NCBI GenBank assembly: GCA_007378985.1
Contig: VMHB01000003.1
Coordinates: forward strand, 28,283 to 92,282
Length of the DNA: 64,000 nt
Reading direction: 5' to 3'
Source: Parcubacteria group bacterium Greene0714_7
GTDB lineage: Bacteria > Patescibacteriota > Minisyncoccia > Phycocordibacterales > Phycocordibacteraceae
Shown: in pieces, positions 1 through 64,000 of the stretch
How positions within the stretch are numbered: the first letter of the stretch is position 1
Layout of the letters: the number at the start of each line of letters is the position of its first letter
Translations under genes and position numbers: made by a program
Notes under the pieces: model-generated
Told to the model about the DNA's origin: nothing
Seen by the model: the letters and a program-made list of their open reading frames with translations, nothing else
Databases searched by the model: none

Positions 1-520
1 TGGTAATGCCATCAAAGCTTTTTGCGTAGATGCCGTTCACTAGTCCTGCTAAAGCAAAGATCATGCTAGAGAGGATGAGGAAGAGTAAAATTACAAAAGG
101 ATGCATGAGAGGGGGAAGCGCGAAGAATACTGACACAGCAAGAACGAGGAGTCCCACTAAAATGCCACGCACCATTCCTCCAGCAACAAATCCACCAATG
201 ATGACCCATGGTGGAGTTGGAGAGACAAGAATTTCATCGATATTTCGTGAGAAGAACTTTGCCTGAAAGAATGTTGATGCGGTATTAGTGAATGCGTTTG
301 TTACCACGGCAAGCAGAACAAGCCCTGGGATAATGAAGTGTATATATGAAACACCGTTAAAATCTCCAAGCTGAGATCCAATAATGGTGCCGAATACTAA
401 AAAGTAAAGGACTGAAGTAACGATAGATGGAAGAAATGTTTGTGGCCATATTCGAAAGATTCGTACGACATCTTTACGGAGGATCGTGTAAAAGGATGTC
501 CAAGTGCTTTTGAGTGGCAT
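1..520 (-). CDS. ABC-2 type transporter permease, N-terminal part; the 3' end runs beyond the window start
   Basis: Minus-strand ATG at 518-520 lies 1 nt after the ATPase stop. The translation MPLKSTWTSFYTILRKDVVRIFRIW... is polytopic and hydrophobic, typical of an ABC-2 permease coupled to the upstream ATPase. Confidence 0.7.
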   Translation of the reverse strand, partial: MPLKSTWTSFYTILRKDVVRIFRIWPQTFLPSIVTSVLYFLVFGTIIGSQLGDFNGVSYIHFIIPGLVLLAVVTNAFTNTASTFFQAKFFSRNIDEILVSPTPPWVIIGGFVAGGMVRGILVGLLVLAVSVFFALPPLMHPFVILLFLILSSMIFALAGLVNGIYAKSFDGIT

Positions 521-521
521 G

Positions 522-1298
522 TTAATTTTGCGTGAGTTTAATGAATACTTCTTCAAGTTTTCCTGCGCGGTACGCACCATCTTTAGGATCATTGTCGTCA
601 TGCATAGCAAGAATTTCAGACATAGTTCCTGAGGCAACAATGGAGCCTTTGTTTATTATGGCAACATGTTTGCAAAGTTGCTCTGCTTCTTCAAGGTAGT
701 GTGTTGTTAAAAGAATAGTTACCCCTTTTGCGGTTAGACCTTTTAAGTACTCCCACATGCTACGGCGAAGTTCAACGTCAACGCCCGCTGTTGGTTCATC
801 GAGAATCAAAAACTTTGGTTCATGCACGAGCGCGCGTGCAATCATGAGGCGTCTCTTCATTCCGCCAGAGAGCGTCATGGCACGCTGATCTCTTTTTTCA
901 TGGAGTCCAAGATCTTTCAATAACTTTTCAGCTCGTGGAATAGCAATAGAGCGGGGAATACCGTAATAGCCAGCTTGATTCACTATAATGTCGAACGGTT
1001 TTTCAAATGGATTGAAATTTACTTCCTGCCCCACGAGTCCAATGTGAGTTTTTGCTTGCTCGGGGTTTGTGGTGATGTCGTCACCAAAAACTTTTACCTC
1101 ACCACTCGTCTTGTTTACGAGCCCTGTGACAATACCAATGATGGTTGTTTTACCTGCCCCGTTTGGACCCAAAAGTGCAAAGAAATCGCCCGTGGGAATA
1201 GTGAGAGAAACACCGCTGAGTGCTACCGTTCCGCTCGCGTAGGTTTTTGTGAGATTATTGATAGTAAGCGCTGGTTCGTCCATATTGGTGATTTTCAT
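522..1298 (-). CDS. ABC transporter ATP-binding protein
   Basis: Walker A motif LLGPNGAGKTT, ABC signature LSGGMKRRL and Walker B motif FLILDEP are present. Confidence 0.9.
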   Translation of the reverse strand: MKITNMDEPALTINNLTKTYASGTVALSGVSLTIPTGDFFALLGPNGAGKTTIIGIVTGLVNKTSGEVKVFGDDITTNPEQAKTHIGLVGQEVNFNPFEKPFDIIVNQAGYYGIPRSIAIPRAEKLLKDLGLHEKRDQRAMTLSGGMKRRLMIARALVHEPKFLILDEPTAGVDVELRRSMWEYLKGLTAKGVTILLTTHYLEEAEQLCKHVAIINKGSIVASGTMSEILAMHDDNDPKDGAYRAGKLEEVFIKLTQN

Positions 1299-1330
1299 TA
1301 CTGTAACATAGCTATTTTGTTCTCTCCGGA

Positions 1331-1372
1331 CTGTATAGTTTAATTTAACGAACGTTAAATTAAACTATACAG
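1331..1372. repeat. 42-bp perfect palindrome CTGTATAGTTTAATTTAACG-aa-CGTTAAATTAAACTATACAG in the divergent promoter region between the ABC transporter and the methyltransferase
   Basis: Perfect inverted repeat, paralogous to 33936-33984. Confidence 0.6.
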
Positions 1373-1449
1373 AATGTCATGTACTTATGAGGAGACAAAA
1401 CATCCCGTTCATATGTTTTTTCATTTAATTATTTCCAGATGTCTACCAA

Positions 1450-2442
1450 TTGGTGCATTCATGGGGTAGCATGGAGGAAATGTTACACAGCATATTGACG
1501 ACAAAGCCTTCTAAAGATTATGAACTTCTTGACTCTGGTTGGGAAGAGAAGCTCGAAAGGTATGGGAACATAGTGCTGGCTCGGCCTGACCCGCAGGCAT
1601 TGTGGGAGAAGCGTTTAGGAGATGAGGAATGGAAGCGAGCAGACGCATGGTATGAACGCAAAGCAAAGGGTGGCGACTGGCATTTTAAAAAGATTGTCTC
1701 TCCTAACACTCGTCCTTCGAGTACTCAGGACATGAGTGTTTCTGCTTCGCAGATTGGAAGAAACACTGAGCAGTCAGTGTTTCTTCCCAAAGAATGGCAG
1801 ATTGAACTCGGTGGGCTGAATTTTATTATTCGCCCTACTTCTTTCAAGCACACCGGCCTTTTCCCAGAGCAGGTTCCTAACTGGCAATGGGTTCAACAGA
1901 AGTTGGCAGAAAGCAGTGAGCAGAAAGCAGTCAAAGTTTTGAATCTTTTCGCCTATACCGGAGGGGCAACGCTCGCTGCCGCAAAAGCTGGTGCGCAAGT
2001 TACACATGTTGATGCTTCAAAAACTGCAATCGAATGGGCAAAGGCGAATGCAAAACTTTCTGGTTTGAATGAAAAACCAATTCGTTGGGTTACGGAGGAT
2101 GTAATGAAGTTTGTTGAGAGGGAAGTGAAACGAAAGAATACATATGACGCAATTATTATGGATCCTCCTGCTTTTGGTCATGGACCAAAAGATGAATTGT
2201 GGAAAATTGAGGAGAACTTTCTAATGCTTATGAAGCTCTGTAAAGCACTTCTGTCAGACAAGCCTATATTCATACTGGTGAGCGGATACGCTGCGGGGTA
2301 TTCATCGCTTGCGTTTGCACACAACCTAGAATCAATTATTGAAAAAAATGGCGGAGGTGTGGAAGTAGGAGAATTAACTATTGAAGAGTCGAGTAGCGGA
2401 CGTCTATTGCCTGCAGGAATTTTTGCGAGGTGGTCTAATTAA
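1450..2442 (+). CDS. class I SAM-dependent RNA methyltransferase (RlmI/YccW-like)
   Basis: LNLFAYTGG SAM-binding motif and an IIMDPPAFG (DPPxF) catalytic motif. Confidence 0.7.
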   Translation: MVHSWGSMEEMLHSILTTKPSKDYELLDSGWEEKLERYGNIVLARPDPQALWEKRLGDEEWKRADAWYERKAKGGDWHFKKIVSPNTRPSSTQDMSVSASQIGRNTEQSVFLPKEWQIELGGLNFIIRPTSFKHTGLFPEQVPNWQWVQQKLAESSEQKAVKVLNLFAYTGGATLAAAKAGAQVTHVDASKTAIEWAKANAKLSGLNEKPIRWVTEDVMKFVEREVKRKNTYDAIIMDPPAFGHGPKDELWKIEENFLMLMKLCKALLSDKPIFILVSGYAAGYSSLAFAHNLESIIEKNGGGVEVGELTIEESSSGRLLPAGIFARWSN

Positions 2443-2540
2443 AACGTTGATTCACGATACAAGATTCATGATTCAAGAATAAACTCCCAAGCTAGAAATC
2501 CTGAATCCTGAATCCTGATTCTTGAATCTATTTATTTTAT

Positions 2541-3944
2541 TTAAAAAAGTTTTGCGGTTGGGAGCGAATGAATCTCGCTAGTACGTTCTTTAATATCTAT
2601 TGGATATTCGCCAGTGAAGCATGAAGTGCAGAACATGTCGGGATGTAAGCCTGTTGCACGAATCAAGCCGTCATATGAAAGAAAGTGTAATCGTGTTGCA
2701 CCAAGGTATTCTCGTATTTCTTCAGGTGTTTTTTGTGCGCCAATGAGCTCTTTTTGGGTTGGTGTATCAATACCGTAAAAATCAGGAAATCGTACAGGAG
2801 GTGAGCTGACGAGGAAGTTTACTTCTTTCGCTCCTGCTTCGAAAAGCATTTGCACAATTTGCCTAGAAGTTGTCCCGCGAACTATTGAGTCATCTATGAC
2901 CACAACCTTCTTCCCTTTGATGACCTCTGGTAGTGGGGTGAGTTTTATTTTTACGCCCTGCTCACGAATATGTTGTTCTGGTTGAATGAATGTGCGGTGT
3001 ATATAGCGATTTTTTATGAGCCCTGTTTCAAGCGGAATCCCCAATGCTTGAGAGTAGCCTATCGCAACGGGCATTGCTGTTTCTGGAACTGGAATAATCA
3101 CATCAGCGTCTAATGGAAACTCTTTCGCAAGTTCAATACCAAAGTTTTTACGAACACCATAGACTGACTTGCCAAGAAGTACTGAGTCTGGCCGTGCAAA
3201 ATACACGAATTCGAATATATCAAGCTTTTGAATGCCCATCGCAATTTGCACAGAACGCATACCGCTCTCGTTTACTATAATCATTTCTCCCGGGGCTACA
3301 TCACGGAGTTCCTCGGCTCCAATGGGATGGAATGCGCATGTTTCCGATGAAAAAACAAACCCACCATTTAAGGTACCTATAGAGAGTGGACGAATACCGT
3401 AATTATCTCTGATGGCGACGAGGTTATGTTTATCCATTAATAGAATAGAAAATGCCCCTGTAAGGAGGGGAAATGTTTTTGGGACAGCGTCTTCTAGAGT
3501 AGAACCTTCGCGCATATGGACCGCAATGGCCTCTGCAATCATTTCAGAGTCAGAAAGTGTTTTGTAGGCAATGTTTTTTGAAGCAAGGAAATTCTCAAGA
3601 AGAGTAGTTGAAGGAATGTTGCCGTTATGTACTAAGGTGAGACCAACATCTTCTATATGTGTAGGTTGCGAGTGTTTGAGCTGTGAAGATTTTGAAGTTG
3701 AGTAGCGGTTATGTCCAACAGCAATGTGACCTACGAGGCGTTGAATGTCTTTTTCGGCAAATGCTTGAGCGACGAGGCCCATTTTTTTATGACAGAAAAT
3801 AGTTTCTCCGTTTGATGTGGCAATCCCAGAGCTTTCTTGACCTCGATGCTGTAAGGCGTAGAGTCCGAAGAAGGTGAGACGCGCAGCCTCCATTCCTTTC
3901 CCATAAACTCCAAAAACGCCACACTTTTCTCCTAAGTCAGACAT
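2541..3944 (-). CDS. purF: amidophosphoribosyltransferase
   Basis: N-terminal Cys nucleophile (MSDLGEKCGVFGVYG) and the PRPP-binding motif VVVIDDSIVRGTTS. Confidence 0.9.
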   Translation of the reverse strand: MSDLGEKCGVFGVYGKGMEAARLTFFGLYALQHRGQESSGIATSNGETIFCHKKMGLVAQAFAEKDIQRLVGHIAVGHNRYSTSKSSQLKHSQPTHIEDVGLTLVHNGNIPSTTLLENFLASKNIAYKTLSDSEMIAEAIAVHMREGSTLEDAVPKTFPLLTGAFSILLMDKHNLVAIRDNYGIRPLSIGTLNGGFVFSSETCAFHPIGAEELRDVAPGEMIIVNESGMRSVQIAMGIQKLDIFEFVYFARPDSVLLGKSVYGVRKNFGIELAKEFPLDADVIIPVPETAMPVAIGYSQALGIPLETGLIKNRYIHRTFIQPEQHIREQGVKIKLTPLPEVIKGKKVVVIDDSIVRGTTSRQIVQMLFEAGAKEVNFLVSSPPVRFPDFYGIDTPTQKELIGAQKTPEEIREYLGATRLHFLSYDGLIRATGLHPDMFCTSCFTGEYPIDIKERTSEIHSLPTAKLF

Positions 3945-4069
3945 TAATCAAAGTGTAACATAGGTGAGTTTGGGAATGAAAGATTAATCATTTTTTTCTA
4001 AGAGAATTCAAGGTATCATTGAATAAGTAAACCCGTTGGCGGTATTTTTCCTGAAATAATTTCTACTGC

Positions 4070-5155
4070 ATGAAGAAACTCATTATAGTCACTGACGCTT
4101 GGGCGCCACAGGTGAATGGAGTGGTAACGCTCTTTGAGCGAACTATTCCATATCTTAAAGAGCGTGATTTCGAAGTTACTGTTGTGCATCCAGGACTTTT
4201 TATTGCGTTCCCATTTCCGCTGTACCCAGAAATCTCTATGACATTTTTTCCTGATAGGAAAATGAAAAAGATATTTGATTCAGTTCAGCCAGACTATGTG
4301 CATATTGCAACTGAGTGGACACTAGGGCTTTCAGCTCGATCATTGCTAAAGGGGAGAGGTATTGCATTCACTACCTCATATCACACCAATTTTCCCCGAT
4401 ACCTTCCTCATTACATATTTGGGGGGACACTGCTTGCCGTTTTTTCTCGAGTGTACATGTCTTGGTTTCATAGTAGCGCTGAGGCGGTTATGGCAAGTAA
4501 TGATACTTTAAAGGCCGAGCTCGAGGCGCATAATTTTAAGAATGTTGTTCTATGGCCACCAGGTATTGATACTACTGTTTTCAAGCCAAATGAAGAAAAG
4601 AGAGCAGAGGTAAAATTTCCTCACCCGGTGTTTGTATATTTTGGAAGAATTGCAAAAGAGAAAAGTGTTGAGGAATTTTTGAGCATGGAACTTCCTGGTA
4701 CAAAACTGGTGATAGGGGATGGGCCAGAGCGAAAAAAATTGGAACGAAGGCATGGCAAGAAAAATGTATTTCTTGGTTACAAGCGAGGGCAGGAGCTCAT
4801 CGACATTCTCTCAGCGTCTGATGTTTTTGTTTTCCCTTCGCGTACTGAAACATTTGGTCTAGTGGTGCTTGAGGCACTTGCATGCGGTCTTCCTGTTGCC
4901 GCACACGATGTTATGGGGCCAAAGGATGTTATTGAAAATGGAGTTGATGGATTTTTGAGCGATGATCTCACTGAGGCTGCTAAAAAATGTTTAACACTCT
5001 CGCGAGAGAAGTGTCGTGAAAAAGCACTTACATTTTCGTGGGAACATTCAGCTGATATGTTTGCGGGCAATGTTGAGCGTTATGTAGGTGCAAATGCTCC
5101 TGTAGTTAATTTGCGCACCCAGCTCAAGAAGCTTGTTTCTAAGGTCTTTAATTAA
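4070..5155 (+). CDS. glycosyltransferase family 4
   Basis: GT4 C-terminal motif EALACGLPVAAHDVMGPKDVIENGVDGFL. Confidence 0.8.
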   Translation: MKKLIIVTDAWAPQVNGVVTLFERTIPYLKERDFEVTVVHPGLFIAFPFPLYPEISMTFFPDRKMKKIFDSVQPDYVHIATEWTLGLSARSLLKGRGIAFTTSYHTNFPRYLPHYIFGGTLLAVFSRVYMSWFHSSAEAVMASNDTLKAELEAHNFKNVVLWPPGIDTTVFKPNEEKRAEVKFPHPVFVYFGRIAKEKSVEEFLSMELPGTKLVIGDGPERKKLERRHGKKNVFLGYKRGQELIDILSASDVFVFPSRTETFGLVVLEALACGLPVAAHDVMGPKDVIENGVDGFLSDDLTEAAKKCLTLSREKCREKALTFSWEHSADMFAGNVERYVGANAPVVNLRTQLKKLVSKVFN

Positions 5156-5184
5156 AGTCGTTAGGGGAGGAGTGTATAACTTCC

Positions 5185-5214
5185 TTGCACGGCGAACGTT
5201 CGTTCGCTTATACT
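5185..5214 (+). promoter_or_regulatory. lexA promoter (TTGCAC-N18-TATACT) with a Cheo-type LexA box CGAACGTTCGTTCG (5193-5206) in the spacer; the transcript is probably leaderless
   Basis: A GAAC-N4-GTTC palindrome sits between the -35 and -10 hexamers, and the ATG at 5221 lies 7 nt after the -10. Confidence 0.55.
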
Positions 5215-5220
5215 GTGTAA

Positions 5221-5787
5221 ATGGATACTTCATATTTGAGAGAGATTCTCCAATTTTATAGGTCTCGTTGGCGCATGCCTTCGTATGCCGAAATAATGGA
5301 TATCACGGGTCTGCGTTCCAAGGATTCTGTATTCAAATTGGTTGAGCGTTTAGTGCGCCGAGGGCAGTTAAAGAAAGACCGCCGAGGGCGTCTTATCCCT
5401 ACAACGGTCTTGGGAGAAATAAAAATCTTAGGTCTTGTAGAAGCCGGCATGCCTGCAACTGCTGAAGAGGAGGTACTTGATAGTATTTCGTTAGATGACT
5501 ATCTTATTCGCGATCGTGAACAGACGTATCTGTTGCGGGTGAAAGGCGACTCTATGAAAGATGCGGGCATTGTGGAAGGCGACATGGTTATTGCAGAGCG
5601 AGCAACTGTCGCAAAAGAAGGGGAGATAGTCATTGCTGAAGTTGATGGTGGATGGACGATGAAATATTTCCGAATGAAAAAGGGTAAGCCATATTTGGAG
5701 CCAGCAAATACTGCCTACAAACCAATTTATCCTGAAGACGAACTCACTATCGCCGCTGTGGTTCGTGGCGTGATTAGAAAATATTAA
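5221..5787 (+). CDS. lexA: LexA repressor
   Basis: N-terminal wHTH plus S24 peptidase motifs (VKGDSMKDAGIVEGDMV... and a Lys in MKYFRMKKGK). Confidence 0.85.
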   Translation: MDTSYLREILQFYRSRWRMPSYAEIMDITGLRSKDSVFKLVERLVRRGQLKKDRRGRLIPTTVLGEIKILGLVEAGMPATAEEEVLDSISLDDYLIRDREQTYLLRVKGDSMKDAGIVEGDMVIAERATVAKEGEIVIAEVDGGWTMKYFRMKKGKPYLEPANTAYKPIYPEDELTIAAVVRGVIRKY

Positions 5788-5909
5788 AGAACATTCTAAA
5801 ATCTTCACCTGCTTTGTTGCTCGCTCCGCTCCTCCATCGCCATATACTGAATATGGCTCGGTACGGTGCTCACTCGCGCCTCGCATCTGAAGATTTTAGA
5901 AAGTTCTCA

Positions 5910-6299
5910 TCACTCATCATCTCTTGAGCGACGTGTCACGCCTTTCCCGTCTGGAAGCGCTCCCATTTCTTTCAGGATTTGGGGAATCATCGCTTTCGTC
6001 TTAGGGGTACGGTCAGCGCTCTCTTCTGCCTGCAATAGGACATCTTCATATGCAAAGCGCGCAGATGCTATACGGCCAGCCTGTAATCGAAGTCGGGCAT
6101 CTTGCAAGTTGTGTGCAAACCATGCTTCTTCGCGTTCTGGTCCCCATTCGGGATATGTTTTGTCGAGTTCCACAATCTGTTGGTCAAGCCACGCAAGATA
6201 TATCAAGCACTCCCTAAGAGTTTTCTGTTCAATGTTCAAAAGATCAGCAAGAGCTTGCCCGTTAGTTATTTCTTCTCGCCTCGTGAGACCCTCTGCCAT
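5910..6299 (-). CDS. hypothetical protein, second gene of a two-gene operon
   Basis: Its start lies 3 nt after the stop of the upstream ORF. No motif recognised. Confidence 0.5.
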   Translation of the reverse strand: MAEGLTRREEITNGQALADLLNIEQKTLRECLIYLAWLDQQIVELDKTYPEWGPEREEAWFAHNLQDARLRLQAGRIASARFAYEDVLLQAEESADRTPKTKAMIPQILKEMGALPDGKGVTRRSRDDE

Positions 6300-6302
6300 T
6301 TT

Positions 6303-6608
6303 TTAATCTATTAGTTTTGGTTCGGCTTCTAGTGGTCTCTTCTTTGGTGTGATGTTGTAGTTTTCGTGGAGGTATTGGAGGTTGTGACGTAGGCGTGCAA
6401 TCTGCATTTCAGCGATTTTCATTGCCTCGTCTTTTTCTTCAAGTTTATTTGCTGTTTCTTCAACAAAACCAAGTAAGGTTGAGAGCATTGCAAAGTAATC
6501 GCCATTTTCGACGTGGAAAATAAATTGCTTTAATTGTAGCGCTTCATCTTGGGAATCATCAAGAATGAGAATATTTGTTTGGCTGTCGGGAAATTGTAGT
6601 TCGCTCAT
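6303..6608 (-). CDS. hypothetical protein, first gene of a two-gene operon
   Basis: Complete ORF whose ATG sits about 12 nt from the MITE-like element. No motif recognised. Confidence 0.5.
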   Translation of the reverse strand: MSELQFPDSQTNILILDDSQDEALQLKQFIFHVENGDYFAMLSTLLGFVEETANKLEEKDEAMKIAEMQIARLRHNLQYLHENYNITPKKRPLEAEPKLID

Positions 6609-6622
6609 GAGCGGGTAGTATA

Positions 6623-6718
6623 CCCCATGAGATAATATGTTCGTGTGGAAAAGGATAGAATTTTTATCACATCAAAATTTTCGCTAATGCGTATTCTCTG
6701 ATCTGCTATCTCACGGGG
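6623..6718. mobile_element. MITE-like element copy 1 (96 bp): TIRs CCCCATGAGATAA / CTATCTCACGGGG, flanked by TATA direct repeats at 6619-6622 and 6719-6722
   Basis: The terminal inverted repeats match those of copy 2 at 24030-24124. The interior is diverged, and 4-bp direct repeats are present at both loci. Confidence 0.55.
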
Positions 6719-6773
6719 TATACATGCAACAAAAAATAACCAATCCTATATGTATCCACATCTCTGCATTTTT

Positions 6774-6808
6774 ATATATCCCTAATTCGCACGAATTAGG
6801 GATATATA
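6774..6808 (-). terminator. 16-bp perfect hairpin ATATATCCCTAATTCG/CGAATTAGGGATATAT downstream of the 6853-7479(-) gene
   Basis: Perfect inverted repeat adjacent to a T/A-rich tract. Confidence 0.5.
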
Positions 6809-6852
6809 AATCATAATTGAAGAATAGGTCGTGGTGTTGCTCAGTGTGTTTT

Positions 6853-7479
6853 CTATGTTCTTTTATTTTTCTTATTCCACTCACGAAGGTTGCCAGCAGT
6901 CCTCTCCATTTTGTCTGCAGGGCGGATGTGTTTTTTATTTTCCCTTGGTAGAAGTGAAAAATGTGGCAAGGTATCTAAATGTTCATCGAGGTACCACAAA
7001 TCTTCCTCTGCGGTAACCCAAGCGGTGCCGAGTCGTTTCAAATTAAGTGGTTTTGAATAACTTCGGAGCATCTTGAGTCCGTTCTCATCGAGAAACCATT
7101 CGTGAAAGTAGGAGAGTGCGAGTTCACGAAGTGTTTTGTATATAGGGTCTCGAAAACGAAGTACTGCATGATTTGTTTTTGAAATTGCCCCCCAATAACC
7201 ATTTTTTTTATAGAGAGCAACAATATGGTCATCATCCTCGGGAGCTGCAGTAAGGTCCATAAGGAGGGGTTCTTCACCATTGATCCACAGTGCCGTAGCT
7301 GCTAAGAGCGCTCCTTCAATGCAGTGTGCTTTTTTCTCACGAAGTACCCTTCGTGGCGACATATGTGTTTCTCCTTTCTTTTCGTAGTTGATAGGAAGGG
7401 TATCTAAAAAATCCTGAATCTTAATTGGAGTTGAGAGTTTTTTTAAGGTGGCGAGTTCCTGCTTTGTAAGGTCAAACAT
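6853..7479 (-). CDS. transglutaminase-like/papain-fold cysteine peptidase superfamily protein (putative)
   Basis: AHCIEGALLAA (Cys) and DDDHIVALY (His) resemble the Cys-His core of transglutaminase-like domains. Confidence 0.4.
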   Translation of the reverse strand: MFDLTKQELATLKKLSTPIKIQDFLDTLPINYEKKGETHMSPRRVLREKKAHCIEGALLAATALWINGEEPLLMDLTAAPEDDDHIVALYKKNGYWGAISKTNHAVLRFRDPIYKTLRELALSYFHEWFLDENGLKMLRSYSKPLNLKRLGTAWVTAEEDLWYLDEHLDTLPHFSLLPRENKKHIRPADKMERTAGNLREWNKKNKRT

Positions 7480-7497
7480 ACTTCTCCAGTATAAAGG

Positions 7498-8748
7498 GTG
7501 ATTTGCTATACTCTTTTGATGTCAGTTGTAAAAACAAGGCGAGTTCTACCTATACTTTTCGTTACATTACTTCTCGACATGATCGGCATCGGGATGATAT
7601 TTCCTATTATTCCTATCATTCTGACTGATCCTTCGTCACCCTCGTTTCTTCTTCATGGATTTGGCACGAGCGCGCAGTACCTCATTGCAGGTTTGCTCAC
7701 TGGCATTTTTGGACTCATGCAGTTCATAGCAGCGCCGATCCTCGGAGAATTTTCTGATGCGTATGGGCGGAAGCGCTTACTCACATTTGGTGTTGGTGTA
7801 CTCGCCGTTGCTCAACTTATGTTTGGCTTCGCCATTGTCATTGGTTCATTGCCACTTCTTTTCTTGTCTCGTGCAGTCGCAGGGCTTGCCGCCGCTAATT
7901 TTTCAATAGCCCAAGCCGCTATTGCTGATGTAACCGAACCGAAGGACAGAGCAAAGAACTTTGGGCTCGTTGGTGCAGCATTTGGTCTCGGGTTTATCAT
8001 TGGTCCTATTCTTGGAGGTTGGATTTTACATCTCACAGGGTTTGCTTCTGCGCCTTTTTGGCTTGCGGGCGCGCTTGGTGTTGTGAATTTGATGTTTATT
8101 TCTCTATTCTTTCCTGAAACAAGAAAGGGAGATGGTTCTCATGATTTCCATTTTCTTAAAGGTGTTCGGAACATTCAAACTGCGTTTAGAGATGTAGATG
8201 CGCGTCCCGTGTATCTTTCATCATTTTTGCTTCAGCTTGGTTTTGGATTCTTTACGGCATTCATTGGAATATTGCTAGTAAGTCGTTTTGGATTTACTGC
8301 GAGCGCAGTCGGTATATTTTTTGGTATTACTGGAGCATGGATTATATTCACGCAAGTAGTCGTGCTCCGTATTGTTACAAAACAATATAATGAGCGAGCA
8401 ATTCTCCGCGTATCGCTTATTTTGGTTGGAGCAGCTATTTTTGCGTATGGGTTTGTACCCTCTGCGTCGCTCTTATATGTAGTATTACCATTGCTTGCTG
8501 TAGGTAATGGGCTTTCTGTTGCAAATCTCGCAGCTCTTATAAGTAAGGGAGTGTCAGGTGAAAAGCAGGGTGCAGCAATGGGAATTAACGGCTCACTTCA
8601 AGCTCTGGCACAAGGAGTGGCTCCTGTGGTTGCAGGCGTTGGTGCTGGCTTTTTTGGCCTTCAGATGCCCTTTGTTGTAGGTATGGTTCTGGCGCTGTTT
8701 GCATGGGCAGTTTTATTTGTTTTGCCGAAGCACCTCGTTGTTACTTAA
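7498..8748 (+). CDS. MFS transporter
   Basis: Twelve predicted TM segments and the MFS motif A GEFSDAYGRKRLL. Confidence 0.85.
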   Translation: MICYTLLMSVVKTRRVLPILFVTLLLDMIGIGMIFPIIPIILTDPSSPSFLLHGFGTSAQYLIAGLLTGIFGLMQFIAAPILGEFSDAYGRKRLLTFGVGVLAVAQLMFGFAIVIGSLPLLFLSRAVAGLAAANFSIAQAAIADVTEPKDRAKNFGLVGAAFGLGFIIGPILGGWILHLTGFASAPFWLAGALGVVNLMFISLFFPETRKGDGSHDFHFLKGVRNIQTAFRDVDARPVYLSSFLLQLGFGFFTAFIGILLVSRFGFTASAVGIFFGITGAWIIFTQVVVLRIVTKQYNERAILRVSLILVGAAIFAYGFVPSASLLYVVLPLLAVGNGLSVANLAALISKGVSGEKQGAAMGINGSLQALAQGVAPVVAGVGAGFFGLQMPFVVGMVLALFAWAVLFVLPKHLVVT

Positions 8749-8839
8749 CTGTGAGGTGAGTGGTATGATTCCCGTGTCCCTTTTTCATATTTATTTAAAA
8801 GCTGGAACCTGGAACCTATAACCTGAAAGCTGATTTATT

Positions 8840-9802
8840 ATGGACAGAAACTTAGCTCTTGAATTCGTGCGAGTAACTGAAGCTGCTGCTGTTGCTTCAG
8901 GACATTGGATTGGTAAGGGCGACAAACTCAAAGCTGATGGTGCAGCAGTTGATGCGATGCGCACTGCATTTAATGAAATTAATTTTACTGGGCGTGTTGT
9001 TATTGGAGAGGGAAGTAAAGACGAAGCCCCAGAGCTGTATACAGGTGAGAAACTAGGTAAAGGAGGGAAGCCAGTCTTGGATATTGCAGTTGATCCGCTT
9101 GAATGCACCGATAGCGTGGCATACGGAAGATACAACGCACTCTCTGTTATTGTGGCTGGCCCCAAAGGCACATTGCTTGGAGCGCCTGACACCTATATGG
9201 AGAAGATTGCGGTAGGACCAAAAGCTCGAAAAGTAATTCGTCTTGACGCCAGTGTGTCGGTGAATATTAAAAAAGTTGCAAAAGCACTTGGTAAAAAGGT
9301 AGGTGATATTACTGTCGTTGTTCTTGATAGGGAGAGGCATACGCAACTTATAAAAGAAATTCGTGCATCTGGTGCCAGGGTTCGTCTTATTACTGATGGT
9401 GATGTTGCGGGTGCCATTGCGCCATCAATGTTTGATTCCGGAATCGACATTCTTATGGGTATTGGCGCTTCTGCTGAGTCAGTACTTGCCGCCGCCGCCG
9501 TTAAAGCACTTGGCGGAGAATTGTTATGTAGATTTAAATCAAAAGATGAACATCAGAGAAATTTAGTTAAAAAAGCAGGTTTGAATGAAAAGAAAATTTA
9601 TAGCACTAACGATTTAGTGAAGAGTGATGATTTCACCTTTACTGCAACAGGTGTCATTGATGGTCCGCTTTTGGATGGCGTTCGCTTCACGAAGAGTAAA
9701 GCGGTTACGCACTCATTAGTCATTCGTGGAAAGTCAGGCACGGTGCGTTACATGACAACGCACCATAGGCGTGACCCACGAGGAGATTTTTATTCATCAT
9801 AA
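8840..9802 (+). CDS. glpX: fructose-1,6-bisphosphatase class II
   Basis: Canonical GlpX N-terminus MDRNLALEFVRVTEAAAVASGHWIGKGDK. Confidence 0.9.
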   Translation: MDRNLALEFVRVTEAAAVASGHWIGKGDKLKADGAAVDAMRTAFNEINFTGRVVIGEGSKDEAPELYTGEKLGKGGKPVLDIAVDPLECTDSVAYGRYNALSVIVAGPKGTLLGAPDTYMEKIAVGPKARKVIRLDASVSVNIKKVAKALGKKVGDITVVVLDRERHTQLIKEIRASGARVRLITDGDVAGAIAPSMFDSGIDILMGIGASAESVLAAAAVKALGGELLCRFKSKDEHQRNLVKKAGLNEKKIYSTNDLVKSDDFTFTATGVIDGPLLDGVRFTKSKAVTHSLVIRGKSGTVRYMTTHHRRDPRGDFYSS

Positions 9803-9820
9803 AAAGTAACTTTTTAACAT

Positions 9821-10834
9821 ATGCTTATAGACGAAACACGAGCAAAATTAAAAGAAACAGCACTTGCTATGGTTGCTCCCAGTAAAGGGATTCTCGCAGC
9901 GGACGAGAGTTTTGGAAATATTAATAAGAAGTTTGAGAAACTCGGTATTCCAGTAACCGAAGATAATCGCCGAGCATATCGTGAGATGTTATTTACTGCA
10001 CCAGATATAGGCAAGTATATTTCTGGTGTCATTTTATTTGATGAAACTATTCGGCAAAATGCTTCAGACGGGCGTACTTTAGTGAAAGTATTGAACGACA
10101 GTGGTGTGATTGCGGGTATTAAGGTTGACGAAGGAGTAGAGAAGATTGGTGATACCGCTGAAACAGTAACTAAAGGATTGGAGGGATTGAAGGCAAGACT
10201 TCCTGAATATGTAGCGCTCGGAGCACGCTTTGCAAAATGGCGGGGCGTTATCACTATCGGAGAGGGTATACCAACAGATAGTGCGATTCGAGAGAATGCA
10301 AAACAACTCGCCTCGTACGCACTCCTGTGTCAGGAAGTAGGAATAGTTCCTATCGTTGAGCCTGAAGTATTGATGGATTGGTCAAACACACAGGAGGTGT
10401 GTCGAGCAGTTACGGAACGCACACTCAAAGCCGTTTTTGAAGAATTGAATAATGCCGGTGTGGCGATTGAAGGAATGATTCTGAAACCAAATATGATCGT
10501 CCCTGGAAAGGAGAGCGGTGTTGTGGCAACACCCGAAGAAGTTGCTAAAGCAACCACTGAATTATTTAAGCAGATACTTCCATTAAATCTCCCTGGTGTG
10601 GTATTTCTCTCCGGAGGTCAGAGTGAGATAGAGGCAACAGCAAATCTTGATGCCATGAATAAGCTGGGGAGCTTTCCTTGGAAGCTTTCGTTCTCCTATG
10701 GTCGGGCACTTCAGGCAAGTGCGTTGAAACTCTGGGCTGGAAAAGCTGAGAATGTGGCTTCTGCACAGGAGGTATTCATTAAGCGTGCTCATATGAACTC
10801 ACTCGCAACTCTCGGGCAGTACACGGGAGAATAG
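9821..10834 (+). CDS. fructose-bisphosphate aldolase class I
   Basis: ILAADESFG active-site region and overall class I FBA architecture. Confidence 0.85.
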   Translation: MLIDETRAKLKETALAMVAPSKGILAADESFGNINKKFEKLGIPVTEDNRRAYREMLFTAPDIGKYISGVILFDETIRQNASDGRTLVKVLNDSGVIAGIKVDEGVEKIGDTAETVTKGLEGLKARLPEYVALGARFAKWRGVITIGEGIPTDSAIRENAKQLASYALLCQEVGIVPIVEPEVLMDWSNTQEVCRAVTERTLKAVFEELNNAGVAIEGMILKPNMIVPGKESGVVATPEEVAKATTELFKQILPLNLPGVVFLSGGQSEIEATANLDAMNKLGSFPWKLSFSYGRALQASALKLWAGKAENVASAQEVFIKRAHMNSLATLGQYTGE

Positions 10835-10861
10835 GAGTATAATTAAGGGAGCTTTATAAGA

Positions 10862-11143
10862 TTGTATATATCTATCTTTATGACACAGCTTAATCCTAAA
10901 AAAACAGCACTTGCTCTCGGCGTCTTCTTTGGGGGCGTTCATGTTCTTTGGTCAGCACTGGTAGCACTCGGGGTAGCACAAGCAGTGCTTGATTTTATTT
11001 TCTGGCTACACATGATCCGTGCGGTGTATCTTGTAGACACCTTTAATCTCGTCGCTTCGCTCTCCTTGGTGCTCATGACTTTTGTGATGGGTGCGGTAGT
11101 TGGATTTATTTTCGCAAAAATCTGGAATTGGCTTCATCGGTAA
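10862..11143 (+). CDS. small membrane protein, hypothetical
   Basis: Two or three predicted TM helices. Confidence 0.5.
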   Translation: MYISIFMTQLNPKKTALALGVFFGGVHVLWSALVALGVAQAVLDFIFWLHMIRAVYLVDTFNLVASLSLVLMTFVMGAVVGFIFAKIWNWLHR

Positions 11144-11155
11144 TACAAATCATTC

Positions 11156-11680
11156 GTGAGCAATCTAAAACATTCATCTCATCATGAAAGAGTGTCGCGT
11201 AGGCGAACTGCGATTCAAAGTTTTAAGGCACGGGCAAATGCTAAAAGAAATCTAGCCGATAAGATCGCGGATTGGTTAACCGAATCGTTCGGCACTGTTT
11301 TTTTCCTTGGGCTCAATGGAATTTTCTTTTTGTTTTGGATTACATGGAATTCTGGCGTTTTACCAAATATTCCAGTTGGCGATCCTTTTCCCTTCGGTCT
11401 TCTCACTATGGTAGTGTCACTCGAAGCGATTTTTCTTGCCATCGTTGTTCTTATATCTCAAAACCGTGAAACTAAAATTGCCGAACTTCGGGAAGAGGTG
11501 GAACTCTATATCAACACATACGCTGAAAGTGAAATTACAAAGCTGATTTACCTACAGACACTTCTTCTTGAAAAGAGCGGTATTGATATTTCCAAAGACA
11601 CAGAGCTACAGGAAATGCTAAAGACACTCGAGAGCGATGCAATAGAAGATGAATTGCAAAGGCAGTTGGCAAAAGATTGA
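11156..11680 (+). CDS. DUF1003 family membrane protein
   Basis: FGTVFFLGLNGIFFLFWITWN...PFPFGLLTMVVSLEAIFLAIVVLISQNR is typical of DUF1003. Confidence 0.6.
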   Translation: MSNLKHSSHHERVSRRRTAIQSFKARANAKRNLADKIADWLTESFGTVFFLGLNGIFFLFWITWNSGVLPNIPVGDPFPFGLLTMVVSLEAIFLAIVVLISQNRETKIAELREEVELYINTYAESEITKLIYLQTLLLEKSGIDISKDTELQEMLKTLESDAIEDELQRQLAKD

Positions 11681-11954
11681 GAGGGAAGGGAGGTAGGCGC
11701 ACGGGCTGGCTCTGGCGTAAATGCCTATTTTGGGTAGAATAGTGAGACATTCTGTGGTTAGCATTATTGCTTAGTTCCACAGAATTAAAGTTGTTTAACA
11801 ACATATTCCGCCGAGCGCATGGTTTTAAGAAAAACCATGCTTTCTCCGACGGCACTCGGACAATATGAAAGCATGCTTTCATATTGCTCCTCGCTTGTCG
11901 TAGGAGCTCAATTCTTGAGCTCCGGCGGAAACAAAGTGGGTAGAGCCCACGTAT

Positions 11955-12246
11955 TCCGCGGTAGCTCAATGGTAGAGCAGCTCCCTGTCCAAAGGCAGCC
12001 TTCCCGAGGAATCGGGATTGAAAAACGAGGTGAATTCGGGGAAACCCTAATCCTATAAAAGGATGGGCAATCCCGAGCCAAGCTCTGACGATTTGTTGGA
12101 GAAGGCGTAGAGACTATCCCGAAAGGGAGTAGGCCGAAAGGTCGAAGCGCCTCGCATCCAGATCGGATGATGATATAGTCCACGCCCTTCGTAATAGGGG
12201 ATCACGTGTAAGGAGTTGGTTGTAGGTTCGAGTCCTACCCGCGGAG
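11955..12246 (+). tRNA. tRNA-Asn(GUU) interrupted by a group I intron (intron 11989-12208). Exons are 11955-11988 and 12209-12246, and the spliced anticodon loop is CUGUUAA.
   Basis: 5' exon: acceptor TCCGCGG, D-arm GCTC/AATGGTA/GAGC, anticodon stem GCTCC, loop CTGT, then the intron. 3' exon: TAA, GGAGT, variable loop TGGTT, T-arm GTAGG-TTCGAGT-CCTAC, acceptor CCGCGGA, discriminator G. The intron has a P1 in which exon CUGU pairs with GGCAG (U35.G), GAAA tetraloops (GGGGAAACCC, TCCCGAAAGGGA, GGCCGAAAGGTC), the R element AGAGACTA, the S element GATATAGTCC, and a terminal G. Confidence 0.75.
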
Positions 12247-12254
12247 CTTGATAG

Positions 12255-12285
12255 AAAAAACTCTCCACTTTGGGGAGTTTTTTGT
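12255..12285 (+). terminator. rho-independent terminator after tRNA-Asn (CTCTCC...GGGGAG followed by a T-run)
   Basis: A hairpin with a T7 run and an upstream A-run, so it looks bidirectional. Confidence 0.6.
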
Positions 12286-12323
12286 ATCACTAGCACTGCG
12301 TGTGTATGGACTCGAACCGCGGG

Positions 12324-12377
12324 CCGCAGGGAGCGAAGAGCGACCGTAGGTTTCGAGCATAGCAATGCGAGAGGCGA
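12324..12377 (+). repeat. conserved element X copy A (CCGCAGGGAGCGAAGAGCGACCGTAGGTTTCGAG...GAGAGGCGA), followed by the tRNA-Asn 3'-end fragment GAGTCCTACCCGCGGAGC and a terminator
   Basis: Near-identical 34-nt core plus a similar 22-nt tail at 63026-63081. Both copies are flanked by tRNA-derived fragments. Confidence 0.5.
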
Positions 12378-12574
12378 GTCCTACCCGCGGAGCCGAGAGA
12401 GAAAATGAATCCCGCCTTGTTGGCGGGTTTTTCCTCAAGATGACTGGTCACCATTTCTCGAGAACACTTAGTATTTTACGATGAAGGAGTACAATACTTA
12501 GTGACTCGTGACCGAGTCTACCCGCGGGGCTAGGTGGATTGGTGTAATCAACTTATCTCAGTTAAAAATAATCT

Positions 12575-13579
12575 ATGAATCTTAAATACGAAATAAAGCC
12601 AGAGAACCTAAAGGTTCTTGAAATAAAACAAATAACTTTAAACAAAGATAAGTTTGGAGCGTTGACTTTTGATAAAGCATATCCAAAACTTCACGAGATC
12701 AGGAAGATGTTGGTTGAGTTCGAAGAACTTGGCTATGTTGATTTGCTTACGAGCGATGAAGTTAACGAGGTTAATAGTCTCAAGAGCCAACTACTGCATT
12801 ATGTCCAAAGAGTCAACGACTTGAATCCGGAGACAGATGCCACTTTCAACATAAATGTTAGAGATAGTTTGGAGAATGAGATAGATAACTTCTGCAAGGG
12901 TGCAACTAAACAACTTCGTGCAAACTTAGTTTTCTTAAGACAGGAGGCTGCTCGGAAGAGTACGGATCAACAATCTCTTGCTGAAGAACAAAAAGCTGCG
13001 ACTCAAGCTCGAAAACAGACGGAGGAGACGTTAAATCTACTGCAACAGAAGCTAGAGAAGCTCAACGAACGTGAACAACAGCTTGAAACTACATCAGGCA
13101 AGGTGGGTGCTAAAGCACTTGCAATTCATTTCAATACAGAGACCATTCTATATCAGGGTCGCGCGGACGGATGGTTTAAGGCTGTTGTAATTTCGTATTT
13201 ACTGTTGGTCGTGCTTACTTTAGGAATTGTGGCTTACTACACTTGGTGGCACCAAGGGGGTTGGGCAGCATTAACGTGGCAAGAAGGAACGGCAAAGTTA
13301 GCACTTCTTGCTGTCTCTTGGTACGCAGTCTCTTTCTTCATTCGTAGTTATAACGTTAATTCTCATTTGGCAGCGGTGAACCGTCACCGCACTGCCGTTG
13401 CAGGAACACTTGAAGATTTTCTAGCTTCAAATCCATCAGCTACGGGAGAAATGTTACAAAATGGAACTGATGCCATGTTTAAACACGCAGCAATAGGATT
13501 CATTACTAAGGCGGAAAAAGACTCGGGTAATCCTCTATTGGAGATTGTAAATAAGATCACAAATCCGAAACCCGATTAG
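12575..13579 (+). CDS. hypothetical coiled-coil membrane protein (N-terminal ~190-aa coiled-coil-rich region, two TM helices, C-terminal domain)
   Basis: No recognisable catalytic motif. Lower GC than flanking genes. Located in the tRNA-linked islet. Confidence 0.6.
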   Translation: MNLKYEIKPENLKVLEIKQITLNKDKFGALTFDKAYPKLHEIRKMLVEFEELGYVDLLTSDEVNEVNSLKSQLLHYVQRVNDLNPETDATFNINVRDSLENEIDNFCKGATKQLRANLVFLRQEAARKSTDQQSLAEEQKAATQARKQTEETLNLLQQKLEKLNEREQQLETTSGKVGAKALAIHFNTETILYQGRADGWFKAVVISYLLLVVLTLGIVAYYTWWHQGGWAALTWQEGTAKLALLAVSWYAVSFFIRSYNVNSHLAAVNRHRTAVAGTLEDFLASNPSATGEMLQNGTDAMFKHAAIGFITKAEKDSGNPLLEIVNKITNPKPD

Positions 13580-13672
13580 TGTTCAAACTGACCAACCTCC
13601 ACCCAAAACGTTCCGTCAAAATTTCAAAAAAATCCTTGTGGGGCTTGAAAGTAGAAAGTTCACGACCTGACT

Positions 13673-13810
13673 GGGGAGTCGAGAGAGAAAATGAATCCCG
13701 CCTTGTTGGCGGGTTTTTCATTTTTCTTGAGGCGACTGCGGGAAAGCTTTGCGCAAGAAACAAAGCCTACAAGCGGAGCATGGACCCGAAATCGGGACTG
13801 TCCCCATTTC
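13673..13810 (+). repeat. left copy of a ~130-bp repeat bracketing the R-M module (GGGGAGTCGAGAGAGAAAATGAATCCCGCCTTGTTGGCGGGTTTTT...CAAGCGGAGC...CCCGAAATCGGGACTG), which includes a terminator hairpin
   Basis: Matches 16376-16610 and, in part, 12375-12431. Confidence 0.6.
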
Positions 13811-13932
13811 CATTCTCTCAACCTTTTGAGAGAACAGTATCAACGGAGTTACCGTATTTAGTTTGAAAATCATTTTCCGTTTTCATCTCATCTGTTATCC
13901 ACATTATTGCATAGATAGCACTCTGGGTAAAT

Positions 13933-15129
13933 ATGCTATCATATAGTCACAGTAAGAACATTGATGTGAACAAACAACTTTTAGTACGAAACATCCCAAC
14001 AGAGGTCGGCGACTGGATTGAGCAAGAGCGCAAGCAGCGCAATATGTCGCAACAGGAGTTTGTACTTTCAATGCTCAAAGTCGCATCAGAAGAAAAAGAA
14101 AAAACGCTTCCATTTCATACCGAGCGTCTTTTTCCGAAACCGAACGTTCCAACTACTTTTACATTTATTGACCTCTTTGCTGGGATTGGAGGTTTCAGAA
14201 TAGCTCTTGAAAAACTTGGTGGTGAATGTGTTTATACCTCTGAATGGGATAAGTATTCCCAGAAAACTTACAAGGCGTGGTTTGGAGAGATGCCTGCTGG
14301 TGACATCAGAAAAGTGAAGCCAGCAGACATTCCTAATCACGATGTATTGGCGGCTGGTTTTCCTTGTCAGCCATTTTCGCTCGCTGGAGTTTCAAAGAAA
14401 AAGAGTTTGGGTTTGGAGCACGGTTTCAAAGATAAAAATCAGGGCAATCTTTTCTTCTATCTCGCCACGATTATTCAGGCAAAAAAACCATCAGTACTTT
14501 TCTTGGAGAACGTAAAAAATCTGCAATCACACGATGGAGGTAAAACGTGGGCTGTCATAATGAACACACTGAAAGACCTTGGATATATCACATTTACTCG
14601 TGTATATGATGCAGCGCATTGGGTTCCACAGCATCGTGAGCGCATTTTTATTATCGCTTTCAAGAAGTCAATGTTTGGAGACAATCCTGATTTCACATTC
14701 CCAGAACCACCGCCACTCAAGTCAAAGCTCAAGGAGATTTTGGAGAAAAAGCCTGACACGAAGTACACACTGACAAACCATTTGTGGCAGTATTTGCAAA
14801 ACTATGCCCGGCGTCATCGGGAAAAGGGAAATGGTTTTGGTTTTGGTATTGCTGACCCGAATGGCATTACCAGAACGTTGAGCGCCCGTTATTACAAAGA
14901 TGGTTCTGAAATCCTGATTGAACAGAAGGAGGGCAAGTCACCACGCCGTCTAACACCGCAGGAGTGCGCCAAACTGATGGGTTTTCCAAAAGAGTGCAAA
15001 GTAGTAGTATCTGATACACAAGCGTACAGGCAATTTGGCAATGCGGTGGTCGTGCCAGCAGTTGAGGCAACGGCAGCCCAAATGGTCAAAACTTTCCTTG
15101 CAAAGAAAGCCAAGCGCAAAGCAAAATAA
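13933..15129 (+). CDS. DNA (cytosine-5)-methyltransferase, Dcm/M.EcoRII family, with an N-terminal ~55-aa extension that may be a regulatory HTH
   Basis: Motif I FIDLFAGIGG, motif IV GFPCQPFSLAG, motif VI ENV, motif VIII QHRER and motif X QFGNAV. Long stretches such as TRTLSARYYKDGSEILI and RRLTPQECAKLMGF closely resemble M.EcoRII/Dcm (CCWGG), as recalled from memory. Confidence 0.85.
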   Translation: MLSYSHSKNIDVNKQLLVRNIPTEVGDWIEQERKQRNMSQQEFVLSMLKVASEEKEKTLPFHTERLFPKPNVPTTFTFIDLFAGIGGFRIALEKLGGECVYTSEWDKYSQKTYKAWFGEMPAGDIRKVKPADIPNHDVLAAGFPCQPFSLAGVSKKKSLGLEHGFKDKNQGNLFFYLATIIQAKKPSVLFLENVKNLQSHDGGKTWAVIMNTLKDLGYITFTRVYDAAHWVPQHRERIFIIAFKKSMFGDNPDFTFPEPPPLKSKLKEILEKKPDTKYTLTNHLWQYLQNYARRHREKGNGFGFGIADPNGITRTLSARYYKDGSEILIEQKEGKSPRRLTPQECAKLMGFPKECKVVVSDTQAYRQFGNAVVVPAVEATAAQMVKTFLAKKAKRKAK

Positions 15130-15130
15130 A

Positions 15131-16294
15131 ATGGCATCACCACTTACCGAAAAAGCAATCAGTGAAGCGGTACAGCACGGAAACGCGCTGTTGAAGTTCA
15201 TCTCACCAAACGACACAGGTGCAACGGGAGCGCATCAATCGGGCTTTTACTTGCCTAAATCTGCTTGGGAGATTTTTACTCCTAACGGACCAACAAAAGG
15301 CGAAAACTCCAAGCATCCCGTCAATATTGAATGGCACGATGGTAGAGTCACAGAGTCAGTAGTAACTTGGTACGGTCAAGGTACTCGTTCAGAGTATCGT
15401 CTAACTCGCTTTGGTAAGGATTTTCCATTTCTTATACCTGATACAGTCGGAGACTTGTTGATGCTGGTCCCAACAAGTAGAAACGATTTCAACGCATACG
15501 TTTTTGACCAAGAAGATGACATTGAAGAAGTTATGGCTGCTTTGGGTGTACAGCCATTTGAACATTGGTCTATTTACAAAAACGGTATTGCACAAATTGA
15601 AGATACTGATGCGTGTTTGGAAAAACAATTTCAAGAGTTCGCAAAAGCGCTTGATAAGTTTCCAAAGACCGATGTGTTTTCAAACGCAACACACAAAATG
15701 CTTGAGCACTGTGTTCGTGAACTTGCAAAACAACCTTTTGATACAAAACTAATGGAGTATTACTCAACAGAATACAAACTTTTTCAGGTAGTTGAGAGAC
15801 AAATCTGCCAGACGGAAATCAGCCGACTTTTCAAGGACGTTGATGATTTTCTACACACCGCAGCAAGTATTATGAACCGACGTAAATCACGAGCAGGACA
15901 TTCGCTTGAGAACCACGTTGATAGCATATTTACCGAAGCAAATCTGGCTCACGAAATGCAACCGCGAGTAGATGGCAAACCAGACATTATCTTCCCAAGC
16001 AAAGAAGCATATTTGGACCCTTTATATCCAACAGAGAAACTCATTGTGATGGGAGTAAAAACAACTTGCAAAGATAGATGGCGACAGGTTTTGAATGAAG
16101 GTAAACGAGTCAAAGGAAAGCATATCCTTACCCTCCAACCAAGTATTTCTTCAAATCAACTAACTGAAATGTACGAAGCAGGAGTGACGCTGGTTGTGCC
16201 ACGCAAACTCCAAGCGGATTATCCGAAAGACAGCCCGCTAACCATCCTTACTGTTGAAGATTTCATTGAGCAAGCGAAGAAACTGATTGCTTAA
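15131..16294 (+). CDS. EcoRII-like type IIE restriction endonuclease (N-terminal EcoRII-N/B3-like effector domain plus a putative PD-(D/E)xK C-terminal domain)
   Basis: The N-terminus FISPNDTGATGAHQSGFYLP matches the EcoRII N-domain signature (..SANDTGATGGHQVGLYIP), as recalled from memory. The ATG lies 1 nt after the MTase stop. The C-terminal region GKPDIIFP...IVMGVKTTCK is a candidate catalytic core. The ORF-track start at 15035 overlaps the MTase gene and is probably spurious. Confidence 0.65.
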   Translation: MASPLTEKAISEAVQHGNALLKFISPNDTGATGAHQSGFYLPKSAWEIFTPNGPTKGENSKHPVNIEWHDGRVTESVVTWYGQGTRSEYRLTRFGKDFPFLIPDTVGDLLMLVPTSRNDFNAYVFDQEDDIEEVMAALGVQPFEHWSIYKNGIAQIEDTDACLEKQFQEFAKALDKFPKTDVFSNATHKMLEHCVRELAKQPFDTKLMEYYSTEYKLFQVVERQICQTEISRLFKDVDDFLHTAASIMNRRKSRAGHSLENHVDSIFTEANLAHEMQPRVDGKPDIIFPSKEAYLDPLYPTEKLIVMGVKTTCKDRWRQVLNEGKRVKGKHILTLQPSISSNQLTEMYEAGVTLVVPRKLQADYPKDSPLTILTVEDFIEQAKKLIA

Positions 16295-16350
16295 ACGACG
16301 GCTGACTCGGAAAAGTCAGGGATATAGAAGTAACAGCTTTCATTCATAAA

Positions 16351-16375
16351 GTAGGTTCGAGTCCTACCCGCGGAG
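16351..16375 (+). repeat. 25-bp direct repeat of the tRNA-Asn 3' end (GTAGGTTCGAGTCCTACCCGCGGAG), the att-like right boundary of the islet
   Basis: Identical to 12222-12246. Confidence 0.7.
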
Positions 16376-16610
16376 CCGAGAGAGAAAATGAATCCCGCCT
16401 TGTTGGCGGGTTTTTCTGTGCAACTAACACGGCTTGCAAGCGGAGCATCGCCCTACATAGGGCGTTTTGTATTTTCTTAGACTGCGACCGTGGGGAAGCT
16501 TTTGTGTAGCTCAACAAAAGCTTGCAAGCGGAGCCGAGAAGTTGTCGTAGGGAAGCCATGTGCAACTAACACGGCTTGCAAGCGGAGCTAGGTCCGAAAT
16601 CGTGACTAAT
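16376..16610 (+). repeat. right copy of the ~130-bp repeat plus an array of degenerate CAAGCGGAGC-ending fragments and small hairpins
   Basis: Terminator AAAATGAATCCCGCCTTGTTGGCGGGTTTTT. TGTGCAACTAACACGGCTTGCAAGCGGAGC occurs twice (16418 and 16558). GGTCCGAAATCGTGACT matches 13787. Confidence 0.55.
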
Positions 16611-16647
16611 AATATTTTTTTCCAATATAGGCTATACTCTTATTGAT

Positions 16648-17154
16648 ATGAAAAAAGTAGAGGTAATCTTGGAAAAGCTTATATTCGCAAGCCGTTGGCT
16701 ACAAGCACCACTCTATGTTGGGTTGGTTTTGGGCGGTGTCCTGTATTCATACAAATTTTTCACCGAACTCCTTCACTTATTTATTGAGATAGGTCATATA
16801 TCTGAGTCGGTATTAATGCTCGGCATACTTACCCTTATTGACTTCACTATGGTAGCCAACCTTCTTATTATGGTTATCATCGGTGGTTACTCAACCTTCG
16901 TAAGTCGACTTGAAATTGACACTCATAAAGACAAGCCTGAGTGGTTGTCAAAGGTAGATGCGGGAACGCTTAAAGTTAAATTAGCAGGTGCGCTCGTTGG
17001 CATATCAGGAATCCACTTGTTGCAAATTTTTATAAACATCGAAAATCAAAATCTCAATAATGTGATGTGGCAAGTTATCATTCATGTCGTATTCCTTTTC
17101 TCTTCGATAATGCTTGCTTATTCGGAAAAGATTTTACATAGTAGGCACTCATAA
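16648..17154 (+). CDS. UPF0114/YqhA family membrane protein
   Basis: N-terminus KLIFASRWLQAPLYVGLVLGG is typical of YqhA. Confidence 0.65.
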   Translation: MKKVEVILEKLIFASRWLQAPLYVGLVLGGVLYSYKFFTELLHLFIEIGHISESVLMLGILTLIDFTMVANLLIMVIIGGYSTFVSRLEIDTHKDKPEWLSKVDAGTLKVKLAGALVGISGIHLLQIFINIENQNLNNVMWQVIIHVVFLFSSIMLAYSEKILHSRHS

Positions 17155-17353
17155 AAGGAACTGCTTTGCCAACAGGCTTTAACCTCATCCAGTAAGTGGA
17201 GCCCCGCCTTATTTTGTTCGGATGCTCCGCAGGTAACTAAGGTTGCCTGCGTTCGCATCCTCGGAAATGAATCCCGATACAAGATTGGGATTCATTTCGC
17301 TCGAACGCTCCGCAGGTAGTACAATAAGGCATACTCACTAATAAAAAATACAT

Positions 17354-17479
17354 ATGGGAAATAACAGCCACGGCGTAAGTTCACTCAAGAAACACAAAAG
17401 TCCTCATAAAACTGCAAAACGCCTTGCGGCAAAGAAAGTGATGCTCGCCACAAAAGCAAGCAAAAAGAAAAGAAAGTAA
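17354..17479 (+). CDS. small, highly basic 41-aa protein (MGNNSHGVSSLKKHKSPHKTAKRLAAKKVMLATKASKKKRK). Unannotated because it is under 60 aa.
   Basis: Intact ATG-to-TAA ORF in an otherwise empty 400-bp intergenic gap, preceded by strong hairpins. No SD sequence. Confidence 0.3.
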   Translation: MGNNSHGVSSLKKHKSPHKTAKRLAAKKVMLATKASKKKRK

Positions 17480-17572
17480 CCCGCGTTCGTTCCAATGACG
17501 AATGAGTTAATCTAAACTCCTTTTTATATCTCTAGGTATTAATAGAGCTTTGTTCAGAGTATAATTCTTTCT

Positions 17573-19213
17573 ATGAACAGCGTTTTTTTGGAGCTTGCCA
17601 TTATGCTTTCTGTCGCTTGTGTTATTGGATACACAGCAATGCGATTTCGACTTCCTTTGGTTATGGCGTATCTCTTAGCTGGAGTGGCGCTTTCTGCATA
17701 TAATCTTTCTGATTCAGTTGTCTTACACACTCTTCCTGAAATAGGTATAGCATTCGTGTTGTTTTTGATTGGGATGGAGCTCAATTTGAGTGAGATTCGC
17801 TCTCTAGGGCGCCCTATTATCGTAGCGACGCTTTTCCAAATTGTAGTCTCTTCTGTCGCCGGTTTTGCGTTGGCAACGTTTTTTGGTTTCTCTGGAACTG
17901 AGGCGGCAATCTTAGGCATCTCGCTCGCGTTCGCTTCGACGATTGTTATCGCTAAGATGCTTTCTGAAAGACGCGATACAGCATCTTTATATGGGAAACT
18001 TTCCATCGGCATTCTCCTTGTGGAAGACCTCGTTGCCATTATCGTGATGGTTGCTATAACTGGAAATCTTATTTCTTTCGGGTGGAGCACTGCAATTCTT
18101 ATGCCCCTCCTTATATTTACGGTTAAGGCAATAGCTTTGATTAGTGCAGCGTTCCTCATATCTCGTTTCGTACTGCCGTTCCTGTTTAATAAGATGGCGA
18201 AGTCTGTCGAGTTATTGTTCCTCGCCGCTATTACATGGTGCTTTATCTTTACCTCCGTTGCGGTTTTGGCTGGCTTTTCGGTTGTCATCGGTGCATTTTT
18301 GGCAGGTGTTGCACTCGCTTCTTCCCCGTATCAGATTCAGATTCAGGCCAAAGTAAAACCGATCAGAGATTTCTTTGTTGCATTATTCTTCATATATATC
18401 GGCTCCCAAGTTGACCTTGCGGGCATCACAAACTCTCTGCCGATAATCTTCGGATTCACCGCGCTCGCTCTTTTTATGAAACCATTTGCATATCTGGTTG
18501 GTTTAAGTTTCTTCAAATTCCGCAAACACACTCTTTTCCAGACGTCTCTAAACATGACGCAGGTATCCGAGTTCTCTCTGATTGTTGTCCTGTTGGCCGT
18601 CGAACATGGTTTCGCCTCGGAGTCCGCACTTGCAATTATTGCCGGCTCTGCTGTGCTTTCTATAATCTTCTCGTCAACACTTATGAATCATTCTGAGTCT
18701 ATCTACACATTCATGAAACCCTTCGTCGCACGATTCCAGAGAAAAGAAGCGGTTGATGTATTGCCCGATGCGATTCTTCCACCGCTGTCTGGACATGTTG
18801 TCGTTGTTGGTGCCGACAGGGTGGGCACCGTAGTCATAGAGTATTTGAAAAAGGCGAAGATAGAAGTGCTCGTTCTTGACTATAATCCTACGGCGGTGCG
18901 ACGCCTGCGTGCACAAGGCTACCATGCGCTCTATGGCGATGTGAGTGACTCTGAAATACTGGCGAACCTGCAGCTCAATACGGCCCATCTCATTATTTCA
19001 ACAGCAGGTGGGACAAGAGACAACCTCGCACTTCTTGATGCCTGTCGGATAAGTAATGTGAAGGCGCAAATCGTGGTGCGTACCGACGAAGCCGATCAGG
19101 AGCAAGTACTTCGAGATGCCGGTGCTGACTATGTCATTTTCCCGGAGCGTGTATCCGGCGACTTTCTTGTTTCAAAACTCGAAGATGAATGGCCGAACTT
19201 ACATTTTTCCTGA
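17573..19213 (+). CDS. cation:proton antiporter (CPA2/Kef-type) with a C-terminal RCK/TrkA-N domain
   Basis: Twelve to thirteen TM segments, then the Rossmann motif VVVVGADRVGTVVIEYLKKAKIEVLVLD. Confidence 0.85.
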   Translation: MNSVFLELAIMLSVACVIGYTAMRFRLPLVMAYLLAGVALSAYNLSDSVVLHTLPEIGIAFVLFLIGMELNLSEIRSLGRPIIVATLFQIVVSSVAGFALATFFGFSGTEAAILGISLAFASTIVIAKMLSERRDTASLYGKLSIGILLVEDLVAIIVMVAITGNLISFGWSTAILMPLLIFTVKAIALISAAFLISRFVLPFLFNKMAKSVELLFLAAITWCFIFTSVAVLAGFSVVIGAFLAGVALASSPYQIQIQAKVKPIRDFFVALFFIYIGSQVDLAGITNSLPIIFGFTALALFMKPFAYLVGLSFFKFRKHTLFQTSLNMTQVSEFSLIVVLLAVEHGFASESALAIIAGSAVLSIIFSSTLMNHSESIYTFMKPFVARFQRKEAVDVLPDAILPPLSGHVVVVGADRVGTVVIEYLKKAKIEVLVLDYNPTAVRRLRAQGYHALYGDVSDSEILANLQLNTAHLIISTAGGTRDNLALLDACRISNVKAQIVVRTDEADQEQVLRDAGADYVIFPERVSGDFLVSKLEDEWPNLHFS

Positions 19214-19508
19214 TATATCAGCAAGGATGTACTTCATCGCTTGTGTTACTAATACGGTCTCTAGGTGAAGCGAAATACACCTATTGACATTTCCGTTCAA
19301 TCATGTAACAATAATATTTACGGAAGGAGTGCTAAAAAATGTGGAGGTAGTGAATACTTGTGCATGTGTGAAGCTGGCCTGTGTCCTTTGCGATAAGTTT
19401 TTCTTGAAAAAGAAAAGATCGGAGCGCCTTAACTTAAGAGGTACTTTTTTTCCTAGATGTGAATTCGGGAAAGGTTTCTATAAGTGACGGCGCATGCACA
19501 GGTTGCAT

Positions 19509-19536
19509 TTGACAGGCTACACGTTGAGAGTATAGT
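19509..19536 (+). promoter_or_regulatory. sigma70-like promoter TTGACA-N16-TATAGT upstream of the 19608 gene
   Basis: Consensus hexamers about 70 nt upstream of the ATG. Confidence 0.45.
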
Positions 19537-19607
19537 ACCTCCTTAACAAAAAACCGTGAAAATTATAATTCACATTAATTAATATAAGCGATTACCGCAC
19601 GATCATT

Positions 19608-20174
19608 ATGTCTGCACTAGAAGGATTTCATACTACTAATGGTGAAGTTTATGGGGGACGAAGAGAGAACCGCTTCGGACGAGCTGAAAGTATTGCATTG
19701 CCGTTAGAGCGCTTTTCTGCAGGAAGGGAGGCGCATAGTTTGGTTTGGAAACCAAGAGAAACTAATGGAGTAAATAATTACCAGCAGACATCCTTTGGGA
19801 TGCGTGAAGCTTCAGACGGTACAGCACGCGTTATTGGTGCGACTGTCGATCTTGGATTAACGCCAGTTCATGGTTTAGTTCGTGTTGGTGCAACTATGAT
19901 GTCGGAAATGGAAAAGGCAAAGAAGATGTATGTCGGTGGTCTGGTGACGCTGATTTCTGAATGGCAAAGTCCATGGGGAAGAGTTGGGGCGCAGTTTATG
20001 ACGCCAGTCATTGCGGGTGCTTTTGTAGCTGCAGCTGTGCAGGGTGTCGTCTTGGGAGGAATTAAAGGAACGTACGGGTTACTCAAAGATAAGGCGCACT
20101 CATTCGTCAACCACTTAGGGGGTAGTGGACCGACATACTTCCAATCTGCTGCAGTAGCTTACGTTAACGAATAA
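19608..20174 (+). CDS. hypothetical protein with a C-terminal glycine-zipper-like hydrophobic segment
   Basis: TPVIAGAFVAAAVQGVVLGGIKG. No catalytic motif. Confidence 0.5.
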   Translation: MSALEGFHTTNGEVYGGRRENRFGRAESIALPLERFSAGREAHSLVWKPRETNGVNNYQQTSFGMREASDGTARVIGATVDLGLTPVHGLVRVGATMMSEMEKAKKMYVGGLVTLISEWQSPWGRVGAQFMTPVIAGAFVAAAVQGVVLGGIKGTYGLLKDKAHSFVNHLGGSGPTYFQSAAVAYVNE

Positions 20175-20225
20175 GTAGAGGAAGCTTTCTTGCAGGGGGC
20201 GGTAGTTGATCTCATGTATAAAAGA

Positions 20226-20260
20226 AAATAAAAACCCGCCAGAATGGCGGGTTTTTATTT
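20226..20260 (+). terminator. rho-independent terminator AAAAACCCGCCAGAATGGCGGGTTTTT
   Basis: GC-rich stem followed by a T-run; bidirectional. Confidence 0.8.
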
Positions 20261-20295
20261 TCTTTTGCTCTGACTGCTTGAGGTAGAATAAAAGT

Positions 20296-20727
20296 ATGAA
20301 CAAAGTAAGTGCTAAGTCAGGTAGAAGAGAACTAGAACCTAAGGCACCAGCAGACATTGTAAAAGTTATCAGGACGAGTTCGAAAGTGCAGATGTTGTGG
20401 GGTAGCCTTACGCCAATCGCACGAAGAGATTTTATTAGTTGGATAGAGTCGGCAAAACAAGTTGAGACGCGCAAACGTCGAGCCCTGAGTATTCCCTCAA
20501 GGCTCCTCTCTGGAAAAAGGCGTCCTTGCTGTTATACGCTCGTGCCAATGAATCTCTACAAAGCTCTGGGAGCAAGTCCTAAGGCAAAGGCTACTTGGGG
20601 TAGCCTTACACCTAATGAGCGGAGAGATTTTGTAAGTTGGGTAGAGAAAGCTACAGAATCAGAAGCGCGCGGGCTTCAAATTATGAAAGCCTGCCAGATG
20701 CTTGCGAAAGGGAAGCGACGTCCTTGA
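20296..20727 (+). CDS. tandem YdeI/OmdA-domain protein
   Basis: The OmdA-like motif W-SLTP--RRDF-SW-E-A occurs twice, and the C-terminus is LAKGKRRP. Confidence 0.6.
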   Translation: MNKVSAKSGRRELEPKAPADIVKVIRTSSKVQMLWGSLTPIARRDFISWIESAKQVETRKRRALSIPSRLLSGKRRPCCYTLVPMNLYKALGASPKAKATWGSLTPNERRDFVSWVEKATESEARGLQIMKACQMLAKGKRRP

Positions 20728-20797
20728 TTTTTATTTGCTGAGGTCGTCACTCAATGGACAAAGAGACTATTTTGTTTTATATTAACAGACAGAAGTC

Positions 20798-22216
20798 ATG
20801 ATCAAACAAACAAAAATAGTTGCAACACTCGGGCCTGCGAGCACCAACCCAAAGGTTATTGAGGCAATGATTAATGCAGGCATGAATGTTGCTCGCATTA
20901 ACTTTTCACACGGCGACCACGCTGAACATGGAGAGCGGATAGATAATGCGCGGAGTGCTGCTGCTGTAACGGGTCAGTCCATCGCCATTCTTCAAGACCT
21001 TTGTGGTCCTAAGATTCGCATCGGTGATTTTTCTGAAGGCACAGTTGAGCTTAAAGCAGGTGATGCATTTACCATCACTACTCGGAAAGTAGTGGGGGAT
21101 AAAGAAATTGTTTCAGTAAGCCTCTCGTCTCTACCTTCTTGCGTTCAGGCTGGCATGAACATCATGCTTGAGGATGGTAAGTACATACTCAAGGTAGTGA
21201 AGGTTGAGGGAACAGATATTCACACAAAGGTAGTTGCAGGTGGTCATATTCGAAGTCGCCGAGGCGTGAATGTTCCAGGAGCAATGCTCCCTATTGGTGC
21301 CATGACCGCAAAAGACAAAAGCGATCTCGCATTTGGGCTCACGAAGAATGTCGACATGGTGGCACTTTCCTTTGTGCAGACCGCAAAAGATATTACTGAT
21401 CTTCGTAAGATTCTCATTAAAGCTAAAAGCAATGCTCTCATTATTGCAAAGATTGAAACGCAATCCGCGATAGACAATTTAGATGAAATTGTTGCGGTGA
21501 CAGACGGCATTATGATTGCTCGCGGTGATTTGGCAGTAGAAGTTCCCAAAGAGGATGTACCGCTTCTCCAAAAGAGAATGATTCGTATGTGCAGGAAGCT
21601 TGGTAAACCAGTTATCACTGCAACACAGATGCTTGACTCAATGACTGAAAGTCCCGTGCCAACACGTGCTGAAGTTGCCGATGTTGCGAATGCTGTTTTT
21701 GATGGAACAGATGCCGTGATGCTCTCACAAGAGTCTGCTGTAGGTGATGATCCTGCGCTCGTTGTCCGTACCATGGCAAGTATTGCAATGCGCGCAGAGA
21801 CAAGTGATTTCTATAGAGAAACGATGGAGAAACGCCGTCCTATGAATGAAGTGACGACAACTGATGTCACTACGCTCTCTGCGACGTATGACGCGCATCT
21901 CCTTGGTGCAAAAGCGATTGTTGCACTCACTGAAACAGGGAGTACGGCCCGCATGCTCTCAAGGCACAAACCACATCTGCCTATTATTGCGCTTACTCCA
22001 CATAACATAGTGGCTCACCAGCTCAGTGTTTCGTTTGGCATTATTCCTATTTTTGATAGGAGTAGAGTTACACAATTTGAAGAAGCTGTTGTATTAGCAA
22101 AGCGTATCCTTATTGAACAAAAGTGTGCCAAGAAAGGAGATACCTTTATACTTGTTGCTGGTCTCCCATTCGGGACTACGGGGAGTACTAATACCTGCAG
22201 TATTCAAGTTGTGTAG
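20798..22216 (+). CDS. pyk: pyruvate kinase
   Basis: MIKQTKIVATLGPAS... and the full-length pyruvate kinase architecture. Confidence 0.9.
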   Translation: MIKQTKIVATLGPASTNPKVIEAMINAGMNVARINFSHGDHAEHGERIDNARSAAAVTGQSIAILQDLCGPKIRIGDFSEGTVELKAGDAFTITTRKVVGDKEIVSVSLSSLPSCVQAGMNIMLEDGKYILKVVKVEGTDIHTKVVAGGHIRSRRGVNVPGAMLPIGAMTAKDKSDLAFGLTKNVDMVALSFVQTAKDITDLRKILIKAKSNALIIAKIETQSAIDNLDEIVAVTDGIMIARGDLAVEVPKEDVPLLQKRMIRMCRKLGKPVITATQMLDSMTESPVPTRAEVADVANAVFDGTDAVMLSQESAVGDDPALVVRTMASIAMRAETSDFYRETMEKRRPMNEVTTTDVTTLSATYDAHLLGAKAIVALTETGSTARMLSRHKPHLPIIALTPHNIVAHQLSVSFGIIPIFDRSRVTQFEEAVVLAKRILIEQKCAKKGDTFILVAGLPFGTTGSTNTCSIQVV

Positions 22217-22363
22217 TTATGAATTATAAGCAGTTCAGGCATGATTCTTAAAGATATTTAAGCTCACAGGCTTGTTTTTTTTAAGGCCGTACTTTAGTTG
22301 GCTGTACATGATTAAATATCTGCTATTATTAGCGTACATTTAACGAGTTCATTCAAAGGTTCT

Positions 22364-22765
22364 ATGTTCAATGAATTTAAGGCATTTTTACTGCGAGGCA
22401 ATGTTGTCGATTTGGCAGTCGGTGTCGTGGTGGGAGCAGCCTTTGGAAGTATCGTGACTGCTTTAGTGGCTGACCTACTTACCCCCTTTATAGCTGCAAT
22501 TGCAAAAGTTCCTGATTTTGGCGGATTAGTGTTTACCTTGAACGGTAGTCAATTTAAATACGGCCATTTTATCAATACTCTTATATCATTCATTCTTGTG
22601 GCTGGTTCAGTATTTTTCTTTGTGGTTAAGCCGATGAATGTACTCAGCGCGCATGCGCTTAAAGACACGCCAGCTGATCCTGCAACAAAAAAATGCCCAG
22701 AGTGTCTCTCGAAGATACCTGCAAGCGCGCGTCGTTGTGCGTTCTGCACCCAAGTACTTTCTTAA
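22364..22765 (+). CDS. mscL: large-conductance mechanosensitive channel MscL with a C-terminal CxxC...CxxC zinc-ribbon tail
   Basis: RGNVVDLAVGVVVGAAFG matches TM1 of MscL. The C-terminus is KKCPECLSKIPASARRCAFC. Confidence 0.8.
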   Translation: MFNEFKAFLLRGNVVDLAVGVVVGAAFGSIVTALVADLLTPFIAAIAKVPDFGGLVFTLNGSQFKYGHFINTLISFILVAGSVFFFVVKPMNVLSAHALKDTPADPATKKCPECLSKIPASARRCAFCTQVLS

Positions 22766-22774
22766 TTTTTCTAT

Positions 22775-23104
22775 ATGGTTACCGAAGGTCCACAAGATAA
22801 TGCTACTGAAAGAGGTTTTGAAAGCATACTTACTCGAGAGCAAGTGCTTTCAAAACTTAGTACCTATTGCGAAAACCCTACAATATTAAAAGAATTACGT
22901 GACAAAGATGGAATATATCTCCTAGAGGTTAGAGGGACTCGGAAAATAGAAAAGGACATTGCTGAGTATATTTACCAGAGAAAAGGCACATTTCCGAATG
23001 GAAGTGATTCATCAGTGACCAGTATTATGGTTGTAGATGATGGAGGGTGGGCGGAGAATATAGCGGAGTATGACTCTGTAACAAGAAAATGGGTCATAAT
23101 GTAA
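22775..23104 (+). CDS. hypothetical protein
   Basis: ORF only. Confidence 0.4.
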   Translation: MVTEGPQDNATERGFESILTREQVLSKLSTYCENPTILKELRDKDGIYLLEVRGTRKIEKDIAEYIYQRKGTFPNGSDSSVTSIMVVDDGGWAENIAEYDSVTRKWVIM

Positions 23105-23108
23105 ATAT

Positions 23109-23672
23109 ATGAATAAAAAAACACTCATCAGTTTTATTGTCGTTATTGCTGTAGCAATCGTAGCTGTTTTCTTTTTTACAAGAAGTAGCAATGAAGCAGT
23201 GCCTACAGTGCCCGCACAAGATCTTACTGTCTTTGATGGGAAAAATACTCACTTTACGATTGAAGGAAATGAAGTTGTTTTAGTACAGGGTACTTCAGAG
23301 GTGTCTATAGTGCCAGGTTCTGCTTCAAAGGTGACAACACGCTATTTTGGAAACGAATCGAAGGGTGATTTGAATGGGGATGGTATGGATGATGTTGCTT
23401 TTCTTATCACACAAGACACTGGAGGTAGTGGACTCTTTTACTATGTCGTTGTCGCACTCAAAACTGCTGACGGGTACAAAACCACGAATGCGTTTTTGGT
23501 AGGAGACAGGATTGCACCACAAACTACAGAAATACACGCTGATTCAAAAGAGCTTTATGTAAATTTTGCTGAGCGGAAGGAGGGCGAACCTATGACTGCA
23601 CGACCATCAGTTGGCGTAACGCTTTTTCTAAAAGTGACTCCTGAAGGAGTACTGGAAGGATTAATGAAATAG
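23109..23672 (+). CDS. hypothetical protein with an N-terminal signal anchor (secreted or membrane-anchored)
   Basis: MNKKTLISFIVVIAVAIVAVFFF. Confidence 0.5.
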   Translation: MNKKTLISFIVVIAVAIVAVFFFTRSSNEAVPTVPAQDLTVFDGKNTHFTIEGNEVVLVQGTSEVSIVPGSASKVTTRYFGNESKGDLNGDGMDDVAFLITQDTGGSGLFYYVVVALKTADGYKTTNAFLVGDRIAPQTTEIHADSKELYVNFAERKEGEPMTARPSVGVTLFLKVTPEGVLEGLMK

Positions 23673-23716
23673 ATGCTTAAATCACTGTGCGCTGAGTGGA
23701 GTAATAACTTATTTCT

Positions 23717-23968
23717 TCATTTTTTTCTGTACTGTTGCCATGCGAGCAAAAGCCACGTTGCCGTAACTAAGATTGAAGCAACTGTGGAACTCCACAGACC
23801 AAGGGTGGCATAGACAACACTAAAAACTCCAAGAACGGTGCCCGTGAGCAGGCTCGAAGAAAGCGCGGGTTTGTCTTTTCCAAATACAGAAGGAAGAAGG
23901 GCAATAACAAAAATATATTGACCAATCGAGAGAACAATATCTTGCCAGTGCATAGGTGAATTATACAT
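23717..23968 (-). CDS. small membrane protein, hypothetical
   Basis: Two TM helices. AAGGA SD 9 nt upstream of the ATG. Confidence 0.5.
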   Translation of the reverse strand: MYNSPMHWQDIVLSIGQYIFVIALLPSVFGKDKPALSSSLLTGTVLGVFSVVYATLGLWSSTVASILVTATWLLLAWQQYRKK

Positions 23969-24029
23969 TCTTAAATTCCTTAATGAATTGAAACCAAAAG
24001 AGATTTGGTGTGGTTTAGTGTGTAATACA

Positions 24030-24124
24030 CCCCATGAGATAACATATCTGTATCAAGAGGTGTAAATATTCTAACCATCAAATTGTATTGTAGTCGTTAT
24101 ATCTTGAGCTACTATCTCACGGGG
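24030..24124. mobile_element. MITE-like element copy 2 (95 bp), with the same TIRs as copy 1, flanked by TACA direct repeats at 24026-24029 and 24125-24128
   Basis: TIRs are identical to the 6623-6718 copy. The interior is about 50-60% similar. TSD is present. Confidence 0.55.
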
Positions 24125-24129
24125 TACAT

Positions 24130-24651
24130 ATGTCCTATAAAGCTGTCACGAAAACTCTAACCTATCAAACGAAGCATCGTTTAGAATTTATTAACATTAC
24201 TCCCGAAGTTGATTTATTTGTTGCAGATTCAGGAGTGCAAACAGGCACACTTGCACTTCAGACACACCATACGACCTGTGGTTTATGGGTGAATGAGGAC
24301 GAACCAAATTTAATTGGGCCATCCTCAACCCTTGGGTATATACCCGATTTGCAAAGAGTTCTTGACCGCTTTGCACATCCTGCTGAAACGTATGGCCACA
24401 ATGATATTCGTGATGTAAATAATCCTGAAGGGAAGCGCCACACGCATCTGTGTGTACCTGACGAGAATGGGGTGAGCCAAGAGTGCGTTAATGGGCATGC
24501 CCATGCCCAAGGTTTGATTATCCCGAGTTATCTGACGCTTATTATTGAGCGGGGGCAGGTAATTAGGGGAGTGTGGCAACAGATTCTTTTAGTTGAGCTT
24601 GACCACGACCGCACCCGTACACTTACCATGTTAGCCCAGGGTGAGGTTTAA
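24130..24651 (+). CDS. YjbQ/UPF0047 family protein (secondary thiamine-phosphate synthase-like)
   Basis: HHTTCGLWVNEDE and GHAHAQG motifs. Confidence 0.75.
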   Translation: MSYKAVTKTLTYQTKHRLEFINITPEVDLFVADSGVQTGTLALQTHHTTCGLWVNEDEPNLIGPSSTLGYIPDLQRVLDRFAHPAETYGHNDIRDVNNPEGKRHTHLCVPDENGVSQECVNGHAHAQGLIIPSYLTLIIERGQVIRGVWQQILLVELDHDRTRTLTMLAQGEV

Positions 24652-24656
24652 ATAGT

Positions 24657-25274
24657 TTGAGTATCAGAACCTCCTCTAGAGGTATTGTTAGCAGAAATGC
24701 TTCAGAAAAGTGTGAAATAATACATTGCATGAATATACATGCTCTGAAAAATAAAAAAATAGTATATAGCATAGTAGTGTTGGTTTTTGTTAGTGCGCTC
24801 GGTTTCTTTGCCCATCAACAATTATTGAACATACACCGTGAGGTCATCGTACAAATGGTTTCAAAGCATGCACATGCATGGCAGACAGGAGATGAGCAAT
24901 TGTTGGCGTCGCTGTTGCATGAAAATGTGGTTTTTGCGTATCCCGGAAGACGATTGAATAAGGAGCAGACACTCGAAGATTTGCGGTTTTTTAGGGATGC
25001 ATATACGGATACAAAAGTGTACATCAACACTATTGTTGTTAATGGGGATGATGTTGCCGTTGAGTGGCAGTTTGCCACAACAAAGAAAATAACTGGCAAA
25101 CGCGAGGTGGTGAGTGATGCAATAATTGCTAAAGTTCAGAATGGAAAATTTATTATTTGGAAAGAATATTTGGATGGACGCGTGAAAGGTCTTCAGGCAG
25201 AAGGCGCTCTAGAATTTGAAGAGGGCGATGAGCCATTCCCTTGGCCACATAAAATAGAGGTTAGATCTCTCTAA
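24657..25274 (+). CDS. SnoaL/NTF2-like domain protein with an N-terminal TM anchor
   Basis: The TM segment IVYSIVVLVFVSALGFF is followed by an NTF2-like fold signature (WQTGD...VEWQF). Confidence 0.45.
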   Translation: MSIRTSSRGIVSRNASEKCEIIHCMNIHALKNKKIVYSIVVLVFVSALGFFAHQQLLNIHREVIVQMVSKHAHAWQTGDEQLLASLLHENVVFAYPGRRLNKEQTLEDLRFFRDAYTDTKVYINTIVVNGDDVAVEWQFATTKKITGKREVVSDAIIAKVQNGKFIIWKEYLDGRVKGLQAEGALEFEEGDEPFPWPHKIEVRSL

Positions 25275-26443
25275 TGCGTCTTATGTCTAACGGGATGAAA
25301 AAAGCTCTAGTAGTCTTCGGGTCAGTAATTATATGCGCACTTTTGGCAGTAACTGTTTATTTTATACCTATTCTTAGAGGGGAATGTTACAAAGTTCCTG
25401 ATTATCTGAAACCTATCGCAGGCTCACAAGGGTATCGCATCTGGTCTGGCGACATACTCAAAAGTTTTGACCACAAAAACCGACCTGTGTGTGTGCCACA
25501 AGGTTGGGAAGCTGTTGGTGCCATAGAGACTGGCGCTGGATGGGCGAAATTTGAGACAAATTTGACGGGCGTTCTTATTCGCTCCGATGCATTCACACTA
25601 CAGAGTATTCAGCCGAAACACAGCATATATAGGGTAGATATTTTATATCCCGTAACCACAACAGAAAGTTCAATACAACGGTATGTTGCCATTATTGAAA
25701 ATGCGTTCAATCGCACAGGGAAATTGTTTAATGATGCTCCTAAAGAACAACGAGTTCCACATGTGGTTCTTATTACTGCAGGCCTTGCCGGAAATGCAGA
25801 CGAAGATGCTACACATGTGTATCCAGACCCAAGCGCAAGAGTTAGTGCTTTCGTGCGCACATCAGATAGTCTTCGCGGAGAGGAACTCTTCATTCACGCA
25901 GTAATGCACCTTTACAACAGGCATCAGAATGGCGCACTACCTTATCAAAAGTTACAGTCGCCCTTTACAGAAGAAGATTGGCAGGAGGTTGAGGCTACTT
26001 GGGCAGAAACAGCATTTACTACTTCTGCGGAGCAATCAGGGCGTATTGTGTATCTCTATGGTGTTCATACAGCACTCAGAACTGGAAACTTTTCACTTAT
26101 AAAAGAAGCGCCTTTTAATAATCAAAAAGCCTTTGAGAAAATTAGGCAAAGTGTGATTGTTGCGCCGGGTTCTCCGAACCTCGATTATCAATATGGACAT
26201 TACGTGCTCGCCCCACTTTCGATGCTTGCGGTTGATGGTATGTTGCAGGAGTCACGCGCTGGTACTGGTGTAGAAAAAATTCTTACTGATATTCATGCAG
26301 GGAAAGCCAGTAACTTCTTTGATGAGCTTCAAAAAACCCTTTCAAAGGAAGACGTTCAACGTGCTCGGGGCTGGTTTGAAGGGAGAGAGACCATACCGAC
26401 TAGTGTAATCAATTTGGTCGTTGCTTCTTATAAATCTCAGTAA
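25274..26443 (+). CDS. hypothetical membrane-anchored protein
   Basis: N-terminal TM segment. No motif recognised. Confidence 0.45.
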   Translation: MRLMSNGMKKALVVFGSVIICALLAVTVYFIPILRGECYKVPDYLKPIAGSQGYRIWSGDILKSFDHKNRPVCVPQGWEAVGAIETGAGWAKFETNLTGVLIRSDAFTLQSIQPKHSIYRVDILYPVTTTESSIQRYVAIIENAFNRTGKLFNDAPKEQRVPHVVLITAGLAGNADEDATHVYPDPSARVSAFVRTSDSLRGEELFIHAVMHLYNRHQNGALPYQKLQSPFTEEDWQEVEATWAETAFTTSAEQSGRIVYLYGVHTALRTGNFSLIKEAPFNNQKAFEKIRQSVIVAPGSPNLDYQYGHYVLAPLSMLAVDGMLQESRAGTGVEKILTDIHAGKASNFFDELQKTLSKEDVQRARGWFEGRETIPTSVINLVVASYKSQ

Positions 26444-26478
26444 TTGCATCTCTATTCTAGAGGGTGGGGAATTAGAGT

Positions 26479-26886
26479 ATGGGTATTCGTGATAGAATCG
26501 ACACTACCGCTATGAATGCCACCGATGTATATCGAGAGTTAAAGACAAGGTCTATAGGGGCATCTCGCATTTTTCATCGAGAGCTACTGATTGTGGATTC
26601 TACAGTTTTTGATGAATACGAAGTACATTTTGTGAAAGTTTTTCACGCACTCAACAGAAAAACAAACTATAGAACGCCAGGGACATTTAGACACATTCAC
26701 GCAATAAAATCAGGTTCCTTAGTTGAGATTCACTATGATTTTGGAAACCTTAACAAATTTTTTGTTATGGCTGTTCCGCATTTCTTTTTAGACATGGTGC
26801 CTTATTTTTTATATCACCTAATTACATTTAGAAAGCCATACAGTATTGATGTGCAAATTCTTGAATCACAAATACATAAAACATAA
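26479..26886 (+). CDS. hypothetical protein
   Basis: ORF only. Confidence 0.4.
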   Translation: MGIRDRIDTTAMNATDVYRELKTRSIGASRIFHRELLIVDSTVFDEYEVHFVKVFHALNRKTNYRTPGTFRHIHAIKSGSLVEIHYDFGNLNKFFVMAVPHFFLDMVPYFLYHLITFRKPYSIDVQILESQIHKT

Positions 26887-27293
26887 GCTCCGTCAGGAGA
26901 TTTTTTAAAAAGTTTTTTCTAAAATCTATTTTAGTCCGTCGAGTTGATTTACCGTAGACCACTGAGTGTCTGTCTTTTCATTCACTTGTGTAGTGCTATT
27001 TGCTACAGTTGCCAGTTCTTCAAGGTAGAGCTCTTTTTCGCGAGCCATCCGCTTTCTTATGCCGAAGAGGTCAAACATAGTTTTGTGTTATTGGAATACG
27101 GCAAGTATGGCATTCACGATAGGTGTGAGAAGTGAAAGAATGAATAGGATGAGGTTTATAAAAAATTGAACTATTTGCACAATGAGAGAAAAAAACTGTT
27201 GAAATAACTGTACGAAATCCATGGTGTATAGATTATTTTAATAAAGTAGCCACATATGTCACTTTATGAAAATAATGATATCACGCTTATTTT

Positions 27294-28076
27294 TTAGAGC
27301 ATGATGTCTGTAAAGAGAGCGAATGCGGGTATATCATTGAACACTCTTGCGGGTGTTTCCGCGTATGTCCCACTCTGGGCTAGTGTGCGTTCAAGGGCTG
27401 GTTGTTTGCTAATTCCGGTTACATAGCCCACTCCTCCTGTAATGTGTTTGCGTAGAAAAGGTAGTGTAGCGGTCGCTCTTAAGGGTATTGGATTTTTACC
27501 ACGAGCATCGTACCCAACGACAGCCCTCCTTTCGTCTTCAAAAAGTATATCGAACATGCCAGGGTCTTCTGCGTACGGCATGATGCCTGCTGTATGGCCG
27601 TCAGCTCCCATGCCGAATGTTGCGAGTATATGTCCTGTTGGATTTTCCTCAATCCATTTCCTCCACGCCTGCTCCATAGTGGTTGCTAGTGTCTCGACTC
27701 TTTCAAATCGCATACTTGTATCAATGGCACGCGCGCCTCTTGCTGTTGTGTTTTTAAAGAAACTTGTTTCCTTCAGGGTTGCAAAATTATTTTCTTTTGG
27801 ATTTTTCGTAAATCGCTCATCTAAAACACCAAGTGTAAGGTTGGATGTGTTTTCAGGTAAGGTGACATGCATAAGGATTCCAAGGGCAGAGCCACTCGAA
27901 AAAAGAATCAAAGCAGGTTCGCTCTCCATTTTCATGAGTAGGGAAGAGAAGTACGCACCAGCTTTCTGTTTCAATACCTCCTCGTTTAGGTTCCTGATTA
28001 TTTCCATGTTTTTTAATCCTATCATTTTCTTTCTGTATCCATATATACTAGTGAGATTATGAAACTTGGGTCTCAA
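27294..28076 (-). CDS. pgl: 6-phosphogluconolactonase
   Basis: The GMGADGHTAGIMP signature of the 6PGL/NagB family. Confidence 0.8.
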   Translation of the reverse strand: MRPKFHNLTSIYGYRKKMIGLKNMEIIRNLNEEVLKQKAGAYFSSLLMKMESEPALILFSSGSALGILMHVTLPENTSNLTLGVLDERFTKNPKENNFATLKETSFFKNTTARGARAIDTSMRFERVETLATTMEQAWRKWIEENPTGHILATFGMGADGHTAGIMPYAEDPGMFDILFEDERRAVVGYDARGKNPIPLRATATLPFLRKHITGGVGYVTGISKQPALERTLAQSGTYAETPARVFNDIPAFALFTDIML

Positions 28077-28949
28077 CGCATTGGCGATTTATGCATTCTT
28101 TCTGAAGCGGTTTTATGGGGAGCTTTCCCTGTTATTACGATTCTTTCTTTCACCTCGCTCACACCGCTAGTGTCTCTGGGTTGGAGTACTCTTCTGGCAT
28201 CTGTTGTGTTCGGCGTTCTACTTACTGTGCGTGGAAAATGGTCAGATGTATGGAATCCTCGCGCAATGAAAGATGTACTTCTTACCGCATTTGTTTTAGG
28301 TTTCCTTTACTACATACTTTTCTTTTTTGGTTTGCAGTATACGAGCGCAGGGAACGCAAGCATTATTGCATTGTCGGAATTATTTTTTAGTTACTGTTTT
28401 TTTCATTTATTTAGAAAAGAACATATCCCACCAGTCCACCTTATTGGAGCTGTGTTAATGATTTTTGCCGCAGGAGTAATTCTCTATCCTAATATACACG
28501 CATTCCAAATAGGGGATCTTCTTATTCTTGGAGCATCCTTGATTGCACCCTTCGGTAATTTATTACAAAGAAGGGCAAGGAGGGAAGTATCTAGTGAAAG
28601 CATTATGTTTGTTCGTAGTGTTGTTACAACTGTCGCAGTTTTTTGCCTTGCGTATGCCTTCGGCACAAATCCTCTCAGTATTAATTTTGATGGTGGAATC
28701 TTATGGGTTCTTTTGATTAACGGTATTTTTCTCTTTGGATTTAGCAAAATTCTTTGGATAGAGGGTATACACCGTATTAGTGTCACGAAGGCAAACGCCC
28801 TAGCAAGTCTTTCGCCTCTCGTTACATTAATCCTTGCCTATGTACTTTTGAATACAGTCCCAACCGTATGGCAAGTTTTTGCATTCGTACCTATGTTTTT
28901 AGGTGTGTTGTTATTGAGTCAGCATAAACAAAAAACACCCGCACTGTAG
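28059..28949 (+). CDS. DMT (EamA-like) family transporter
   Basis: Ten TM helices in a two-domain EamA arrangement. The terminator CACCCGCACTGTAGGTGCGGGTGTTTTTT overlaps the stop codon. Confidence 0.75.
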   Translation: MKLGSQRIGDLCILSEAVLWGAFPVITILSFTSLTPLVSLGWSTLLASVVFGVLLTVRGKWSDVWNPRAMKDVLLTAFVLGFLYYILFFFGLQYTSAGNASIIALSELFFSYCFFHLFRKEHIPPVHLIGAVLMIFAAGVILYPNIHAFQIGDLLILGASLIAPFGNLLQRRARREVSSESIMFVRSVVTTVAVFCLAYAFGTNPLSINFDGGILWVLLINGIFLFGFSKILWIEGIHRISVTKANALASLSPLVTLILAYVLLNTVPTVWQVFAFVPMFLGVLLLSQHKQKTPAL

Positions 28950-28973
28950 GTGCGGGTGTTTTTTGAGTTAAAA

Positions 28974-29136
28974 ACTATTTTGCCTTGCCGAGAATCTTGT
29001 ACATACCCGTACTACATACGGTGCAGGTACCTTTCATGGCACGGCGGTCTCCGGTTTTACCCATAGCGACCTCCTCAGCGTCCTTCATTTCACGCTTCTC
29101 TTTACACTTAACGCAATATCCTATAACTGGCTCCAT
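28974..29136 (-). pseudogene. small CxxC...CxxC zinc-ribbon protein gene (about 53 aa, DUF5679-like), disrupted by a +1 frameshift in a T4/A4 run at ~29097-29100
   Basis: Frame 1 reads MEPVIGYCVKCKREA then a stop. Downstream frame reads MKDAEEVAMGKTGDRRAMKGTCTVCSTGMYKILGKAK. Removing one A restores ...CVKCKEKREMKDA..., giving four Cys residues. Confidence 0.5.
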
Positions 29137-29209
29137 AGTGTGGTATTTATTAAATAATTATACTCATTCATAGTATCATGGGCGCAAGGTATACGGTCTT
29201 ACTCGTATA

Positions 29210-30079
29210 ATGAACCCTCTTTTTTACAAAAGACTTATGAAAGAAGCCACTTTTATAGAAAAAATACACAATCGCTGGTCGCAGGTTGGCATGATCTGTG
29301 TTGGCCTCGATCCCGATTTTTCACAAATCCCCGATATTCTCAAGGCAGAAAATTCATCAATTGAAGAGGTTCTTTTTGCATTCAATAGAGAAATTATAGA
29401 TGCCACCGCTGATCTTGTGTGCGCGTATAAGCCAAATGTGGCATTTTATGAAGCACATGGAGAAGCCGGAGCACGAGCCCTTGCGCGAACAGTGGCACAC
29501 ATCAAGGATGCGTATGCAGAAATTCCAATTATCTTAGATGCAAAGCGAGCTGATATTGGTAATACCAACCTTTACTATGTAAAGGCTGTTTTTGATGAAC
29601 TTGGAGCGGACGCTATTACTATCCATCCATATCTAGGAAAAGAAGCAGTTCAACCATTTCTTGATCGTAAAGATAAGGGGGTTATTGTTTTGGTGAAAAC
29701 TTCAAATTCGGGAGGAGAAGAATTTCAAAATTTAAAAGTTACTGATTCTGGAGAGCCACTCTACAGGGTGGTAGCAAGAAATATCGCAAGCTCATGGAAT
29801 GCAAATGAAAACTGTAGTGTAGTGGTTGGTGCGACCTATCCTGAAGAACTTGCCGAGGTGCGATCCGTTATTGGCGACATGCCCATTTTGATTCCGGGAG
29901 TTGGGGCGCAAGGTGGAGATATTCAAAAGACAGTCATGGCAGGAAAAGACAGCAAGGGTTTTGGAATGATGATTAGTGCATCAAGAAGTATTATCTTTGC
30001 ATCGAGCGGAGCTGATTTTGCACAAGCTTCACGAAAAGCAACAGAGAGTCTTAGTGTAGAGATTGGTGCTGTCAATTAA
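29210..30079 (+). CDS. pyrF: orotidine 5'-phosphate decarboxylase (type 2)
   Basis: ICVGLDPD and ILDAKRADIGNT motifs. Confidence 0.85.
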   Translation: MNPLFYKRLMKEATFIEKIHNRWSQVGMICVGLDPDFSQIPDILKAENSSIEEVLFAFNREIIDATADLVCAYKPNVAFYEAHGEAGARALARTVAHIKDAYAEIPIILDAKRADIGNTNLYYVKAVFDELGADAITIHPYLGKEAVQPFLDRKDKGVIVLVKTSNSGGEEFQNLKVTDSGEPLYRVVARNIASSWNANENCSVVVGATYPEELAEVRSVIGDMPILIPGVGAQGGDIQKTVMAGKDSKGFGMMISASRSIIFASSGADFAQASRKATESLSVEIGAVN

Positions 30080-30198
30080 AGGCGGTTTTTTAGATGGGTT
30101 CTAGTAAGAGACTGTGTGGTCGAGCGTCTTAGTATGTAGGTCTGAATGACAGGCCGTTAATTCTAAAAGACACGCAGTATGCGTGCACACATAAAAAT

Positions 30199-30957
30199 AT
30201 GTACACTATCTCTAAAAGTTTCGCCCTCGTAGTGCCAGTGACACTACTCGTTCTCGGTTCCTTATTTATTAGCCCTTTTCTTGCTTCGGCAAATGGGAAT
30301 GAAGGTAATAAGAAGTCAGGTCCACATGCGGTTGGCTCAACTCTTGAGATTCGTATCGAAGATAATAATTCGGTGCTTGTTCGCGGGGCAAAAGTCACTG
30401 CCGTATCTGGTTCAGTGATTAGTGCAGAGACCGCTTTTGGTGCAACAGTACTCTCGTGGACTGTTCGTACAAATGCAAGTACTGTCTTTACGCATCGTGC
30501 TGATGGATCGTCGTCACTCTCAACGATTTCCCCTGGTGACTACGTGAGTTTCAGAGGGGTCCTCAACACAGGAACCTCAGGACTAACCGTAGACGCTAAG
30601 TCTGTTAAAGATTGGTCGCGTTCTGTACAGATAGAAAATACCCGAGCATTTAACGGTAGTGTGCAAAGTATTGACACAGCGAATATGAAATTCGTACTGG
30701 ATAGCAGGGGTGTTGAAGGTCTTATTACTGTAAAGCTTGCAACAAGTTCCGTAATTACTAACGGCGATGTTGCTTTTGCTTTCGCAAATATCAAAGTGGC
30801 TGATCAAGCGAAGGTTTCAGGTACCTACGACAGCACTACAAAGGTTCTCACTGCTACAAAGGTTGTGATAGTTCGAGAGGATACAAATGGTCGAAGAATA
30901 TTCAAAGAAAGAATACAGTCTTTCAAGGATCGCTTCCATTTCAATTTCTGGAAGTAA
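30199..30957 (+). CDS. secreted protein with two repeated beta-rich domains, hypothetical
   Basis: Signal peptide. An internal duplication of an approximately 80-aa module. Confidence 0.45.
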   Translation: MYTISKSFALVVPVTLLVLGSLFISPFLASANGNEGNKKSGPHAVGSTLEIRIEDNNSVLVRGAKVTAVSGSVISAETAFGATVLSWTVRTNASTVFTHRADGSSSLSTISPGDYVSFRGVLNTGTSGLTVDAKSVKDWSRSVQIENTRAFNGSVQSIDTANMKFVLDSRGVEGLITVKLATSSVITNGDVAFAFANIKVADQAKVSGTYDSTTKVLTATKVVIVREDTNGRRIFKERIQSFKDRFHFNFWK

Positions 30958-30978
30958 CAAGTCTGGGATCCCTAAACC

Positions 30979-31019
30979 AAAAACCGAGCAGGTCGCATCA
31001 GCGACCTGCTCGGTTTTTT
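30979..31019 (+). terminator. rho-independent terminator CCGAGCAGGTCGC-ATCA-GCGACCTGCTCGGTTTTTT
   Basis: Perfect 13-bp stem with a T-run; bidirectional. Confidence 0.85.
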
Positions 31020-31051
31020 GCATAGAAAGGTTACAATAAACCAATCGCCCT

Positions 31052-31531
31052 ATGTTAAAAATCACCAGCACACGTTTTGAAGAAAATGCGCTCATTCCTG
31101 CTCTCTATACCTGTGATGGAGAAAATAAAAGTCCTGCGCTTTCTATCACTGGTGTGCCAGAATCCGCAAAGTCGCTCGTACTTATTGTGGATGATCCTGA
31201 TATTCCAGAGGTTGTGAAAAGTGCTATCGGTACAGACGTTTTTGATCACTGGATAGTATGTAATATACCGCCCCCATTGATAGGTGAAGTGATAGAAATT
31301 CCTGACGGTGTAACTCCTCCGGGCGTTCAGGGAAACAACACTCGTGGTGTTTCTTCATACATGGGGCCATGTCCACCTGATCGTGAGCATAGGTATTTCT
31401 TCAAGCTCTTCGCACTTGACCAGATGCTTCCGTTTACTCGGGGAGCAACACGCCGAGATGTGGAGCAGGCAATGCAAGGGCACGTTTTAGAGTCTACCCA
31501 ACTTATTGCTCGTTATGATCGGAAGAAGTAA
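31052..31531 (+). CDS. YbhB/YbcL-type PEBP family protein
   Basis: LVLIVDDPDIPE...FDHWIVCNIPP, a PEBP signature. Confidence 0.8.
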   Translation: MLKITSTRFEENALIPALYTCDGENKSPALSITGVPESAKSLVLIVDDPDIPEVVKSAIGTDVFDHWIVCNIPPPLIGEVIEIPDGVTPPGVQGNNTRGVSSYMGPCPPDREHRYFFKLFALDQMLPFTRGATRRDVEQAMQGHVLESTQLIARYDRKK

Positions 31532-31802
31532 GCAGAAAGCAGTGCGCAGTTTAAAGAAAGAGGCAGTTGATGCTCCGTTCTCGATTCGTGTTCGTGTGAC
31601 TCCAAAAAGTAAACGTGAGTTCGTTACGACAGGGAAAGGTGGGGCATTTGAAGTCAGTGTTAAGGAGCCGGCTAAGGACAATCGAGCAAACGTGAGAGTC
31701 TGCCAGCTAATTGCGGAACATCTTGGTGTACCAAGGAAAAACGTGATTATCACGAAAGGTTCTGAGTCCCGTAGTAAGATGATATTAGTTTATAAGAGAT
31801 AA
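31506..31802 (+). CDS. DUF167/YggU family protein
   Basis: VRVTPKSKREFV...NVRVCQLIAEHLGVPRKNVIITKGSESRSK. Confidence 0.65.
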   Translation: MLVMIGRSKQKAVRSLKKEAVDAPFSIRVRVTPKSKREFVTTGKGGAFEVSVKEPAKDNRANVRVCQLIAEHLGVPRKNVIITKGSESRSKMILVYKR

Positions 31803-31811
31803 CCTGGAAGT

Positions 31812-32183
31812 ATGCACATAAATCTCAAAGCCACCGGTTCAGTAGTTTTAACGGAAGAGCTCCGTGAGTTTGTTGCGGAAAAGGTGCGTAAAATTGAACA
31901 TCTTCTCGATTCTAAAGATACGAGCACGATGGCGGATATAGAACTTGCTACAACTACACGCGGACAAAAAACCGGTGATGTATTTCGTGCCGAAATCAAT
32001 TTGCAGTTTGCTGGTGGTTTTGTGCGTGCGGAAGCGATAGAAGAAACACTCCATCACGCAGTTGAAGTAGCAGTTGAAGAAGCACGACGGGAAATCCGAA
32101 AAACTTTCGGGCGTAAGCGCACGCTCATGCGCCGTGGTGCTACAAAAATAAAAGATTTTTTCCGAGGGTTTGGAGGTTCATGA
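31812..32183 (+). CDS. hpf: ribosome hibernation promoting factor / RaiA
   Basis: YfiA/HPF fold signature (INLKATG..., FRAEINLQFAGG). Confidence 0.75.
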   Translation: MHINLKATGSVVLTEELREFVAEKVRKIEHLLDSKDTSTMADIELATTTRGQKTGDVFRAEINLQFAGGFVRAEAIEETLHHAVEVAVEEARREIRKTFGRKRTLMRRGATKIKDFFRGFGGS

Positions 32184-33505
32184 AAGACGAGATTATTTCT
32201 CTCTATTCTGCTCACATTACTGAGCAAAAACAAAAGGTGTTAGATATTCTTTCTGTTTCAGGATTTGATGCGCTTATTATTTATTCCGGCACTCCGCTTC
32301 GATACTATGCCGATGACCAAGATGCGCCGTTTCGTGCGTACCCGCATTTTGCACACTTCGCACCTTTAAATGAAGTAGGTAGTTTTCTTTTAATTCAAAA
32401 AGGGACTAAACCTCTTTTGGTTCGTGTTAAGCCTGATGATTATTGGCATGAGCAAATCTCTCTCGCCGAGTCTTTCTGGATTTCCGATTTCGAGTTCATT
32501 GAAGTATCTTCTCCTGACTCCGCATGGAAAGAACTAAATGTTCGACTTACGAAATCGAACATAAAAAGTTTTCTGTATATGGGGGATAATCCAGCTGAAG
32601 CGAAGGTGCACGGGGTTGATGAAAAAGCGATAAACCCAGACGAACTTATTGCTCGCTTGGATACGGAGAGGAGCTATAAAACCCCATATGAGATTGCTTG
32701 TATTAGCGAGGCGAATAGGATTGCGTCGGAGGGACACAAGAGTGCTCATGAGGTATTTCTTGGTGGTGCATCAGAGCTTGAAATTCATCAGGCGTATATG
32801 AAAGCAGTGGGAGGTGTGGAGTATGAGTTGCCCTATGAAACTATTGTGGCTCTTAATGAAAAAGGTTCAATTCTCCACTACCAAGGAAAACGAAAAGAAC
32901 CAAAAAGTGGCAAGTCGCTTTTACTGGATGCAGGTGCAAGATATCTGGGTTATGCATCAGACATAACGCGCACATATGTGGCACCCGATGCCGACCCTCT
33001 TTTTGTTGAACTTCTTGCTGGAGTTGAAAAAATACAACAGGAACTTTGCGGTCTCGTAAAACCAGGACTTTCTTTTGCTGACTTACAAAAAGAAACACAC
33101 CTCAAAATTGGAGACTTACTTTTTTCGTTCGGTATTTTTAAAATTGACGGGAAAGAAGCTTCCGAACTCGGGCTAACTAAAGTCTTTTTTCCGCATGGTG
33201 TAGGACATATGCTCGGACTCCAAGTGCATGATGTTGGGGGAGTAAAGAGAGATTCAAAAGATACGCCAGATACGAAAAATTTGCGAACGAAGGGAGTTGT
33301 GGAAGTAGGGCAGGTGTTTACCATAGAGCCAGGTGTGTATTTCATTGAAATGTTGCTTCGTCCACATAGAAGCGGTGATACTGCAAAACACTTCAACTGG
33401 GAGCTTATTGACCGCCTCGCGCCTTACGGTGGAGTGCGCATAGAAGATGATGTGTTGGTGACAGAAAATGGTATTCGAAATCTCACTAGAGAATATCTTA
33501 GCTAA
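32180..33505 (+). CDS. Xaa-Pro aminopeptidase/dipeptidase (M24B)
   Basis: HGVGHMLGLQVHDVGG, and metal ligands in M24 order. Confidence 0.85.
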   Translation: MKDEIISLYSAHITEQKQKVLDILSVSGFDALIIYSGTPLRYYADDQDAPFRAYPHFAHFAPLNEVGSFLLIQKGTKPLLVRVKPDDYWHEQISLAESFWISDFEFIEVSSPDSAWKELNVRLTKSNIKSFLYMGDNPAEAKVHGVDEKAINPDELIARLDTERSYKTPYEIACISEANRIASEGHKSAHEVFLGGASELEIHQAYMKAVGGVEYELPYETIVALNEKGSILHYQGKRKEPKSGKSLLLDAGARYLGYASDITRTYVAPDADPLFVELLAGVEKIQQELCGLVKPGLSFADLQKETHLKIGDLLFSFGIFKIDGKEASELGLTKVFFPHGVGHMLGLQVHDVGGVKRDSKDTPDTKNLRTKGVVEVGQVFTIEPGVYFIEMLLRPHRSGDTAKHFNWELIDRLAPYGGVRIEDDVLVTENGIRNLTREYLS

Positions 33506-33527
33506 GATATATATTAAAACTGACTGT

Positions 33528-33555
33528 TTGACACTCATCTTAGTCAAGGTATAAT
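33528..33555 (+). promoter_or_regulatory. consensus sigma70 promoter TTGACA-N16-TATAAT driving the small ORF 33584-33751 (55 aa)
   Basis: Perfect hexamers. An AAAGG SD lies 15 nt upstream of the ATG at 33584. Confidence 0.5.
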
Positions 33556-33935
33556 ATTTTATTAAAGGCTAACACTACAAAATATGTCTAACGAAGGAAA
33601 TCCCGCAAGTACAGAATGGCACTACATCACGACTGATACGGCCGACAAGGCTGTAGAAATTAAAAAAAGATTACACCTCCATCCAGGTCAAAAAGCACGA
33701 ATACATGAGGTGAGTGCAACAGAATTTGAAATCTTGATCACAGACAAGTAGTTTGATTTTTATATAACAAAAATATGGGAGAGGGAAAGAAAGAAAAAGT
33801 ACCCAGTCCAACTACGCTCAATCCATTTGATCCAAGCCTTGATCCAGAAGTTGCAGACAAAATAGCCACGCTTTTCATAGCATTAGTACGACGCCAAGGA
33901 AGCTCCTATCATCCTCAAGGCGGTAAACATCGAAA

Positions 33936-33984
33936 AACCCCTGTATAGTATAATTTAACGGTCGTTAAATTATACTATACAGGG
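33936..33984. repeat. 49-bp perfect palindrome CCCCTGTATAGTATAATTTAACG-gtc-CGTTAAATTATACTATACAGGGG. Flanked by an A-run and a T-run, so a candidate bidirectional terminator. It has a paralog at 1331-1372.
   Basis: Perfect inverted repeat, about 90% identical to the 1331-1372 palindrome. Confidence 0.6.
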
Positions 33985-34017
33985 GTTTTAGTTTCAGAAC
34001 ATGAAAGGTAGCTGAAA

Positions 34018-34881
34018 TTATGAACGTAGAAAGTCTGCGTAGTCCATTTCTTTTTTTCCTTCAGGGATGATGCGAGTGGGTGTGAATGCACCAGCTTCAT
34101 ATTTTGCATCTATTATTTTTATCCGTGCTTCTTTTCCATTGCGTGTCACAAAAAAATATGTGCCTGGCCAACCTTCGTATGCGCAGAACTTAAGGTAGTT
34201 TTGGTAGGCATCGGCCGTGAGATCAATAAGCCCATCTTCTTTTTTTAGTTTAGGAGTGAAGGTAGCTTCTGTATGGTTTTGTGCCTCTGCCTTGAGTGAA
34301 CCGTCGACAACGAGTGGAATAGATTCCGCAAGAAGCTTTCCACCTTCGTGCCACAACAAATCTTCAACCATGTTTCTCCTAAACGGCCATGGTTCTGGAG
34401 TAATAGAAGCTTGTGCAAGTATTGGGCCGTGGTCAGTTTCTTCATCAAGAAGAATAATGGATACACCTATTTCCTTTGCGTCAGTCAGTATTTGGCTTTC
34501 AATAGGGGACGGGCCACGAAACTTTGGTAATAGTGATGGATGCACGTTTAAGGTTCCATACTTTGGAATCGCGAGAAGCGCAGATGGAAGGAGTTTTCCA
34601 TACCCCGCAACAATAAATATGTCCCACTCACTGTTTAAAATAATGTCCGCAGCAGGATCTGAAAAATCTAAACGTTCAGGTTGAAGCACATCAATGCTTC
34701 TTTCTTCACCCCACACTTTTACTGGGGACGTTTTCATGAGGAGTCCTCTATCGGCTGGTTTATCTGGAACGGTCACAATGAGTGCAGGGAGTATTCCAGC
34801 ACTCTCAAGTTCATCAAGTACAAATGTTGAAAAAGAGGGAGTTCCAAAAAATACTATTCGTAATTTACTTTTCTGTGCCAT
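34018..34881 (-). CDS. fmt: methionyl-tRNA formyltransferase
   Basis: KLRIVFFGTPSFS and the formyltransferase core. Confidence 0.9.
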   Translation of the reverse strand: MAQKSKLRIVFFGTPSFSTFVLDELESAGILPALIVTVPDKPADRGLLMKTSPVKVWGEERSIDVLQPERLDFSDPAADIILNSEWDIFIVAGYGKLLPSALLAIPKYGTLNVHPSLLPKFRGPSPIESQILTDAKEIGVSIILLDEETDHGPILAQASITPEPWPFRRNMVEDLLWHEGGKLLAESIPLVVDGSLKAEAQNHTEATFTPKLKKEDGLIDLTADAYQNYLKFCAYEGWPGTYFFVTRNGKEARIKIIDAKYEAGAFTPTRIIPEGKKEMDYADFLRS

Positions 34882-34908
34882 GCAATTAATTGTATTGATG
34901 CGGTGTTT

Positions 34909-35433
34909 CTATTTTTCTTCTTTTGCTTTCAGCACCTCCACTGCTTTATCTACATAGAGGATTCCTTCAAGATGATCTGTCTCATGCTGGAATATTTGCG
35001 CAAGTAGCCCACTACCACCTCGTTCAAAGTGAATACCTTCTTCATCGTAGGCTCGCACCGTTGCTTGAAGAGAGCGCTTTATGGTCCCATGAAACCCTGG
35101 TACTGAAAGACATGCCTCATCAAGGAGTTCTTTTTTCCTCGAAATTTTTACTATCTTAGGATTAATGAATGCATAGTCGGCGTCATCATCTGGTTTGAGG
35201 GCGATATCGTTCCTGTCTTTGCTTTCAAGAACAAATCCTCGTACGACGAAGATACGATAGGGAATACCTATTTGATTTGCAGCTATTGCAACGCCATGTG
35301 AAGTACTTCGAAGCGAGCGAGACATGCGGTGCAAAATATCTCGGAGTTCCGCAGTTCCAAAAAGACTTTTTGGAACCTCTTTCATTTTTTGTTTAAGGAT
35401 TTTCGCTCCTTTGAGAACAATTGGATCGATCAT
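34909..35433 (-). CDS. def: peptide deformylase
   Basis: EACLSVPG and QHETDHLEG motifs. Confidence 0.9.
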   Translation of the reverse strand: MIDPIVLKGAKILKQKMKEVPKSLFGTAELRDILHRMSRSLRSTSHGVAIAANQIGIPYRIFVVRGFVLESKDRNDIALKPDDDADYAFINPKIVKISRKKELLDEACLSVPGFHGTIKRSLQATVRAYDEEGIHFERGGSGLLAQIFQHETDHLEGILYVDKAVEVLKAKEEK

Positions 35434-35460
35434 GTTAGATTTTGTTACGAGCGAAGCGAG

Positions 35461-35736
35461 TTAGGAAATCTTACACCCTGTTAAATACGATTTGAGGCGA
35501 CTATGTAAGAATAACTTGCCGTGGTGAGTTTTCAAGTAGCGCTCCCTTTTCATTGCATCCCGACGATCCAGGCACGCCTCGGAGTAAATGAGCGTAAACG
35601 GTTTGCGATCTCGTGTTGAACCTACTCGTCCTTTTTGGTGCGCCTCAAATCGTCCTTTCAAATCTTCACTATATCCCGTATAGAATTTGCCATCTTTCTT
35701 TGATCGGAGCACGTATACATAGCAGAACGTAATCAT
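35461..35736 (-). CDS. GIY-YIG nuclease superfamily protein (UPF0213)
   Basis: FCYVYVL...GKFYTGYSEDLKGRFEAH. Confidence 0.8.
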   Translation of the reverse strand: MITFCYVYVLRSKKDGKFYTGYSEDLKGRFEAHQKGRVGSTRDRKPFTLIYSEACLDRRDAMKRERYLKTHHGKLFLHSRLKSYLTGCKIS

Positions 35737-35794
35737 GATTTGAAAGGATTTAACGGGGTTAACAAAAATATAGTCGCTTACGCTTCTTATTTTT

Positions 35795-37726
35795 CTAAAC
35801 TATCTCATCAGGATCTACGGTTACCTCTATGTTAGGAGGTAATGCGCGGATACGCTCGGTGAGCGTGGTATTTGGCCATTCGCGCCGCGGAATACGTATG
35901 ACTGCGCGAGCACTCCATTCATTCTTTCCAATCGCTATAGGAGGAAGGGGTCCGACTAAATCAGTGTCAGAAAACATTTCTGTTATAGCTAGGCTTGTTT
36001 TTTCTACACTCACTTTTGTGCCTTTCCATAGGAGTCCTATAAAGGTAGTGAATGGTGGGTATCCGTATTGTTCGCGCTCTCTAATGTCTGAACGATAAAA
36101 ATCAGCAGGATTTCCAGAGGCAAAAGTTTTCATTACCTCACTGTCTGGTTTTCGTGTTTCTACAATAAACTGTAACTCAGCATGTTCTTGAAGATAAAAT
36201 AGTATGGAAAGAGTGTGTTCGTGTGCCCGCCATGCAGTGATGGAGAGCATACTGTCGAGTGAAGCAACGGCTACAATTTCTACTGGCTTTTTTAGATAGG
36301 GAAGCATTCTCTCAGTGCCGATGAGTATGGCGCCTTCTGTAGAGAAAAATTCTTCTGCGAGTTTTTTCGCTGTGCGATGTGTGGGAGCGCTATCTTTTGT
36401 GAATGTGATGAGTGGAGAGTCAGGGAATGCTTTTGCAAGTTCATCGGCAACTCGCTCAACTCCAATACCTAAGGTCACCAAGTTCCACCCCCTGCATGTT
36501 TTGCAAGGTGTTTCCGATGGTAAAGTCGCGCCACTTCGGTGCGACATGAACTGATTACCGTCTGCAGTTTTATGAAGAACCATCGGCACCCCCGTATGAG
36601 GGTCAGTTACTGGAGTGCCACAATCATTGCATACAGTGAGAGGGGCAATGCCACGCCTCGCTGCAAAAACAACTGCACGACCACCGCGAAGTATTTTGCG
36701 ATGTATCTTTTCTTTTGTGTCATCAGTAAGGGCGGTAAAAACACGCCTGACTTTTTTTGATGTTTGCTCCAAGGGTATTTCTTTTGTTCTGGTATCAATA
36801 ATATTCACCTGTGCAGTACCGCTTGGTCGTATTTGGGATCTCGCTAACTCGTCCATCTCATGTGCATCTACTCGGTAGCGTGTTTCTATGCGAAGAGGGA
36901 AGTCTGCAAGTATGAGTCGCGCGCCCATTCTTCTGCAGAGGGATTCCGCGCATCTGCGTACATCTACATGAGGCCTGGAAAATCCTCGGTATCCACGCGC
37001 ACTCTCACGTTCAACAACTATTGTGCCAATGTTCACGCGTGGTGCAGAAAGTGCGAAGGCAGTTCCAATGATGAGCACTGGTTTTGTGTCGGTACTGCAT
37101 CGATTCCATGCTTCAATTATTTTTTTCTTACTTACTTCACTGGTAAGTAGAAGTACATGGTCTTCAATTCCACGCTTCAAATTTTCTTCCATCTGTTCTG
37201 CCTCAATAACCGTAGGTACTATAATCATGACCGATTCACCGCGAGCAAATGATTCTCGAGCAAGATTTCTATAAGTTCGAACACGTTCTTCTTTTTCAGC
37301 TTGCAAGACCAAAAGATCTGCGCGCACGACAGGCTCGGTTTCGAGATTAAGCTCAGCTGTTGGCTCAAGAACGGCTTCGAGTTTATTGGAAGCGGTCAAA
37401 ATTACTTGTGATGTAAGCGTTGCAAACATAACGCTCTCATGTACCCCATGCCAGAGCGCCGCATCTTTCACCGCCGCAACAAATGCACTCGTGACAATGC
37501 GTTTCGGTTTTGTTTTTGGTGATATTTTCTTTAATGAAAAATCAGCACTACGAAGATCGAGTTTTTCTTCACGCGCATCTCGGCTCTCAATAACAAGCGC
37601 AGGGAGTGATCTATTACGAACGGAGACAGTTACTATCATGCCTGCAGGTATAGCGTCACGAGAAAAAAATGTTAGGTGATCCCGAAAAACCCCTCGTGCT
37701 ATGGGCATGACACGGACGATGAACAT
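35795..37726 (-). CDS. priA: primosomal protein N' (PriA helicase)
   Basis: DEAD-like helicase motifs plus the Cys4 zinc-binding region CNDCGTP...CKTCRG. Confidence 0.85.
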   Translation of the reverse strand: MFIVRVMPIARGVFRDHLTFFSRDAIPAGMIVTVSVRNRSLPALVIESRDAREEKLDLRSADFSLKKISPKTKPKRIVTSAFVAAVKDAALWHGVHESVMFATLTSQVILTASNKLEAVLEPTAELNLETEPVVRADLLVLQAEKEERVRTYRNLARESFARGESVMIIVPTVIEAEQMEENLKRGIEDHVLLLTSEVSKKKIIEAWNRCSTDTKPVLIIGTAFALSAPRVNIGTIVVERESARGYRGFSRPHVDVRRCAESLCRRMGARLILADFPLRIETRYRVDAHEMDELARSQIRPSGTAQVNIIDTRTKEIPLEQTSKKVRRVFTALTDDTKEKIHRKILRGGRAVVFAARRGIAPLTVCNDCGTPVTDPHTGVPMVLHKTADGNQFMSHRSGATLPSETPCKTCRGWNLVTLGIGVERVADELAKAFPDSPLITFTKDSAPTHRTAKKLAEEFFSTEGAILIGTERMLPYLKKPVEIVAVASLDSMLSITAWRAHEHTLSILFYLQEHAELQFIVETRKPDSEVMKTFASGNPADFYRSDIREREQYGYPPFTTFIGLLWKGTKVSVEKTSLAITEMFSDTDLVGPLPPIAIGKNEWSARAVIRIPRREWPNTTLTERIRALPPNIEVTVDPDEIV

Positions 37727-37961
37727 ATTAGTAGCTTACCGCCAAGCGAGGTAAGGGGAAAGAGTCCTTCTCTTTCCCGAGTGAGCGTAGGCGGAAAAAT
37801 CGTTTCGAGTTTATAGCTTTTAGGTGCTAGGTGCTAGCTTTTAAGAAGTTTAAGCTAGCACCTAAAACCTAGTATGATCCCTTCGGATCCGACGAAGCGT
37901 CGCCTAGCACCTAGTCTCTGCATCTAGAACCTGAAAGCTGACTTAATGTACAATAGAGCCA

Positions 37962-39236
37962 ATGACATCAAAAAATGTGTTCACTATCGAAGGTCTGGCA
38001 GGAAAGAAAACCCTTAAGGGCTCTATTCCTGTGTATGGTGCAAAAAATAATGTTCTAAAGGTCATGGCGGCAGCCATTCTCATTGAGGGGGAGTCAAAGT
38101 TTACCAATGTTCCAAACATTGCAGATGTTACTTCACTCGGTCGGATACTTGAGGGCTTGGGCGCGTTTGTTACTCACAAAGGTAGTGAGCTTACAGTAAG
38201 CGCAAAGGGTTTGTCAGGAAGTGTTTTGGATCCCGTACTCGCAAAATCAATGCGTGCTTCGATTGTGCTCATTGGGCCCTTGCTCGCACGTCTAGGAAGC
38301 GTCACATTCCCTCATCCGGGGGGTGATGTGATTGGGGAGAGGCCTATTGATATTTTTATTTCTGGCTTTCAAAAGCTCGGTGCTAGTTATTTGGAAAGTG
38401 GAGATTCGTACACACTCTCAGCACCAAACGGTATTTCTGGCGGGGAAATATTTTTCAGGATTGTTTCAGTAACGGCAACAGAGACATTCATGATGGCAGC
38501 ACCTTTGGCAAAAGCTCCGATTACTTTAAAAAATTGTGCGATGGAGCCAGAGATTGTTGCTCTCGCTGAATTTTTAAAATCATGCGGTGCAAATATTGAA
38601 GGAGCAGGTACTCCAACCATTATTATTCATCCCTCAACTCTTACTCAACCAACATCGGCATTTGCCATAGTGCCTGACCGCATTGAAGCAGCAACTTTTC
38701 TTGCTCTCGGTGCAATTGCAGGCGAAGAGCTTACTGTCACCGGTGTTATTTCAGAACATTTAGATGCAGTGCTTGAAATTCTTCACATGATGGGTGCCAT
38801 GCTTACTGTAGGAAAAGATTCAATTACTATCCGAGCACCTCAAACTCTCAATTCGGTAAAGTTACGTACGCACGAATACCCAGGTTTTCCAACAGATGCT
38901 CAAGCTCCTATGATGGTGGCTCTTACTCAGGCTGAAGGAGAGAGTACTGTGGTAGAAACTATTTTTAATGGTCGCTTAAACTACACAACCGAGCTTGTGA
39001 GTATGGGTGCAAAAATTGCCGTGGTGAATCCACATCGCGCCACAGTGAAAGGCAAAACTCCACTCAAAGCACGCGATATTGATGGGCCCGATATTCGCGC
39101 TGGTTTGGCATACATCCTTGCCGCTGCTATTGCTGACGGCACATCGCATGTTGGTAATGCTCACTTGATGGACAGAGGATATGAGGCAATAGAAAAACGC
39201 CTTGCAGGCGTTGGATTGAAAATTACGAGATCGTAA
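37962..39236 (+). CDS. murA: UDP-N-acetylglucosamine 1-carboxyvinyltransferase
   Basis: Full-length EPT fold with typical MurA motifs. Confidence 0.9.
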   Translation: MTSKNVFTIEGLAGKKTLKGSIPVYGAKNNVLKVMAAAILIEGESKFTNVPNIADVTSLGRILEGLGAFVTHKGSELTVSAKGLSGSVLDPVLAKSMRASIVLIGPLLARLGSVTFPHPGGDVIGERPIDIFISGFQKLGASYLESGDSYTLSAPNGISGGEIFFRIVSVTATETFMMAAPLAKAPITLKNCAMEPEIVALAEFLKSCGANIEGAGTPTIIIHPSTLTQPTSAFAIVPDRIEAATFLALGAIAGEELTVTGVISEHLDAVLEILHMMGAMLTVGKDSITIRAPQTLNSVKLRTHEYPGFPTDAQAPMMVALTQAEGESTVVETIFNGRLNYTTELVSMGAKIAVVNPHRATVKGKTPLKARDIDGPDIRAGLAYILAAAIADGTSHVGNAHLMDRGYEAIEKRLAGVGLKITRS

Positions 39237-39245
39237 TTAAGTTTT

Positions 39246-39689
39246 TTATTTTTTCCCAGTAGCAAATTCTACTAATTTTACTCCACCAATTACAGCACTA
39301 GTCCCTAATACTAGTAGAGCCAACAGTGGAGCCGAAAGAGCAGCGACGCCGGTAGTAACCATGCCGGAAATGATTACTGTGTCGATAGTCATTCCTCCAA
39401 TAAATGCCAACACTCCCGTTGGTAGTGCGATGAAGCGAAGTAGTCCGTGTCCAGCACTACCAAGGATATTTCTTTCTTTAGGGCCACCAGTTCTTGAGCT
39501 AACAAAAATAACTGATGGTTCTTGACGGGGAAAGTGTGACACACGGGTACCTACAGGCTGACCACTCGTGCGAGGAAGGGTTTTGAGTGTTGGAACTTCT
39601 AGTTGACGCTCAACAAAAGCTCCACGAGGGTGTGAATCTACCTCTTCCAAAAGTCCTCCCGATAGTCTCTCTGACTTAGGTTGAGCCAT
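39246..39689 (-). CDS. hypothetical membrane protein (two TM helices)
   Basis: ORF plus hydrophobic segments. Confidence 0.45.
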   Translation of the reverse strand: MAQPKSERLSGGLLEEVDSHPRGAFVERQLEVPTLKTLPRTSGQPVGTRVSHFPRQEPSVIFVSSRTGGPKERNILGSAGHGLLRFIALPTGVLAFIGGMTIDTVIISGMVTTGVAALSAPLLALLVLGTSAVIGGVKLVEFATGKK

Positions 39690-39691
39690 GT

Positions 39692-39925
39692 CTATTGCTT
39701 TACAAATTGAACAAGTGCTTTAAGAAATTTTCCTCCCCATTTTACAGACCAAGGTCCAGCGGGTTCTGTTTGATCCCACAAATCTTGTTTGTCATCGCCG
39801 TCTACCTGCTCAGGAGTACGAGCTTTCAGTTGACTATTTTTGTCGTACACCCCAGGAGCCAAAGGCATTTCGTCATGGTCCTTGTGTAGAGGTCTTTCTC
39901 CGCCAATGAGATTTAAAAACCGCAT
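39692..39925 (-). CDS. hypothetical small protein
   Basis: ORF. In frame with the upstream ORF and separated from it by one TAA codon. Confidence 0.4.
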   Translation of the reverse strand: MRFLNLIGGERPLHKDHDEMPLAPGVYDKNSQLKARTPEQVDGDDKQDLWDQTEPAGPWSVKWGGKFLKALVQFVKQ

Positions 39926-39928
39926 AGT

Positions 39929-40249
39929 TTAGTGTTTATTCTTTTTCTGAGCTCGCTTCACCATCCATCCTAAAAGTAGACCGATGAAAGCTTCACCCCA
40001 ACCGCTTTTCTTTGACGGTGTAGCTTCAGGGTGTTCGGCATCAGGTTCATATCGTGGACTCCATCCTTTCGGTTCGTAGCTGTATCGAGGTTGCGCATCA
40101 GCGTCAGGGTGTGTTCCCCACAAATGCAAATCGTCCCACATGGCTGAAAGCGAGTTTGTTTCTGCTACTGGTACTTCTATGTGTCCATCAAAAGCCATAT
40201 TTTTTTTGTTTATTCCACTAAGCGCGATTGAACAAATACTGTACTCCAA
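39929..40249 (-). CDS. hypothetical small protein with a C-terminal TM segment
   Basis: ORF. Confidence 0.4.
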   Translation of the reverse strand: MEYSICSIALSGINKKNMAFDGHIEVPVAETNSLSAMWDDLHLWGTHPDADAQPRYSYEPKGWSPRYEPDAEHPEATPSKKSGWGEAFIGLLLGWMVKRAQKKNKH

Positions 40250-40252
40250 TAG

Positions 40253-41296
40253 ATGTGTTTGTCAAGTGCTCATTTGTACGCCTCATCTGCTACAATTATT
40301 CGCCATGTCATTCTTTGCACCACAACTACATTGGTGTATGTGCCAGGATATGGCGTTGTTTTAAATGAGCCATCTGTTGTTGCCGTGTCAGTCCATGATC
40401 GAAAAATTTTGGCAATCGGCTCTGAAGCAAAAGAGATGGTAGGCAGAACTCCTGACTCAATAATTGCGTATCGCCCCATGAAAGATGGTGTCATTGCTGA
40501 TTACCGTGTTACGGAAGCAATGCTCCGCTACTACATTAAAAAATCGTTAGGAGCATGGAATCTTTTTAAACCCGATGTAATTGTTTCTGTTCCTGCAGGA
40601 GTTACTTCAACAGAGAGACGAGCTGTCGTTGAAGCGGGACTTAAAGCGGGTGCTCGAAATGCGTATGTTATTAAGGAGCCAATTCTTGCAGCCATTGGTG
40701 CAGGTATTCCTATTCATGAACCCCGAGGGCACATGATTGCCGATGTTGGTGGAGGCACTATTGACGTTGCGGTTATTTCACTCGGAGGTATCGTCGCTTC
40801 TACTTCGGTGAAATGTGCAGGAAATCGCATTGATCAGGCAATTGCAGACTACATAAAGAAAACCTACAATCTCGCTATTGGCGATAAGACGGCTGAAGAT
40901 ATTAAAATCGGCATTGGTTCTGCAGTGCCTGTTGAAGAAGAGTTATCGATGGCAATCAAAGGACGCGACTTATTGTCGGGACTTCCGCGAACCGCAACAG
41001 TTTCAACCAATGAAATTGTACGGGCAATCTCTCGAGAGCTTAGAGAGATGATAAAAGCAATACGAACAGTACTTCAAGAAACTCCACCAGAGCTTGCCGC
41101 CGACATCATCGACAAAGGAATTATTATGACTGGTGGCACATCACAACTTCGTCACTTACCAGAATTGGTATTTCGCCGCACCGGCGTAAGTGCAGTGCTT
41201 GCAGAAGAGGCAGCGTTCTGTGTTGCAAAAGGTACCGGCATTGCCCTCGACCATTTGGAGACCTACAAGAAAACAATGACTACGAAGCGTAGATAA
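40253..41296 (+). CDS. mreB: MreB-like actin homolog paralog, non-canonical: the phosphate-1 motif is degenerate
   Basis: Strong MreB similarity overall (LVYVPGYGVVLNEPSVVAV, GRTP, DVGGGT). Where IDLGTANT is expected the sequence reads ILCTTTT, and no alternative frame encodes DLGT. Confidence 0.7.
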   Translation: MCLSSAHLYASSATIIRHVILCTTTTLVYVPGYGVVLNEPSVVAVSVHDRKILAIGSEAKEMVGRTPDSIIAYRPMKDGVIADYRVTEAMLRYYIKKSLGAWNLFKPDVIVSVPAGVTSTERRAVVEAGLKAGARNAYVIKEPILAAIGAGIPIHEPRGHMIADVGGGTIDVAVISLGGIVASTSVKCAGNRIDQAIADYIKKTYNLAIGDKTAEDIKIGIGSAVPVEEELSMAIKGRDLLSGLPRTATVSTNEIVRAISRELREMIKAIRTVLQETPPELAADIIDKGIIMTGGTSQLRHLPELVFRRTGVSAVLAEEAAFCVAKGTGIALDHLETYKKTMTTKRR

Positions 41297-41318
41297 GTGT
41301 AAATGCTAGTATTCACAC

Positions 41319-42008
41319 ATGAAAGTATCTGAACTCGCTCATACGAAAGAAATGCATCATGCGTACCTTGTTGTAGGAAATGCAGGCAAAGGAGCTTCTG
41401 AAGTTTTGGCAATGCTGGAAACTAGAGGGGTGAAGACTGCAGGAAACCCTGATGTGCTCGTGCTTTCTTTCACAGAGCTTTCCGTTGATAACGCTCGTGA
41501 AATTTCTTCCTACGCTTCCCTGAAGCCACTTAAAGACTGGAAATATTTAATTGTTACATTTAGTCGTGCAACGACCGAGGCTCAAAATGCGCTTCTCAAG
41601 GTTGTTGAAGAGGCTACAGGCAACACAATTTTCTTTTTTTCAATTGATGCACTAGGGCATGTGTTGCCAACGCTTCAATCTAGAGCCGTTGCGGTGTCAG
41701 TGTCTGATGCGCACATGCTTTCTGATGATGAGGACGCAAAGAAAGAGGCAAGGGAATTTTTATCTGCAACTTTCGAGGAGCGTTTAAAAATGGTGGAGAA
41801 AATAGCTGGCTACATCACAAAGACCCAAGATCGTACACCAGTTCGAGCCTTCGCAAAAGAATTGTTAGAGCAGGTACATACAAAAGGCGCTTCGCCTCAA
41901 GCACTTCGAGACCTCCTTGATGCACAAGGATACATGCGCCAGCAAGGCTCATCAGTGAAAGCCGTTCTCGGGCACCTTGCCGTCACTCTCCCTCGTACCC
42001 GCATTTAA
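41319..42008 (+). CDS. holB: DNA polymerase III delta' subunit-like protein (short)
   Basis: QNALLKVVEE and PTLQSRA motifs. Confidence 0.6.
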   Translation: MKVSELAHTKEMHHAYLVVGNAGKGASEVLAMLETRGVKTAGNPDVLVLSFTELSVDNAREISSYASLKPLKDWKYLIVTFSRATTEAQNALLKVVEEATGNTIFFFSIDALGHVLPTLQSRAVAVSVSDAHMLSDDEDAKKEAREFLSATFEERLKMVEKIAGYITKTQDRTPVRAFAKELLEQVHTKGASPQALRDLLDAQGYMRQQGSSVKAVLGHLAVTLPRTRI

Positions 42009-42096
42009 GAAACTCACTAAAACCTGCGCCTAAAACTGACTAAACTAAAATGTGCTAAACCCGGGTTTAGCACAAAAGCTGAAAGCTCTTTGTAGT

Positions 42097-43242
42097 TTAG
42101 ATATAAATACGTTTTATGAGAGGGTTCAGGCGAGTGAGGAATTCGTACGTTGATGCGTTCATTGAGTCTGCAACGTCTTCCGCTTTCAGTTCATCTTTGC
42201 CATCTTTACCGATAATGGTTGCAATGCTTCCAACTTTTACATTTTTAATTCCCGTTACATCAACTGAAATCATGTCCATTGAAACTCGCCCCAAAACTTT
42301 TGCACGCTTTCCGTTTATAAGCACAAACCCATACGATGAGAGTGCACGAGAAAATCCATGCCAGTAGCCAATAGGGCATACAGCAACGGTACTCGCTCGT
42401 TTCAAGGTTTCCGTTGAGTCATAGCCAATCTTACTTCCTTTTGGAAGTTTTTTTACTTCAGAGACGACTGCTTTCCAAGACAGGATTGGTTTGAGTGTGT
42501 ATTTTTTTTTAAGAAATTTCTTTGTTTTCTCATCTGGCCAGATGCCATAGAACCCGATACCGATTCTCACCATGTCAAAGTGCGATTCAGGAAAAACGAG
42601 CGTGGGGCCCGTTGCAGCAGTATGAAGAATTGGATGTACTCCAAGTATATGAAATTCTTTCACCCATGTATCAAATTCCCCGAGTTGTTTTTTGGTGTAG
42701 AGAGGATGGAGAGGGTCTTTCCCTTGTGCAAAGTGTGTGAAGAGACCTTCAACGACGACGCGTTTTGTTTTTTTATTCCACTCCAAAAATTTACGAACCT
42801 CTGTAAGATCATCAAGAGTAAATCCCTGACGATGTAGCCCCGTATCTACTTTTATATGAATTTTAAGTGGCCGTTTAAATGTTTCTTTTTGAAGCTGGTG
42901 TAATTGCGTGATGCTTGAAACAGCAACACGTATATCATGAACCGCCGCATCTTTTATGCGCACATGGAGTGTATGGCCCAATACAAGAATAGGACATCGT
43001 ATGCCATTTTTTCTGAGCGATAATCCTTCAACGATAGAATCCACTGCAATGTAATCAACGCCGAGCACTTCAACTTCTTTTGAGAAATCGATATGTGAAT
43101 GTCCGTAGGCATTTGATTTCACCACCGAGAGTAATTTAGTGGTTTTAGGTATGAGAGAGCGGAAGAGCTTGTAGTTGTGCTTTATGGCACGGCGGTCTAT
43201 TTCAATCCATGTGCGAAGCCCCTTGTGATTCACTGTTGTCAT
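42097..43242 (-). CDS. alr: alanine racemase
   Basis: PLP-binding motif VVKSNAYGHSH. Confidence 0.85.
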   Translation of the reverse strand: MTTVNHKGLRTWIEIDRRAIKHNYKLFRSLIPKTTKLLSVVKSNAYGHSHIDFSKEVEVLGVDYIAVDSIVEGLSLRKNGIRCPILVLGHTLHVRIKDAAVHDIRVAVSSITQLHQLQKETFKRPLKIHIKVDTGLHRQGFTLDDLTEVRKFLEWNKKTKRVVVEGLFTHFAQGKDPLHPLYTKKQLGEFDTWVKEFHILGVHPILHTAATGPTLVFPESHFDMVRIGIGFYGIWPDEKTKKFLKKKYTLKPILSWKAVVSEVKKLPKGSKIGYDSTETLKRASTVAVCPIGYWHGFSRALSSYGFVLINGKRAKVLGRVSMDMISVDVTGIKNVKVGSIATIIGKDGKDELKAEDVADSMNASTYEFLTRLNPLIKRIYI

Positions 43243-43279
43243 ACTATCTATATTCTAACACTGTGCGCTCTCAGGAAGT

Positions 43280-43834
43280 TTGGTACAATTGCTTTATATG
43301 TACGATTTGAATGTATTCAAAAAAACAGCACTTGAGAAAGTCGATTGGCTACTCACCGAAGTATCAAGTCTCCGTACGGGACGGGCAACACCAACATTAC
43401 TGGATGGTATTTTTATTGAAGTGTATGGCTCTCGGATGAAGTTGAATCAGGTTGCAAATATCACCATTGAAGATGCGCGCACCTTATATGTAAGTCCGTG
43501 GGATAGAGAGCAAGTGAAAGCTATCGAAAAGGCTATAACACTAGAAGATTTAGGTGTTTCAGTAGGTTCTGACGACAAGGGGATTCGCGTATCATTTCCG
43601 ATGCTTACCGAAGAGCGCAGACATCAGTTGATTAAATTAGTGCGAGGGAAACTTGAAGAAGCACGCATTCAACTTCGAGCCCTCAGAACAAAAGCAATTT
43701 CCGATATCGAAAAGGATGAATCAAGTGAGGATGAGGTGAAGCGTCTTAAAGCAGAAGTCCAAAAGGTCGTTGACGAAGTAAATGGGAAACTCGAAGTTGC
43801 TACCGAGAAGAAAGAGGAAGAACTTAGCCACTAG
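43280..43834 (+). CDS. frr: ribosome recycling factor
   Basis: RRF signature (TGRATPTLLDGIFIEVYGS...). Confidence 0.9.
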   Translation: MVQLLYMYDLNVFKKTALEKVDWLLTEVSSLRTGRATPTLLDGIFIEVYGSRMKLNQVANITIEDARTLYVSPWDREQVKAIEKAITLEDLGVSVGSDDKGIRVSFPMLTEERRHQLIKLVRGKLEEARIQLRALRTKAISDIEKDESSEDEVKRLKAEVQKVVDEVNGKLEVATEKKEEELSH

Positions 43835-43852
43835 GGTTTAGGGTATAGGGAA

Positions 43853-44212
43853 ATGCAAACCTATAAAGATCTGACCGTATGGCAGAAAAGCATAGCGCTG
43901 GTGACGCAGATTTATTTACTCACTGAAGGTTTTCCTAAGAGTGAGTTGTTTGGTCTTACGAGTCAGATACGTCGTTCAGCAGTCTCTATTCCAGCTAATC
44001 TTGCGGAAGGCTATGCAAGAAAGCATCGAAAAGAATATGTGCAATTTGTTCGCGTCGCTTACGGGTCTGGCGCAGAACTCGAAACCCATTTAATAATCAG
44101 CAAAAATCTCAAATTGGCAGATTCGTCGCAGATTCAAGAAATTCAGGATATGCTTGATGAAGTTATGCGGATGCTTAACAAATTAATTTCCTCCCTAGTG
44201 GCTAAACCCTAA
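43853..44212 (+). CDS. four-helix-bundle protein (23S rRNA intervening-sequence protein family)
   Basis: YKDLTVWQKS...ANLAEGYARK. Confidence 0.75.
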   Translation: MQTYKDLTVWQKSIALVTQIYLLTEGFPKSELFGLTSQIRRSAVSIPANLAEGYARKHRKEYVQFVRVAYGSGAELETHLIISKNLKLADSSQIQEIQDMLDEVMRMLNKLISSLVAKP

Positions 44213-44225
44213 ACCCTATTGGCTT

Positions 44226-45294
44226 ATGTCTGTATTGATCTTCATCATCATGCTCGTTGCCCTCATTGTGGGGCATGAATTCGGACACTTAATTGTGGCT
44301 GCCAGAATTCGGTCTTGGCTTTCCTCCAAAATTGTGGGGGAAGAAAATTGGAGAAACGGAATACACAATTAATGCACTGCCGTTTGGTGGTTTCGTAAAG
44401 ATTGTTGGTGAAGACGATGCCGGTTTAGATGATCCTCGAGCATTTGCGAAGCGTCCAAAAATTCTGCAAGCTGCAACACTTTTTGCGGGGCCATTTTCTA
44501 ATCTTGTTTTAGGTTTAATTCTTTCTACCAGTGCACTCATGGTAGGTATCCCTGCGCTCGTTGGAGATACAGAGAATGCAAAGTATATACAGGATCCGCA
44601 TGTACGAGCAGTACAGGTACTTGCCAGTAGCCCCGCATTCAATGCGGGCATCAAAGCAGGCGATGAAATTGTTTCCGTCTCCTCAAATAGTGTTGAAACA
44701 AAAATAGAGAAACCTGAAGATGTTCTTACTGCCATAGAGGATGCAGAGGGCCCCATTACAGTTGGTGTTCTTCGAAACAATGTTCAGCAAGATTTCACCA
44801 TTACACCCCTTAAAGGTCTTGATTCTAAAAACCCTGAACGATTAGTCATTGGTATTGCGCCCGCACTTGTGGGCACGCTCTCGCTACCTATTGAGAAAGC
44901 TTTTGTTGCAGGAGTTACCGATACCATTACTCAAACAAAGGGAATCATAATTGGGCTAGGGACACTTATTAGTCAGGCGTTTACATTGTCTGCGGATATC
45001 TCAAATATTACGGGGCCGGTTGGCATTGTGTCACTTGTTGGAGATGCTAGCGGGTTTGGCTTGGGTTCCGTTCTTTCTCTCGCAGCGTTAATTTCAATGA
45101 ACTTGGCAATTGTGAACTTGCTTCCGTTTCCAGCTCTTGATGGCGGACGATTAGCACTCCTCTGTATTGAAACAATCTCTCGACGCAAGATTCCTGCACG
45201 AGTTTCTGATGTTGTAAATGTCGCTGGTTTCGCCGTGCTTATTCTTCTCATGCTCGCGGTTACAGCGCACGATATCTTTCGTCTAATTCAGTAA
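44226..45294 (+). pseudogene. rseP: RIP metalloprotease RseP/RasP homolog that appears frameshifted: the HEFGH zinc motif is in one frame (44226-44372) and the remainder (EFGLGFPPKLW...GGFVKIVGEDD, PDZ, LDGG) is in the +1 frame from 44293
   Basis: MSVLIFIIMLVALIVGHEFGHLIVAAR in frame 0. From 44293 the +1 frame reads WLPEFGLGFPPKLWGKKIGETEYTINALPFGGFVKIVGEDD. The junction is at the second GAATTCGG, ~44304-44312. Confidence 0.6.
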
Positions 45295-45302
45295 CTTTTT
45301 GT

Positions 45303-45352
45303 TTCCTCAAAACATTCCAACATTCTCAAGAATGTTGGAATGTTTTGAGGAA
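45303..45352. repeat. 22-bp-stem perfect hairpin TTCCTCAAAACATTCCAACATTCT-caa-GAATGTTGGAATGTTTTGAGGAA downstream of rseP
   Basis: Perfect inverted repeat without a T-run, so either a stability element or an atypical terminator. Confidence 0.5.
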
Positions 45353-45355
45353 CTG

Positions 45356-45384
45356 TTGACGGTTAGCTTTTATAGGTTTATAAT
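45356..45384 (+). promoter_or_regulatory. consensus sigma70 promoter TTGACG-N17-TATAAT for the pro operon leader
   Basis: Perfect -10 and near-perfect -35 with a 17-nt spacer, about 250 nt upstream of the proA ATG. Confidence 0.65.
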
Positions 45385-45391
45385 ACTTTGA

Positions 45392-45597
45392 GTTGAATAA
45401 AAGCACTTGAGTCTGGTACCCAGCCAGACAAGCTGCGCACGAAATTCCACGGTGGATATAAGTGCGACGGAAAAGGAAACCGTAAAAAATACCTAAAGCG
45501 TGTCAGCCGAAAGGCAGGAGCGCTAAGAACAAAGAAGGGTGGTACCGCGATATTTTCGCCCCTCATTCCCGAAAGGGAGTGAGGGGCATTTATTTTG
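45392..45597 (+). ncRNA. T-box riboswitch leader (probably tRNA-Pro-responsive): Stem I ~45403-45466, T-box sequence AGGGTGGTACCGCG (45536-45549), antiterminator, and the terminator CCCCTCA...TGAGGGG with a T-run (45559-45597)
   Basis: Canonical T-box sequence with the UGGU bulge. The A1/A2 helices (AGGG/CCCT and GCG/CGC) overlap the 5' strand of the terminator. The downstream genes are proA-proC-proB-(csaA)-proS. Confidence 0.7.
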
Positions 45598-45633
45598 CCC
45601 AAACACAAGAATATTATTCTAAAAAAATTACAT

Positions 45634-46866
45634 ATGAAAAATAATCTCAAGCAAATACGCAAAGCCTCACTCTTGCTCGCAGGAGCAAATGAGGCTTCGC
45701 GTAATAAATTTTTACGGCTTCTCACTTTAGAAGTAAAGAAAAATAAAAAGAAAATATTGGAAGCGAACGCTACTGATATGGCTCGCGCCAGAGCCGGCAC
45801 TCTTTCCTCCGCTTTCATTGAACGACTTCACCTTGATGAAAAAGGCTTAGAGCACATAGTTGAAAAGCTTCGTGGTGTAGAAAAACTCCAAAGTGGGCTT
45901 GGTGAAGTTATAGAACAAAGAAAAGGTTTCAAGGGATTGCTTTTCAAGAAGGTGCGCACTCCGCTCGGGGTTTTGATGATTATTTACGAAGCAAGACCAG
46001 AAGTAACCATAGATGTTGTTGCATTAGGAATAAAGTCTGGGAATGCCGTCATCGTGAAAGGTGGCTCCGAAGCGCTCTCTACCAATAGGGCGCTCTATGA
46101 ATGCATACGCACCGCTTTGAAAAAATCACACTTACCTGAGGATTCTGTTCATTTTATAGCAACATCTGATCGCAGAGTTACCAATGATTTCTTGAAGCAA
46201 AATGACTTCATTGATTTGGTTATTGCTCGTGGTGGTTACAAGATGGTAAAAGCGGTAATGAGCGCTTCAACAATTCCAGTCCTTGCTCATGCTGCTGGTG
46301 GAGCGAGAATATACGTAGACAAGAGCGCAGATCTCCATAGTGCAGAAAAGATACTGGTGAATGCAAAAATCACGAAACCTTCAGCGTGCAATTCTCTAGA
46401 CACTATTGTGGTGCACAAGGGCATTGCGAAGAAATTTGTCCCGAAGATAGTAGAAGTAATGGAGCGAGTGGGAGTCACTGTCCTTGGAGATGCTGAATCA
46501 AAAGAGTATGCAAAAGTGAAGAGCGCAGTTTCAGCAGATTGGGATACTGAATTTCTTGCGCTCACTGTAGCTATTAAAATAGTAAAAGACGCTGAAGAAG
46601 CTGGTCAGTTTGTGAATGAGTACAGTAAACAGCATTCAGAAGGAATTATTGCAAAAAATAAAAAGGTCGTGCGTGAATTCGTGAACTCCATTGATGCGGC
46701 GGCTGTCTTCATCAACTGCTCGCCAAGGCTTCATGATGGCTATGTATTCGGTCTTGGCTCTGAAATGGGAATCTCTACGGGAAAGTTGCACGCAAGGGGA
46801 CCTGTAGGGCTTAAAGAATTAACAACCTATAAATGGGAAGTGTATGGAAAAGGTCAAATCCGTTAA
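45634..46866 (+). CDS. proA: gamma-glutamyl phosphate reductase
   Basis: Aldehyde dehydrogenase-like ProA motifs (GNAVIVKGGSEA...). The start is taken as the first ATG after the leader terminator; the ORF track begins at 45595. Confidence 0.85.
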   Translation: MKNNLKQIRKASLLLAGANEASRNKFLRLLTLEVKKNKKKILEANATDMARARAGTLSSAFIERLHLDEKGLEHIVEKLRGVEKLQSGLGEVIEQRKGFKGLLFKKVRTPLGVLMIIYEARPEVTIDVVALGIKSGNAVIVKGGSEALSTNRALYECIRTALKKSHLPEDSVHFIATSDRRVTNDFLKQNDFIDLVIARGGYKMVKAVMSASTIPVLAHAAGGARIYVDKSADLHSAEKILVNAKITKPSACNSLDTIVVHKGIAKKFVPKIVEVMERVGVTVLGDAESKEYAKVKSAVSADWDTEFLALTVAIKIVKDAEEAGQFVNEYSKQHSEGIIAKNKKVVREFVNSIDAAAVFINCSPRLHDGYVFGLGSEMGISTGKLHARGPVGLKELTTYKWEVYGKGQIR

Positions 46867-47662
46867 GAAAAAAATAACCATCGTTGGCGGAGGTCATATT
46901 GGTCTCGCGCTCGCCATGGGGTTAGTGCGAAGTGGTGCGGTGAAGGGTTCTCAGTTGACGGTGAGTAGTCGGCGTCTCTCGAAAATTCAGCACCTGAAAA
47001 AAATTGGCATTGCTGTCACTGACGACAATGCTTCTGCTGTGGCTCATGCTGATTGGGTATTCCTTGCGGTGAAGCCGAAGCTTGTTGGTAGTGTGCTTGC
47101 GGGTCTACAGGGTTCCATAAAAAAGCAATTAATTATTTCGCTTGCCGCAGGAGTCACTATTAAGAAACTCAAAAGCTACGCTCCGAACGTGGGTACTTTC
47201 GCACGAATTATGCCCAACATTCCAATAGCTCATATGAGCGGAGTTGTGGGTCTTTTTGCAGGAACGATATCCAAAACGAATCATGCAGAGTTGAAGGAAA
47301 TGCTTCAGGTATTGGGGTTTGTATTGCAGGTGAAAGACGAACGCGAGCTTGAAATGCTCACGGTAGTGTCAGGTTCCGGTCCTGCGACAGTGTCCTTCTT
47401 CATTGACGCACTTGCGCATGCCGGTCGAGAGTTAGGTCTATCACAGAGCACGGCAGATGCTCTTGCAAAGAATACGTTCAAAGGCACCAGCGCGTACATG
47501 GATGTAGAAAATGTTTCAGCAGAAAGCCTTATGAATTCCGTAGCAACAAAGGGAGGGCTTACTGAAGCGATACTGGGGAGTTTAAAGGAAAGTAGTGTGC
47601 GAAGAAGTATCGCTCGAGCGTTGAAAGTTGGGTATGTGAAAATAAAAAAACTGAGAAATTAA
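46844..47662 (+). CDS. proC: pyrroline-5-carboxylate reductase
   Basis: ITIVGGGHIGLALAMGL Rossmann motif and P5CR architecture. Confidence 0.8.
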   Translation: MEKVKSVKKKITIVGGGHIGLALAMGLVRSGAVKGSQLTVSSRRLSKIQHLKKIGIAVTDDNASAVAHADWVFLAVKPKLVGSVLAGLQGSIKKQLIISLAAGVTIKKLKSYAPNVGTFARIMPNIPIAHMSGVVGLFAGTISKTNHAELKEMLQVLGFVLQVKDERELEMLTVVSGSGPATVSFFIDALAHAGRELGLSQSTADALAKNTFKGTSAYMDVENVSAESLMNSVATKGGLTEAILGSLKESSVRRSIARALKVGYVKIKKLRN

Positions 47663-47675
47663 TCTGGTCTCTCGT

Positions 47676-48737
47676 ATGTATAAAAGAATCGTGATTAAAA
47701 TAGGAACCGGAGTCATAACAGAACATGATTGCCTCGAGGAGAGTGTCGTTCGCGATCTCGTACGCCAAGTGGTGGCACTTCGCGAGCGAGGTATTGAAAC
47801 AGTAATAGTGAGCTCGGGTGCTGTTGCGACGGGGCGTAGTCTCCTATCGTCTTTGAGCGGATCTGAAGATGGCGCGCATAGGCAGGTGTATGCGGCTGTC
47901 GGGCAAATAGGTTTGATGTCCCTCTACAGTAAGATTTTTTCCGAACACAGGTATGCTTCAGCGCAAGTCTTGGTCACAAAAGAAGATTTCAGGGACAAGA
48001 ATCATTATGCGAGCATGAAAAGGTGCTTCGAGAATCTTCTCCGAGAGCGCATTGTGCCTATTGTGAATGAAAACGACGTCATCGCACGGCACGAACTTTC
48101 ATTCAGCGACAACGATGAGCTTGCTGGGCTTGTTGCATCACAAATAAATGCGGATCTTGTGGTTATGCTTTCGAGTGTCGACGGCATACTTGAAGGTGTT
48201 GGCACAGCAGGACCGGTGATAGCCGAGGTCACGCCTGAGAATGCAGAATCGCTTGCGCTTCATGTAACGGAAGCAAAATCAGTAGGCGGGCGAGGAGGAA
48301 TGAAAAGGAAATTTGAAATAGCGAAGAGGCTCATGGCGCAAGGAATTGAAGTGTTTGTAGGAAATGGTAGAGAAAGAGATGTTCTCATTGCGGTAGTAGA
48401 AGGAGACCTTTTGGGGACCCGCTTCATTCCTGACCGCAAGCTCTCTGCAATAAAACGCCGGTTATCTAACTCAGAAGGTCTTTCTGCGGGTGCCGCCTAC
48501 GTGGATGCACGTGCGGAGGAAGTGCTCCTCTCAGGCGGGTTCGTGAGTCTGCTTCCTGTGGGTATCACAAAAATTGAAGGAAACTTCAAAAAGGGAGATG
48601 TTATTGAAATTAGGAACTCTGCGAAAAAGAAAATCGGCTCAGGCATCGCGCAATATGATGCTACAAAAGCGGTGGAGAATTGCGGCAAGAAAGGAGCGAA
48701 AGCACTGGTGCACTATGATTATCTCTTTATTGGCTGA
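47676..48737 (+). CDS. proB: glutamate 5-kinase with a C-terminal PUA domain
   Basis: Amino-acid kinase fold (IVIKIGTGVIT...) followed by a PUA-like C-terminus. Confidence 0.85.
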   Translation: MYKRIVIKIGTGVITEHDCLEESVVRDLVRQVVALRERGIETVIVSSGAVATGRSLLSSLSGSEDGAHRQVYAAVGQIGLMSLYSKIFSEHRYASAQVLVTKEDFRDKNHYASMKRCFENLLRERIVPIVNENDVIARHELSFSDNDELAGLVASQINADLVVMLSSVDGILEGVGTAGPVIAEVTPENAESLALHVTEAKSVGGRGGMKRKFEIAKRLMAQGIEVFVGNGRERDVLIAVVEGDLLGTRFIPDRKLSAIKRRLSNSEGLSAGAAYVDARAEEVLLSGGFVSLLPVGITKIEGNFKKGDVIEIRNSAKKKIGSGIAQYDATKAVENCGKKGAKALVHYDYLFIG

Positions 48738-48774
48738 GCTAAAACAGCATTAGAAAATTAAATTAATTTTTTTT

Positions 48775-49110
48775 ATGGCAACTATAGATGATTTGGGAAT
48801 TGTAGATATTAGGGTTGGAAAAATTATTGAAGTGTTTGATTTTCCCGAAGCAAGAAAGCCTGCGTATAAGTTGACCATTGATTTTGGATCTGATATTGGC
48901 ATCAAACATTCATCCGCACAGCTTGTGAAACATCACACAAAAGAAGAACTTCTCGGCAAGAAGGTTCTTGGTGTAGTCAATTTTCCTCCTCGGCAAATTG
49001 GACCTTTTGTTTCAGAGTGTTTGACGCTCGGTGTGCCCGATTCAGAGGGGCAGGCAATTCTTGTTGTCCCAAGCAATGATTCTGCCATTGTTGGCGGAAA
49101 GCTCTTTTAG
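48775..49110 (+). CDS. csaA: tRNA-binding protein (CsaA/Trbp111-like OB-fold)
   Basis: DIRVGKIIEV...LGVVNFPPRQIGPFVSE, a Myf-domain signature. Confidence 0.7.
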   Translation: MATIDDLGIVDIRVGKIIEVFDFPEARKPAYKLTIDFGSDIGIKHSSAQLVKHHTKEELLGKKVLGVVNFPPRQIGPFVSECLTLGVPDSEGQAILVVPSNDSAIVGGKLF

Positions 49111-49127
49111 GCTGTACTATTTCGAGA

Positions 49128-50381
49128 ATGAAGCAGTCACATCTCTTTACTAAAACCCGCAAGGATGCCCCAAAAGATGAGGTTTCCGAGAATGCTCAGC
49201 TTCTAATTCGAGGTGGCTACATTCACAAGGAAATGGCTGGTGTGTACGATTTACTTCCACTCGGACTTCGTGTTTTTAAAAAAATTGAAAACATTATTCG
49301 AGAGGAAATGAATGCACTTGGCGGGCAGGAAGTTTCTTTTTCTGTTTTGCAGAATCCAGAACTCTGGAAGGCGACTGATCGCTGGGACGATAAAAAAATA
49401 GATAATTGGTTTAAGACTGAACTGAAATCAGGAGGGGAGCTTGGACTTTCTTTTACGCATGAAGAACCAATCACAAAAGCGGTTGCCATGCAGGTATCGA
49501 GCTACCGTGATTTACCTCGATATGTGTACCACTTTCAGTCAAAGTTTCGAAACGAACTTCGCACCAAATCCGGCATCATGCGTGGGCGCGAGTTTGTGAT
49601 GAAAGATTTATATTCATTTTGTCGCTCAGAAGAAGAGCTCGATGCATTTTATAAAGAGGTGGGTATCGCCTATGAAAATATATTCCGTCGTGTTGGCTTG
49701 GGTGATATTACCTACCTCACATTTGCATCGGGCGGAGTATTTTCAAAATTCAGTCATGAGTTCCAAACGGTTTCAACTGCAGGTGAAGACACTATATATA
49801 TAGACACGGAAAAGCGGATTGCAGTGAACGATGAAGTCATGACAGAGGAAGTGCTTGAAGAGCTCTCGCTTGATCGCAATAAGTTGGTAGAAGCAAAATC
49901 TATCGAAGTGGGTAACATCTTTAAACTCGGCACGAAGTACGCTGATGCTCTTGGTCTCAAATACAAAGACAAAGACGGGAAAGATGCCGAGGTACACATG
50001 GGCTCATACGGCATAGGTGTAGGACGACTTCTCGGCACCGTGGTGGAAGTATTGTGCGATGAGAAGGGAATTGTCTGGCCTGCTTCTATTGCACCCTTCG
50101 ATGTTCATCTTGTTGAGCTCTCACAAGGGGATGAAAAAATACGAGGCCTAGCTGATTCTTTATATGAAGAACTTCAAGCTGTTGGTGTTGAGGTTTTGTA
50201 CGATGAGCGAGATACGCGCGCGGGAGAGAAATTTGCAGACTCAGATCTTTTAGGTATGCCATACCGCATAGTGGTAGGACGACAGTCAACCGAAGATTCA
50301 TTTGAAATTGTGAGACGCGTTGATGGGCTAAAAAAGACGGTATCAAAACGGGCACTGTTAACTCAAAATTATGGCTTTTAA
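49128..50381 (+). CDS. proS: proline--tRNA ligase (short form lacking an editing insertion)
   Basis: Class II motifs with a ProRS-specific N-terminus (LLIRGGYIHKEMAGVYDLLPLGLRVFKKIE). Confidence 0.8.
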   Translation: MKQSHLFTKTRKDAPKDEVSENAQLLIRGGYIHKEMAGVYDLLPLGLRVFKKIENIIREEMNALGGQEVSFSVLQNPELWKATDRWDDKKIDNWFKTELKSGGELGLSFTHEEPITKAVAMQVSSYRDLPRYVYHFQSKFRNELRTKSGIMRGREFVMKDLYSFCRSEEELDAFYKEVGIAYENIFRRVGLGDITYLTFASGGVFSKFSHEFQTVSTAGEDTIYIDTEKRIAVNDEVMTEEVLEELSLDRNKLVEAKSIEVGNIFKLGTKYADALGLKYKDKDGKDAEVHMGSYGIGVGRLLGTVVEVLCDEKGIVWPASIAPFDVHLVELSQGDEKIRGLADSLYEELQAVGVEVLYDERDTRAGEKFADSDLLGMPYRIVVGRQSTEDSFEIVRRVDGLKKTVSKRALLTQNYGF

Positions 50382-51355
50382 ATTACCGCGAAAAATAGCA
50401 GAGCGGTTCTCAAAGGATATTGGTATTGATCTCGGTACCGCGACAAGTGGTTGCTGTGGGAGCTTCCGCGAGAGACATGATAGGGAGGACCCCGACACAC
50501 ATCACTGCCATTAGGCCTCTCGTTGAGGGTGTTATTTCTGATTTCGAAGTGACCGAAGAAATGCTTACCTATCTGATTCAAAAAGCACAAACGGAGAAAA
50601 TGCTCTTAGGTCCCCGTGTTGTTATTGGTGTTCCTTCAGGTATTACCAATGTAGAAATTCGCGCTGTCAGAGATGCCGCAAAAAATGCTGGTGCGAGGGA
50701 AGTGTTAATTATTGAAGAGCCTATGGCTGCAGCTTTGGGCGCACGGCTTCCTGTTGAGAGCGCTGTGGGGACAATGCTCGTGGACATTGGTGGAGGTACT
50801 ACCGACATCGCGCTCATGTCACTCGGTGGAATAGTCCGTGCAAAGAATATTCGAATCGCGGGAGATGTTTTGAATGATGATATTGCGAGTTACATTCGTA
50901 GCGAATTCAAAATTTTAATTGGTGAGCGCACCGCTGAGGATGTAAAAGTTGCAGTTGGTTCAGCAATCAAGTTACCAGTGGCACTAGAGACACACATTCG
51001 AGGTCGTGATTTAGTGACGGGACTTCCCCGTGAAATTGTTATTACTGATGCAGATATACGAGAAGCCACTGGCTCCTCTATTATTTCGATTGTTGAAGCG
51101 ATAAAAGAAGTTATTGAAACAGCCCCTCCTGAAGTGGTCTCTGATGTGATGCGTCTCGGTATTTTCCTTACGGGTGGGGGTGCGCTCCTCCGAGGGCTTC
51201 CTGAACTTTTGGCATCAGAGCTTAAGGTACCTATTCATGTAGTCGATGACCCACTCACTACGGTTGTTCGTGGGACCGGCATTGTGCTCGAAGATGTTGA
51301 AAAATATCGCGCAGTATTAGTCGATGACGATGATGGTGTACTCGCGGGGTTCTAA
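50371..51355 (+). pseudogene. mreB: MreB homolog (head of the mreBCD-mrdA cluster) with an N-terminal frameshift or deletion: the DIGIDLGTAT phosphate-1 motif is encoded from the ATG at 50371 in one frame, and the remaining ~300 aa from 50420 in the +1 frame; about 25-30 aa are missing between them
   Basis: Frame A reads MAFKLPRKIAERFSKDIGIDLGTATSGCCGSF... and reaches a stop at ~50512. Frame B reads (TTG)VLISVPRQVVAVGASARDMIGRTP... through the canonical MreB C-terminus. Confidence 0.6.
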
Positions 51356-52055
51356 AACACGACTCCATTTTCTTACTGGCGTTAGCTCGAACATCGGTTC
51401 GTTCATGAGGGGAATTGTGGCAAATGTTGTAGCTCCTCGCGCAAAGGCCGATGAGTATAGTGCACTGTCGAAAAATGCACTCATCGCTCGCCTCAATATT
51501 GCCGATGCTGAATTGAAGCGCACGCACTATCAAGCGCTTTTATATAGTCTCTTAGCGAATGAAAATGCATCGCTTCGTGAGTCGGTGAGCGCAGTGGCAA
51601 CTCCCCATGGCGTTACCGCTCGTGTTATTGCGAGACCTCCTCGAACAAATTACGACACACTCCTCATTGATGTAGGGAAATCGGGCGGTATCAATGAAAA
51701 TGATGTGGCCATATATCAAGGTGTGGTGCTTGGGCGCATTAGTGCTGTTGATAGCAATAGTGCGACAGTGACTTTGTTTTCAAGTTCAGGTGTTTCGCAT
51801 GATGTCATTCTCGGCGATCCACGTGCGGTTGCAGTAGCTAAAGGTTTGGGCGGTGGCGCGTTTGAAGTTTCTGTCCCCCAAGGTGTAAAAGTTGCAATAG
51901 GAGATTCAGTACGATTTCCTGCAACTGAGTCGCTTGTTGCTGGCGTTGTTCAAAGTATTTCTGCCGAGGTACGTGATGTATCTCAAATAATACGATTCAC
52001 CATTCCATTTTCATTTTCTGAACTTGATTTTATTCGAATTATTCCTACCCGATGA
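51324..52055 (+). CDS. mreC: rod shape-determining protein MreC
   Basis: Position after mreB, an N-terminal TM and coiled coil, and a beta-rich C-terminal domain. Confidence 0.65.
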   Translation: MTMMVYSRGSKTRLHFLTGVSSNIGSFMRGIVANVVAPRAKADEYSALSKNALIARLNIADAELKRTHYQALLYSLLANENASLRESVSAVATPHGVTARVIARPPRTNYDTLLIDVGKSGGINENDVAIYQGVVLGRISAVDSNSATVTLFSSSGVSHDVILGDPRAVAVAKGLGGGAFEVSVPQGVKVAIGDSVRFPATESLVAGVVQSISAEVRDVSQIIRFTIPFSFSELDFIRIIPTR

Positions 52056-52309
52056 TTGCCCGCATAGGACTGAGTGTGGCGTTTTTCGCGAGTGTGTTTT
52101 TCTGTCCTTGGTGGCTCACTGTAGCTTTGGGTATTCTTTTGCTTTCACTTTTTGAAGCCAGCGTACTCGTCATTATTGGGGGTATCTGTATGGATTTAGT
52201 TTTTGGTGCACCAATGGTTCCATTTGGAGGATTTCAGTATCTCTACACAGCACTTTTTTTCATGCTCGTTATATTTTCATGGTATCTTCACCGAACTCTT
52301 TCAGAATAA
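52052..52309 (+). CDS. mreD: rod shape-determining protein MreD (short)
   Basis: Small polytopic membrane protein positioned between mreC and mrdA. Confidence 0.5.
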   Translation: MIARIGLSVAFFASVFFCPWWLTVALGILLLSLFEASVLVIIGGICMDLVFGAPMVPFGGFQYLYTALFFMLVIFSWYLHRTLSE

Positions 52310-52318
52310 AATAGTAGT

Positions 52319-53916
52319 ATGACTATATTTCGTCGCATTTTTAATCGAAAAAAACGATATCAGGAAATTGAACCTGACGAAATTCTTATTGATGCAGCAA
52401 ACCTGCCTGCGTTCGATACCTCTAGACTTGAAGGAAGAATTGAGAGGCCTGTAGGTACTTCCGTATTCACTGGTTTTTTTTCTATTGTCTTGCTTGTTGG
52501 GGTCATATTTATAGGAGCACTGATTAATTTACAGATTGTCCAATATCAATCTTTATCTGCGCGCGCTGAAGCCAATCGACTTGCACATTCAGTAATTATT
52601 GCTGACCGTGGTCTTATTCTTGATCGTACTGGAGTAGTCTTGGCAGGTAATACAGCAGGAATATCAGAAACACTCGCTTCTTCAACGACAAAAAAAGATG
52701 CGCCTCTCGGCCTTTTTGCAACAAGGAAATATCCTTTTGGTTCTTCTGCGTCAGTGTTGGTGGGGTATGTGTCATATCCAAAAGCGGATCAAAATGGGTA
52801 TTGGTACCAAGATCACACGGCAGGTGTTGTTGGAGTTGAGTCTTTGTATGATGAGGCACTCTCTGGGACGAACGGTCTCAGTATTGCTGAAACAGATGCA
52901 TCGGGAAATGTGGTTTCAGGCAGTATGGTGCGCACCGCAAAGACTGGGAGTGACATTCGTCTTTCCATTGATGCAGGTCTTCAAAAGGCAATGCATGAAG
53001 CCATTGCACATCGGTCTGAGGAGTCAAAATGGCGTGGTGGTTCTGGTGTAATTATGGATGTACAAACAGGGGAGCTCTTAGCGGTAGTGAGTTATCCGTC
53101 GTTTGATCCTGAAGTTATGTCGAGCGGTTCACCTAAAGATGCTGTTGCAAAATTTTATCGACTGGATCAATTTCCATTCCCAATCCGTATGATCCTTCTA
53201 AGCCCTCTGTCTTTAAAGATTGGAAAGCACACGGGTGGGTTGATATTCGCAAGGCGCTCTCAGTGTCGTCTGATGTTTATTTCTACGCGATAGGTGGCGG
53301 GTATCAAGACCAAGTGGGACTTGGTATTGCAACAATTGATAAGTACATGCGTATGTTTGGTTTTGGAAAAGAAACAGGTGTACCAATGTCAGGTGAAGAA
53401 TTTGGTACAGTTCCAGACCCAGAGTGGAAAGCAAACATGTTTGATGGAGAGCGGTGGTTTCTTGGAAACACATACCACACAGCAATTGGGCAGTACGGCT
53501 TCCAGGTAACGGTGATGCAGTTAGTTCGGAGCACTGCAGCGATTGCAAACGATGGAATGTTAATTACACCAGTGATTGAAGCAGGACAAAATGGATTACA
53601 TACAAATGTCGCAGTAAGTTCTAGTAACTTAGAGGTTGTTCGGGAAGGTATGCGACTCGCTGTTACGGAAGGCTTGGCGCAAGCGCTTGCAGTTCCCGGT
53701 GTGCGTGCCGCTGCAAAGACAGGGACTGCAGAAGTTGGCGCGCGTAAAGAATCCATCAACTCACTTGTTGTTGGATTCTTCCCCTATGAGAGTCCTAAGT
53801 ATGCATTTGCGGTGGTGATGGAACGCGCAAAGGCAGGCACACCGCAAGGGGCACCTGCGGTGATGGGAGAAGTGCTTCGTTTTATTGTTAGTGAAAGACC
53901 AGAGATGGTGAAGTAG
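52319..53916 (+). pseudogene. mrdA: penicillin-binding protein 2 (mrdA) split by a frameshift near 53165-53185 into ORFs 52319-53293 and 53263-53916
   Basis: ORF1 carries the N-terminal and dimerisation domains up to ...SYPSFDPEVMSSGSPKDAVAKFY. The other frame continues ...IPNPYDPSKPSVFKDWKAHGWVDIRKALSVSSDVYFY... with SxxK (SVFK), SSD-type and KTGTA motifs. The junction lies in a ttt/ccc-rich stretch. Confidence 0.6.
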
Positions 53917-54033
53917 GTTTCAGGTGCCAGCTTTCAGCTTTCAGGTGACACCTCATCAGATCCACAAGGACTACAGAAAAGGAGAGCAGAGATAGGATTT
54001 TTTCTATCTAAAATATGTTCTAATTCGTGGGCA

Positions 54034-54567
54034 TTGCGTATTTTTGCAATGCCACTTACAATATCGCATACCACTATGAAAGCACGTACAAAAGGTGATC
54101 AATCAGAAGAACAAAATCTTCTTTCTCAGGAAAAATTTGATGAATTAAAGTTGGAGCTCGAGCGTTTAGTTACCGTTGCAAGAAGAGAAATCGCAGAAGG
54201 CCTTGAGTACGCACGCTCTCTTGGCGACCTTTCAGAGAATGCTGAATATCAGGCAGCGCGTGAACTGCAAGCAGCGACGGAAGAGCGCATTCGCAGGCTC
54301 GAGCACATCATAAAATCAGCGGTCATTATTTCAGAAAAGAAAAAAGGAGTTGCAGGTTTTGGCTCAACAGTTACGATTCGCAAAAAAGGTGACAAAGGCG
54401 AGCATGCATACACCATTGTAGGAAGTGAGGAAGCAGATATGCGTCAGCACAAGATTTCTCACCTCTCGCCACTCGGTGAAGCCATGATGAACAAAAAGAA
54501 GGGTGAGACATTTACATTCTCAACTCCAAGCGGAAGACAGGAGTACACGGTTATTGAGATTTCTTAA
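54034..54567 (+). CDS. greA: transcription elongation factor GreA
   Basis: Coiled-coil N-domain plus FKBP-like C-domain motifs. The true start is probably the ATG at ~54079. Confidence 0.85.
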   Translation: MRIFAMPLTISHTTMKARTKGDQSEEQNLLSQEKFDELKLELERLVTVARREIAEGLEYARSLGDLSENAEYQAARELQAATEERIRRLEHIIKSAVIISEKKKGVAGFGSTVTIRKKGDKGEHAYTIVGSEEADMRQHKISHLSPLGEAMMNKKKGETFTFSTPSGRQEYTVIEIS

Positions 54568-54826
54568 GTCCATGGGCATAGAACAAAGTCACGGGACCTT
54601 CTACATTACGGGCGTTGAAGTAACGAAGGCTGAAACAGCAGGAGGAATAGACGGCTTTCCACGCTGGACTAAAGCGGGATGGAAGAAAAGACAGCAGGAA
54701 AAATTAGATAGAGAAGCAAAGAGCCGAAAGAAAAATTAGCTTTCTTAAATAATTTAGGCATTCTTATTCTCCCTACCTTGGGAGAATTTTCTTGTATATC
54801 AAGCTTCTTTAGCTTAGGATTGACTG

Positions 54827-56419
54827 ATGTTCTGGCTTGATAGGGTATACGAACAACTAGAGGGTTCGCTCAAGGAAAAAATAGCGTCAGGCAACACGCT
54901 TACGGTTCGTGATGAAAAAACATCATCTGGTCGTGTGCATGTAGGCTCCATGCGCGCACTCGCACTTCACGCCGCACTTTCAGAACGACTTACAGAAGCG
55001 GGTGTTCCAAACATTTTTAAATACGAAATAAACGACTTCGACCCAATGGATGGTCTTCCTGTCTACTTGGACGCATCGGTGTACACCGAGCACATGGGAA
55101 AACCACTCTTGCATGTCCCATCTCCTGATCCGTCGGCAGAAAACTTTGCTGAATATTTTGCAAACGAATACAGAGAGGCTATTCATGATGCTGGTTTTAC
55201 TCCAGAGTTTTATCGCGCAAGTGAGTTGTATCTTTCAGGACGGATGAATGGAGTTATTCGTACCGCACTTGAGAAAGCACTACTCATTCGCCAAATCTAT
55301 AAAGAAATTTCAGGAGCAGAGCGCGCCGACACATGGCTTCCAATTTCAATCATTTGCGAGCAGTGCGGGAAAGTAGGTACAACGAAAGCAACTCTGTTTG
55401 ACGGAGAAAAAGTCACCTACGCCTGTTATCCCACTGCCGTGAAGTGGGCAGTTGGATGTGGGTACAAAGGAGAAGTGTCTCCGTTTGATGGCAAAGCAAA
55501 ATTGCCATGGAAGGTTGAATGGGCTGCAAAATGGAAAGTGATGGGCGTTGATGTTGAGGGTGGCGGTAAAGATCACTACTCTAAAGGGGGTGCGAGAGAT
55601 GTTGCGCGCCGTATTTCGGAGGAAGTGTTCGAATACCCTGAACCCTTCGGTGTATCAAATGAATTCTTTTTAGTGGGAGGCAAAAAAATGTCTTCCTCAA
55701 AAGGTGCAGGATCCTCGGCACGTGAGATTGTTGATCTTTTGCCTCCGCAAATATTTAGACTTGCACTTTTTGGCAAGGATATGAATCAGCAAATTAACTT
55801 TGATCCAGCTGGTGACACTATTCCAGTGTTATTTGATACCTATGACACTCTTGCGGAGAAGTACTGGTCAGGAATTGTTGATGATGATTCACGATTATTT
55901 GAATATATTCACTCGCCATCTGAGCGTGCGGTGCTCAAAAGTAGAAAGCGATTTCTCCCGAGATTCTCGCAAGTAGCATTCCTTGTGCAGATGCCACACC
56001 TTGATTTGGAGTCTGAAATGCTCCGCTTAAAGGGAGAAGCAATAACTCCACTCGATAGAGAAGAGCTAGAGCTTCGAGCTAAGTACGCCAAGATTTGGCT
56101 GGAGAAATCAGCCTCTGATGAATTTAAATTTTTGCTTTCAATAGATAGTGTTCCTGAATCTGCAAAGAATTTGTCTCTCGAGCAGAAGAGTACGCTAGTG
56201 GAATTGCTCACTTTCATAGAGAGTCATGAGAAGCTTGATGGTTTAGCACTCCACACAGAAATTCATGAGATACGAAAGCGACACGCCATAGAACCTAAAG
56301 CTTTCTTCGGGGCAATCTATCAAGCGTTCTTAGGGAAAGACCATGGCCCTAAAGTGGGGTGGTTCCTTAGTGTTTTGGATAGGGAATTCGTGATTTCCCG
56401 CCTCAAAGAGGTTTCTTGA
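54827..56419 (+). CDS. lysK: lysine--tRNA ligase, class I
   Basis: HIGH-like motif SGRVHVGSMR and the KMSSSKG (KMSKS) motif. Length and architecture fit class I LysRS. Confidence 0.75.
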   Translation: MFWLDRVYEQLEGSLKEKIASGNTLTVRDEKTSSGRVHVGSMRALALHAALSERLTEAGVPNIFKYEINDFDPMDGLPVYLDASVYTEHMGKPLLHVPSPDPSAENFAEYFANEYREAIHDAGFTPEFYRASELYLSGRMNGVIRTALEKALLIRQIYKEISGAERADTWLPISIICEQCGKVGTTKATLFDGEKVTYACYPTAVKWAVGCGYKGEVSPFDGKAKLPWKVEWAAKWKVMGVDVEGGGKDHYSKGGARDVARRISEEVFEYPEPFGVSNEFFLVGGKKMSSSKGAGSSAREIVDLLPPQIFRLALFGKDMNQQINFDPAGDTIPVLFDTYDTLAEKYWSGIVDDDSRLFEYIHSPSERAVLKSRKRFLPRFSQVAFLVQMPHLDLESEMLRLKGEAITPLDREELELRAKYAKIWLEKSASDEFKFLLSIDSVPESAKNLSLEQKSTLVELLTFIESHEKLDGLALHTEIHEIRKRHAIEPKAFFGAIYQAFLGKDHGPKVGWFLSVLDREFVISRLKEVS

Positions 56420-56467
56420 TATCGGCGGATAGTAGAATTACTATGTTTTTATTCAAATAAAAAAACT

Positions 56468-56626
56468 ATGGCGAGAATAGAAAGAGCAGAAAGAATACCT
56501 GAGCCGGATCATTCAGTTCCTGGACATTTCGTTGTTCCAAAGGGGGAAAGGGAGGATGTAGTACATCCGCTAAGAGTAGGAGATGTCATTCCGGGGCATG
56601 TAATCGTGAAGGATCCTGAAGTGTAG
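56468..56626 (+). CDS. small hypothetical ORF (52 aa)
   Basis: Intact ORF between lysK and a strong terminator. Below the ORF-track cutoff. Confidence 0.25.
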   Translation: MARIERAERIPEPDHSVPGHFVVPKGEREDVVHPLRVGDVIPGHVIVKDPEV

Positions 56627-56673
56627 GAGTACCAAGCAAACCTTAGTCCTCAAAATAGTTATTAAGAAAATCT

Positions 56674-56703
56674 AAAATCCCCACCAACGGTGGGGATTTT
56701 TTG
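56674..56703 (+). terminator. rho-independent terminator ATCCCCACC-aacg-GTGGGGAT with a T-run
   Basis: Perfect stem with a T6 run. Confidence 0.8.
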
Positions 56704-56748
56704 TTACCTGAAAGCTGGCACCTGGCACCTAAAACCTAGTTGTTCCAA

Positions 56749-56821
56749 GTGGGGATAAGTAAACATAAAGTGGGGCAGGGTGGCATATAATACGAAGTAA
56801 GTGGGACAAAGTGGCATATAA
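56749..56821 (+). promoter_or_regulatory. mraZ promoter region with MraZ-box direct repeats (GTGGG/GTGGC at 56749, 56770, 56780, 56801, 56811) and duplicated -10-like TATAAT/TATAAG elements
   Basis: GTGG[GC] repeats with spacings of 10 and 21 nt (about 10.5-bp phasing) immediately upstream of mraZ. The 30-nt unit AAGTGGG..GTGGCATATAA occurs twice in tandem. Confidence 0.6.
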
Positions 56822-56851
56822 GTTTTGAGCCACAAAATCCCCTTTATTTTC

Positions 56852-57286
56852 ATGCTCATTGGCGAATACCAGCACACGCTTGATCCAAAAAAACGCCTTT
56901 CACTTCCGGCTCGCTTTCGTAAAGAACTTGGTAAGACCGTTATCGTTACTCGAGGACTCGACCACTGTCTTTTTGTTTTCTCAGTAACATCATGGAAAAA
57001 ACTTGCAGAGAAGTTTAGTCAGCTTTCTATAGGCTCATCTGATACACGAGGTTTTAATCGCTTCGTGCTTGCAGGCGCAGTAGAAGCTGATGTTGATTCT
57101 GCAGGACGCATTCTTATTCCTGATTATCTGAAAGATTTTGCAACTCTTAAAACTGATGTCGTACTTGCCGGTGTGAATGACCGAATTGAAGTTTGGGATA
57201 AGAAACGCTGGGCATCCTACAAAGAGCAGATTGAGTCGCAGGGAGACGCGATGGCTGCGAAGCTCGGGGAGATTGGTGTCATATAA
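56852..57286 (+). CDS. mraZ: transcriptional regulator MraZ
   Basis: MLIGEYQHTLDPKKRLSLPARFR... with two DxxxR-containing halves. The ATG at 56852 is preferred over the TTG at 56825 used by the ORF track. Confidence 0.85.
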   Translation: MLIGEYQHTLDPKKRLSLPARFRKELGKTVIVTRGLDHCLFVFSVTSWKKLAEKFSQLSIGSSDTRGFNRFVLAGAVEADVDSAGRILIPDYLKDFATLKTDVVLAGVNDRIEVWDKKRWASYKEQIESQGDAMAAKLGEIGVI

Positions 57287-57331
57287 AAGCTTTCAGGTTA
57301 CAGCTTTCGGCTTCCAGCTTTAAGAAAAAAA

Positions 57332-58255
57332 ATGAAAAAAACAGATACAGCAATCAAAGAAATAAAACACGAAACGGTTCTTTTGGATGAAACCGTTGAT
57401 GGATTGCTATTGAAGGCAGGAGCGACTGCGATAGATGCAACGGTAGGAACGGGAGGACACTCTGAAAAGATTTCAAAGATATTGGGTAAGAAGGGAACAC
57501 TGCTCGTTCTTGATCTTGATGAAAACTCTTTAACTCGCTCCCGTGAGCGTCTCTCCGATGCACCAGGGAAAGTTATGTATGTACAAGGAAATTTTCGTAA
57601 CATCAAATCTCTCGCAGAGAGTGCTGGTATTACTAACCCTGCAGGGATTGTATTTGATTTAGGGTGGCATTCAGAACAACTTGATGCTGGTCGAGGGCTT
57701 TCATTTAAAAGTGATGAACCACTCTTGATGACACTCGGCTCTGGTGACGAGCATCTCTATACCGCAAAGGACATCATTAAAGATTGGGATGAAGAAGAGA
57801 TTGCACGAATCATCAAAGAATACGGAGAAGAGAAATTTTCAGGACGCATTGCTCGCGTCATTGTTGAAGAAAGAAGAAAGCAGAGTATTGATACTGCAAA
57901 ACAGCTCGCAGACATAATTTCTTCGGCTGTCCCTAGTTTTTACAGAAATGGGAAGATTCATCCCGCAACAAGAACATTCCAAGCACTTCGTATCGCAGTG
58001 AATGATGAACTTGGCGCTCTTACAGAAGCACTCAAAGAAGCGCTCGATCTTTTGGCTCCTAATGGAAGACTTGCGGTCATTTCATTTCATAGCCTTGAAG
58101 ACAGAATTGTGAAGCACGCATTTCGACAAGCCGAAGATGCTGATATTGGTGTCCGAATTACCAAAAAACCCATTGTGCCGAGTGAGGCGGAGAGGAAAAA
58201 GAATCCTCGCGCCAGAAGTGCCAAGCTTAGAATTTTTGAAAAAAACAAAAAATAA
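57332..58255 (+). CDS. rsmH: 16S rRNA (cytosine1402-N4)-methyltransferase
   Basis: DATVGTGGHS and FDLGWHSEQLD motifs. Confidence 0.9.
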   Translation: MKKTDTAIKEIKHETVLLDETVDGLLLKAGATAIDATVGTGGHSEKISKILGKKGTLLVLDLDENSLTRSRERLSDAPGKVMYVQGNFRNIKSLAESAGITNPAGIVFDLGWHSEQLDAGRGLSFKSDEPLLMTLGSGDEHLYTAKDIIKDWDEEEIARIIKEYGEEKFSGRIARVIVEERRKQSIDTAKQLADIISSAVPSFYRNGKIHPATRTFQALRIAVNDELGALTEALKEALDLLAPNGRLAVISFHSLEDRIVKHAFRQAEDADIGVRITKKPIVPSEAERKKNPRARSAKLRIFEKNKK

Positions 58256-58259
58256 AACC

Positions 58260-58637
58260 ATGAACAAAAACCGAAACACCAAAAAAGTATCAGAACATCA
58301 AGGTTCACTGCCATTTTCTAGAAACACCCACTCGGGAATATTGGCGTATGCAAATGTATTTGAACGTCGCACAGTAGTAGTGTTTGGTGTCGCATTCCTT
58401 CTTTTGTCGGTCCTCTACATTTATTTCATGATTTCATCAGTAGTGCATGTCGCTGCCCGCCAAGAGCTTGTTCGGTCTGCTTCGCGCGCATCTGCAGAAG
58501 TTGCGACTCTTGAGACTGCGTATCTATCAAAAACACAAACCATTACTGAGCCGTACGCTCGCTCACTTGGCTTTGTATCTGTGCGTGATCGCTCTTTTGT
58601 GAGCAAGGCAAGTGTGGCGTTTAAAGATGCAAGATAA
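58260..58637 (+). CDS. ftsL: cell division protein FtsL-like (single TM plus coiled coil)
   Basis: Position between rsmH and ftsI. The TM segment is VVVFGVAFLLLSVLYIYFMI. Confidence 0.6.
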   Translation: MNKNRNTKKVSEHQGSLPFSRNTHSGILAYANVFERRTVVVFGVAFLLLSVLYIYFMISSVVHVAARQELVRSASRASAEVATLETAYLSKTQTITEPYARSLGFVSVRDRSFVSKASVAFKDAR

Positions 58638-58755
58638 TGTAGTAGCTTCCAGCTTCCAGCTTCCAGCTTCCAGGTGCCAGCTTTTGCATTCAAAGCTGAA
58701 AGCTGACAGCTGAAACCTGACAGCTAATAGTTGCTTCATACGCTAGAATACAAAG

Positions 58756-60495
58756 ATGTCCGCTAAGTCCAACTTCGCTTTTCGTATACGCATTATCGCT
58801 GGTTTTATTCTATTGATTGCGTTAGTGCTTTTGGTACGCTTGTATTTTTTACAAGTGGTTCACGGCAAAGAGTATCGCCTAAAGGCAGAAAGTCAGTATG
58901 TGCAACAAAGCACTAACCAAATTGACCGAGGTACTATCTTTTTCACTTCTCGTGATGGTTCGCTTATTTCGGCGGCAACCATCGCAGCGGGGAACACTAT
59001 TGTTATTAATCCCTCACGGCTTGGAGATCCAGAAAGTGTCTACCCTGCTTTAAAAAAATTATTGCCCGACCTTGATGAATCAGTATTTCTTGAAAAAGCT
59101 CGAAAGAAAGACAGTGTGTATGCTGAAATAGCCAAGCAGGTAACACCAGAGGTTGGGGTTGCTATCTCTGCGTTAAAAATAACGGGAGTGCAGGTACTTG
59201 CTTCACACTGGCGTTTTTACCCTGGGCGTGTTCTTGCCGCGCAATCTATTGGCTTTTTGGGTTTTGGTGCTGATGGTAAAAGTGTTGCGGGGCAATACGG
59301 TTTGGAACGCTATTACAATGGCGCACTGTCCCGCTCAGACGGAGGACTGTATGTAAACTTTTTTGCGGATCTCTTTACAAACATTCGTGCAAAATTTTCT
59401 CCTGACACAGTAGAGCCGGGTGCTGATTTAGTCACCTCAATTGAACCATCAGTACAGCAATTTCTTGAAGATGCTTTGAAAAAATATGATGAGGCGTGGA
59501 ACTCTGACACGGTTGGCGGAATTATTATGGATCCAAAAACTGGTGCCATTATTGCAATGGCATCACGCCCAGGGTTTGATTTGAATGATTTTAAAAATGC
59601 AGACCCAAATGCATTCGCGAACCCCTTGGTTGAGCGTGTGTATGAATTTGGCTCCACTATGAAGCCTATAACCATGGCTGCAGGAATTGATTCAGGTGCG
59701 GTTACTCCTACTACCACTTACAACGACAAGGGGTTCCTCGTCTTGGATGGACTGCGCATTAATAACTACGACCATAAAGCACGTGGAGTAGTGTCTATGC
59801 AGGAGGTGTTGAATCAGTCGCTCAATACTGGTGTTTCATTTGTGGTTGCTAGAATGGGCACTGCAAAATTTGCCGGTTATTTAGAAAAATTTGGCATTGC
59901 GAGCGAAACAGGGATTGACCTTCCTAATGAAGCCTCGCCACTTGTGAGCAACCTTAAAAGTCCTCGTGCCGTTGAATATGCAACTGCCTCGTTCGGGCAG
60001 GGTATTGCAATTTCTCCCATCGCTATGACTCGAGCACTCGCTACGCTTGCAAATGGTGGGGTAGTGCCTGCACCGCATGTTGGTGTTGAGCTTCGCTATG
60101 GTGGAGGTATAACTAAAAAACTCGGATGGAGTCCCCCTATGCAAGCAATAAGTAAAGAGAGTGATGAAGCCATTACACGAATGTTGGTAACGGTAGTAGA
60201 TGACGCTCTTCAGGGTGGAAAAATAAAAATGGCCGACTACAGCATTGCCGCAAAAACGGGAACGGCGCAGGTTGCCCGTCCTGACGCCCGCGGGTACTAC
60301 GCCGACCGCTACCTCCACTCATTTTTTGGCTACTTCCCAGCCTACAATCCAAAGTTTCTCGTCTTCTTTTTTGCGGTGTATCCTAAGGGAGCACAGTACG
60401 CTTCAGAGACGTGGACATTGCCCTTTATGAATACTGTGCATTTTCTTATAAACTATTACGAGATCCCTCCTGACCGTGCACAAACTGGAGGATGA
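58756..60495 (+). CDS. ftsI: peptidoglycan D,D-transpeptidase FtsI (PBP3-type)
   Basis: STMKP (SxxK), SLN(T) and KTGTA motifs, with an N-terminal TM. Confidence 0.85.
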   Translation: MSAKSNFAFRIRIIAGFILLIALVLLVRLYFLQVVHGKEYRLKAESQYVQQSTNQIDRGTIFFTSRDGSLISAATIAAGNTIVINPSRLGDPESVYPALKKLLPDLDESVFLEKARKKDSVYAEIAKQVTPEVGVAISALKITGVQVLASHWRFYPGRVLAAQSIGFLGFGADGKSVAGQYGLERYYNGALSRSDGGLYVNFFADLFTNIRAKFSPDTVEPGADLVTSIEPSVQQFLEDALKKYDEAWNSDTVGGIIMDPKTGAIIAMASRPGFDLNDFKNADPNAFANPLVERVYEFGSTMKPITMAAGIDSGAVTPTTTYNDKGFLVLDGLRINNYDHKARGVVSMQEVLNQSLNTGVSFVVARMGTAKFAGYLEKFGIASETGIDLPNEASPLVSNLKSPRAVEYATASFGQGIAISPIAMTRALATLANGGVVPAPHVGVELRYGGGITKKLGWSPPMQAISKESDEAITRMLVTVVDDALQGGKIKMADYSIAAKTGTAQVARPDARGYYADRYLHSFFGYFPAYNPKFLVFFFAVYPKGAQYASETWTLPFMNTVHFLINYYEIPPDRAQTGG

Positions 60496-60506
60496 CTTAG
60501 GTCTAA

Positions 60507-61811
60507 TTGACTATGGGAAATCTAAAAGAACTTTTTCGCCAAGTAATAGTATTCCTGCTCACGCTTGAGGCAAAACTTGTACTTCGGAAGCATCGTCCAA
60601 AAATAATTGCCGTAACAGGGAGTGTGGGTAAAACCTCTGCAAAAGATGCCATTTATACAGCGCTCTCTAAATCATTTTTTGTACGAAGGAGTGAAAAGAG
60701 TTTTAATGGCGACATCGGTGTTCCTCTAACGGTGCTTGGTGTTCGGAATGGTTGGTCTAATGTATTCCAGTGGATAAGAAACCTCATAGACGGTATTTCG
60801 CTTCTTATCCTCACCACTCCGTATCCAAAGTGGTTAATAGTTGAGGTGGGGGCAGACAGGCCAGGCGACATAACCAAGTCTCTTTCATGGTTAAAGCCTG
60901 ACGTTGTGGTTGCAACGAGATTTCCTGAGATTTCTGTACATGTTGAATTTTACGCTTCTCCAGAAGATGTAATTAAAGAAGAACTCGCTCCTGTGGGATG
61001 GCTCCAATCTGGTGGAATCTTTGTTTTCAATGAAGACGATGAGCGGGCTGAGGGTGCGCCTACGGCGTCAGGAGTTACTCGTCTTTCTTTCGGTTTTGGA
61101 GAGGGTGCAAATTTGAAAGCGGAAAATCTTCGCGCAACAAGCGAGGATAGCATGCCAAGCGGAATTTCTTTTGATATCACCTATGGTGATGAGAAGGTAA
61201 CGGTATCCATTCCAAATGTTGCTGGTCGCTCTCATGTGTACTCAGTACTCGCAGGTATTGCCGTTGCGCTTAGTGTTGGAGTTTCACTTGAAGAAGCAAC
61301 AGGGGCGTTTCAAAAACATGAAACCCCTTCGGGCAGAATGCGTTTAATAAAAGGCATGCGGGATTCGGTGATTATTGATGACACCTATAATGCTTCTCCC
61401 GCAGCGATGGAGGAAGCACTCATAGCTCTTGGTGATATTCCACGGACAGGTCGTCGTATTGCAGTCCTCGCAGATATGCTTGAGCTTGGAGGTTTTTCAG
61501 TCATTGAACATAATCGCATTGGTGCGCTTGTTGCAGAGTCAGCAGACATACTGGTAACGGTAGGTGTGCGTACAAAAGGCATTGCAGAAGGTGCTCGTTC
61601 CTCAGGTATGGCTGAAAACATGATTATTGAATGCGAGAGAGGGTCTGATGCCTCAACCGAACTTCTATCTCTTATTCAATCAGGCGATGTAATCCTCGTT
61701 AAAGGCTCGCAATCGATGCGCATGGAGAGGGTAGTGAAGTCCTTGATGACTGAACCCGAAAAAGCAAAAGATCTATTAGTACGTCAAGACGCTGAGTGGA
61801 GCATTCGATAA
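60507..61811 (+). CDS. murF: UDP-N-acetylmuramoyl-tripeptide--D-alanyl-D-alanine ligase (Mur ligase family)
   Basis: The ATP-binding motif IAVTGSVGKTS and a Mur ligase C-domain. Confidence 0.75.
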   Translation: MTMGNLKELFRQVIVFLLTLEAKLVLRKHRPKIIAVTGSVGKTSAKDAIYTALSKSFFVRRSEKSFNGDIGVPLTVLGVRNGWSNVFQWIRNLIDGISLLILTTPYPKWLIVEVGADRPGDITKSLSWLKPDVVVATRFPEISVHVEFYASPEDVIKEELAPVGWLQSGGIFVFNEDDERAEGAPTASGVTRLSFGFGEGANLKAENLRATSEDSMPSGISFDITYGDEKVTVSIPNVAGRSHVYSVLAGIAVALSVGVSLEEATGAFQKHETPSGRMRLIKGMRDSVIIDDTYNASPAAMEEALIALGDIPRTGRRIAVLADMLELGGFSVIEHNRIGALVAESADILVTVGVRTKGIAEGARSSGMAENMIIECERGSDASTELLSLIQSGDVILVKGSQSMRMERVVKSLMTEPEKAKDLLVRQDAEWSIR

Positions 61812-61821
61812 TTATTTAAGT

Positions 61822-62622
61822 ATGTCTGATATTTCTTTAGAAAAATTAGAAGTAATCGTTCGTGGCGCTGGCGATATTGCGCTCCAATATTTTGGAAAAA
61901 TAACAGATGCAGACAGAAGCATTAAAGATGACGGCTCGCTTCTTACGGTTGCTGATCTTGCCGTGAACACCTACATTCTCGACGCTCTCCGAAAAGAGTT
62001 TCCCGAGTATCCAATTTTGAGCGAAGAGGTGAAAGGTATGCCAGAGGGGAATTCAATGTGGATTGTTGACCCTATTGATGGCACTAAAAACTTTTCGAGC
62101 GGTAACCCCTACTTCGCTATTTCAATCGGGCTTATTGTAGACGGAGTGCCTGAGGTTGGCGTGGTGTACTCTCCCGCTGAAAATAAACTCTATAGTGGTA
62201 AGCGAGGAGGCGGTGCATTTTTAAACGGTAAACAAATATCAGTTTCCTCATGTGAGTCTATGCAGTGCGCACACATTCTTTTGGATACAGGAGCAAGTGA
62301 ACAAACGCTTCGCATGCATGGTGCGATTAGAGAAGGATGTACTGAAACTGGGGCTGTTGTTGAATCAAAAATGGCAGCAAGCTTGGAAATCTGCGCTGTA
62401 GCATCAGGAGAGAGTGATGCAATGGCACATCGTGGACTCAAGGCGTGGGATATCGCAGGAGGAATGGTAATTGCACTAGAAGCCAGTGCACGGATTACCG
62501 ATCTCGTTGGTGCAGAAAAAGATATGTTTAAAGGTGGCATTGTTGTTTCAACACCACACATACACGAACCCATTGTAGAAATCACAGGAAAAGTTTTTGC
62601 AACCGAGCTCGCAAGAGGTTGA
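61822..62622 (+). CDS. inositol monophosphatase family protein
   Basis: WIVDPIDGTKNF motif. Confidence 0.8.
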   Translation: MSDISLEKLEVIVRGAGDIALQYFGKITDADRSIKDDGSLLTVADLAVNTYILDALRKEFPEYPILSEEVKGMPEGNSMWIVDPIDGTKNFSSGNPYFAISIGLIVDGVPEVGVVYSPAENKLYSGKRGGGAFLNGKQISVSSCESMQCAHILLDTGASEQTLRMHGAIREGCTETGAVVESKMAASLEICAVASGESDAMAHRGLKAWDIAGGMVIALEASARITDLVGAEKDMFKGGIVVSTPHIHEPIVEITGKVFATELARG

Positions 62623-62687
62623 GAAAAGCTCTTGGATGCTGTATTTTAAGCTGAAAGCTGGCACCTGAAAGCTGTAAGCTAATAAAA

Positions 62688-62759
62688 GGCCCTATCGTCT
62701 AACGGTTAGGACACATCCTTCTCAAGGATGGAATCGGGGTTCGATTCCCCGTGGGGTCA
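62688..62759 (+). tRNA. tRNA-Glu(CUC)
   Basis: Cloverleaf: acceptor GGCCCTA/TGGGGTC, D-arm GTCT-AACGGTTA-GGAC, anticodon stem CATCC/GGATG with loop TTCTCAA, T-arm CGGGG-TTCGATT-CCCCG, discriminator A. CCA is not encoded. Confidence 0.8.
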
Positions 62760-62800
62760 CAAACTAGAAAACAAGCCCTTAGTCAGGCTTTTTTCAGTTT

Positions 62801-62846
62801 GTGACCCCAAGCACGAGAATGGTTTCTCGTGCGACGGGGAATCGAA
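62801..62846 (-). repeat. inverted partial copy of the tRNA-Glu 3' end (TTCGATTCCCCGT...GGGGTCAC), interrupted by a 25-nt perfect hairpin (GCACGAGAA..TTCTCGTGC)
   Basis: It is the reverse complement of tRNA-Glu positions ~54-73 plus the downstream ACAAACT, forming a large palindrome around the tRNA terminator. Confidence 0.6.
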
Positions 62847-63025
62847 GCGCGGAACGATGTTTTTCGTTGCGAAAAACCGTGAGCGGGGCCTGCGACCGAG
62901 CCGAACATGGGTGAGGTGAGAGTTGTAGGCAATTCCCGTGGGGACTGGGAATCGAACTGCGGGCTCCCGATTTCTTAGGTTGTAATCAACCTCTAGAAAT
63001 CGCAGTGCACTAAATTTATTGTTGC

Positions 63026-63081
63026 CCGCAGGGAGCGAAGAGCGACCGTAGGTTTCGAGTCGTAGCAACGACGAGAGGCGA
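63026..63081 (+). repeat. conserved element X copy B
   Basis: CCGCAGGGAGCGAAGAGCGACCGTAGGTTTCGAG is identical to 12324-12357. The tail TCGTAGCAACGACGAGAGGCGA resembles CATAGCAATGCGAGAGGCGA. It is followed by a tRNA-Glu-like fragment, ATTCCCCGTTGTGC. Confidence 0.5.
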
Positions 63082-63171
63082 TTCCCCGTTGTGCTTAAGA
63101 AATGGTGGCTGACCCCCCCATTTCAGCATTTCCCATTGACTCAAACCTATTTCTATTGGATTCTGTAAGTA

Positions 63172-64000
63172 ATGGTTATCATCTCCACCAAAGGAGAATA
63201 TCGAAAGGAAAATACAAGCACTAAAGAAGTCTTTTACTACAGGGATCCAAAAGAGGGAATTGATGTTAAATCACGCGAAGTCTATAAGCGTAAACCTCTA
63301 GAGATTCATTTTCCTTTTGATCGTAAAGGAGGGCAGAAATATAAATTTATCGATAGAGTGGAATTTCATGGAATTTCCCCAACAGCTGTACCTGGGGTTT
63401 TTACTGCCACGAATTTCGGATTAGGTTTTACTAAAAATCTTAGTCCGGCAATCTATCAACTTGATAAAGTGCCTCGAATTACAAAAGTAATTATTTCTCC
63501 TACCGAAAGTTCAAAAATTCAAGGTGATGCAGCAATTTTCAATACAATTGATCTAAATGAAATTTTTAAATGGATTAAACCTCTCAAAGAGTCCCAGTCT
63601 GCAGAACTAAAGAAAACCGCCAACAATTCTTTAGCAAAGATATACCCTTCCAGTTTTACTAAAAACATAGCACGTTACACGAAAGGGGAGTTGAGTCTTT
63701 TCATTAAAAATAAACAAGTTGAGCCCGCTCAGCTGTCTGACGAAGATGTAGGAAATGCCTTGAAGCTGATCCCTGAAAAAGTGAGTGTTGAAAGCATACT
63801 CTACAAAGCAGAGGAAAAAATTAATTTCATTAAACTGAAATCTGTTAGAAAGCGTTTTGAGAAATTAATCAATCAGAAAACGCAATCAAAATCGTTTGAG
63901 GAAAGGTGTCAGAAATTCTTTTCTCAGAATAGTTGGATATTTTCTAATATTCTTTCTGTCCCCGTAGCTTTGTATTTGAAAAAAGCTTACGTGGGAGGAA
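63172..64000 (+). CDS. hypothetical protein, partial (runs off the window end), AT-rich; possible DUF4263/Shedu-like N-terminal region
   Basis: ATG at 63172 with an open frame to 64000 (276+ aa). It is absent from the ORF track because no stop lies within the window. Near the end, ERCQKFFSQNSWIFS resembles the E..Q.F...NPWLFG segment that precedes the nuclease core in DUF4263 proteins; this is a weak pattern match. Confidence 0.5.
   Translation, partial: MVIISTKGEYRKENTSTKEVFYYRDPKEGIDVKSREVYKRKPLEIHFPFDRKGGQKYKFIDRVEFHGISPTAVPGVFTATNFGLGFTKNLSPAIYQLDKVPRITKVIISPTESSKIQGDAAIFNTIDLNEIFKWIKPLKESQSAELKKTANNSLAKIYPSSFTKNIARYTKGELSLFIKNKQVEPAQLSDEDVGNALKLIPEKVSVESILYKAEEKINFIKLKSVRKRFEKLINQKTQSKSFEERCQKFFSQNSWIFSNILSVPVALYLKKAYVGG

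Follow-up and report, generated by a model that had tools for sequence, protein, structure and literature searches.

Genomic islands that are seeded at tRNA genes and carry displaced tRNA fragments are an established model, as set out for Islander (PMC4383910) and for tycheposons (10.1101/2020.12.28.424599). Described examples include the tycheposons and tRNA-seeded islands of Prochlorococcus, where the tycheposon integrases are tRNA-specific (10.1101/2020.12.28.424599), and the ssrA islands of Dehalococcoides (PMC3146451). The units considered here, which are built around a scaffold termed X and lie beside tRNA genes of Patescibacteria, resemble tRNA and tmRNA islands in that an intact tRNA precedes a second, direct copy of its 3' end, with a separate trailer behind each copy, and in that arrays of partial tRNA ends and variable cargo, here defence genes, are found by the tRNA in a streamlined genome. 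They differ in that the segment bounded by the tRNA and its displaced end, where the Islander scheme expects an integrase, measures only about 95-165 bp, is non-coding and was found to contain none, and in that they include a bulged inverted copy of the tRNA end and a conserved structured scaffold. Whereas tycheposon integrases are specific for a tRNA, one X scaffold is associated with many tRNAs.

CIMEs, in the work on ICESt3 and CIMEs of Streptococcus thermophilus, are reportedly kilobase-sized deletion derivatives of a known ICE. Like these and MITE-like derivatives, X-units would be non-autonomous, att-flanked and gene-less or gene-poor, and can stand in tandem at the same site. One X-unit (locus L011) likewise lies beside a conjugative module, but the module occurs without X in another genome, and X-units have no known parent element to match the ICE. 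A further parallel is provided by the attP(+) hairpin of the CTX phage, which is used by XerCD and whose folded stem mimics dif. X-units share with this hairpin and with integron attC sites an imperfect inverted repeat with extrahelical bases on one strand and compensatory conservation, a location between gene cassettes and a folded stem that reproduces a double-stranded target sequence. In the X-unit this target would be the tRNA T-loop, and a single-stranded mechanism is conceivable. In contrast to attC, it is the loop (X) that is constant and the stem that varies.

tRNA-like structures are also employed as RNA processing and mimicry modules, as in the plant-mitochondrial t-elements, the tRNA-like domain of tmRNA, YrlA and mascRNA, and the T-loop is a key recognition element for RNase Z, the CCA-adding enzyme and the tRNA elbow. 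The units share with them a 7-bp acceptor-like helix on a T-stem-like helix, a 5' strand that is broken at the junction and a position beside tRNA genes, but a scaffold of 60-130 nt replaces the T-loop and the Rfam tRNA and tmRNA models give no score. Finally, a group I intron is known in Patescibacteria at the same site (35/36) of the same gene, tRNA-Asn, that neighbours one of the X copies described below (PMC13011429, which does not mention downstream units). Intron and X-unit are separate elements, and X-units also lie beside intron-less tRNAs (L004, L013).

Two copies of X beside tRNA genes

The window, that is the whole stretch of 64,000 nucleotides that was analysed, carries housekeeping genes (aaRS, Mur, PBP, MreB, glycolysis), and a phage origin was therefore rejected. 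Heptamer repeats had pointed to a cyanobacterium, which was likewise rejected since the close protein homologues, like all matches to X, are from Patescibacteria. Across the whole window the 34-nt string CCGCAGGGAGCGAAGAGCGACCGTAGGTTTCGAG is present on the + strand in two exact copies with 0 mismatches, one at 12324-12357 and the other at 63026-63059. No further copy exists in the window at up to 3 mismatches, a covariance model (R1) run with filters off added none, and 100 shuffles gave 0 copies, with none expected by chance. The original prediction of a repeat next to both tRNA loci, tRNA-Asn and tRNA-Glu, is thereby confirmed. Both copies also have the tail CGAGAGGCGA, located 3' of a small hairpin whose stem varies between the two in a compensatory pattern. 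The coordinates of both loci are collected in Table 1.

Table 1. Features of the tRNA-Asn (copy 1) and tRNA-Glu (copy 2) loci of the window
Feature	Positions	Strand	Description and basis
tRNA-Asn(GUU) gene	11955-12247	+	exon 1 11955-11988, exon 2 12209-12247; ends G73-C74
Group I intron in tRNA-Asn	11989-12208	+	220 nt, between positions 35 and 36
Trailer and intrinsic-terminator-like hairpin	12255-12285	+	after tRNA-Asn; ACTCTCC...GGGGAGT and T run; read from sequence
X-unit 1, inverted arm	12293-12318	+	reverse complement of tRNA-Asn 52-74; small insertions form bulges
X-unit 1, constant core	12312-12374	+	TCGAACCGCGGG, X and hairpin; exact repeat, 11-unit alignment
X-unit 1, hairpin	12350-12375		GUUUC-GA-G CAU AGCA AUG C-GA-GAGGC
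X-unit 1, direct arm	12375-12393	+	CGAGTCCTACCCGCGGAGC; exact copy of tRNA-Asn C56-C74, 19/19
Trailer and terminator after displaced tRNA-Asn end	12394-12433	+	CGAGAGAG...; repeat analysis and terminator scan
Island between 59-bp repeats	12434-16357	+	334-aa membrane/coiled-coil ORF, Dcm methylase, EcoRII endonuclease; Pfam and PADLOC
tRNA-Glu(CUC)	62688-62760	+	ARAGORN; Rfam tRNA 58.9 bits
Y-unit	62801-62945	+	second scaffold family, architecture as X-unit; before X-unit 2; order: inverted copy of tRNA-Glu 66-74, side hairpin, inverted T stem/loop, Y scaffold, decayed direct arm
Y-unit, side hairpin	62810-62834		
Y-unit, decayed direct arm	62930-62945		
X-unit 2 (long variant)	62947-63094	+	
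X-unit 2, inverted T-loop piece	62947-62963		GGGAATCGAACTGCGGG
X-unit 2, hairpin insert	62964-63025		62 nt
X-unit 2, X	63026-63059		
X-unit 2, hairpin	63052-63079		
X-unit 2, direct arm	63079-63094		CGATTCCCCGTTGTGC; Glu-like, decayed
Shedu-like (SduA/DUF4263) cargo gene	63172-64000	+	directly after X-unit 2; continues past window end

X had been described as preceded in both places by a reverse-complement T-arm-like piece and followed by a fragment of the neighbouring tRNA. On the left this is accurate for copy 1, which is abutted by GGACTCGAACCGCGGG (12308-12323), whereas the corresponding piece of copy 2 is present but separated from X by the 62-nt insert. On the right both flanks agree with the description, the Asn-like one in full and the Glu-like one in decayed form, and the absence of a functional cloverleaf is borne out by both X loci, which give no Rfam tRNA score even at E <= 10.

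ARAGORN reports only tRNA-Glu in the window because the real tRNA-Asn gene is split by its group I intron. The intron matches RF00028 at 64.6 bits (gathering score 50), follows a U and ends in a G, and its exons rejoin to a normal tRNA which equals the intron-less tRNA-Asn of the related locus L004. The hairpin after tRNA-Asn has weak terminator-type Rfam matches, and non-homologous sequence takes its place in L004, which is syntenic. Within X-unit 1 (covariance model score 104.7 bits) 21 of 23 positions are recovered in the inverted arm, which differs by insertions only and pairs with the direct arm. The direct arm and the following 40 nt with the trailer and terminator, also present in L004, together form a 59-bp perfect direct repeat with 16358-16416; this repeat, which begins at the direct arm, bounds the 3.9 kb EcoRII island, and L004 lacks the island and keeps the X-unit. 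Decayed fragments of the tRNA-Asn end are scattered between the cassettes on both strands (12509-12530, 13661-13679, 13750-13779, 16417-16588, 17240-17330 on the - strand, and 19242-19271).

At the tRNA-Glu locus the Y and X units stand in tandem and the decay of the direct arms grows with distance from the tRNA. The inverted arm of the Y-unit matches tRNA-Glu at 22 of 23 positions once the side hairpin is taken out, and a scaffold homologous to Y is found after tRNA-Gly in L012. X-unit 2 scores 97.6 bits with the covariance model and its 62-nt insert recurs in L009. The translated cargo gene behind it matches PADLOC SduA (E = 3.3e-19).

Architecture and fold of the units

A typical unit is non-coding, about 105 nt in size (168 nt in the long variant), and has a fixed layout: after the intact tRNA come a trailer, in most cases with a terminator, the inverted bulged copy of positions 52-74, the scaffold and lastly the direct copy of C56-C74. 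The direct arms of the cognate X-units start at C56 and end at C74 without exception and match the tRNA at 17-19 of 19 positions, such that a full tRNA is accompanied by a displaced 3' fragment as a 19-nt direct repeat, as sought by Islander, which is exact in 5/7 units. In the window Asn locus, L004 and L008 each copy of the tRNA end has its own, different trailer and terminator. The right-hand piece thus behaves as a displaced tRNA 3' end, in keeping with the proposed tRNA-specific crossover remnant. The left-hand piece is no such remnant and proves to be a full bulged inverted copy of 52-74 that pairs with the right arm. The inverted arms are reverse complements of these positions including C74 and differ mainly by insertions, which are confined to the 5' strand; one is always placed at the acceptor/T junction, where in the X-unit of L008 and in the Y and T units it takes the form of a 16-25-nt side hairpin (AGCA...TGC). 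The Asn units of Saccharibacteria-like genomes have a 5' arm of the Paceibacterota type and a 3' arm that matches the local tRNA, a mixture which, from sequence comparison, fits a left arm that would be element-borne and a right arm that would be host-derived.

The X hairpin is paired in all units (11/11, 100%), with 3 pairs changed on both sides and a tandem GA/GA replaced by GC/GC in 2 lineages, and its constant U.G pairs restrict the fold to the + strand. The covariation score is 0.256 versus 0.121 in shuffles (0/500 reach it), from 11 related sequences only, which have an invariant central core and few independent covariation events; in this comparison 5 pairs are changed on both sides, a signal that a DNA hairpin would yield equally. 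Folding z-scores are -4.25 for the Y-unit, -5.67 for the T-unit and -3.5 for X-unit 2 as RNA, and short X-units, at about -1, do not exceed shuffled sequence in stability. Within X there are tandem direct repeats (GAGCGAA GAGCGAC; CCGCGGG CCGCAGG CCGTAGG), and X and Y hold T-stem pieces which resemble tRNA-Asn (GTAGGTTTCGAG and GTTGTAGG). The orientation of the unit is always that of the tRNA. No terminator separates the two in L007 and L009, most loci have a strong terminator-like hairpin and T run there, and no promoter-like site was found.

Distribution and identity

Searches keyed on the central 19-mer yielded 11 distinct X-units, all in genomes or metagenomes of Patescibacteria. A cognate tRNA is present in the examined locus for seven of them (Asn three times, Glu, Trp, Arg and one unidentified tRNA-like 3' end), and 2-3 units have no tRNA in the locus sequence examined. 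The expected adjacency to tRNA genes holds for the window copies and these seven units. The loci L011, L013 and L014 derive from Hainich groundwater samples. The long variant is represented twice, at tRNA-Glu in the window and at tRNA-Trp in L009, and the arms of these two are decayed or hybrid. A truncated remnant of X is present in L015. Saccharibacteria-like genomes, Paceibacterota and other Patescibacteria have a near-identical core, and this similarity across classes indicates that the scaffold is horizontally mobile; it is common to distant lineages and different tRNAs, with arms that follow the local tRNA. Neither INPHARED phages nor PLSDB plasmids contain a match to X. A search of IMG/VR with 5 patterns gave no genuine X, its only matches (L019 and L020) being chance ones in GC-rich phage coding sequence, and no free, circular, plasmid or phage form was found in these collections. 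Among the homologue-based locus comparisons no true empty site for the same tRNA in a close relative was recovered. Homologues of the UPF0114 gene are Bacteroidia-like, so this gene was probably acquired horizontally, to judge by its relatives, and only L015 was informative from that search. Homologues of the DUF1003 gene show no conserved synteny with tRNA-Asn, and two genomes whose neighbouring DUF1003 proteins are 98% identical have non-homologous terminators between tRNA and unit and a conserved unit.

As predicted, X matches no RNA family at the 2 window loci or at 6 related loci, and it is not an rRNA fragment. Rfam 15, searched at E <= 10 on both strands of 12240-12560 and 62760-63180, returned no tRNA and only terminator-like leader matches at noise level; ARAGORN found no tRNA over the X-unit regions, and Rfam found nothing besides tRNAs at the related loci. 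A minus-strand, permuted or split tRNA and a tmRNA were rejected for want of support from covariance models or ARAGORN, and a known ribozyme or guide RNA as there is neither an Rfam match nor a partner gene. The units are not MITEs, since their arms vary with the neighbouring tRNA and no short target-site duplication occurs at the unit; the 19-nt tRNA end is the sole repeat, and the tRNA itself supplies one of its copies. Nor are they attC sites: the RYYYAAC...GTTRRRY cores are absent, the window has no intI-like ORF, and a hairpin with one-sided bulges is the only point in common.

Other scaffolds and neighbouring genes

Three further scaffolds, Y, T and U, have the architecture of X. In the examined Patescibacteria loci 10/12 tRNA genes are followed, at a distance of 95-165 nt, by a duplicate of their own 3' end, with X, Y, T or U in between, and the ordered arrangement of inverted arm with junction insertion, scaffold and direct arm from C56 recurs in 3 unrelated scaffolds. 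The genes neighbouring the units are variable defence cargo and encode EcoRII restriction-modification, Shedu, a KAP/PifA-like NTPase, NYN/HEC-09 and a GNAT acetyltransferase.

No integrase, transposase or other recombinase is encoded among the window ORFs of at least 150 aa, and the ORFs scanned beside units in related loci include no integrase and no gene common to the units. A Replic_Relax/T4CP conjugative module lies directly beside the X-unit in L011 and next to X in L003 as well, and L013 differs from L011 by a conjugative module. X was nevertheless rejected as its att arm: in L021-L026 the module ends in unrelated sequence with neither X nor a cognate tRNA. The occurrence of the module without X in another genome also speaks against X as the conserved end of a mobile element, a reading in which tRNA adjacency and horizontal mobility stood up, whereas no large integrase-bearing element was found and only ~130 bp lie between tRNA and duplicate.

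Competing explanations

The reading preferred here, with a probability somewhat short of even, is that X forms the constant core of a non-coding, non-autonomous recombination (att) module which targets the tRNA T-loop in tRNA-seeded islands, probably in the form of a folded single strand. Weighing against it are the searches above, which yielded neither a recombinase nor a free form of X, and the inverted arm and the matched arms for at least 5 tRNAs on one scaffold, for which a classical integrase model offers no account. An element of 130-150 bp is too small for a double-stranded circle, and its left boundary is not definable because the stretch from tRNA to unit is not conserved with X.

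It is possible, if rather doubtful, that each unit instead specifies a small tRNA-like RNA, cognate to the tRNA that precedes it, either as its gene or as a co-transcribed trailer element. In such an RNA the arms would form an acceptor-stem and T-stem helix, the hairpin of the 5' strand would replace the D and anticodon arms, and X, Y or T would replace the T-loop; it could be excised by RNase P and RNase Z, as are plant-mitochondrial t-elements, and might punctuate transcripts into the cargo or draw away, as a decoy or sponge, factors with affinity for tRNA acceptor ends. The compensatory changes and constant U.G pairs favour a + strand fold, bulges are restricted to the 5' strand with an insertion always at the acceptor/T junction, and the Y, T and long X units fold very stably. 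Units are co-oriented with the tRNA, without an intervening terminator in L007 and L009, and nearly every tRNA in the examined loci carries one. An RNA would account at least equally well for the side hairpin at the junction, which gives tRNA-like branching, and for the G.U pairs, and together with the compensatory changes these lend support to the small structured RNA that had been named as an alternative, albeit one with no Rfam family. Against an RNA, a terminator-like hairpin and T run precede the unit in most loci and no promoter-like site was found, the short X-units fold no better than shuffles, and base pairing would suffice for a stem, which would not call for 19/19 identity to the tRNA between ends fixed at C56 and C74. 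The near-identical scaffold across classes and its patchy distribution point to horizontal spread and not to a housekeeping RNA, and the tandem direct repeats in X look more like protein-binding DNA sites.

Less probable still is that the units are inert scars, left as ordinary islands that carry an integrase were repeatedly inserted, inverted and deleted at the quasi-palindromic T-loop (TTCGAA), with X a recently spread piece of one element's arm that has no function of its own. The many decayed tRNA-Asn ends on both strands between the cassettes, the tandem Y and X at tRNA-Glu with direct arms more decayed farther from the tRNA, the truncated X of L015 and the tRNA-Asn-like T-stem pieces in both X and Y are all consistent with such a history. 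Scars would be expected to decay, yet the X core is invariant in the 11 units, a count conditioned on the central 19-mer as search key, while the flanking intergenic DNA has been replaced; hairpin pairing is kept through compensatory changes and the ordered architecture recurs in the unrelated scaffolds. A guide-RNA-type module, comparable to the bridge or seek RNAs of IS110/IS1111 or the omega RNAs of TnpB/IscB, in which the arms would direct a recombinase or nuclease to the tRNA gene, is very improbable. It would account for a constant scaffold with variable segments that match both strands of the neighbouring tRNA gene, and for one scaffold retargeted to several tRNAs, but no IS110-type, TnpB or IscB gene lies beside any unit, no known guide scaffold is matched in Rfam, and the arms span the same tRNA segment and pair mutually and are not left unpaired in an internal loop at adjacent half-sites.

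Possible role in Patescibacteria

As an att module, the X-unit would seed or mark tRNA-proximal genomic islands in Patescibacteria. A displaced tRNA end is the usual outcome for islands that integrate at tRNA genes, and the direct copy may be the end of the host tRNA, moved there by a site-specific recombination event that crossed over at T55/C56, and the inverted arm and scaffold the arm brought in by the element. On a single strand (DNA, possibly RNA) the arms could form an acceptor/T-stem-like helix capped by X, and a putative recombinase encoded in trans may recognise this folded mimic of the tRNA end, in principle as for attC or the folded CTX attP. The scaffold would be retargetable to any tRNA because all share GGTTCGAnTCC. 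A broader claim, that Patescibacteria carry an undescribed class of tRNA-end-mimicking hairpin modules (X, Y, T and U) which are either cognate tRNA-like RNAs or structure-based retargetable attachment sites, is plausible but unlikely. In the case of attachment sites, the more radical one, complementarity of the inverted arm would select the target tRNA, and integron-like arrays of defence cassettes would be assembled at tRNA genes by an enzyme acting in trans.

The genomes of Patescibacteria are tiny, with few recognised mobile elements, and the way in which these bacteria take up defence and accessory genes is poorly understood. In these streamlined genomes the units would identify the tRNA-proximal landing pads of variable islands, and the covariance model combined with the C56-C74 duplicate rule would offer a searchable marker. 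Automatic annotation is confused by the intron-hidden tRNA-Asn and by the tRNA fragments in units. If the units are RNAs, they would constitute a new family of tRNA-like RNAs that is one-to-one with tRNA genes. If the folded tRNA-mimicking form is the active one, a selfish element would have in it a new means of targeting the universally conserved T-loop without damage to the tRNA.

Occurrence of X beside two tRNA genes

The 34-mer CCGCAGGGAGCGAAGAGCGACCGTAGGTTTCGAG at the heart of X has two exact sites in the window, both on the + strand, with no third copy at up to 3 mismatches and none in 100 shuffles. When the two loci are aligned, their likeness is seen to continue past the 34-mer into a small hairpin and a tail, CGAGAGGCGA, which bears out the original prediction of a repeat with a similar tail. 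Each copy lies downstream of a tRNA gene, as had also been claimed. tRNA-Glu(CUC) is detected by both ARAGORN and Rfam, and tRNA-Asn(GUU) is split between anticodon positions 35 and 36 by a group I intron of 220 nt (Rfam RF00028, 64.6 bits) and so escapes ARAGORN. Its joined exons are those of the intron-less tRNA-Asn in the syntenic relative L004, and the intron matches a site 35/36 already published for Patescibacteria tRNA-Asn (PMC13011429). At both X loci a search for tRNAs and all other Rfam families comes up empty, even with the cut-off relaxed to E <= 10; the claim that neither forms a functional cloverleaf thus stands, and the suggested Rfam scan links X to no described RNA family.

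The window is bacterial chromosome with housekeeping genes including GlpX, class I aldolase, pyruvate kinase, LysRS, a ProRS-type aaRS, a Mur ligase, PBPs, MreBC and RRF. All related DNA and the closest proteins belong to Patescibacteria (candidate phyla radiation), the relatives including Pacebacteria/Paceibacterota, Saccharibacteria and 'Patescibacteria group' metagenome-assembled genomes. One PBP is apparently split into overlapping ORFs, with the PBP_dimer domain in one and the transpeptidase in the other, which may mean that it is frameshifted, a pseudogene or wrongly sequenced; another PBP is intact. A 75-nt direct repeat (72% identity, spacing 198 nt) precedes pyruvate kinase, and runs of 7-nt phased repeats (AGCTGAA / ACCTGAC / AGCTGGC ...) directly precede several genes as well as tRNA-Glu. 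The latter are kept upstream of tRNA-Glu in a relative (L008) and may be a promoter-region or DNA-curvature motif.

Coordinates of features in the window and in related loci
Feature	Position	Remark
tRNA-Asn(GUU)	11955-12247	exons 11955-11988 and 12209-12247
X, copy 1 (X-unit 1)	12324-12357	
Second trailer and terminator	12394-12433	X-unit 1
59-bp direct repeat	12375-12433 = 16358-16416	third copy 13661-13719
Hairpin CACTTAGTATTTT...AAAATACTTAGTGAC with tRNA-end fragment	12466-12530	also L008, - strand, downstream of X-unit
Small hairpin units	13722-13779, 16417-16446, 16476-16534, 16535-16588, 19242-19271; - strand 17240-17330	also L004, L015
UPF0114/TIGR00645 gene	16648-17154	
75-nt direct repeat	20398-20472 / 20596-20670	
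Split PBP	52319-53293, 53263-53916	
Intact PBP	58756-60495	
7-nt phased repeats	8791-8835, 53923-53953, 56697-56741, 57275-57319, 58638-58729, 62640-62684	also L008
tRNA-Glu(CUC)	62688-62760	
Y unit	62801-62945	after tRNA-Glu; clearly homologous copy after tRNA-Gly, L012 about 8762-8905
X, copy 2 (X-unit 2)	63026-63059	
Shedu-like gene	63172-64000	cut by window end
T unit	L007 6626-6752	after tRNA-Tyr
U unit	L009, - strand	after tRNA-Tyr
Conjugative module	L011 143-7718	= L003; cf. L021-L026

Distribution and anatomy of the X-unit

X is the core of a larger non-coding unit, the X-unit. A 19-mer of X finds 7 true loci (and 2 chance matches) in 185,579 species genomes and a 20-mer finds 5 loci in metagenomes, while searches of IMG/VR, INPHARED phages and PLSDB plasmids give no copy of X. 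De-duplication leaves 11 distinct X-units, a count of near-identical copies, which are all that exact-word searches recover. The cognate tRNA is present in the locus for seven of them (Asn three times, Glu, Trp, Arg and, in L001, one unidentified tRNA-like 3' end), two are long variants whose arms are decayed or hybrid (beside tRNA-Glu in the window and tRNA-Trp in L009) and two (L003/L011; L005/L010) have no cognate tRNA within the retrieved locus. The constant core is invariant in all 11, well past the 19-mer search key on both sides, and the hosts are lineages of different classes, a combination which fits horizontal spread of X rather than vertical descent. Neither an X-free allele of the same tRNA locus nor a free form of the element was recovered; L015 retains only the last 11 nt of X and the direct arm.

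The unit follows an intact tRNA ending at N73-C74 and a trailer of 18-60 nt, usually with a terminator-like hairpin. This trailer is unconserved between loci, and is non-homologous even between the window and L004 despite DUF1003 proteins that are 98% identical. The inverted arm that comes next reverse-complements tRNA positions 52-74, C74 included, and in L004 recovers 23/23 of them; its differences are small insertions confined to this strand, one always at the acceptor/T-stem junction. Tandem direct repeats (GAGCGAA GAGCGAC; CCGCGGG CCGCAGG ... CCGTAGG) occur in the constant scaffold, TCGAACCGCGGG-CCGCAGGGAGCGAAGAGCGACCGTAGG, which leads into a hairpin (GUUUC-GA-G NNNN AGCA NNNN C-GA-GAGGC) and a direct arm spanning C56 to C74, followed in several loci by a second trailer and terminator that differ from the first. 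Among the seven cognate units the direct arm matches the neighbouring tRNA at 19/19 positions in five, 18/19 in one and 17/19 in one. In the long variant (window copy 2 and L009) a hairpin insert of 62 nt separates GCGGG from CCGCAG. In the Saccharibacteria-like Asn units the left arm is of Paceibacterota type (GATACGGACTC / ATATGGACTC, as against GTA(T/C)GGACTC) and the right arm is that of the local tRNA, which suggests that the left arm travels with X and that the right arm is host-derived.

Folding and related scaffolds

The inverted and direct arms pair in most units. In the 11-sequence alignment the arm stem is 95% paired, with tRNA position 59 covarying with its partner, and the hairpin is paired in every sequence. 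Three hairpin pairs are changed on both sides, a tandem GA/GA becomes GC/GC in two Saccharibacteria-like units and one U.G becomes C-G; two further U.G pairs are constant, so that the fold is better on the + strand. The covariation score of 0.256, against 0.121 in shuffles (0/500 reach 0.256), falls when partners are slid, and is drawn from only 11 related sequences with few independent events and a central scaffold without variation. A single-stranded DNA hairpin would yield an identical signal. The predicted folds of short X-units are no more stable than those of shuffled sequence (z about -1), and the long variant has z = -3.5.

When the 3' end of each ARAGORN tRNA in the retrieved Patescibacteria loci was compared by script with the sequence downstream, the tRNA's own C56-C74 segment recurred 95-165 nt away for 10/12 tRNAs, behind differing scaffolds: X, Y, T and U. 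These share a design of inverted arm with junction insertion, scaffold, and direct arm from C56. In Y, T and the X-unit of L008 the inverted arm bears a side hairpin of 16-25 nt (AGCA...TGC) precisely at its acceptor/T junction. Y and T are predicted to adopt stable, branched, tRNA-like folds with a 7-bp acceptor-like stem (z = -4.25 and -5.67, respectively), and the T unit is the sole extra match, a weak one, of the X covariance model.

Cargo and surrounding mosaic

The units lie at the tRNA-proximal edge of variable, defence-rich DNA. X-unit 1 is followed by a 3.9-kb insert, missing from L004, that encodes a 334-aa membrane protein, a Dcm methylase and EcoRII. A perfect 59-bp direct repeat flanks this insert on both sides; it starts with the unit's direct arm and comprises the tRNA-Asn end plus the CGAGAGAG trailer and terminator. 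More decayed Asn-end fragments, several within small hairpin units, occur on both strands between the next cassettes. A Shedu-like (SduA/DUF4263) gene directly follows X-unit 2 (PADLOC SduA, E = 3.3e-19); the L008 unit neighbours an NYN/HEC-09 gene and a KAP/PifA-like NTPase, and the L009 unit a GNAT acetyltransferase. In L011/L003 the expected tRNA-Asn position is separated from the terminator and X-unit by a conjugative module (Replic_Relax, two T4CP-like ATPases), which the same locus in L013 and L014 lacks.

Several further observations concern this mosaic. A third copy of the 59-bp repeat (86%) ends in another tRNA-like 3' end and divides the island in two. The small hairpin units end in ...GC(T/C)T(G/A)CAAGCGGAGC or ...TACCTGCGGAGC, both decayed forms of the tRNA-Asn 3' end, and lie between successive cassettes (ORF334, EcoRII restriction-modification, UPF0114, Na+/H+ exchanger) in a layout reminiscent of a cassette array. 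After the CACTTAGTATTTT...AAAATACTTAGTGAC hairpin comes a tRNA-end fragment, which in the window resembles Asn and lies in sense orientation and in L008 resembles Glu and lies in antisense. Many proteins share 74-79% identity with the product of the UPF0114/TIGR00645 gene just past the island; the few that carry a name come from Bacteroidia or Saprospiraceae, and only one close homologue has a Patescibacteria context, a distribution that suggests recent horizontal acquisition. The conjugative or mobilisable module, whose ATPases are TraG/TrwB-like, also encodes an S49 peptidase and an ArdC-N-like protein; its homologues are 57-93% identical, the named ones spanning several Patescibacteria lineages, and its junction in L011 fuses GTTCGAG to unrelated sequence.

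Interpretation

A direct repeat of the tRNA 3' end, a trailer and terminator of its own after each copy, copies more decayed further from the tRNA (at tRNA-Glu) and cargo gathering beside the tRNA are together textbook hallmarks of site-specific integration at a tRNA gene, and match the tRNA-seeded island model as outlined for Prochlorococcus tycheposons (PMC4383910; 10.1101/2020.12.28.424599). This signature, with a left arm and X that appear to travel and a right arm apparently taken from the host, leads us to read X, tentatively and at a little under even chances, as the conserved core of a T-loop-targeting recombination module that is non-autonomous, with crossover at T55/C56 and the direct arm as the displaced tRNA end. 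Classical integration leaves unexplained the inverted arm, the one-sided bulges and the use of one scaffold for at least five tRNAs. A possible explanation is that the folded single strand is the active form, in which the arms would rebuild the acceptor/T-stem duplex of the target, by analogy with integron attC and CTX attP, whose folded forms rebuild the target duplex. Quasi-palindrome correction could renew the inverted arm, with the adjacent direct arm as its template. A recombinase supplied in trans is predicted; no integrase or transposase is found among window ORFs of at least 150 aa.

A tRNA-like small RNA, a possible but rather doubtful alternative, would account for the strand-specific G.U pairs, the stable folds, the side hairpin at a tRNA-like position and the fixed orientation of the units, but it fits poorly with a terminator that usually lies ahead of the unit, the failure to find a promoter, a direct arm that is exactly identical to the tRNA and has fixed boundaries, and the pattern of horizontal transfer. 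That the units are inert scars accords with the mosaic, yet this is improbable given the invariance of X, the compensatory changes and the repetition of one architecture in unrelated scaffolds. Least probable is a guide-RNA module of the bridge-RNA or omega-RNA type, whose partner genes are absent beside the units and whose arms would not be expected to pair with each other as these do.

tRNA-linked islands with displaced fragments are already well known, as is the tRNA-Asn intron. The literature searched holds no description of X/Y/T/U units as a set of modules that are conserved and structured, can be retargeted and bear an inverted arm matching a tRNA end, nor of their common inverted arm, scaffold and direct arm design, and Rfam 15 gives no match. 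It is conceivable, if on balance unlikely, that these units represent something more unusual than tRNA-linked islands with displaced fragments.

Follow-up and report, generated by a model that had tools for sequence, protein, structure and literature searches.

A two-transmembrane protein family at restriction-modification loci of Patescibacteria: a candidate defence-associated membrane effector

We describe a 334-amino-acid protein with two transmembrane (TM) helices, here called X, which is encoded in a 64,000-nucleotide stretch of DNA (the window) from Parcubacteria group bacterium Greene0714_7. Sequence comparison places X in a coherent, unnamed superfamily with a fixed architecture that borders DUF6161, and homologues of X in CPR/Patescibacteria recur beside, and inside, restriction-modification (R-M) operons. 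The reading that we prefer, to which we assign a probability of roughly 0.45, is that X is a defence-associated effector of the inner membrane, acting on its own and travelling with R-M systems. A defence-related role of some kind is probable; that X acts through a membrane-permeabilising abortive mechanism is a narrower claim that we advance tentatively.

The open reading frame from which an earlier note on this DNA started is real, begins with ATG on the + strand, and encodes a product matching, at 100% identity, a protein annotated as hypothetical in Parcubacteria group bacterium Greene0714_7. It is more than a chance reading frame, having 59 close homologues and approximately 3,200 representatives with the same full-length architecture. 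The gene and its transcription signal are as follows.

12575 to 13579, + strand: gene X, open reading frame with ATG start, encoding the 334-aa two-TM protein
13697 to 13719, + strand: intrinsic terminator of gene X (CCCGCCTTGTTGGCGGG followed by a T run), from a terminator scan

The proposal that this is a single gene followed by a terminator is borne out by the terminator scan, which places the hairpin at 13697-13713 ahead of the T run; an identical hairpin is also found at 12411 and at 16394. The gene had been called AT-rich as well, a description that does not fit: its GC content is 0.415 versus 0.437 for the window, and its GC3 of 0.379 is near that of the housekeeping neighbours (0.33-0.37). 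Because the composition of the gene is ordinary, we dropped the argument that it is AT-rich and hence foreign.

An AlphaFold2 (AF2) model of protein X is all-helical, with a pLDDT of 77.7; the pTM of the monomer is 0.39, and searches with it against solved structures were uninformative. Combined with two alignments, A1 and the broader A2, and with hydropathy, the model divides the protein into the following segments.

12575 to 12850, + strand: N-terminal helical domain, aa 1-92 (alignment A1; AF2 helices H35-51 and H60-82)
12902 to 13090, + strand: heptad-periodic segment, aa 110-172, of the long helix H93-172; a probable coiled coil (heptad score, AF2)
13175 to 13243, + strand: TM helix 1, aa 201-223 (Kyte-Doolittle 19-residue windows up to 2.5; within H174-225)
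13286 to 13342, + strand: TM helix 2, aa 238-256, with K241 invariant (hydropathy 1.5; within H235-284)
13343 to 13483, + strand: conserved cytoplasmic region after TM2, aa 257-303, carrying the family signature (alignments A1 and A2)

The long N-terminal coiled coil of the earlier note is correct in part. Heptads are present at aa 110-172, where the heptad score is 0.41 versus a shuffle mean of 0.19 (p about 0.013), but aa 1-92 form a separate small helical domain with a conserved F27-G28-x-L30-x-F32 in alignment A1. At aa 93-130 we observed no heptad periodicity beyond chance (p 0.76), and in the AF2 model residues 93-172 make up one 80-residue helix. The N-terminal domain is kept across the branches of the superfamily, as judged by hhalign. 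The two closely spaced TM helices of the note were recovered by hydropathy at aa 201-223 and 238-256, both inside AlphaFold helices, and TM2 has a conservation of 0.67 in alignment A1. The C-terminal domain, described as lacking any motif, in fact holds the signature of the family: aa 257-303 are the most conserved region of X (0.80 in A1, 0.56 in A2) and contain an N269-x-H271-R272 motif as well as M301-F302, and across the whole family no element is conserved more strongly than the helix directly after TM2 (aa 257-284, RSYNVNSHLAAVNRHRTAVAGTLEDFLA). The net charge of aa 257-275 is +3, which supports placing this region in the cytoplasm. The extracellular loop between TM1 and TM2, about 14 aa long, is conserved least of all regions. 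From the N-terminus, protein X thus comprises a cytoplasmic helical domain, a long helix, a hairpin of two TM helices joined by a short outside loop, and a positively charged cytoplasmic helix that bears the N-x-H-R motif.

Gene X is located in a 4.1-kb islet behind a tRNA, and the islet is made up of repeat-bounded cassettes.

11955 to 12247, + strand: tRNA split by a group I intron, anchor of the islet (Rfam RF00028, 64.6 bits)
12375 to 12433, + strand: Repeat 1, tRNA 3'-end fragment plus terminator unit, upstream boundary of the X cassette (D1 direct repeat family)
13661 to 13719, + strand: Repeat 2, tRNA 3'-end plus terminator unit with a degenerate tRNA part (D1 copy, 86% identity)
13933 to 15129, + strand: C5 cytosine DNA methyltransferase, Dcm-like (PF00145, 291.7 bits; PADLOC MTase_II; TIGR00675)
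15131 to 16294, + strand: EcoRII-family restriction endonuclease (PF09019 EcoRII-C, 195.8 bits; PF09217 EcoRII-N, 79.8 bits)
16351 to 16416, + strand: Repeat 3, perfect tRNA T-arm and acceptor 3' half plus terminator, distal end of the islet (D1 and D3, 100% identity)

The tRNA context that the note had proposed is present, hidden by the group I intron that interrupts the tRNA: ARAGORN run on the unspliced DNA found no tRNA at this site, and the 73-nt product of splicing the exons (11955-11988 and 12209-12247) across an intron at about 11989-12208 is folded into a cloverleaf by the same program. The P1 pairing of the intron, CUGU with GCAG, places a U.G wobble at the splice site. The tRNA is most likely tRNA-Asn(GUU). 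Its 3' end recurs as direct repeats at 12375, at 13661 (degenerate) and at 16351, with Repeat 1 being 100% identical to the D1 copy at 16358. The adjoining restriction system was likewise correctly recognised; it pairs the Dcm-type C5 methylase with the EcoRII-family endonuclease directly beside X, and the endonuclease ATG lies 2 nt past the methylase stop. We considered whether X and this pair form one operon and rejected the idea, with a terminator and Repeat 2 lying between the two cassettes. A terminator and a repeat-bounded cassette of its own mean that X is transcribed separately from the R-M pair of the window. No integrase was found in the islet. Likewise, we found no copy of the cassette-boundary repeat at other X loci, indicating that the repeat is local to this tRNA site and not part of the mobility of X itself.

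Clustered at 50% identity, the X family has 3,244 representatives at a cut-off of E<=1e-3, of which 1,817 remain at E<=1e-10; almost all are full-length, at 320-350 aa. Comparisons by hhalign indicate that the superfamily branches are full-length homologues of one another (100% probability, E 1.4e-41), including the branch of a member designated P0196, which aligns with the window family over the full length (99.7%, E 1.6e-25). The spread of the family is patchy. A scan of one genome per species across 185,579 species, using stringent patterns derived from 18 closer sequences, returned only 10 loci, and tblastn with four distant members against 72,556 plasmids returned a single record. Searches of Pfam, NCBIfam and PHROGs with the window protein gave coiled-coil noise only and no family, and PADLOC gave only weak SMC/dynamin-type helix matches. 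In a scan of 41 members, no PADLOC model, PDC candidates included, matched the family, the sole PDC match being a weak one to PDC-M40C (E 0.0015). No curated family covers X.

The genomic neighbourhoods carry most of the argument for a role in defence. R-M genes lie at most three genes from the homologue at 16 of the 26 CPR loci with informative flanks (P<1e-7 even with a 15% background), a sample in which not all loci are independent (L004 and L040 are close to one another, as are L032, L037 and L038) and in which metagenome flanks were annotated by BLAST against our own reference set. CPR genomes contain approximately 0.6 hsdM-like genes each (7,391 in 12,552 genomes; bioRxiv 10.64898/2026.07.13.738296). 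In the X tree, the members linked to R-M genes are dispersed among at least four lineages. The earlier note had held that homologues consistently found in housekeeping contexts, away from defence or mobile genes, would speak against its candidate; the opposite was found, and the R-M, Abi_C and NERD neighbours of the homologues agree with its view of X as a candidate defence gene.

At eight of these loci X is embedded in a type I operon, beside hsdM and/or hsdS. The order hsdM-X-...-hsdS-...-hsdR, with a gene between X and hsdS present or absent, occurs in L004, L010 and L034, and can be read across two contigs in L030/L031; the remaining arrangements are hsdM-X-...-hsdS (L018), hsdM-X-...-hsdR (L040) and X-hsdS-hsdR (L046 and L047). 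Wherever gene calls or ORF coordinates give the hsdM-X spacing, X begins no more than 4 nt from the stop codon of hsdM or overlaps it (L004, L010, L018, L031 and L034). Most genes nested in type I R-M operons serve defence (Payne et al., bioRxiv 10.1101/2024.01.29.577857; TgvAB, PMC11411939). CPR type I operons hold several other embedded genes besides X; embedding shows a defence neighbourhood and not a specific partnership.

R-M systems of other types adjoin X as well. Besides the type II Dcm/EcoRII pair of the window, TaqI and a LexA-fused methylase adjoin it at another locus of type II, a type III Mod and Res pair lies downstream of it at one locus, and type IV SRA-HNH and Mrr genes flank it at a further one. 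N6_N4 methylase operons also adjoin X. Other defence genes appear in the same position, with Abi_C beside X at one locus and a NERD nuclease at another, and a distant Vibrio relative sits in a plasmid cassette array together with Hhe, AbiH, a HEPN-associated protein and GIY-YIG.

These neighbourhoods could also be read as those of an accessory subunit or regulator of R-M enzymes with no killing activity of its own, either a membrane tether whose long helix would place methylase/restriction complexes at the site of DNA entry or a restriction-alleviation regulator. The stereotyped hsdM-X-hsdS slot, with stop and start overlapping or 4 nt apart in several lineages, points in this direction, as do the constancy of the methylase, which is the most constant neighbour across R-M types, and the position of X in L032 as the last, overlapping gene of an N6_N4 methylase operon. 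However, the R-M systems found with X are of four types that are mechanistically unrelated, and some copies have no R-M system at all, which makes a specific protein-protein partnership unlikely. Among the neighbouring genes of 185-292 aa without assigned function we found no conserved partner of X. The window copy forms a transcription unit and a cassette of its own, and the Vibrio relative is a lone cassette. We therefore consider an accessory role unlikely.

We also weighed a non-suicidal membrane barrier, in which X would block the entry of phage or plasmid DNA, as superinfection-exclusion proteins do, or would stabilise or repair the membrane in the manner of the stalk-plus-paddle of bacterial dynamin-like defence proteins. 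A first-line barrier of this kind would complement R-M systems, and some matches lean towards it: the long helix and hairpin weakly match the dynamin-like LeoBC models of PADLOC in 4 of 41 members (best E 2e-5), the coiled coil running into a TM helix gives weak matches to VAMP2/synaptobrevin, and one full-length structural match in BFVD is an uncharacterised siphovirus protein (E 2.5e-7). The LeoBC matches nonetheless lie far below family significance, and X has no GTPase domain. Phage genomes, moreover, are essentially devoid of the family: we found no relative of either branch in the 50,697 phage genomes of INPHARED and no member of the close X family in the 2.9 million contigs of IMG/VR, and the one distant relative of this kind sits as cargo of an integrated element (a prophage). 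The same searches tell against the suggestion in the earlier note that X might be a phage superinfection-exclusion protein. In addition, the extracellular loop of about 14 aa would not be expected to be the least conserved region of a protein that meets an incoming phage apparatus. A barrier function is thus unlikely.

Mobile-element genes occur near several homologues, namely serine recombinases, Rep and T4SS pilin genes in L001, L005, L017 and L044, and a tyrosine integrase with a CI-like repressor near the relative in L048. Together with the tRNA-anchored, repeat-bounded cassette of the window, they raise the alternative that X is cargo of mobile elements, serving entry exclusion, addiction or stabilisation, and that its proximity to R-M genes reflects shared hotspots. 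We regard this as highly unlikely given that the type I-embedded copies lie inside operons, with a recombinase close by only in L004 among the annotated flanks, that the embedding recurs across lineages, and that the islet of the window has no integrase. That X is an ordinary housekeeping membrane protein of the envelope or of cell division, placed incidentally, is scarcely credible: about 8 of the 26 CPR loci have no recognisable defence or mobile neighbour (for example, X between ThrRS and PheRS genes, and L016, L019, L020 and L029) and housekeeping genes lie upstream elsewhere (GyrA in L021; a Mur ligase and a PBP in L017), but the patchy spread under the stringent patterns, the lack of any conserved synteny around X, the extreme enrichment beside R-M genes and the members in defence cassette arrays of an unrelated phylum all stand against it.

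If X is a stand-alone effector that travels with R-M systems, its parts suggest how it might work. In the resting state, the N-terminal domain and the coiled coil would hold the TM hairpin and the juxtamembrane helix in an inactive oligomer. An infection that escapes restriction would provide a cue, perhaps an anti-restriction factor or another phage product, upon which the assembly would change and the hairpins would permeabilise or depolarise the membrane, aborting the infection. X would in this case form a second line behind R-M, analogous to PrrC, an anticodon nuclease, in the type I system, with a SLATT-like membrane effector replacing the nuclease. A bolder version, in which the superfamily is a new R-M-coupled class of membrane effectors that watch over the co-resident restriction system, or sense phage anti-restriction factors, through the N-terminal domain and, once restriction fails, kill or arrest the cell through the two-TM module, is in our estimation improbable. 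If it did hold, it would give CPR/Patescibacteria, whose known defences beyond R-M are few, a widespread layer of abortive infection in which the PrrC principle is run by a pore-former.

A large part of bacterial diversity belongs to CPR/Patescibacteria, whose genomes have yielded very few defence systems so far and of whose phage biology almost nothing is known (PMC12366544). With some 1,800 or more clusters and its repeated nesting in CPR R-M operons, the X family would rank among the commonest non-R-M defence candidates of these bacteria. The superfamily also reaches Proteobacteria, is absent from PADLOC, and is named only at its fringe, as DUF6161. The hsdM-X-hsdS slot offers a clean experimental system in which to ask whether a membrane effector backs up restriction, and the same slot could show how two-TM SLATT-like modules are switched on, which the authors of the DRT10 study regard as a central open question (bioRxiv 10.64898/2026.04.29.721553). 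Should X prove inert in phage assays, the family would become a useful counter-example to guilt by embedding.

Among named sequence families, DUF6161 (PF19658) is the closest to X. The sister-branch member P0196 is annotated as PF19658 in its source collection and covers positions 20-214 of the 216 in the profile, spanning the helix, the two-TM module and the C-terminal region, at 25.8 bits versus a cut-off of 27 bits; the branch that it represents is thus itself borderline DUF6161. PF19658 matches 2 of 41 members at E<=0.1, and the other 39, including the window protein, are without a match; the window protein does not match even at E<=1, and the 27-bit cut-off is not reached. The DUF6161 model covers approximately the C-terminal two thirds of the protein and leaves the N-terminal domain of X outside. 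A DUF6161 family of Pseudomonadota has been predicted to be antiphage by a protein language model (bioRxiv 10.1101/2025.01.08.631966).

The two-TM module of X resembles that of SLATT proteins (PF18181 and relatives; NF033634), at a level below threshold in three independent methods (Pfam, NCBIfam and BFVD). Pfam SLATT_1 matches 2 of 41 members (best E 2.1e-5; 17.8 bits, where given, versus a cut-off of 26.3 bits), NCBIfam SLATT_1 also matches 2 of 41 (E 0.016), and neither profile matches the window protein. In BFVD, the 30 best structural matches include six annotated SLATT proteins, with individual E-values of 0.4-2.1 and TM-scores of 0.23-0.29. X has the core of two to three TM helices by which SLATT is defined (PMC9226505), and both are small, mobile modules in defence loci; in each, a conserved cytoplasmic helical region comes after a two-TM hairpin. 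Pore formation is the predicted effector activity of SLATT proteins (PMC7159879, PMC9226505), and one of them is the effector of DRT10. Unlike SLATT, X extends at its N-terminus by about 200 cytoplasmic residues. The company that the two keep also differs, in that SLATT partners are enzymes that generate nucleotides or cDNA (SMODS, SLOG, reverse transcriptases and RADAR), whereas X is found with R-M systems or alone. None of these SLATT partners was found beside X in the sampled loci; a DGR reverse transcriptase in L006 lies 5 kb from X and is not adjacent.

Two further profiles give sub-threshold matches. NNH7 (PF22738) matches aa 55-155 in 2 of 39 members (26 versus 27 bits), and RPW8, of the RPW8/CC-R four-helix bundles, is weakly matched by 2 of 41. 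NNH domains occupy the N-terminal position in antiphage bacterial NACHT proteins (bioRxiv 10.1101/2022.07.19.500537). X, unlike NLR-type immune proteins, has no NACHT or other NTPase module. From Patescibacteria themselves, LdgA, a single-gene defence, and DdgA, a part of the multi-gene Dallas system, came from functional metagenomic selection, are reported to be almost exclusive to that group and have no known homology (PMC12366544, where transmembrane segments are mentioned only for SjdB). They are described there as having no homologues in other bacterial clades, whereas the X superfamily reaches Vibrio.

With PrrC, TgvAB and the PDC candidates of Payne et al., X shares the position of a non-R-M gene nested in an hsd operon, which it occupies at the eight loci described above. 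In the characterised type I cases such nested genes provide complementary or back-up defence (PMC11411939; bioRxiv 10.1101/2024.01.29.577857), and TgvAB is GmrSD-like (PMC11411939). X has no sequence or fold relation to PrrC or TgvAB, being a membrane protein without an enzymatic domain, and, unlike this type I-nested class, it also adjoins R-M systems of types II, III and IV.

The 334-aa protein encoded at 12575-13579 (+), here called X together with its homologues, matches at 100% identity a hypothetical protein from the CPR/Patescibacteria MAG Parcubacteria group bacterium Greene0714_7. It has no family match in Pfam, NCBIfam or PHROGs, and only weak helix-type matches in PADLOC. Hydropathy analysis placed two TM segments at aa 201-223 and aa 238-256, in agreement with the earlier note. 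The AlphaFold model, a monomer of moderate confidence built with 39 homologues as input (mean pLDDT 77.7, pTM 0.39), is all-helical: short helices extend to residue 82 and are followed by a single 80-residue helix (93-172), a helix that contains TM1 (174-225), a short turn, and a helix that comprises TM2 and its continuation into the cytoplasm (235-284). Heptad periodicity exceeds that of shuffled sequences for aa 110-172 only (p ~0.013), indicating that the long N-terminal coiled coil of the earlier note is shorter than claimed. The residues directly following TM2 carry a net charge of +3 and the loop one of about -1, which favors an N-in/C-in topology. Conservation is maximal in the helix after TM2 (aa 257-284; 0.80 in the alignment of near homologues and 0.56 in that of the wider superfamily), and N269, H271, R272, T278 and F302, as well as K241 at the start of TM2, are invariant or nearly so. 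Thus, the C-terminal domain is not motif-less, as had been thought, nor is the gene AT-rich (GC 0.415 versus 0.437 in the window). With these three corrections, to composition, coiled-coil extent and C-terminal conservation, the original observation is largely right. As modeled, the cytoplasmic helical head, the oligomerising helix leading into a TM hairpin and the conserved basic juxtamembrane helix suggest a regulated membrane effector.

ARAGORN reported no tRNA near X on the genomic DNA. Nevertheless, the following features could be placed in and around the 4.1-kb islet that carries the gene.

11899-12201: group I intron (Rfam, 64.6 bits)
11955-11988 and 12209-12247: halves of a split tRNA, read directly from the sequence
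12375-12433: repeat 1, a direct repeat of the tRNA 3' end and terminator
between repeats 1 and 2: cassette containing X
13661-13719: repeat 2, a direct repeat with a degenerate tRNA part and terminator
between repeats 2 and 3: R-M cassette of a Dcm methylase and an EcoRII-family endonuclease, tightly coupled
16351-16416: repeat 3, a direct repeat with a perfect tRNA part and terminator

A ~220-nt group I intron interrupts the anticodon loop of the tRNA at 11955-12247, and the 73-nt spliced product is recognised as a tRNA. The intron P1 helix, CUGU/GCAG, places the canonical U.G pair at the splice site, which favors anticodon GUU; the tRNA is most likely Asn(GUU). The Rfam alignment matches the P3-P9 core well and assigns P1/P2 to a hairpin further upstream (11899-11925), which probably makes its 5' boundary for the intron wrong. 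The T-arm is also present in inverted orientation at 12308-12318. The three repeats downstream of the tRNA, whose terminators are identical, divide the islet into two cassettes. No integrase is present in the 4.1 kb, and the repeat pattern looks like serial integration at a single tRNA site with later loss of the integrases. A short, partly palindromic motif, GCTTGCAAGCGGAGC, occurs with its variants four times in 13741-13786 and 16408-16595, directly 3' of the cassette-ending terminators. X was described as a single gene with a terminator in a tRNA islet beside an R-M system, and this description holds; since its own terminator stands at the cassette end, X in the window is a neighbor of the R-M system and lies outside its operon. 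The islet flanks look like ordinary chromosomal genes, with a DUF1003 gene and ORFs of ~320 and ~337 aa upstream, which, read by eye, we take to encode GlpX and a class I aldolase, and a UPF0114 gene and one for a predicted multi-pass membrane protein downstream.

A word-indexed search yielded 59 homologues, almost all of 330-350 aa and, where the source taxon is given, almost all from CPR. An exhaustive profile search recovered 3,244 representatives (one per 50%-identity cluster) at E<=1e-3, 1,817 of them also passing E<=1e-10, and among the 150 matches listed nearly all are full-length and of similar size. Homology is also full-length for a branch with Collierbacteria and Gracilibacteria members (hhalign 99.7%, E 1.6e-25) and for one with a Vibrio relative (100%, E 1.4e-41). 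The sole named family, DUF6161, lies at the fringe, where one member aligns over almost the entire profile and scores 25.8 bits, the cut-off being 27; the only paper naming DUF6161 reports one Pseudomonadota family predicted as antiphage by a language model, without a test (bioRxiv 10.1101/2025.01.08.631966).

We then considered the genomic neighborhoods at 26 CPR loci whose flanks were informative, most annotated with Pfam and some, with metagenome flanks, only by BLAST against neighbors already identified.

L004, L010, L034: hsdM-X-...-hsdS-...-hsdR
L030/L031 (two contigs): hsdM-X-...-hsdS-...-hsdR
L018: hsdM-X-...-hsdS
L040: hsdM-X-...-hsdR
L046, L047: X-hsdS-hsdR
L021: type III Mod and Res pair directly after X
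window: X adjoins a type II system (Dcm/EcoRII)
L023: X adjoins a type II TaqI-like system with a C protein
L001: X between type IV SRA-HNH and Mrr enzymes, in an element that also carries a serine recombinase, Rep and pilins
L005, L006, L032, L037, L038: X adjoins N6_N4 methylases
L008: X, then Abi_C
L014: X, then a NERD/DUF5655 nuclease
P0028, L016, L017, L019, L020, L029, L043: neutral or unknown neighbors
L044 (outside the 26): serine recombinase in a ~1 kb flank

An R-M gene lies within three genes of X in 16 of the 26 loci (P ~8e-8 even at a 15% background, some loci being mutually related); hsdM-like genes number ~0.6 per CPR genome (bioRxiv 10.64898/2026.07.13.738296). In a neighbor-joining tree the R-M-linked members occupy at least four lineages, indicating that the association is recurrent rather than inherited once. 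On a neighborhood test set beforehand, X survives as the defence candidate it was proposed to be, and an undescribed one unless it coincides with LdgA or DdgA, recently reported Patescibacteria-specific defence genes (PMC12366544). A housekeeping role is unlikely for a family with such neighbors.

In eight loci X lies inside a type I operon, where it immediately follows hsdM, immediately precedes hsdS, or both, and wherever gene calls or ORF coordinates exist the hsdM stop and the X start overlap or are at most 4 nt apart. This fixed slot and translational coupling argue for the main rival reading, that X serves R-M systems as an accessory or as a membrane tether. Against it, the R-M types beside X are varied, lone copies of X exist, and no conserved partner gene was found across the sampled loci. 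These operons (L004, L010, L030, L034) also embed PIN_12, DUF3644, a 23S_rRNA_IVP four-helix-bundle protein and unrelated unknown proteins of 271-278 aa, and CPR type I operons seem to be accretion sites for accessory genes. Beside X in two very distant branches (L006, 5397-6851 (-); L023, 4075-5598 (-), the latter with the TaqI-like endonuclease and C protein) are fusions of a LexA DNA-binding domain, an S24 peptidase and an N6_N4 DNA methylase. Joining a methylase to a repressor that cleaves itself is an unusual arrangement, one that might link the control of R-M to DNA damage. About 5 kb from X, L006 also has the signature of a diversity-generating retroelement (bAvd and RVT_1 reverse transcriptase; 723-2136).

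Mobile-element maintenance is a possible function, and a 409-aa relative does lie between the repressor and integrase of an integrated element. Outside CPR, on a Vibrio tubiashii plasmid (NZ_CP117031, 184354-203289), a further relative is one cassette in an integron-like array of same-strand, single-gene cassettes, with gaps mostly of ~100-200 nt, alongside Hhe, a HEPN-associated protein, a GIY-YIG nuclease and AbiH. The array also holds a 5'-nucleotidase and many hypothetical genes, and looks like a rich source of candidate defence genes. The family is absent from 2.9 million IMG/VR contigs (close family) and 50,697 phage genomes (either branch); on the phage side, the one exception is a siphovirus protein with remote structural similarity. 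Structure searches with the X model found no related solved structure, and the sole significant match was this uncharacterised 300-aa protein, BFVD A0A8S5TVZ3 (Siphoviridae sp. ctQkj3; Foldseek E 2.5e-7, 313 columns, 18% identity), which could be a relative carried by a phage or a mimic that acts in counter-defence. Weak dynamin-like LeoBC matches lend slight weight to a non-suicidal barrier or membrane-repair protein, a weak alternative.

From context, we infer that the family is a membrane effector that resides in R-M and defence neighborhoods. Operon embedding, the build of the protein and its resemblance to SLATT lead us to favor a stand-alone abortive-infection-type effector, a reading based on genomic context. 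Such an effector would back up restriction, with a putative trigger and a putative pore. X is of moderate interest now, and would be of high interest if this R-M-guarding mechanism were true. The SLATT resemblance, which points in the same direction as the build, is confined to the two-TM module and is consistent but below threshold by three independent methods: Pfam SLATT_1 matches 2 of 41 family members (best E 2.1e-5) and NCBIfam SLATT_1 likewise 2 of 41, both sub-threshold, and annotated SLATT proteins account for six of the top 30 BFVD structural matches. Pore formation is predicted for SLATT modules, which various defence systems recruit as effectors or accessories (PMC7159879, PMC9226505). 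Most genes that sit inside type I operons serve in defence (PMC11411939; bioRxiv 10.1101/2024.01.29.577857), and Payne et al. validated seven such systems and put forward 145 candidates (bioRxiv 10.1101/2024.01.29.577857). X is embedded in this way many times and matches none of the catalogued embedded candidates in a PADLOC scan, and it shares its nesting within type I operons with the named examples PrrC and TgvAB.

Follow-up and report, generated by a model that had tools for sequence, protein, structure and literature searches.

The window analysed here (the whole 64-kb stretch of DNA) carries a set of proline genes on the forward strand, preceded by a promoter and a leader with the features of a T-box riboswitch. 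The ProA protein encoded in it shares 100% identity with its counterpart from 'Parcubacteria group bacterium Greene0714_7', and the preliminary description of the host as a CPR-like bacterium is thereby borne out. The main features of the locus are as follows.

45356..45384, + strand: sigma-70-type promoter, TTGACG-17 nt-TATAAT (11 of 12 consensus positions matched)
45391..45597, + strand: whole putative T-box leader RNA, up to and including the U-run of the terminator (~207 nt)
45634..46866, + strand: proA, glutamate-5-semialdehyde dehydrogenase, first of the genes predicted to be regulated (NF001221, 488 bits)
46844..47662, + strand: proC, pyrroline-5-carboxylate reductase (TIGR00112, 194 bits; Pfam P5CR_dimer and F420_oxidored)
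47676..48737, + strand: proB, glutamate 5-kinase with a PUA domain (TIGR01027, 264 bits)
48775..49110, + strand: csaA, tRNA-binding protein of the CsaA/Trbp111 type (NF007495, 141 bits; Pfam tRNA_bind)
49128..50381, + strand: proS, bacterial-type prolyl-tRNA synthetase of 417 aa without the INS editing domain (TIGR00409, 419 bits)

All five genes named in the preliminary description (proA-proC-proB-csaA-proS) were thus identified by profile matches. The score of proC is slightly below the TIGR00112 cut-off of 196.75 bits, and the match of proS to TIGR00409 falls into two stretches, the middle of the 568-position profile being absent. Related loci were fetched with ProA from genomes, metagenomes, and assemblies. 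The gene order frr-rseP-leader-proA-proC-proB-(csaA)-proS recurred in most of those Patescibacteria relatives whose recovered flank was long enough to show it.

The promoter lies exactly where it had been proposed. Leaders of the relatives all have TTGAC(A/G)-~17-TAnnnT, ending 7–8 nt 5' of the conserved leader start AGUUGAAUAAA, and this arrangement supports a transcription start near 45391 in the window. We infer from this comparison that the RNA probably begins near A45391. The resulting leader (45391–45597) has a minimum free energy (MFE) z-score of −6.1.

At its 3' end, the leader can fold into two alternative structures.

45536..45563, + strand: antiterminator (discriminator), helices A1 (AGGG/CCCU) and A2 (GCGA/UCGC), −7.3 kcal/mol
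45558..45597, + strand: intrinsic terminator with a 13-bp stem, a GAAA loop, and the U-run AUUUAUUUUG, −27.6 kcal/mol

The T-box sequence AGGGUGGUACCGCG (AGGGTGGTACCGCG), which had already been noticed in the leader, is present as an exact 14-mer at 45536–45549 and is the sole match in the window even when two mismatches are allowed (chance expectation, 0.13). The antiterminator has a 7-nt bulge, UGGUACC, with UGGU at 45540–45543, and UGGU was found in every intact discriminator of the family. This bulge predicts A73 in the cognate tRNA; bacterial tRNA-Pro usually carries A73 as its discriminator base. Across nine leaders, 96% of the antiterminator cells were paired, with double changes at three of the nine pairs. 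The terminator stem (45558–45587) contains nine G-C pairs out of 13 and is followed by the U-run, read as ATTTATTTTG; a scan of 44800–46200 returned it as the sole terminator-like site. Six nucleotides (45558–45563) are common to both helices, which makes them mutually exclusive, with the terminator (−27.6 kcal/mol) set against the antiterminator (−7.3 kcal/mol). The competition between antiterminator helices and a downstream intrinsic terminator envisaged in the preliminary description therefore stands. A terminator stem of differing sequence with a U-run was also found in all eight related leaders folded for this purpose (L022, L025, L029, L038, L011, L040, L002, and L032).

These observations bear on whether the leader might instead act on translation through a Shine-Dalgarno sequestrator, as in the ultrashort ileS T-boxes of Actinobacteria. 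All previously described T-boxes with an ultrashort Stem I, the form found in this leader (see below), are translational (bioRxiv 10.1101/2023.02.28.530422; PMC12990946), which gives this possibility some weight. The competing hairpin, however, is a 13-bp G+C-rich stem with a U-run directly after it, a gap of 37 nt separates its end from the ATG, no ribosome-binding site lies within it, and the hairpin and U-run recur in 8/8 of the related leaders folded. We regard translational control as very improbable.

Searching the whole window with the Rfam T-box model (RF00230) at its gathering threshold (93 bits) gave no T-box match. In a scan of 45300–45700 (401 nt) ranked by E-value, the same model matched 45397–45566 over its full length (model positions 1–219) with 40.5 bits (E = 1e-7). 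Good alignment extends over Stems II, IIA, and III, the CCGU 'F-box', and the complete antiterminator. The shortfall has its origin in Stem I, where 9 nt stand in place of 76 model positions. The preliminary description had taken the lack of an RF00230 hit above threshold, or of a distal platform on Stem I, as grounds for rejecting a T-box; the score is 40.5 against 93 bits, and the platform is absent. We consider these criteria too strict, because they define the canonical long-Stem-I class rather than T-boxes in general.

Ten distinct leaders with an ultrashort Stem I were found upstream of proA in Patescibacteria: that of the window and those of L022, L001, L025, L037, L029, L030, L038, L040 (Gottesmanbacteria), and L011. 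Their 5' domains were aligned, and 98.3% of the cells in the alignment were standard pairs, with changes on both sides at nine of the 18 pairs. None of 500 column shuffles reached the observed number of paired cells, number of double-change pairs, or covariation score, and 4 of 500 reached the observed number of further pair types. Control alignments in which the structure was slid by 1–3 columns gave 25–41% paired cells. RNAalifold independently predicted the same four helices. The elements of the 5' part of the window leader are as follows.

45402..45434, + strand: ultrashort Stem I, 33 nt (Rfam alignment, covariation, and RNAalifold)
45417..45423, + strand: specifier loop UACCCAG, the 7-nt terminal loop of Stem I (family loop comparison)
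45436..45466, + strand: Stem II, with a 5-bp basal helix CGCAC/GUGCG, a purine-rich internal loop GAAA/UAUAA, and a 4-bp hairpin at its distal end
45467..45483, + strand: Stem IIA hairpin ACGG/CCGU (100% paired in the family; CG changes to UA, and GC to UG)
45467..45494, + strand: Stem IIA/B domain with the proposed IIB pseudoknot of 3 bp, AGG (45474–45476) with CCU (45492–45494)
45498..45523, + strand: Stem III, GCGUGUC...GGAGCGC (MFE folds)

Stem I consists of a 3-bp base helix (AGC/GCU) and a 6-bp upper helix (GUCUGG/CCAGAC, 45411–45416 with 45424–45429). Both helices are 100% paired across the ten leaders, with double changes at three pairs. The asymmetric bulge between them, ACUUGA opposite AA, resembles a K-turn. 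In the window, the candidate K-turn GC-ACUU-GA / AA-GC is non-canonical, with a 4-nt bulge and a 3' strand that has AA rather than GA; both GA and AA occur here among the relatives, and the canonical GUUGA/GGAGC is seen in L011 and L002. By homology with the GA motif of T-boxes, a K-turn may be formed at the base of Stem I. The window leader has no distal platform on Stem I, and the AG bulge and distal-loop motifs are absent from it as well.

A single Stem I-like hairpin over about 45403–45466, with CCC and CCA triplets in an internal loop, had been proposed for this region. The MFE folds, RNAalifold, and covariation speak against one long Stem I over 45403–45466 and resolve the interval into two independent hairpins, Stem I (45402–45434) and Stem II (45436–45466), and the triplets are placed in the 7-nt terminal loop at 45417–45423. 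A reading as a canonical class I T-box, in which 45403–45466 would form a long Stem I that encloses the specifier in an internal loop, would agree with the occurrence of both CCC and CCA in this interval and with the architecture of most transcriptional T-boxes. Against the two separate hairpins, the deletion of distal Stem I in the Rfam alignment, and the missing AG bulge and distal-loop motifs, however, it is extremely improbable.

The terminal loop is UACCCAG in the window, L022, and L001, UACCCCG in L025 and L037, UAUCCCG in L029, L030, L038, and L011, and UUUCCCG in L040. Thus, the loop has C or U at position 3, an invariant CC at positions 4–5, A or C at position 6, and an invariant G at position 7. 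The register of positions 4–6 alone yields a proline codon with a following purine in all ten ultrashort leaders. We conclude that the specifier of the window is most likely CCA (45420–45422) followed by G45423, and not CCC, because only this register gives a proline codon and a purine in every leader. A CCA specifier predicts tRNA-Pro(UGG) as the ligand. Across the leader family, the triplets at the specifier position are CCA, CCC, and CCG, each followed by G. Variation at the third position with the amino acid kept is the behaviour that would be expected of a genuine specifier.

The specifier could also be read as CCC (45419–45421) followed by the purine A45422, which would call for tRNA-Pro(GGG) instead of tRNA-Pro(UGG). 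This register satisfies the 'codon plus purine' rule within the window sequence alone, and CCC is the specifier in most of the relatives. If applied to the family, however, it would read UCC (Ser) in the relatives with UAUCCCG or UUUCCCG and would leave a pyrimidine after the codon in those with UACCCCG, whereas positions 4–6 give a proline codon and the invariant G in all ten leaders. Codon usage also argues against it: CCA is the commonest proline codon in the long ORFs of the window (222 against 81 for CCC), whose GC content is 43.7%. The CCC register is therefore unlikely, and CCA is retained as the specifier in what follows. No tRNA-Pro gene was found in the 64-kb window or in 17 related loci; a split tRNA at 11955–12250 was considered as tRNA-Pro and rejected, as it is a tRNA for Asn or Thr.

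Downstream of Stem I, four of the five basal pairs of Stem II show double changes across the family, and the MFE folds concur with this helix. Its internal loop, GAAA/UAUAA, differs from the canonical S-turn AGUA/GAA; it may nevertheless function as an S-turn. The IIB pseudoknot is proposed from its constant place in 12 leaders, where it comprises 2–6 bp, no single sequence being significant and each being near chance. Its pairings vary among leaders (AGG:CCU, GGAU:AUCC, UAGGAA:UUCCUA, GGC:GCC, and CCC:GGG). The outer helix of Stem III is GCG/CGC in the window as against GUG/CAC in L030, L037, and L040.

Two further leaders, those of the Kaiserbacteria loci L002 and L032, have a Stem I of intermediate length, whose specifier sits in an internal loop (AGUA/GAA) and which bears a short hairpin at its distal end and no platform. 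They read GAA-CCC-G and GAA-CCG-G at the standard specifier position of T-boxes. They resemble the window leader in their operon, discriminator, terminator, proline specifiers, and sub-gathering Rfam score, but the window leader does not keep the internal specifier loop and distal hairpin. L002 and L032 look like a step between the canonical and the ultrashort Stem I. With RF00230, the ultrashort leaders scored 32.8–40.5 bits, L002 scored 70.1 bits, and L032 scored 64.3 bits; L001, L030, and L037 gave no match. All leaders found here lie below the curated Rfam threshold, and standard annotation would miss them. The truncated-Stem-I model of TBDB has been applied solely to Actinobacteria and to sequences that RF00230 had already retrieved (PMC7778990). 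With R1, a covariance model built from the 5' domain, the window gave one match, with 94.6 bits (E = 1e-24), the next best being 10 bits. In the related loci, R1 matched solely upstream of proA. Neither R1 nor a search for the pattern UGGNAYC revealed further T-boxes of the same type in the window.

The element is not uniformly preserved among the relatives. L001, L030/L031, and L037 retain the decoding domain (85–99 bits with R1) and have no UGGNACC bulge; in its place, L030 and L037 carry an ACACACC...GGUGUGU hairpin and a U-run. L040 has the ACACACC...GGUGUGU hairpin followed by a normal discriminator. No leader was found upstream of proA in L024, L035, and L036, whose ProA identity is 60–65%. 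The lost or rearranged discriminators of L001, L030/L031, and L037 show that the element can decay. It is conceivable, therefore, that the window leader itself is decaying or independent of tRNA, that its terminator is constitutive or controlled in another way (by a protein or by transcription-translation coupling), and that its T-box motifs are relics; the altered bulges beside an intact 5' domain, the three loci without any leader, and the unusually small decoding domain are all compatible with this. The window copy, however, is intact in every functional element: its 14-nt T-box is perfect, and UGGU, the overlapping helices, and a proline codon are all present. The discriminator of L022, the nearest relative, is identical to that of the window except for one G-to-A substitution in the terminator stem's 3' arm, and all helices covary across about 40% ProA divergence, which indicates purifying selection on the structure. 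We consider decay or tRNA independence of the window leader improbable.

Taken together, these comparisons make it likely that the leader is a functional tRNA-Pro-sensing transcriptional T-box with a minimal decoding domain, which controls read-through into proA-proC-proB-csaA-proS. The T-box sequence, the RF00230 alignment, and the mutually exclusive helices support the earlier proposal of a tRNA-Pro T-box working by competition between terminator and antiterminator, and the covarying leaders upstream of proA and the proline codons at their specifier position lend it further backing. What has to be given up from that proposal is the implied architecture, a Stem I of the canonical kind that holds the specifier in an internal loop; its functional part is upheld.

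In T-boxes generally, the anticodon pairs with the specifier, and Stem II together with Stem IIA/B steadies the resulting helix laterally when Stem I has no platform (PMC7583486; PMC7778990). Pairing of the uncharged 3' NCCA end with UGGN lends stability to the antiterminator; an aminoacyl group blocks this pairing (PMC7583486; PMC7778990). On this model, RNA polymerase would initiate near 45391, and the nascent leader would form the ultrashort Stem I, whose terminal loop would offer CCA (45420–45422) stacked on G45423. Stem II and the Stem IIA/B pseudoknot would adjoin Stem I and may clamp the codon-anticodon helix laterally, by analogy with the actinobacterial ileS T-boxes. The elbow of the tRNA would have no distal Stem I platform to hold it. 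When tRNA-Pro is uncharged, its 3' ACCA would pair with UGGU (45540–45543) and stabilise the weak antiterminator (45536–45563). The stabilised antiterminator would then block the far stronger terminator (45558–45587 and the U-run), and transcription would proceed into the operon. The Stem II contact, tRNA binding, and charge sensing are presumed for this leader. The possibility that CsaA is a companion of ultrashort leaders and replaces the elbow contact was also considered and dropped, since csaA is confined, among the loci compared, to the window and L040/L041.

The ultrashort (US) Stem I ileS T-boxes of Actinobacteria were reportedly described by Sherwood, Grundy, and Henkin in 2015. Structures are available from Nocardia farcinica and Mycobacterium, and we compared the window leader with this class according to the published descriptions (bioRxiv 10.1101/2023.02.28.530422; PMC7583486; PMC12990946). 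In both, Stem I is short and bears the specifier in its terminal loop, followed by a purine; both lack an elbow-binding platform and have a Stem II and a IIA/B domain (45436–45494 in the window) beside Stem I, a Stem III, and a UGGN bulge. The US ileS T-boxes are translational and sequester the Shine-Dalgarno sequence, whereas the window leader has an intrinsic terminator. They serve ileS only, with tRNA-Ile, in Actinobacteria, whereas the window leader precedes genes for proline synthesis and proS, carries a proline codon, and comes from Patescibacteria. Unlike the US ileS T-boxes, the window leader has a Stem II without a canonical S-turn, and in most of its relatives Stem II is a hairpin of 4–6 bp.

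The proline T-boxes of Firmicutes are, as far as is known, canonical long-Stem-I leaders that would pass RF00230. Those of B. subtilis proBA and proI and of C. difficile proS are on record, which confirms the earlier statement that T-boxes of proline biosynthesis and proS are known in Firmicutes (PMC9245794; PMC11477304, Table 2). In these T-boxes, as in the mechanism proposed for the window, uncharged tRNA-Pro turns on proline biosynthesis and/or prolyl-tRNA synthetase via transcription antitermination. The window leader differs in that Stem I is cut to 33 nt, with an Rfam score of 40.5 against the threshold of 93, and in that one leader serves both biosynthesis and proS. It also resembles the glyQS T-box of Bacillus and Oceanobacillus in being reduced and transcriptional and in having a G+C-rich codon, but the reduction is the reverse: glyQS keeps a long Stem I with the platform and has dropped Stem II as well as Stem IIA/B (PMC7583486).

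We conclude that the window leader is a new combination of features, being transcriptional, proline-specific, endowed with an ultrashort Stem I, and located in Patescibacteria. In the library of papers that could be searched, no paper was found on T-boxes in Patescibacteria, the candidate phyla radiation, or Parcubacteria, a result that does not imply absence elsewhere; nor did the searchable papers describe ultrashort-Stem-I T-boxes other than the translational ileS switches of Actinobacteria. Our finding brings the candidate phyla radiation into the range of T-box regulation and, on the proposed T-box reading, would mean that amino-acid supply in reduced genomes is regulated through tRNA charging. 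The ultrashort Stem I and translational control, which are treated as linked in the field, here come apart. The platform has been called essential for transcriptional T-boxes, and the reason proposed is fast ligand capture (PMC7583486, section 6.2). The window leader is a natural example for testing this kinetic argument that transcriptional T-boxes require an elbow-binding platform. Patescibacteria may harbour an unrecognised minimal class of T-boxes that act co-transcriptionally without a tRNA-elbow platform, and the decoding module of L030, L037, and L001 may serve another read-out; we give this broader view about even chances. If a platform-free co-transcriptional class is real, it contradicts the need of a long Stem I for fast tRNA capture. 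The present leader family represents a second, independent reduction of Stem I, in which both the intermediate and the ultrashort form occur within a single clade, and it can be compared with the actinobacterial ileS series.

The form of Stem II differs between CCA and CCC leaders. It is long and has the internal loop in the three CCA leaders, and it comprises only 4–6 bp, with a loop of GANGA or AAAAA, in all leaders with a CCC specifier. This split between long and short Stem II by CCA and CCC specifier is probably a single evolutionary event. The G+C-rich proline codon-anticodon pair and the smaller Stem II of the CCC leaders hint at a minimal tRNA-decoding module, which would be useful for engineering small tRNA sensors. 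A compensatory role of Stem II where codon-anticodon pairs are weak has been suggested (PMC7913692; PMC7583486), and the CCC leaders' short Stem II and the long one of the CCA leaders are consistent with this idea.

Stem II length was correlated with the specifier in A1, the alignment of ten 5' domains (columns 45-78, corresponding to window 45435-45467). Stem II of the CCA-specifier leaders was 31 nt long and had an internal loop; in the CCC-specifier leaders, it was a 4-6 bp hairpin with a GANGA or AAAAA pentaloop. The following leaders of related Patescibacteria proA loci were compared with that of the window.

L001 2732-3000: leader with Stem I, II, and IIA/B as in the window and a rearranged discriminator
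L030 2309-2500: leader with ultrashort decoding domain and ACACACC/GGUGUGU hairpin
L037 2303-2500: leader with ultrashort decoding domain and ACACACC/GGUGUGU hairpin
L040 1621-1880: leader with ACACACC/GGUGUGU hairpin, then a normal T-box discriminator

The proA leaders of L030, L031, L037, and L040 all retained an ultrashort decoding domain, scoring 85-99 bits against R1, the covariance model of the 5' domain. The UGGNACC discriminator was absent from the first three. In place of the discriminator, L030 and L037 carried an ACACACC-loop-GGUGUGU hairpin with a U-run, enclosed by an outer helix, and L031 was a deletion variant of L030 without this hairpin. In the Gottesmanbacteria leader (L040), the normal discriminator lay 3' of the hairpin. 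The ACACAC segment could also be a pairing partner of the Stem III 5' strand, GUGUGUC. The ProA of L001 was 77% identical to that of the window, and the discriminator of its leader was rearranged, with a 22-nt palindrome-rich insertion and the bulge AUCAAGGUACC compared with UGGUACC; this leader had no RF00230 match.

The operon and its flanks contained the following features.

45303-45352: perfect inverted repeat of 23 bp with a 4-nt loop, arms TTCCTCAAAACATTCCAACATTC and GAATGTTGGAATGTTTTGAGGAA
48775-49110: CsaA/Trbp111-type tRNA-binding gene, directly 5' of proS
49128-50381: proS, encoding ProRS without the INS editing domain
50372-51355: mreB, with an apparent frameshift or internal deletion

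Among the relatives, csaA was found only in the Gottesmanbacteria locus (L040/L041). There, csaA was 77% identical despite only 58% identity of ProA, a possible sign of gene transfer. Since there was no terminator between proS and mreB, T-box read-through may extend into mreBC. mreB itself appears to be frameshifted or internally deleted: the ATG at 50372 gives MAFKLPRKIAERFSKDIGIDLGTA in a frame different from that of the long ORF (50420-51355), whose match to the MreB profile started only at position 37-42.

The inverted repeat, which lies 3' of the rseP stop codon and 5' of the pro promoter, is probably an insulator or a terminator for the upstream gene, and an equivalent hairpin was present in L022 and L025. 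Plant-microRNA Rfam matches at this site were rejected as spurious.

Elsewhere in the window, one tRNA gene was interrupted.

11955-12250, + strand: tRNA gene split by a group I intron (RF00028 match and in-silico splicing)

The intron of ~220 nt lies within the anticodon loop (RF00028, 64.6 bits, given as 11899-12201), and the gene was not detected by ARAGORN. In-silico splicing yielded tRNA-Asn(GUU) or tRNA-Thr(UGU), of which Asn fits better with the U1-A72 pair and G73.
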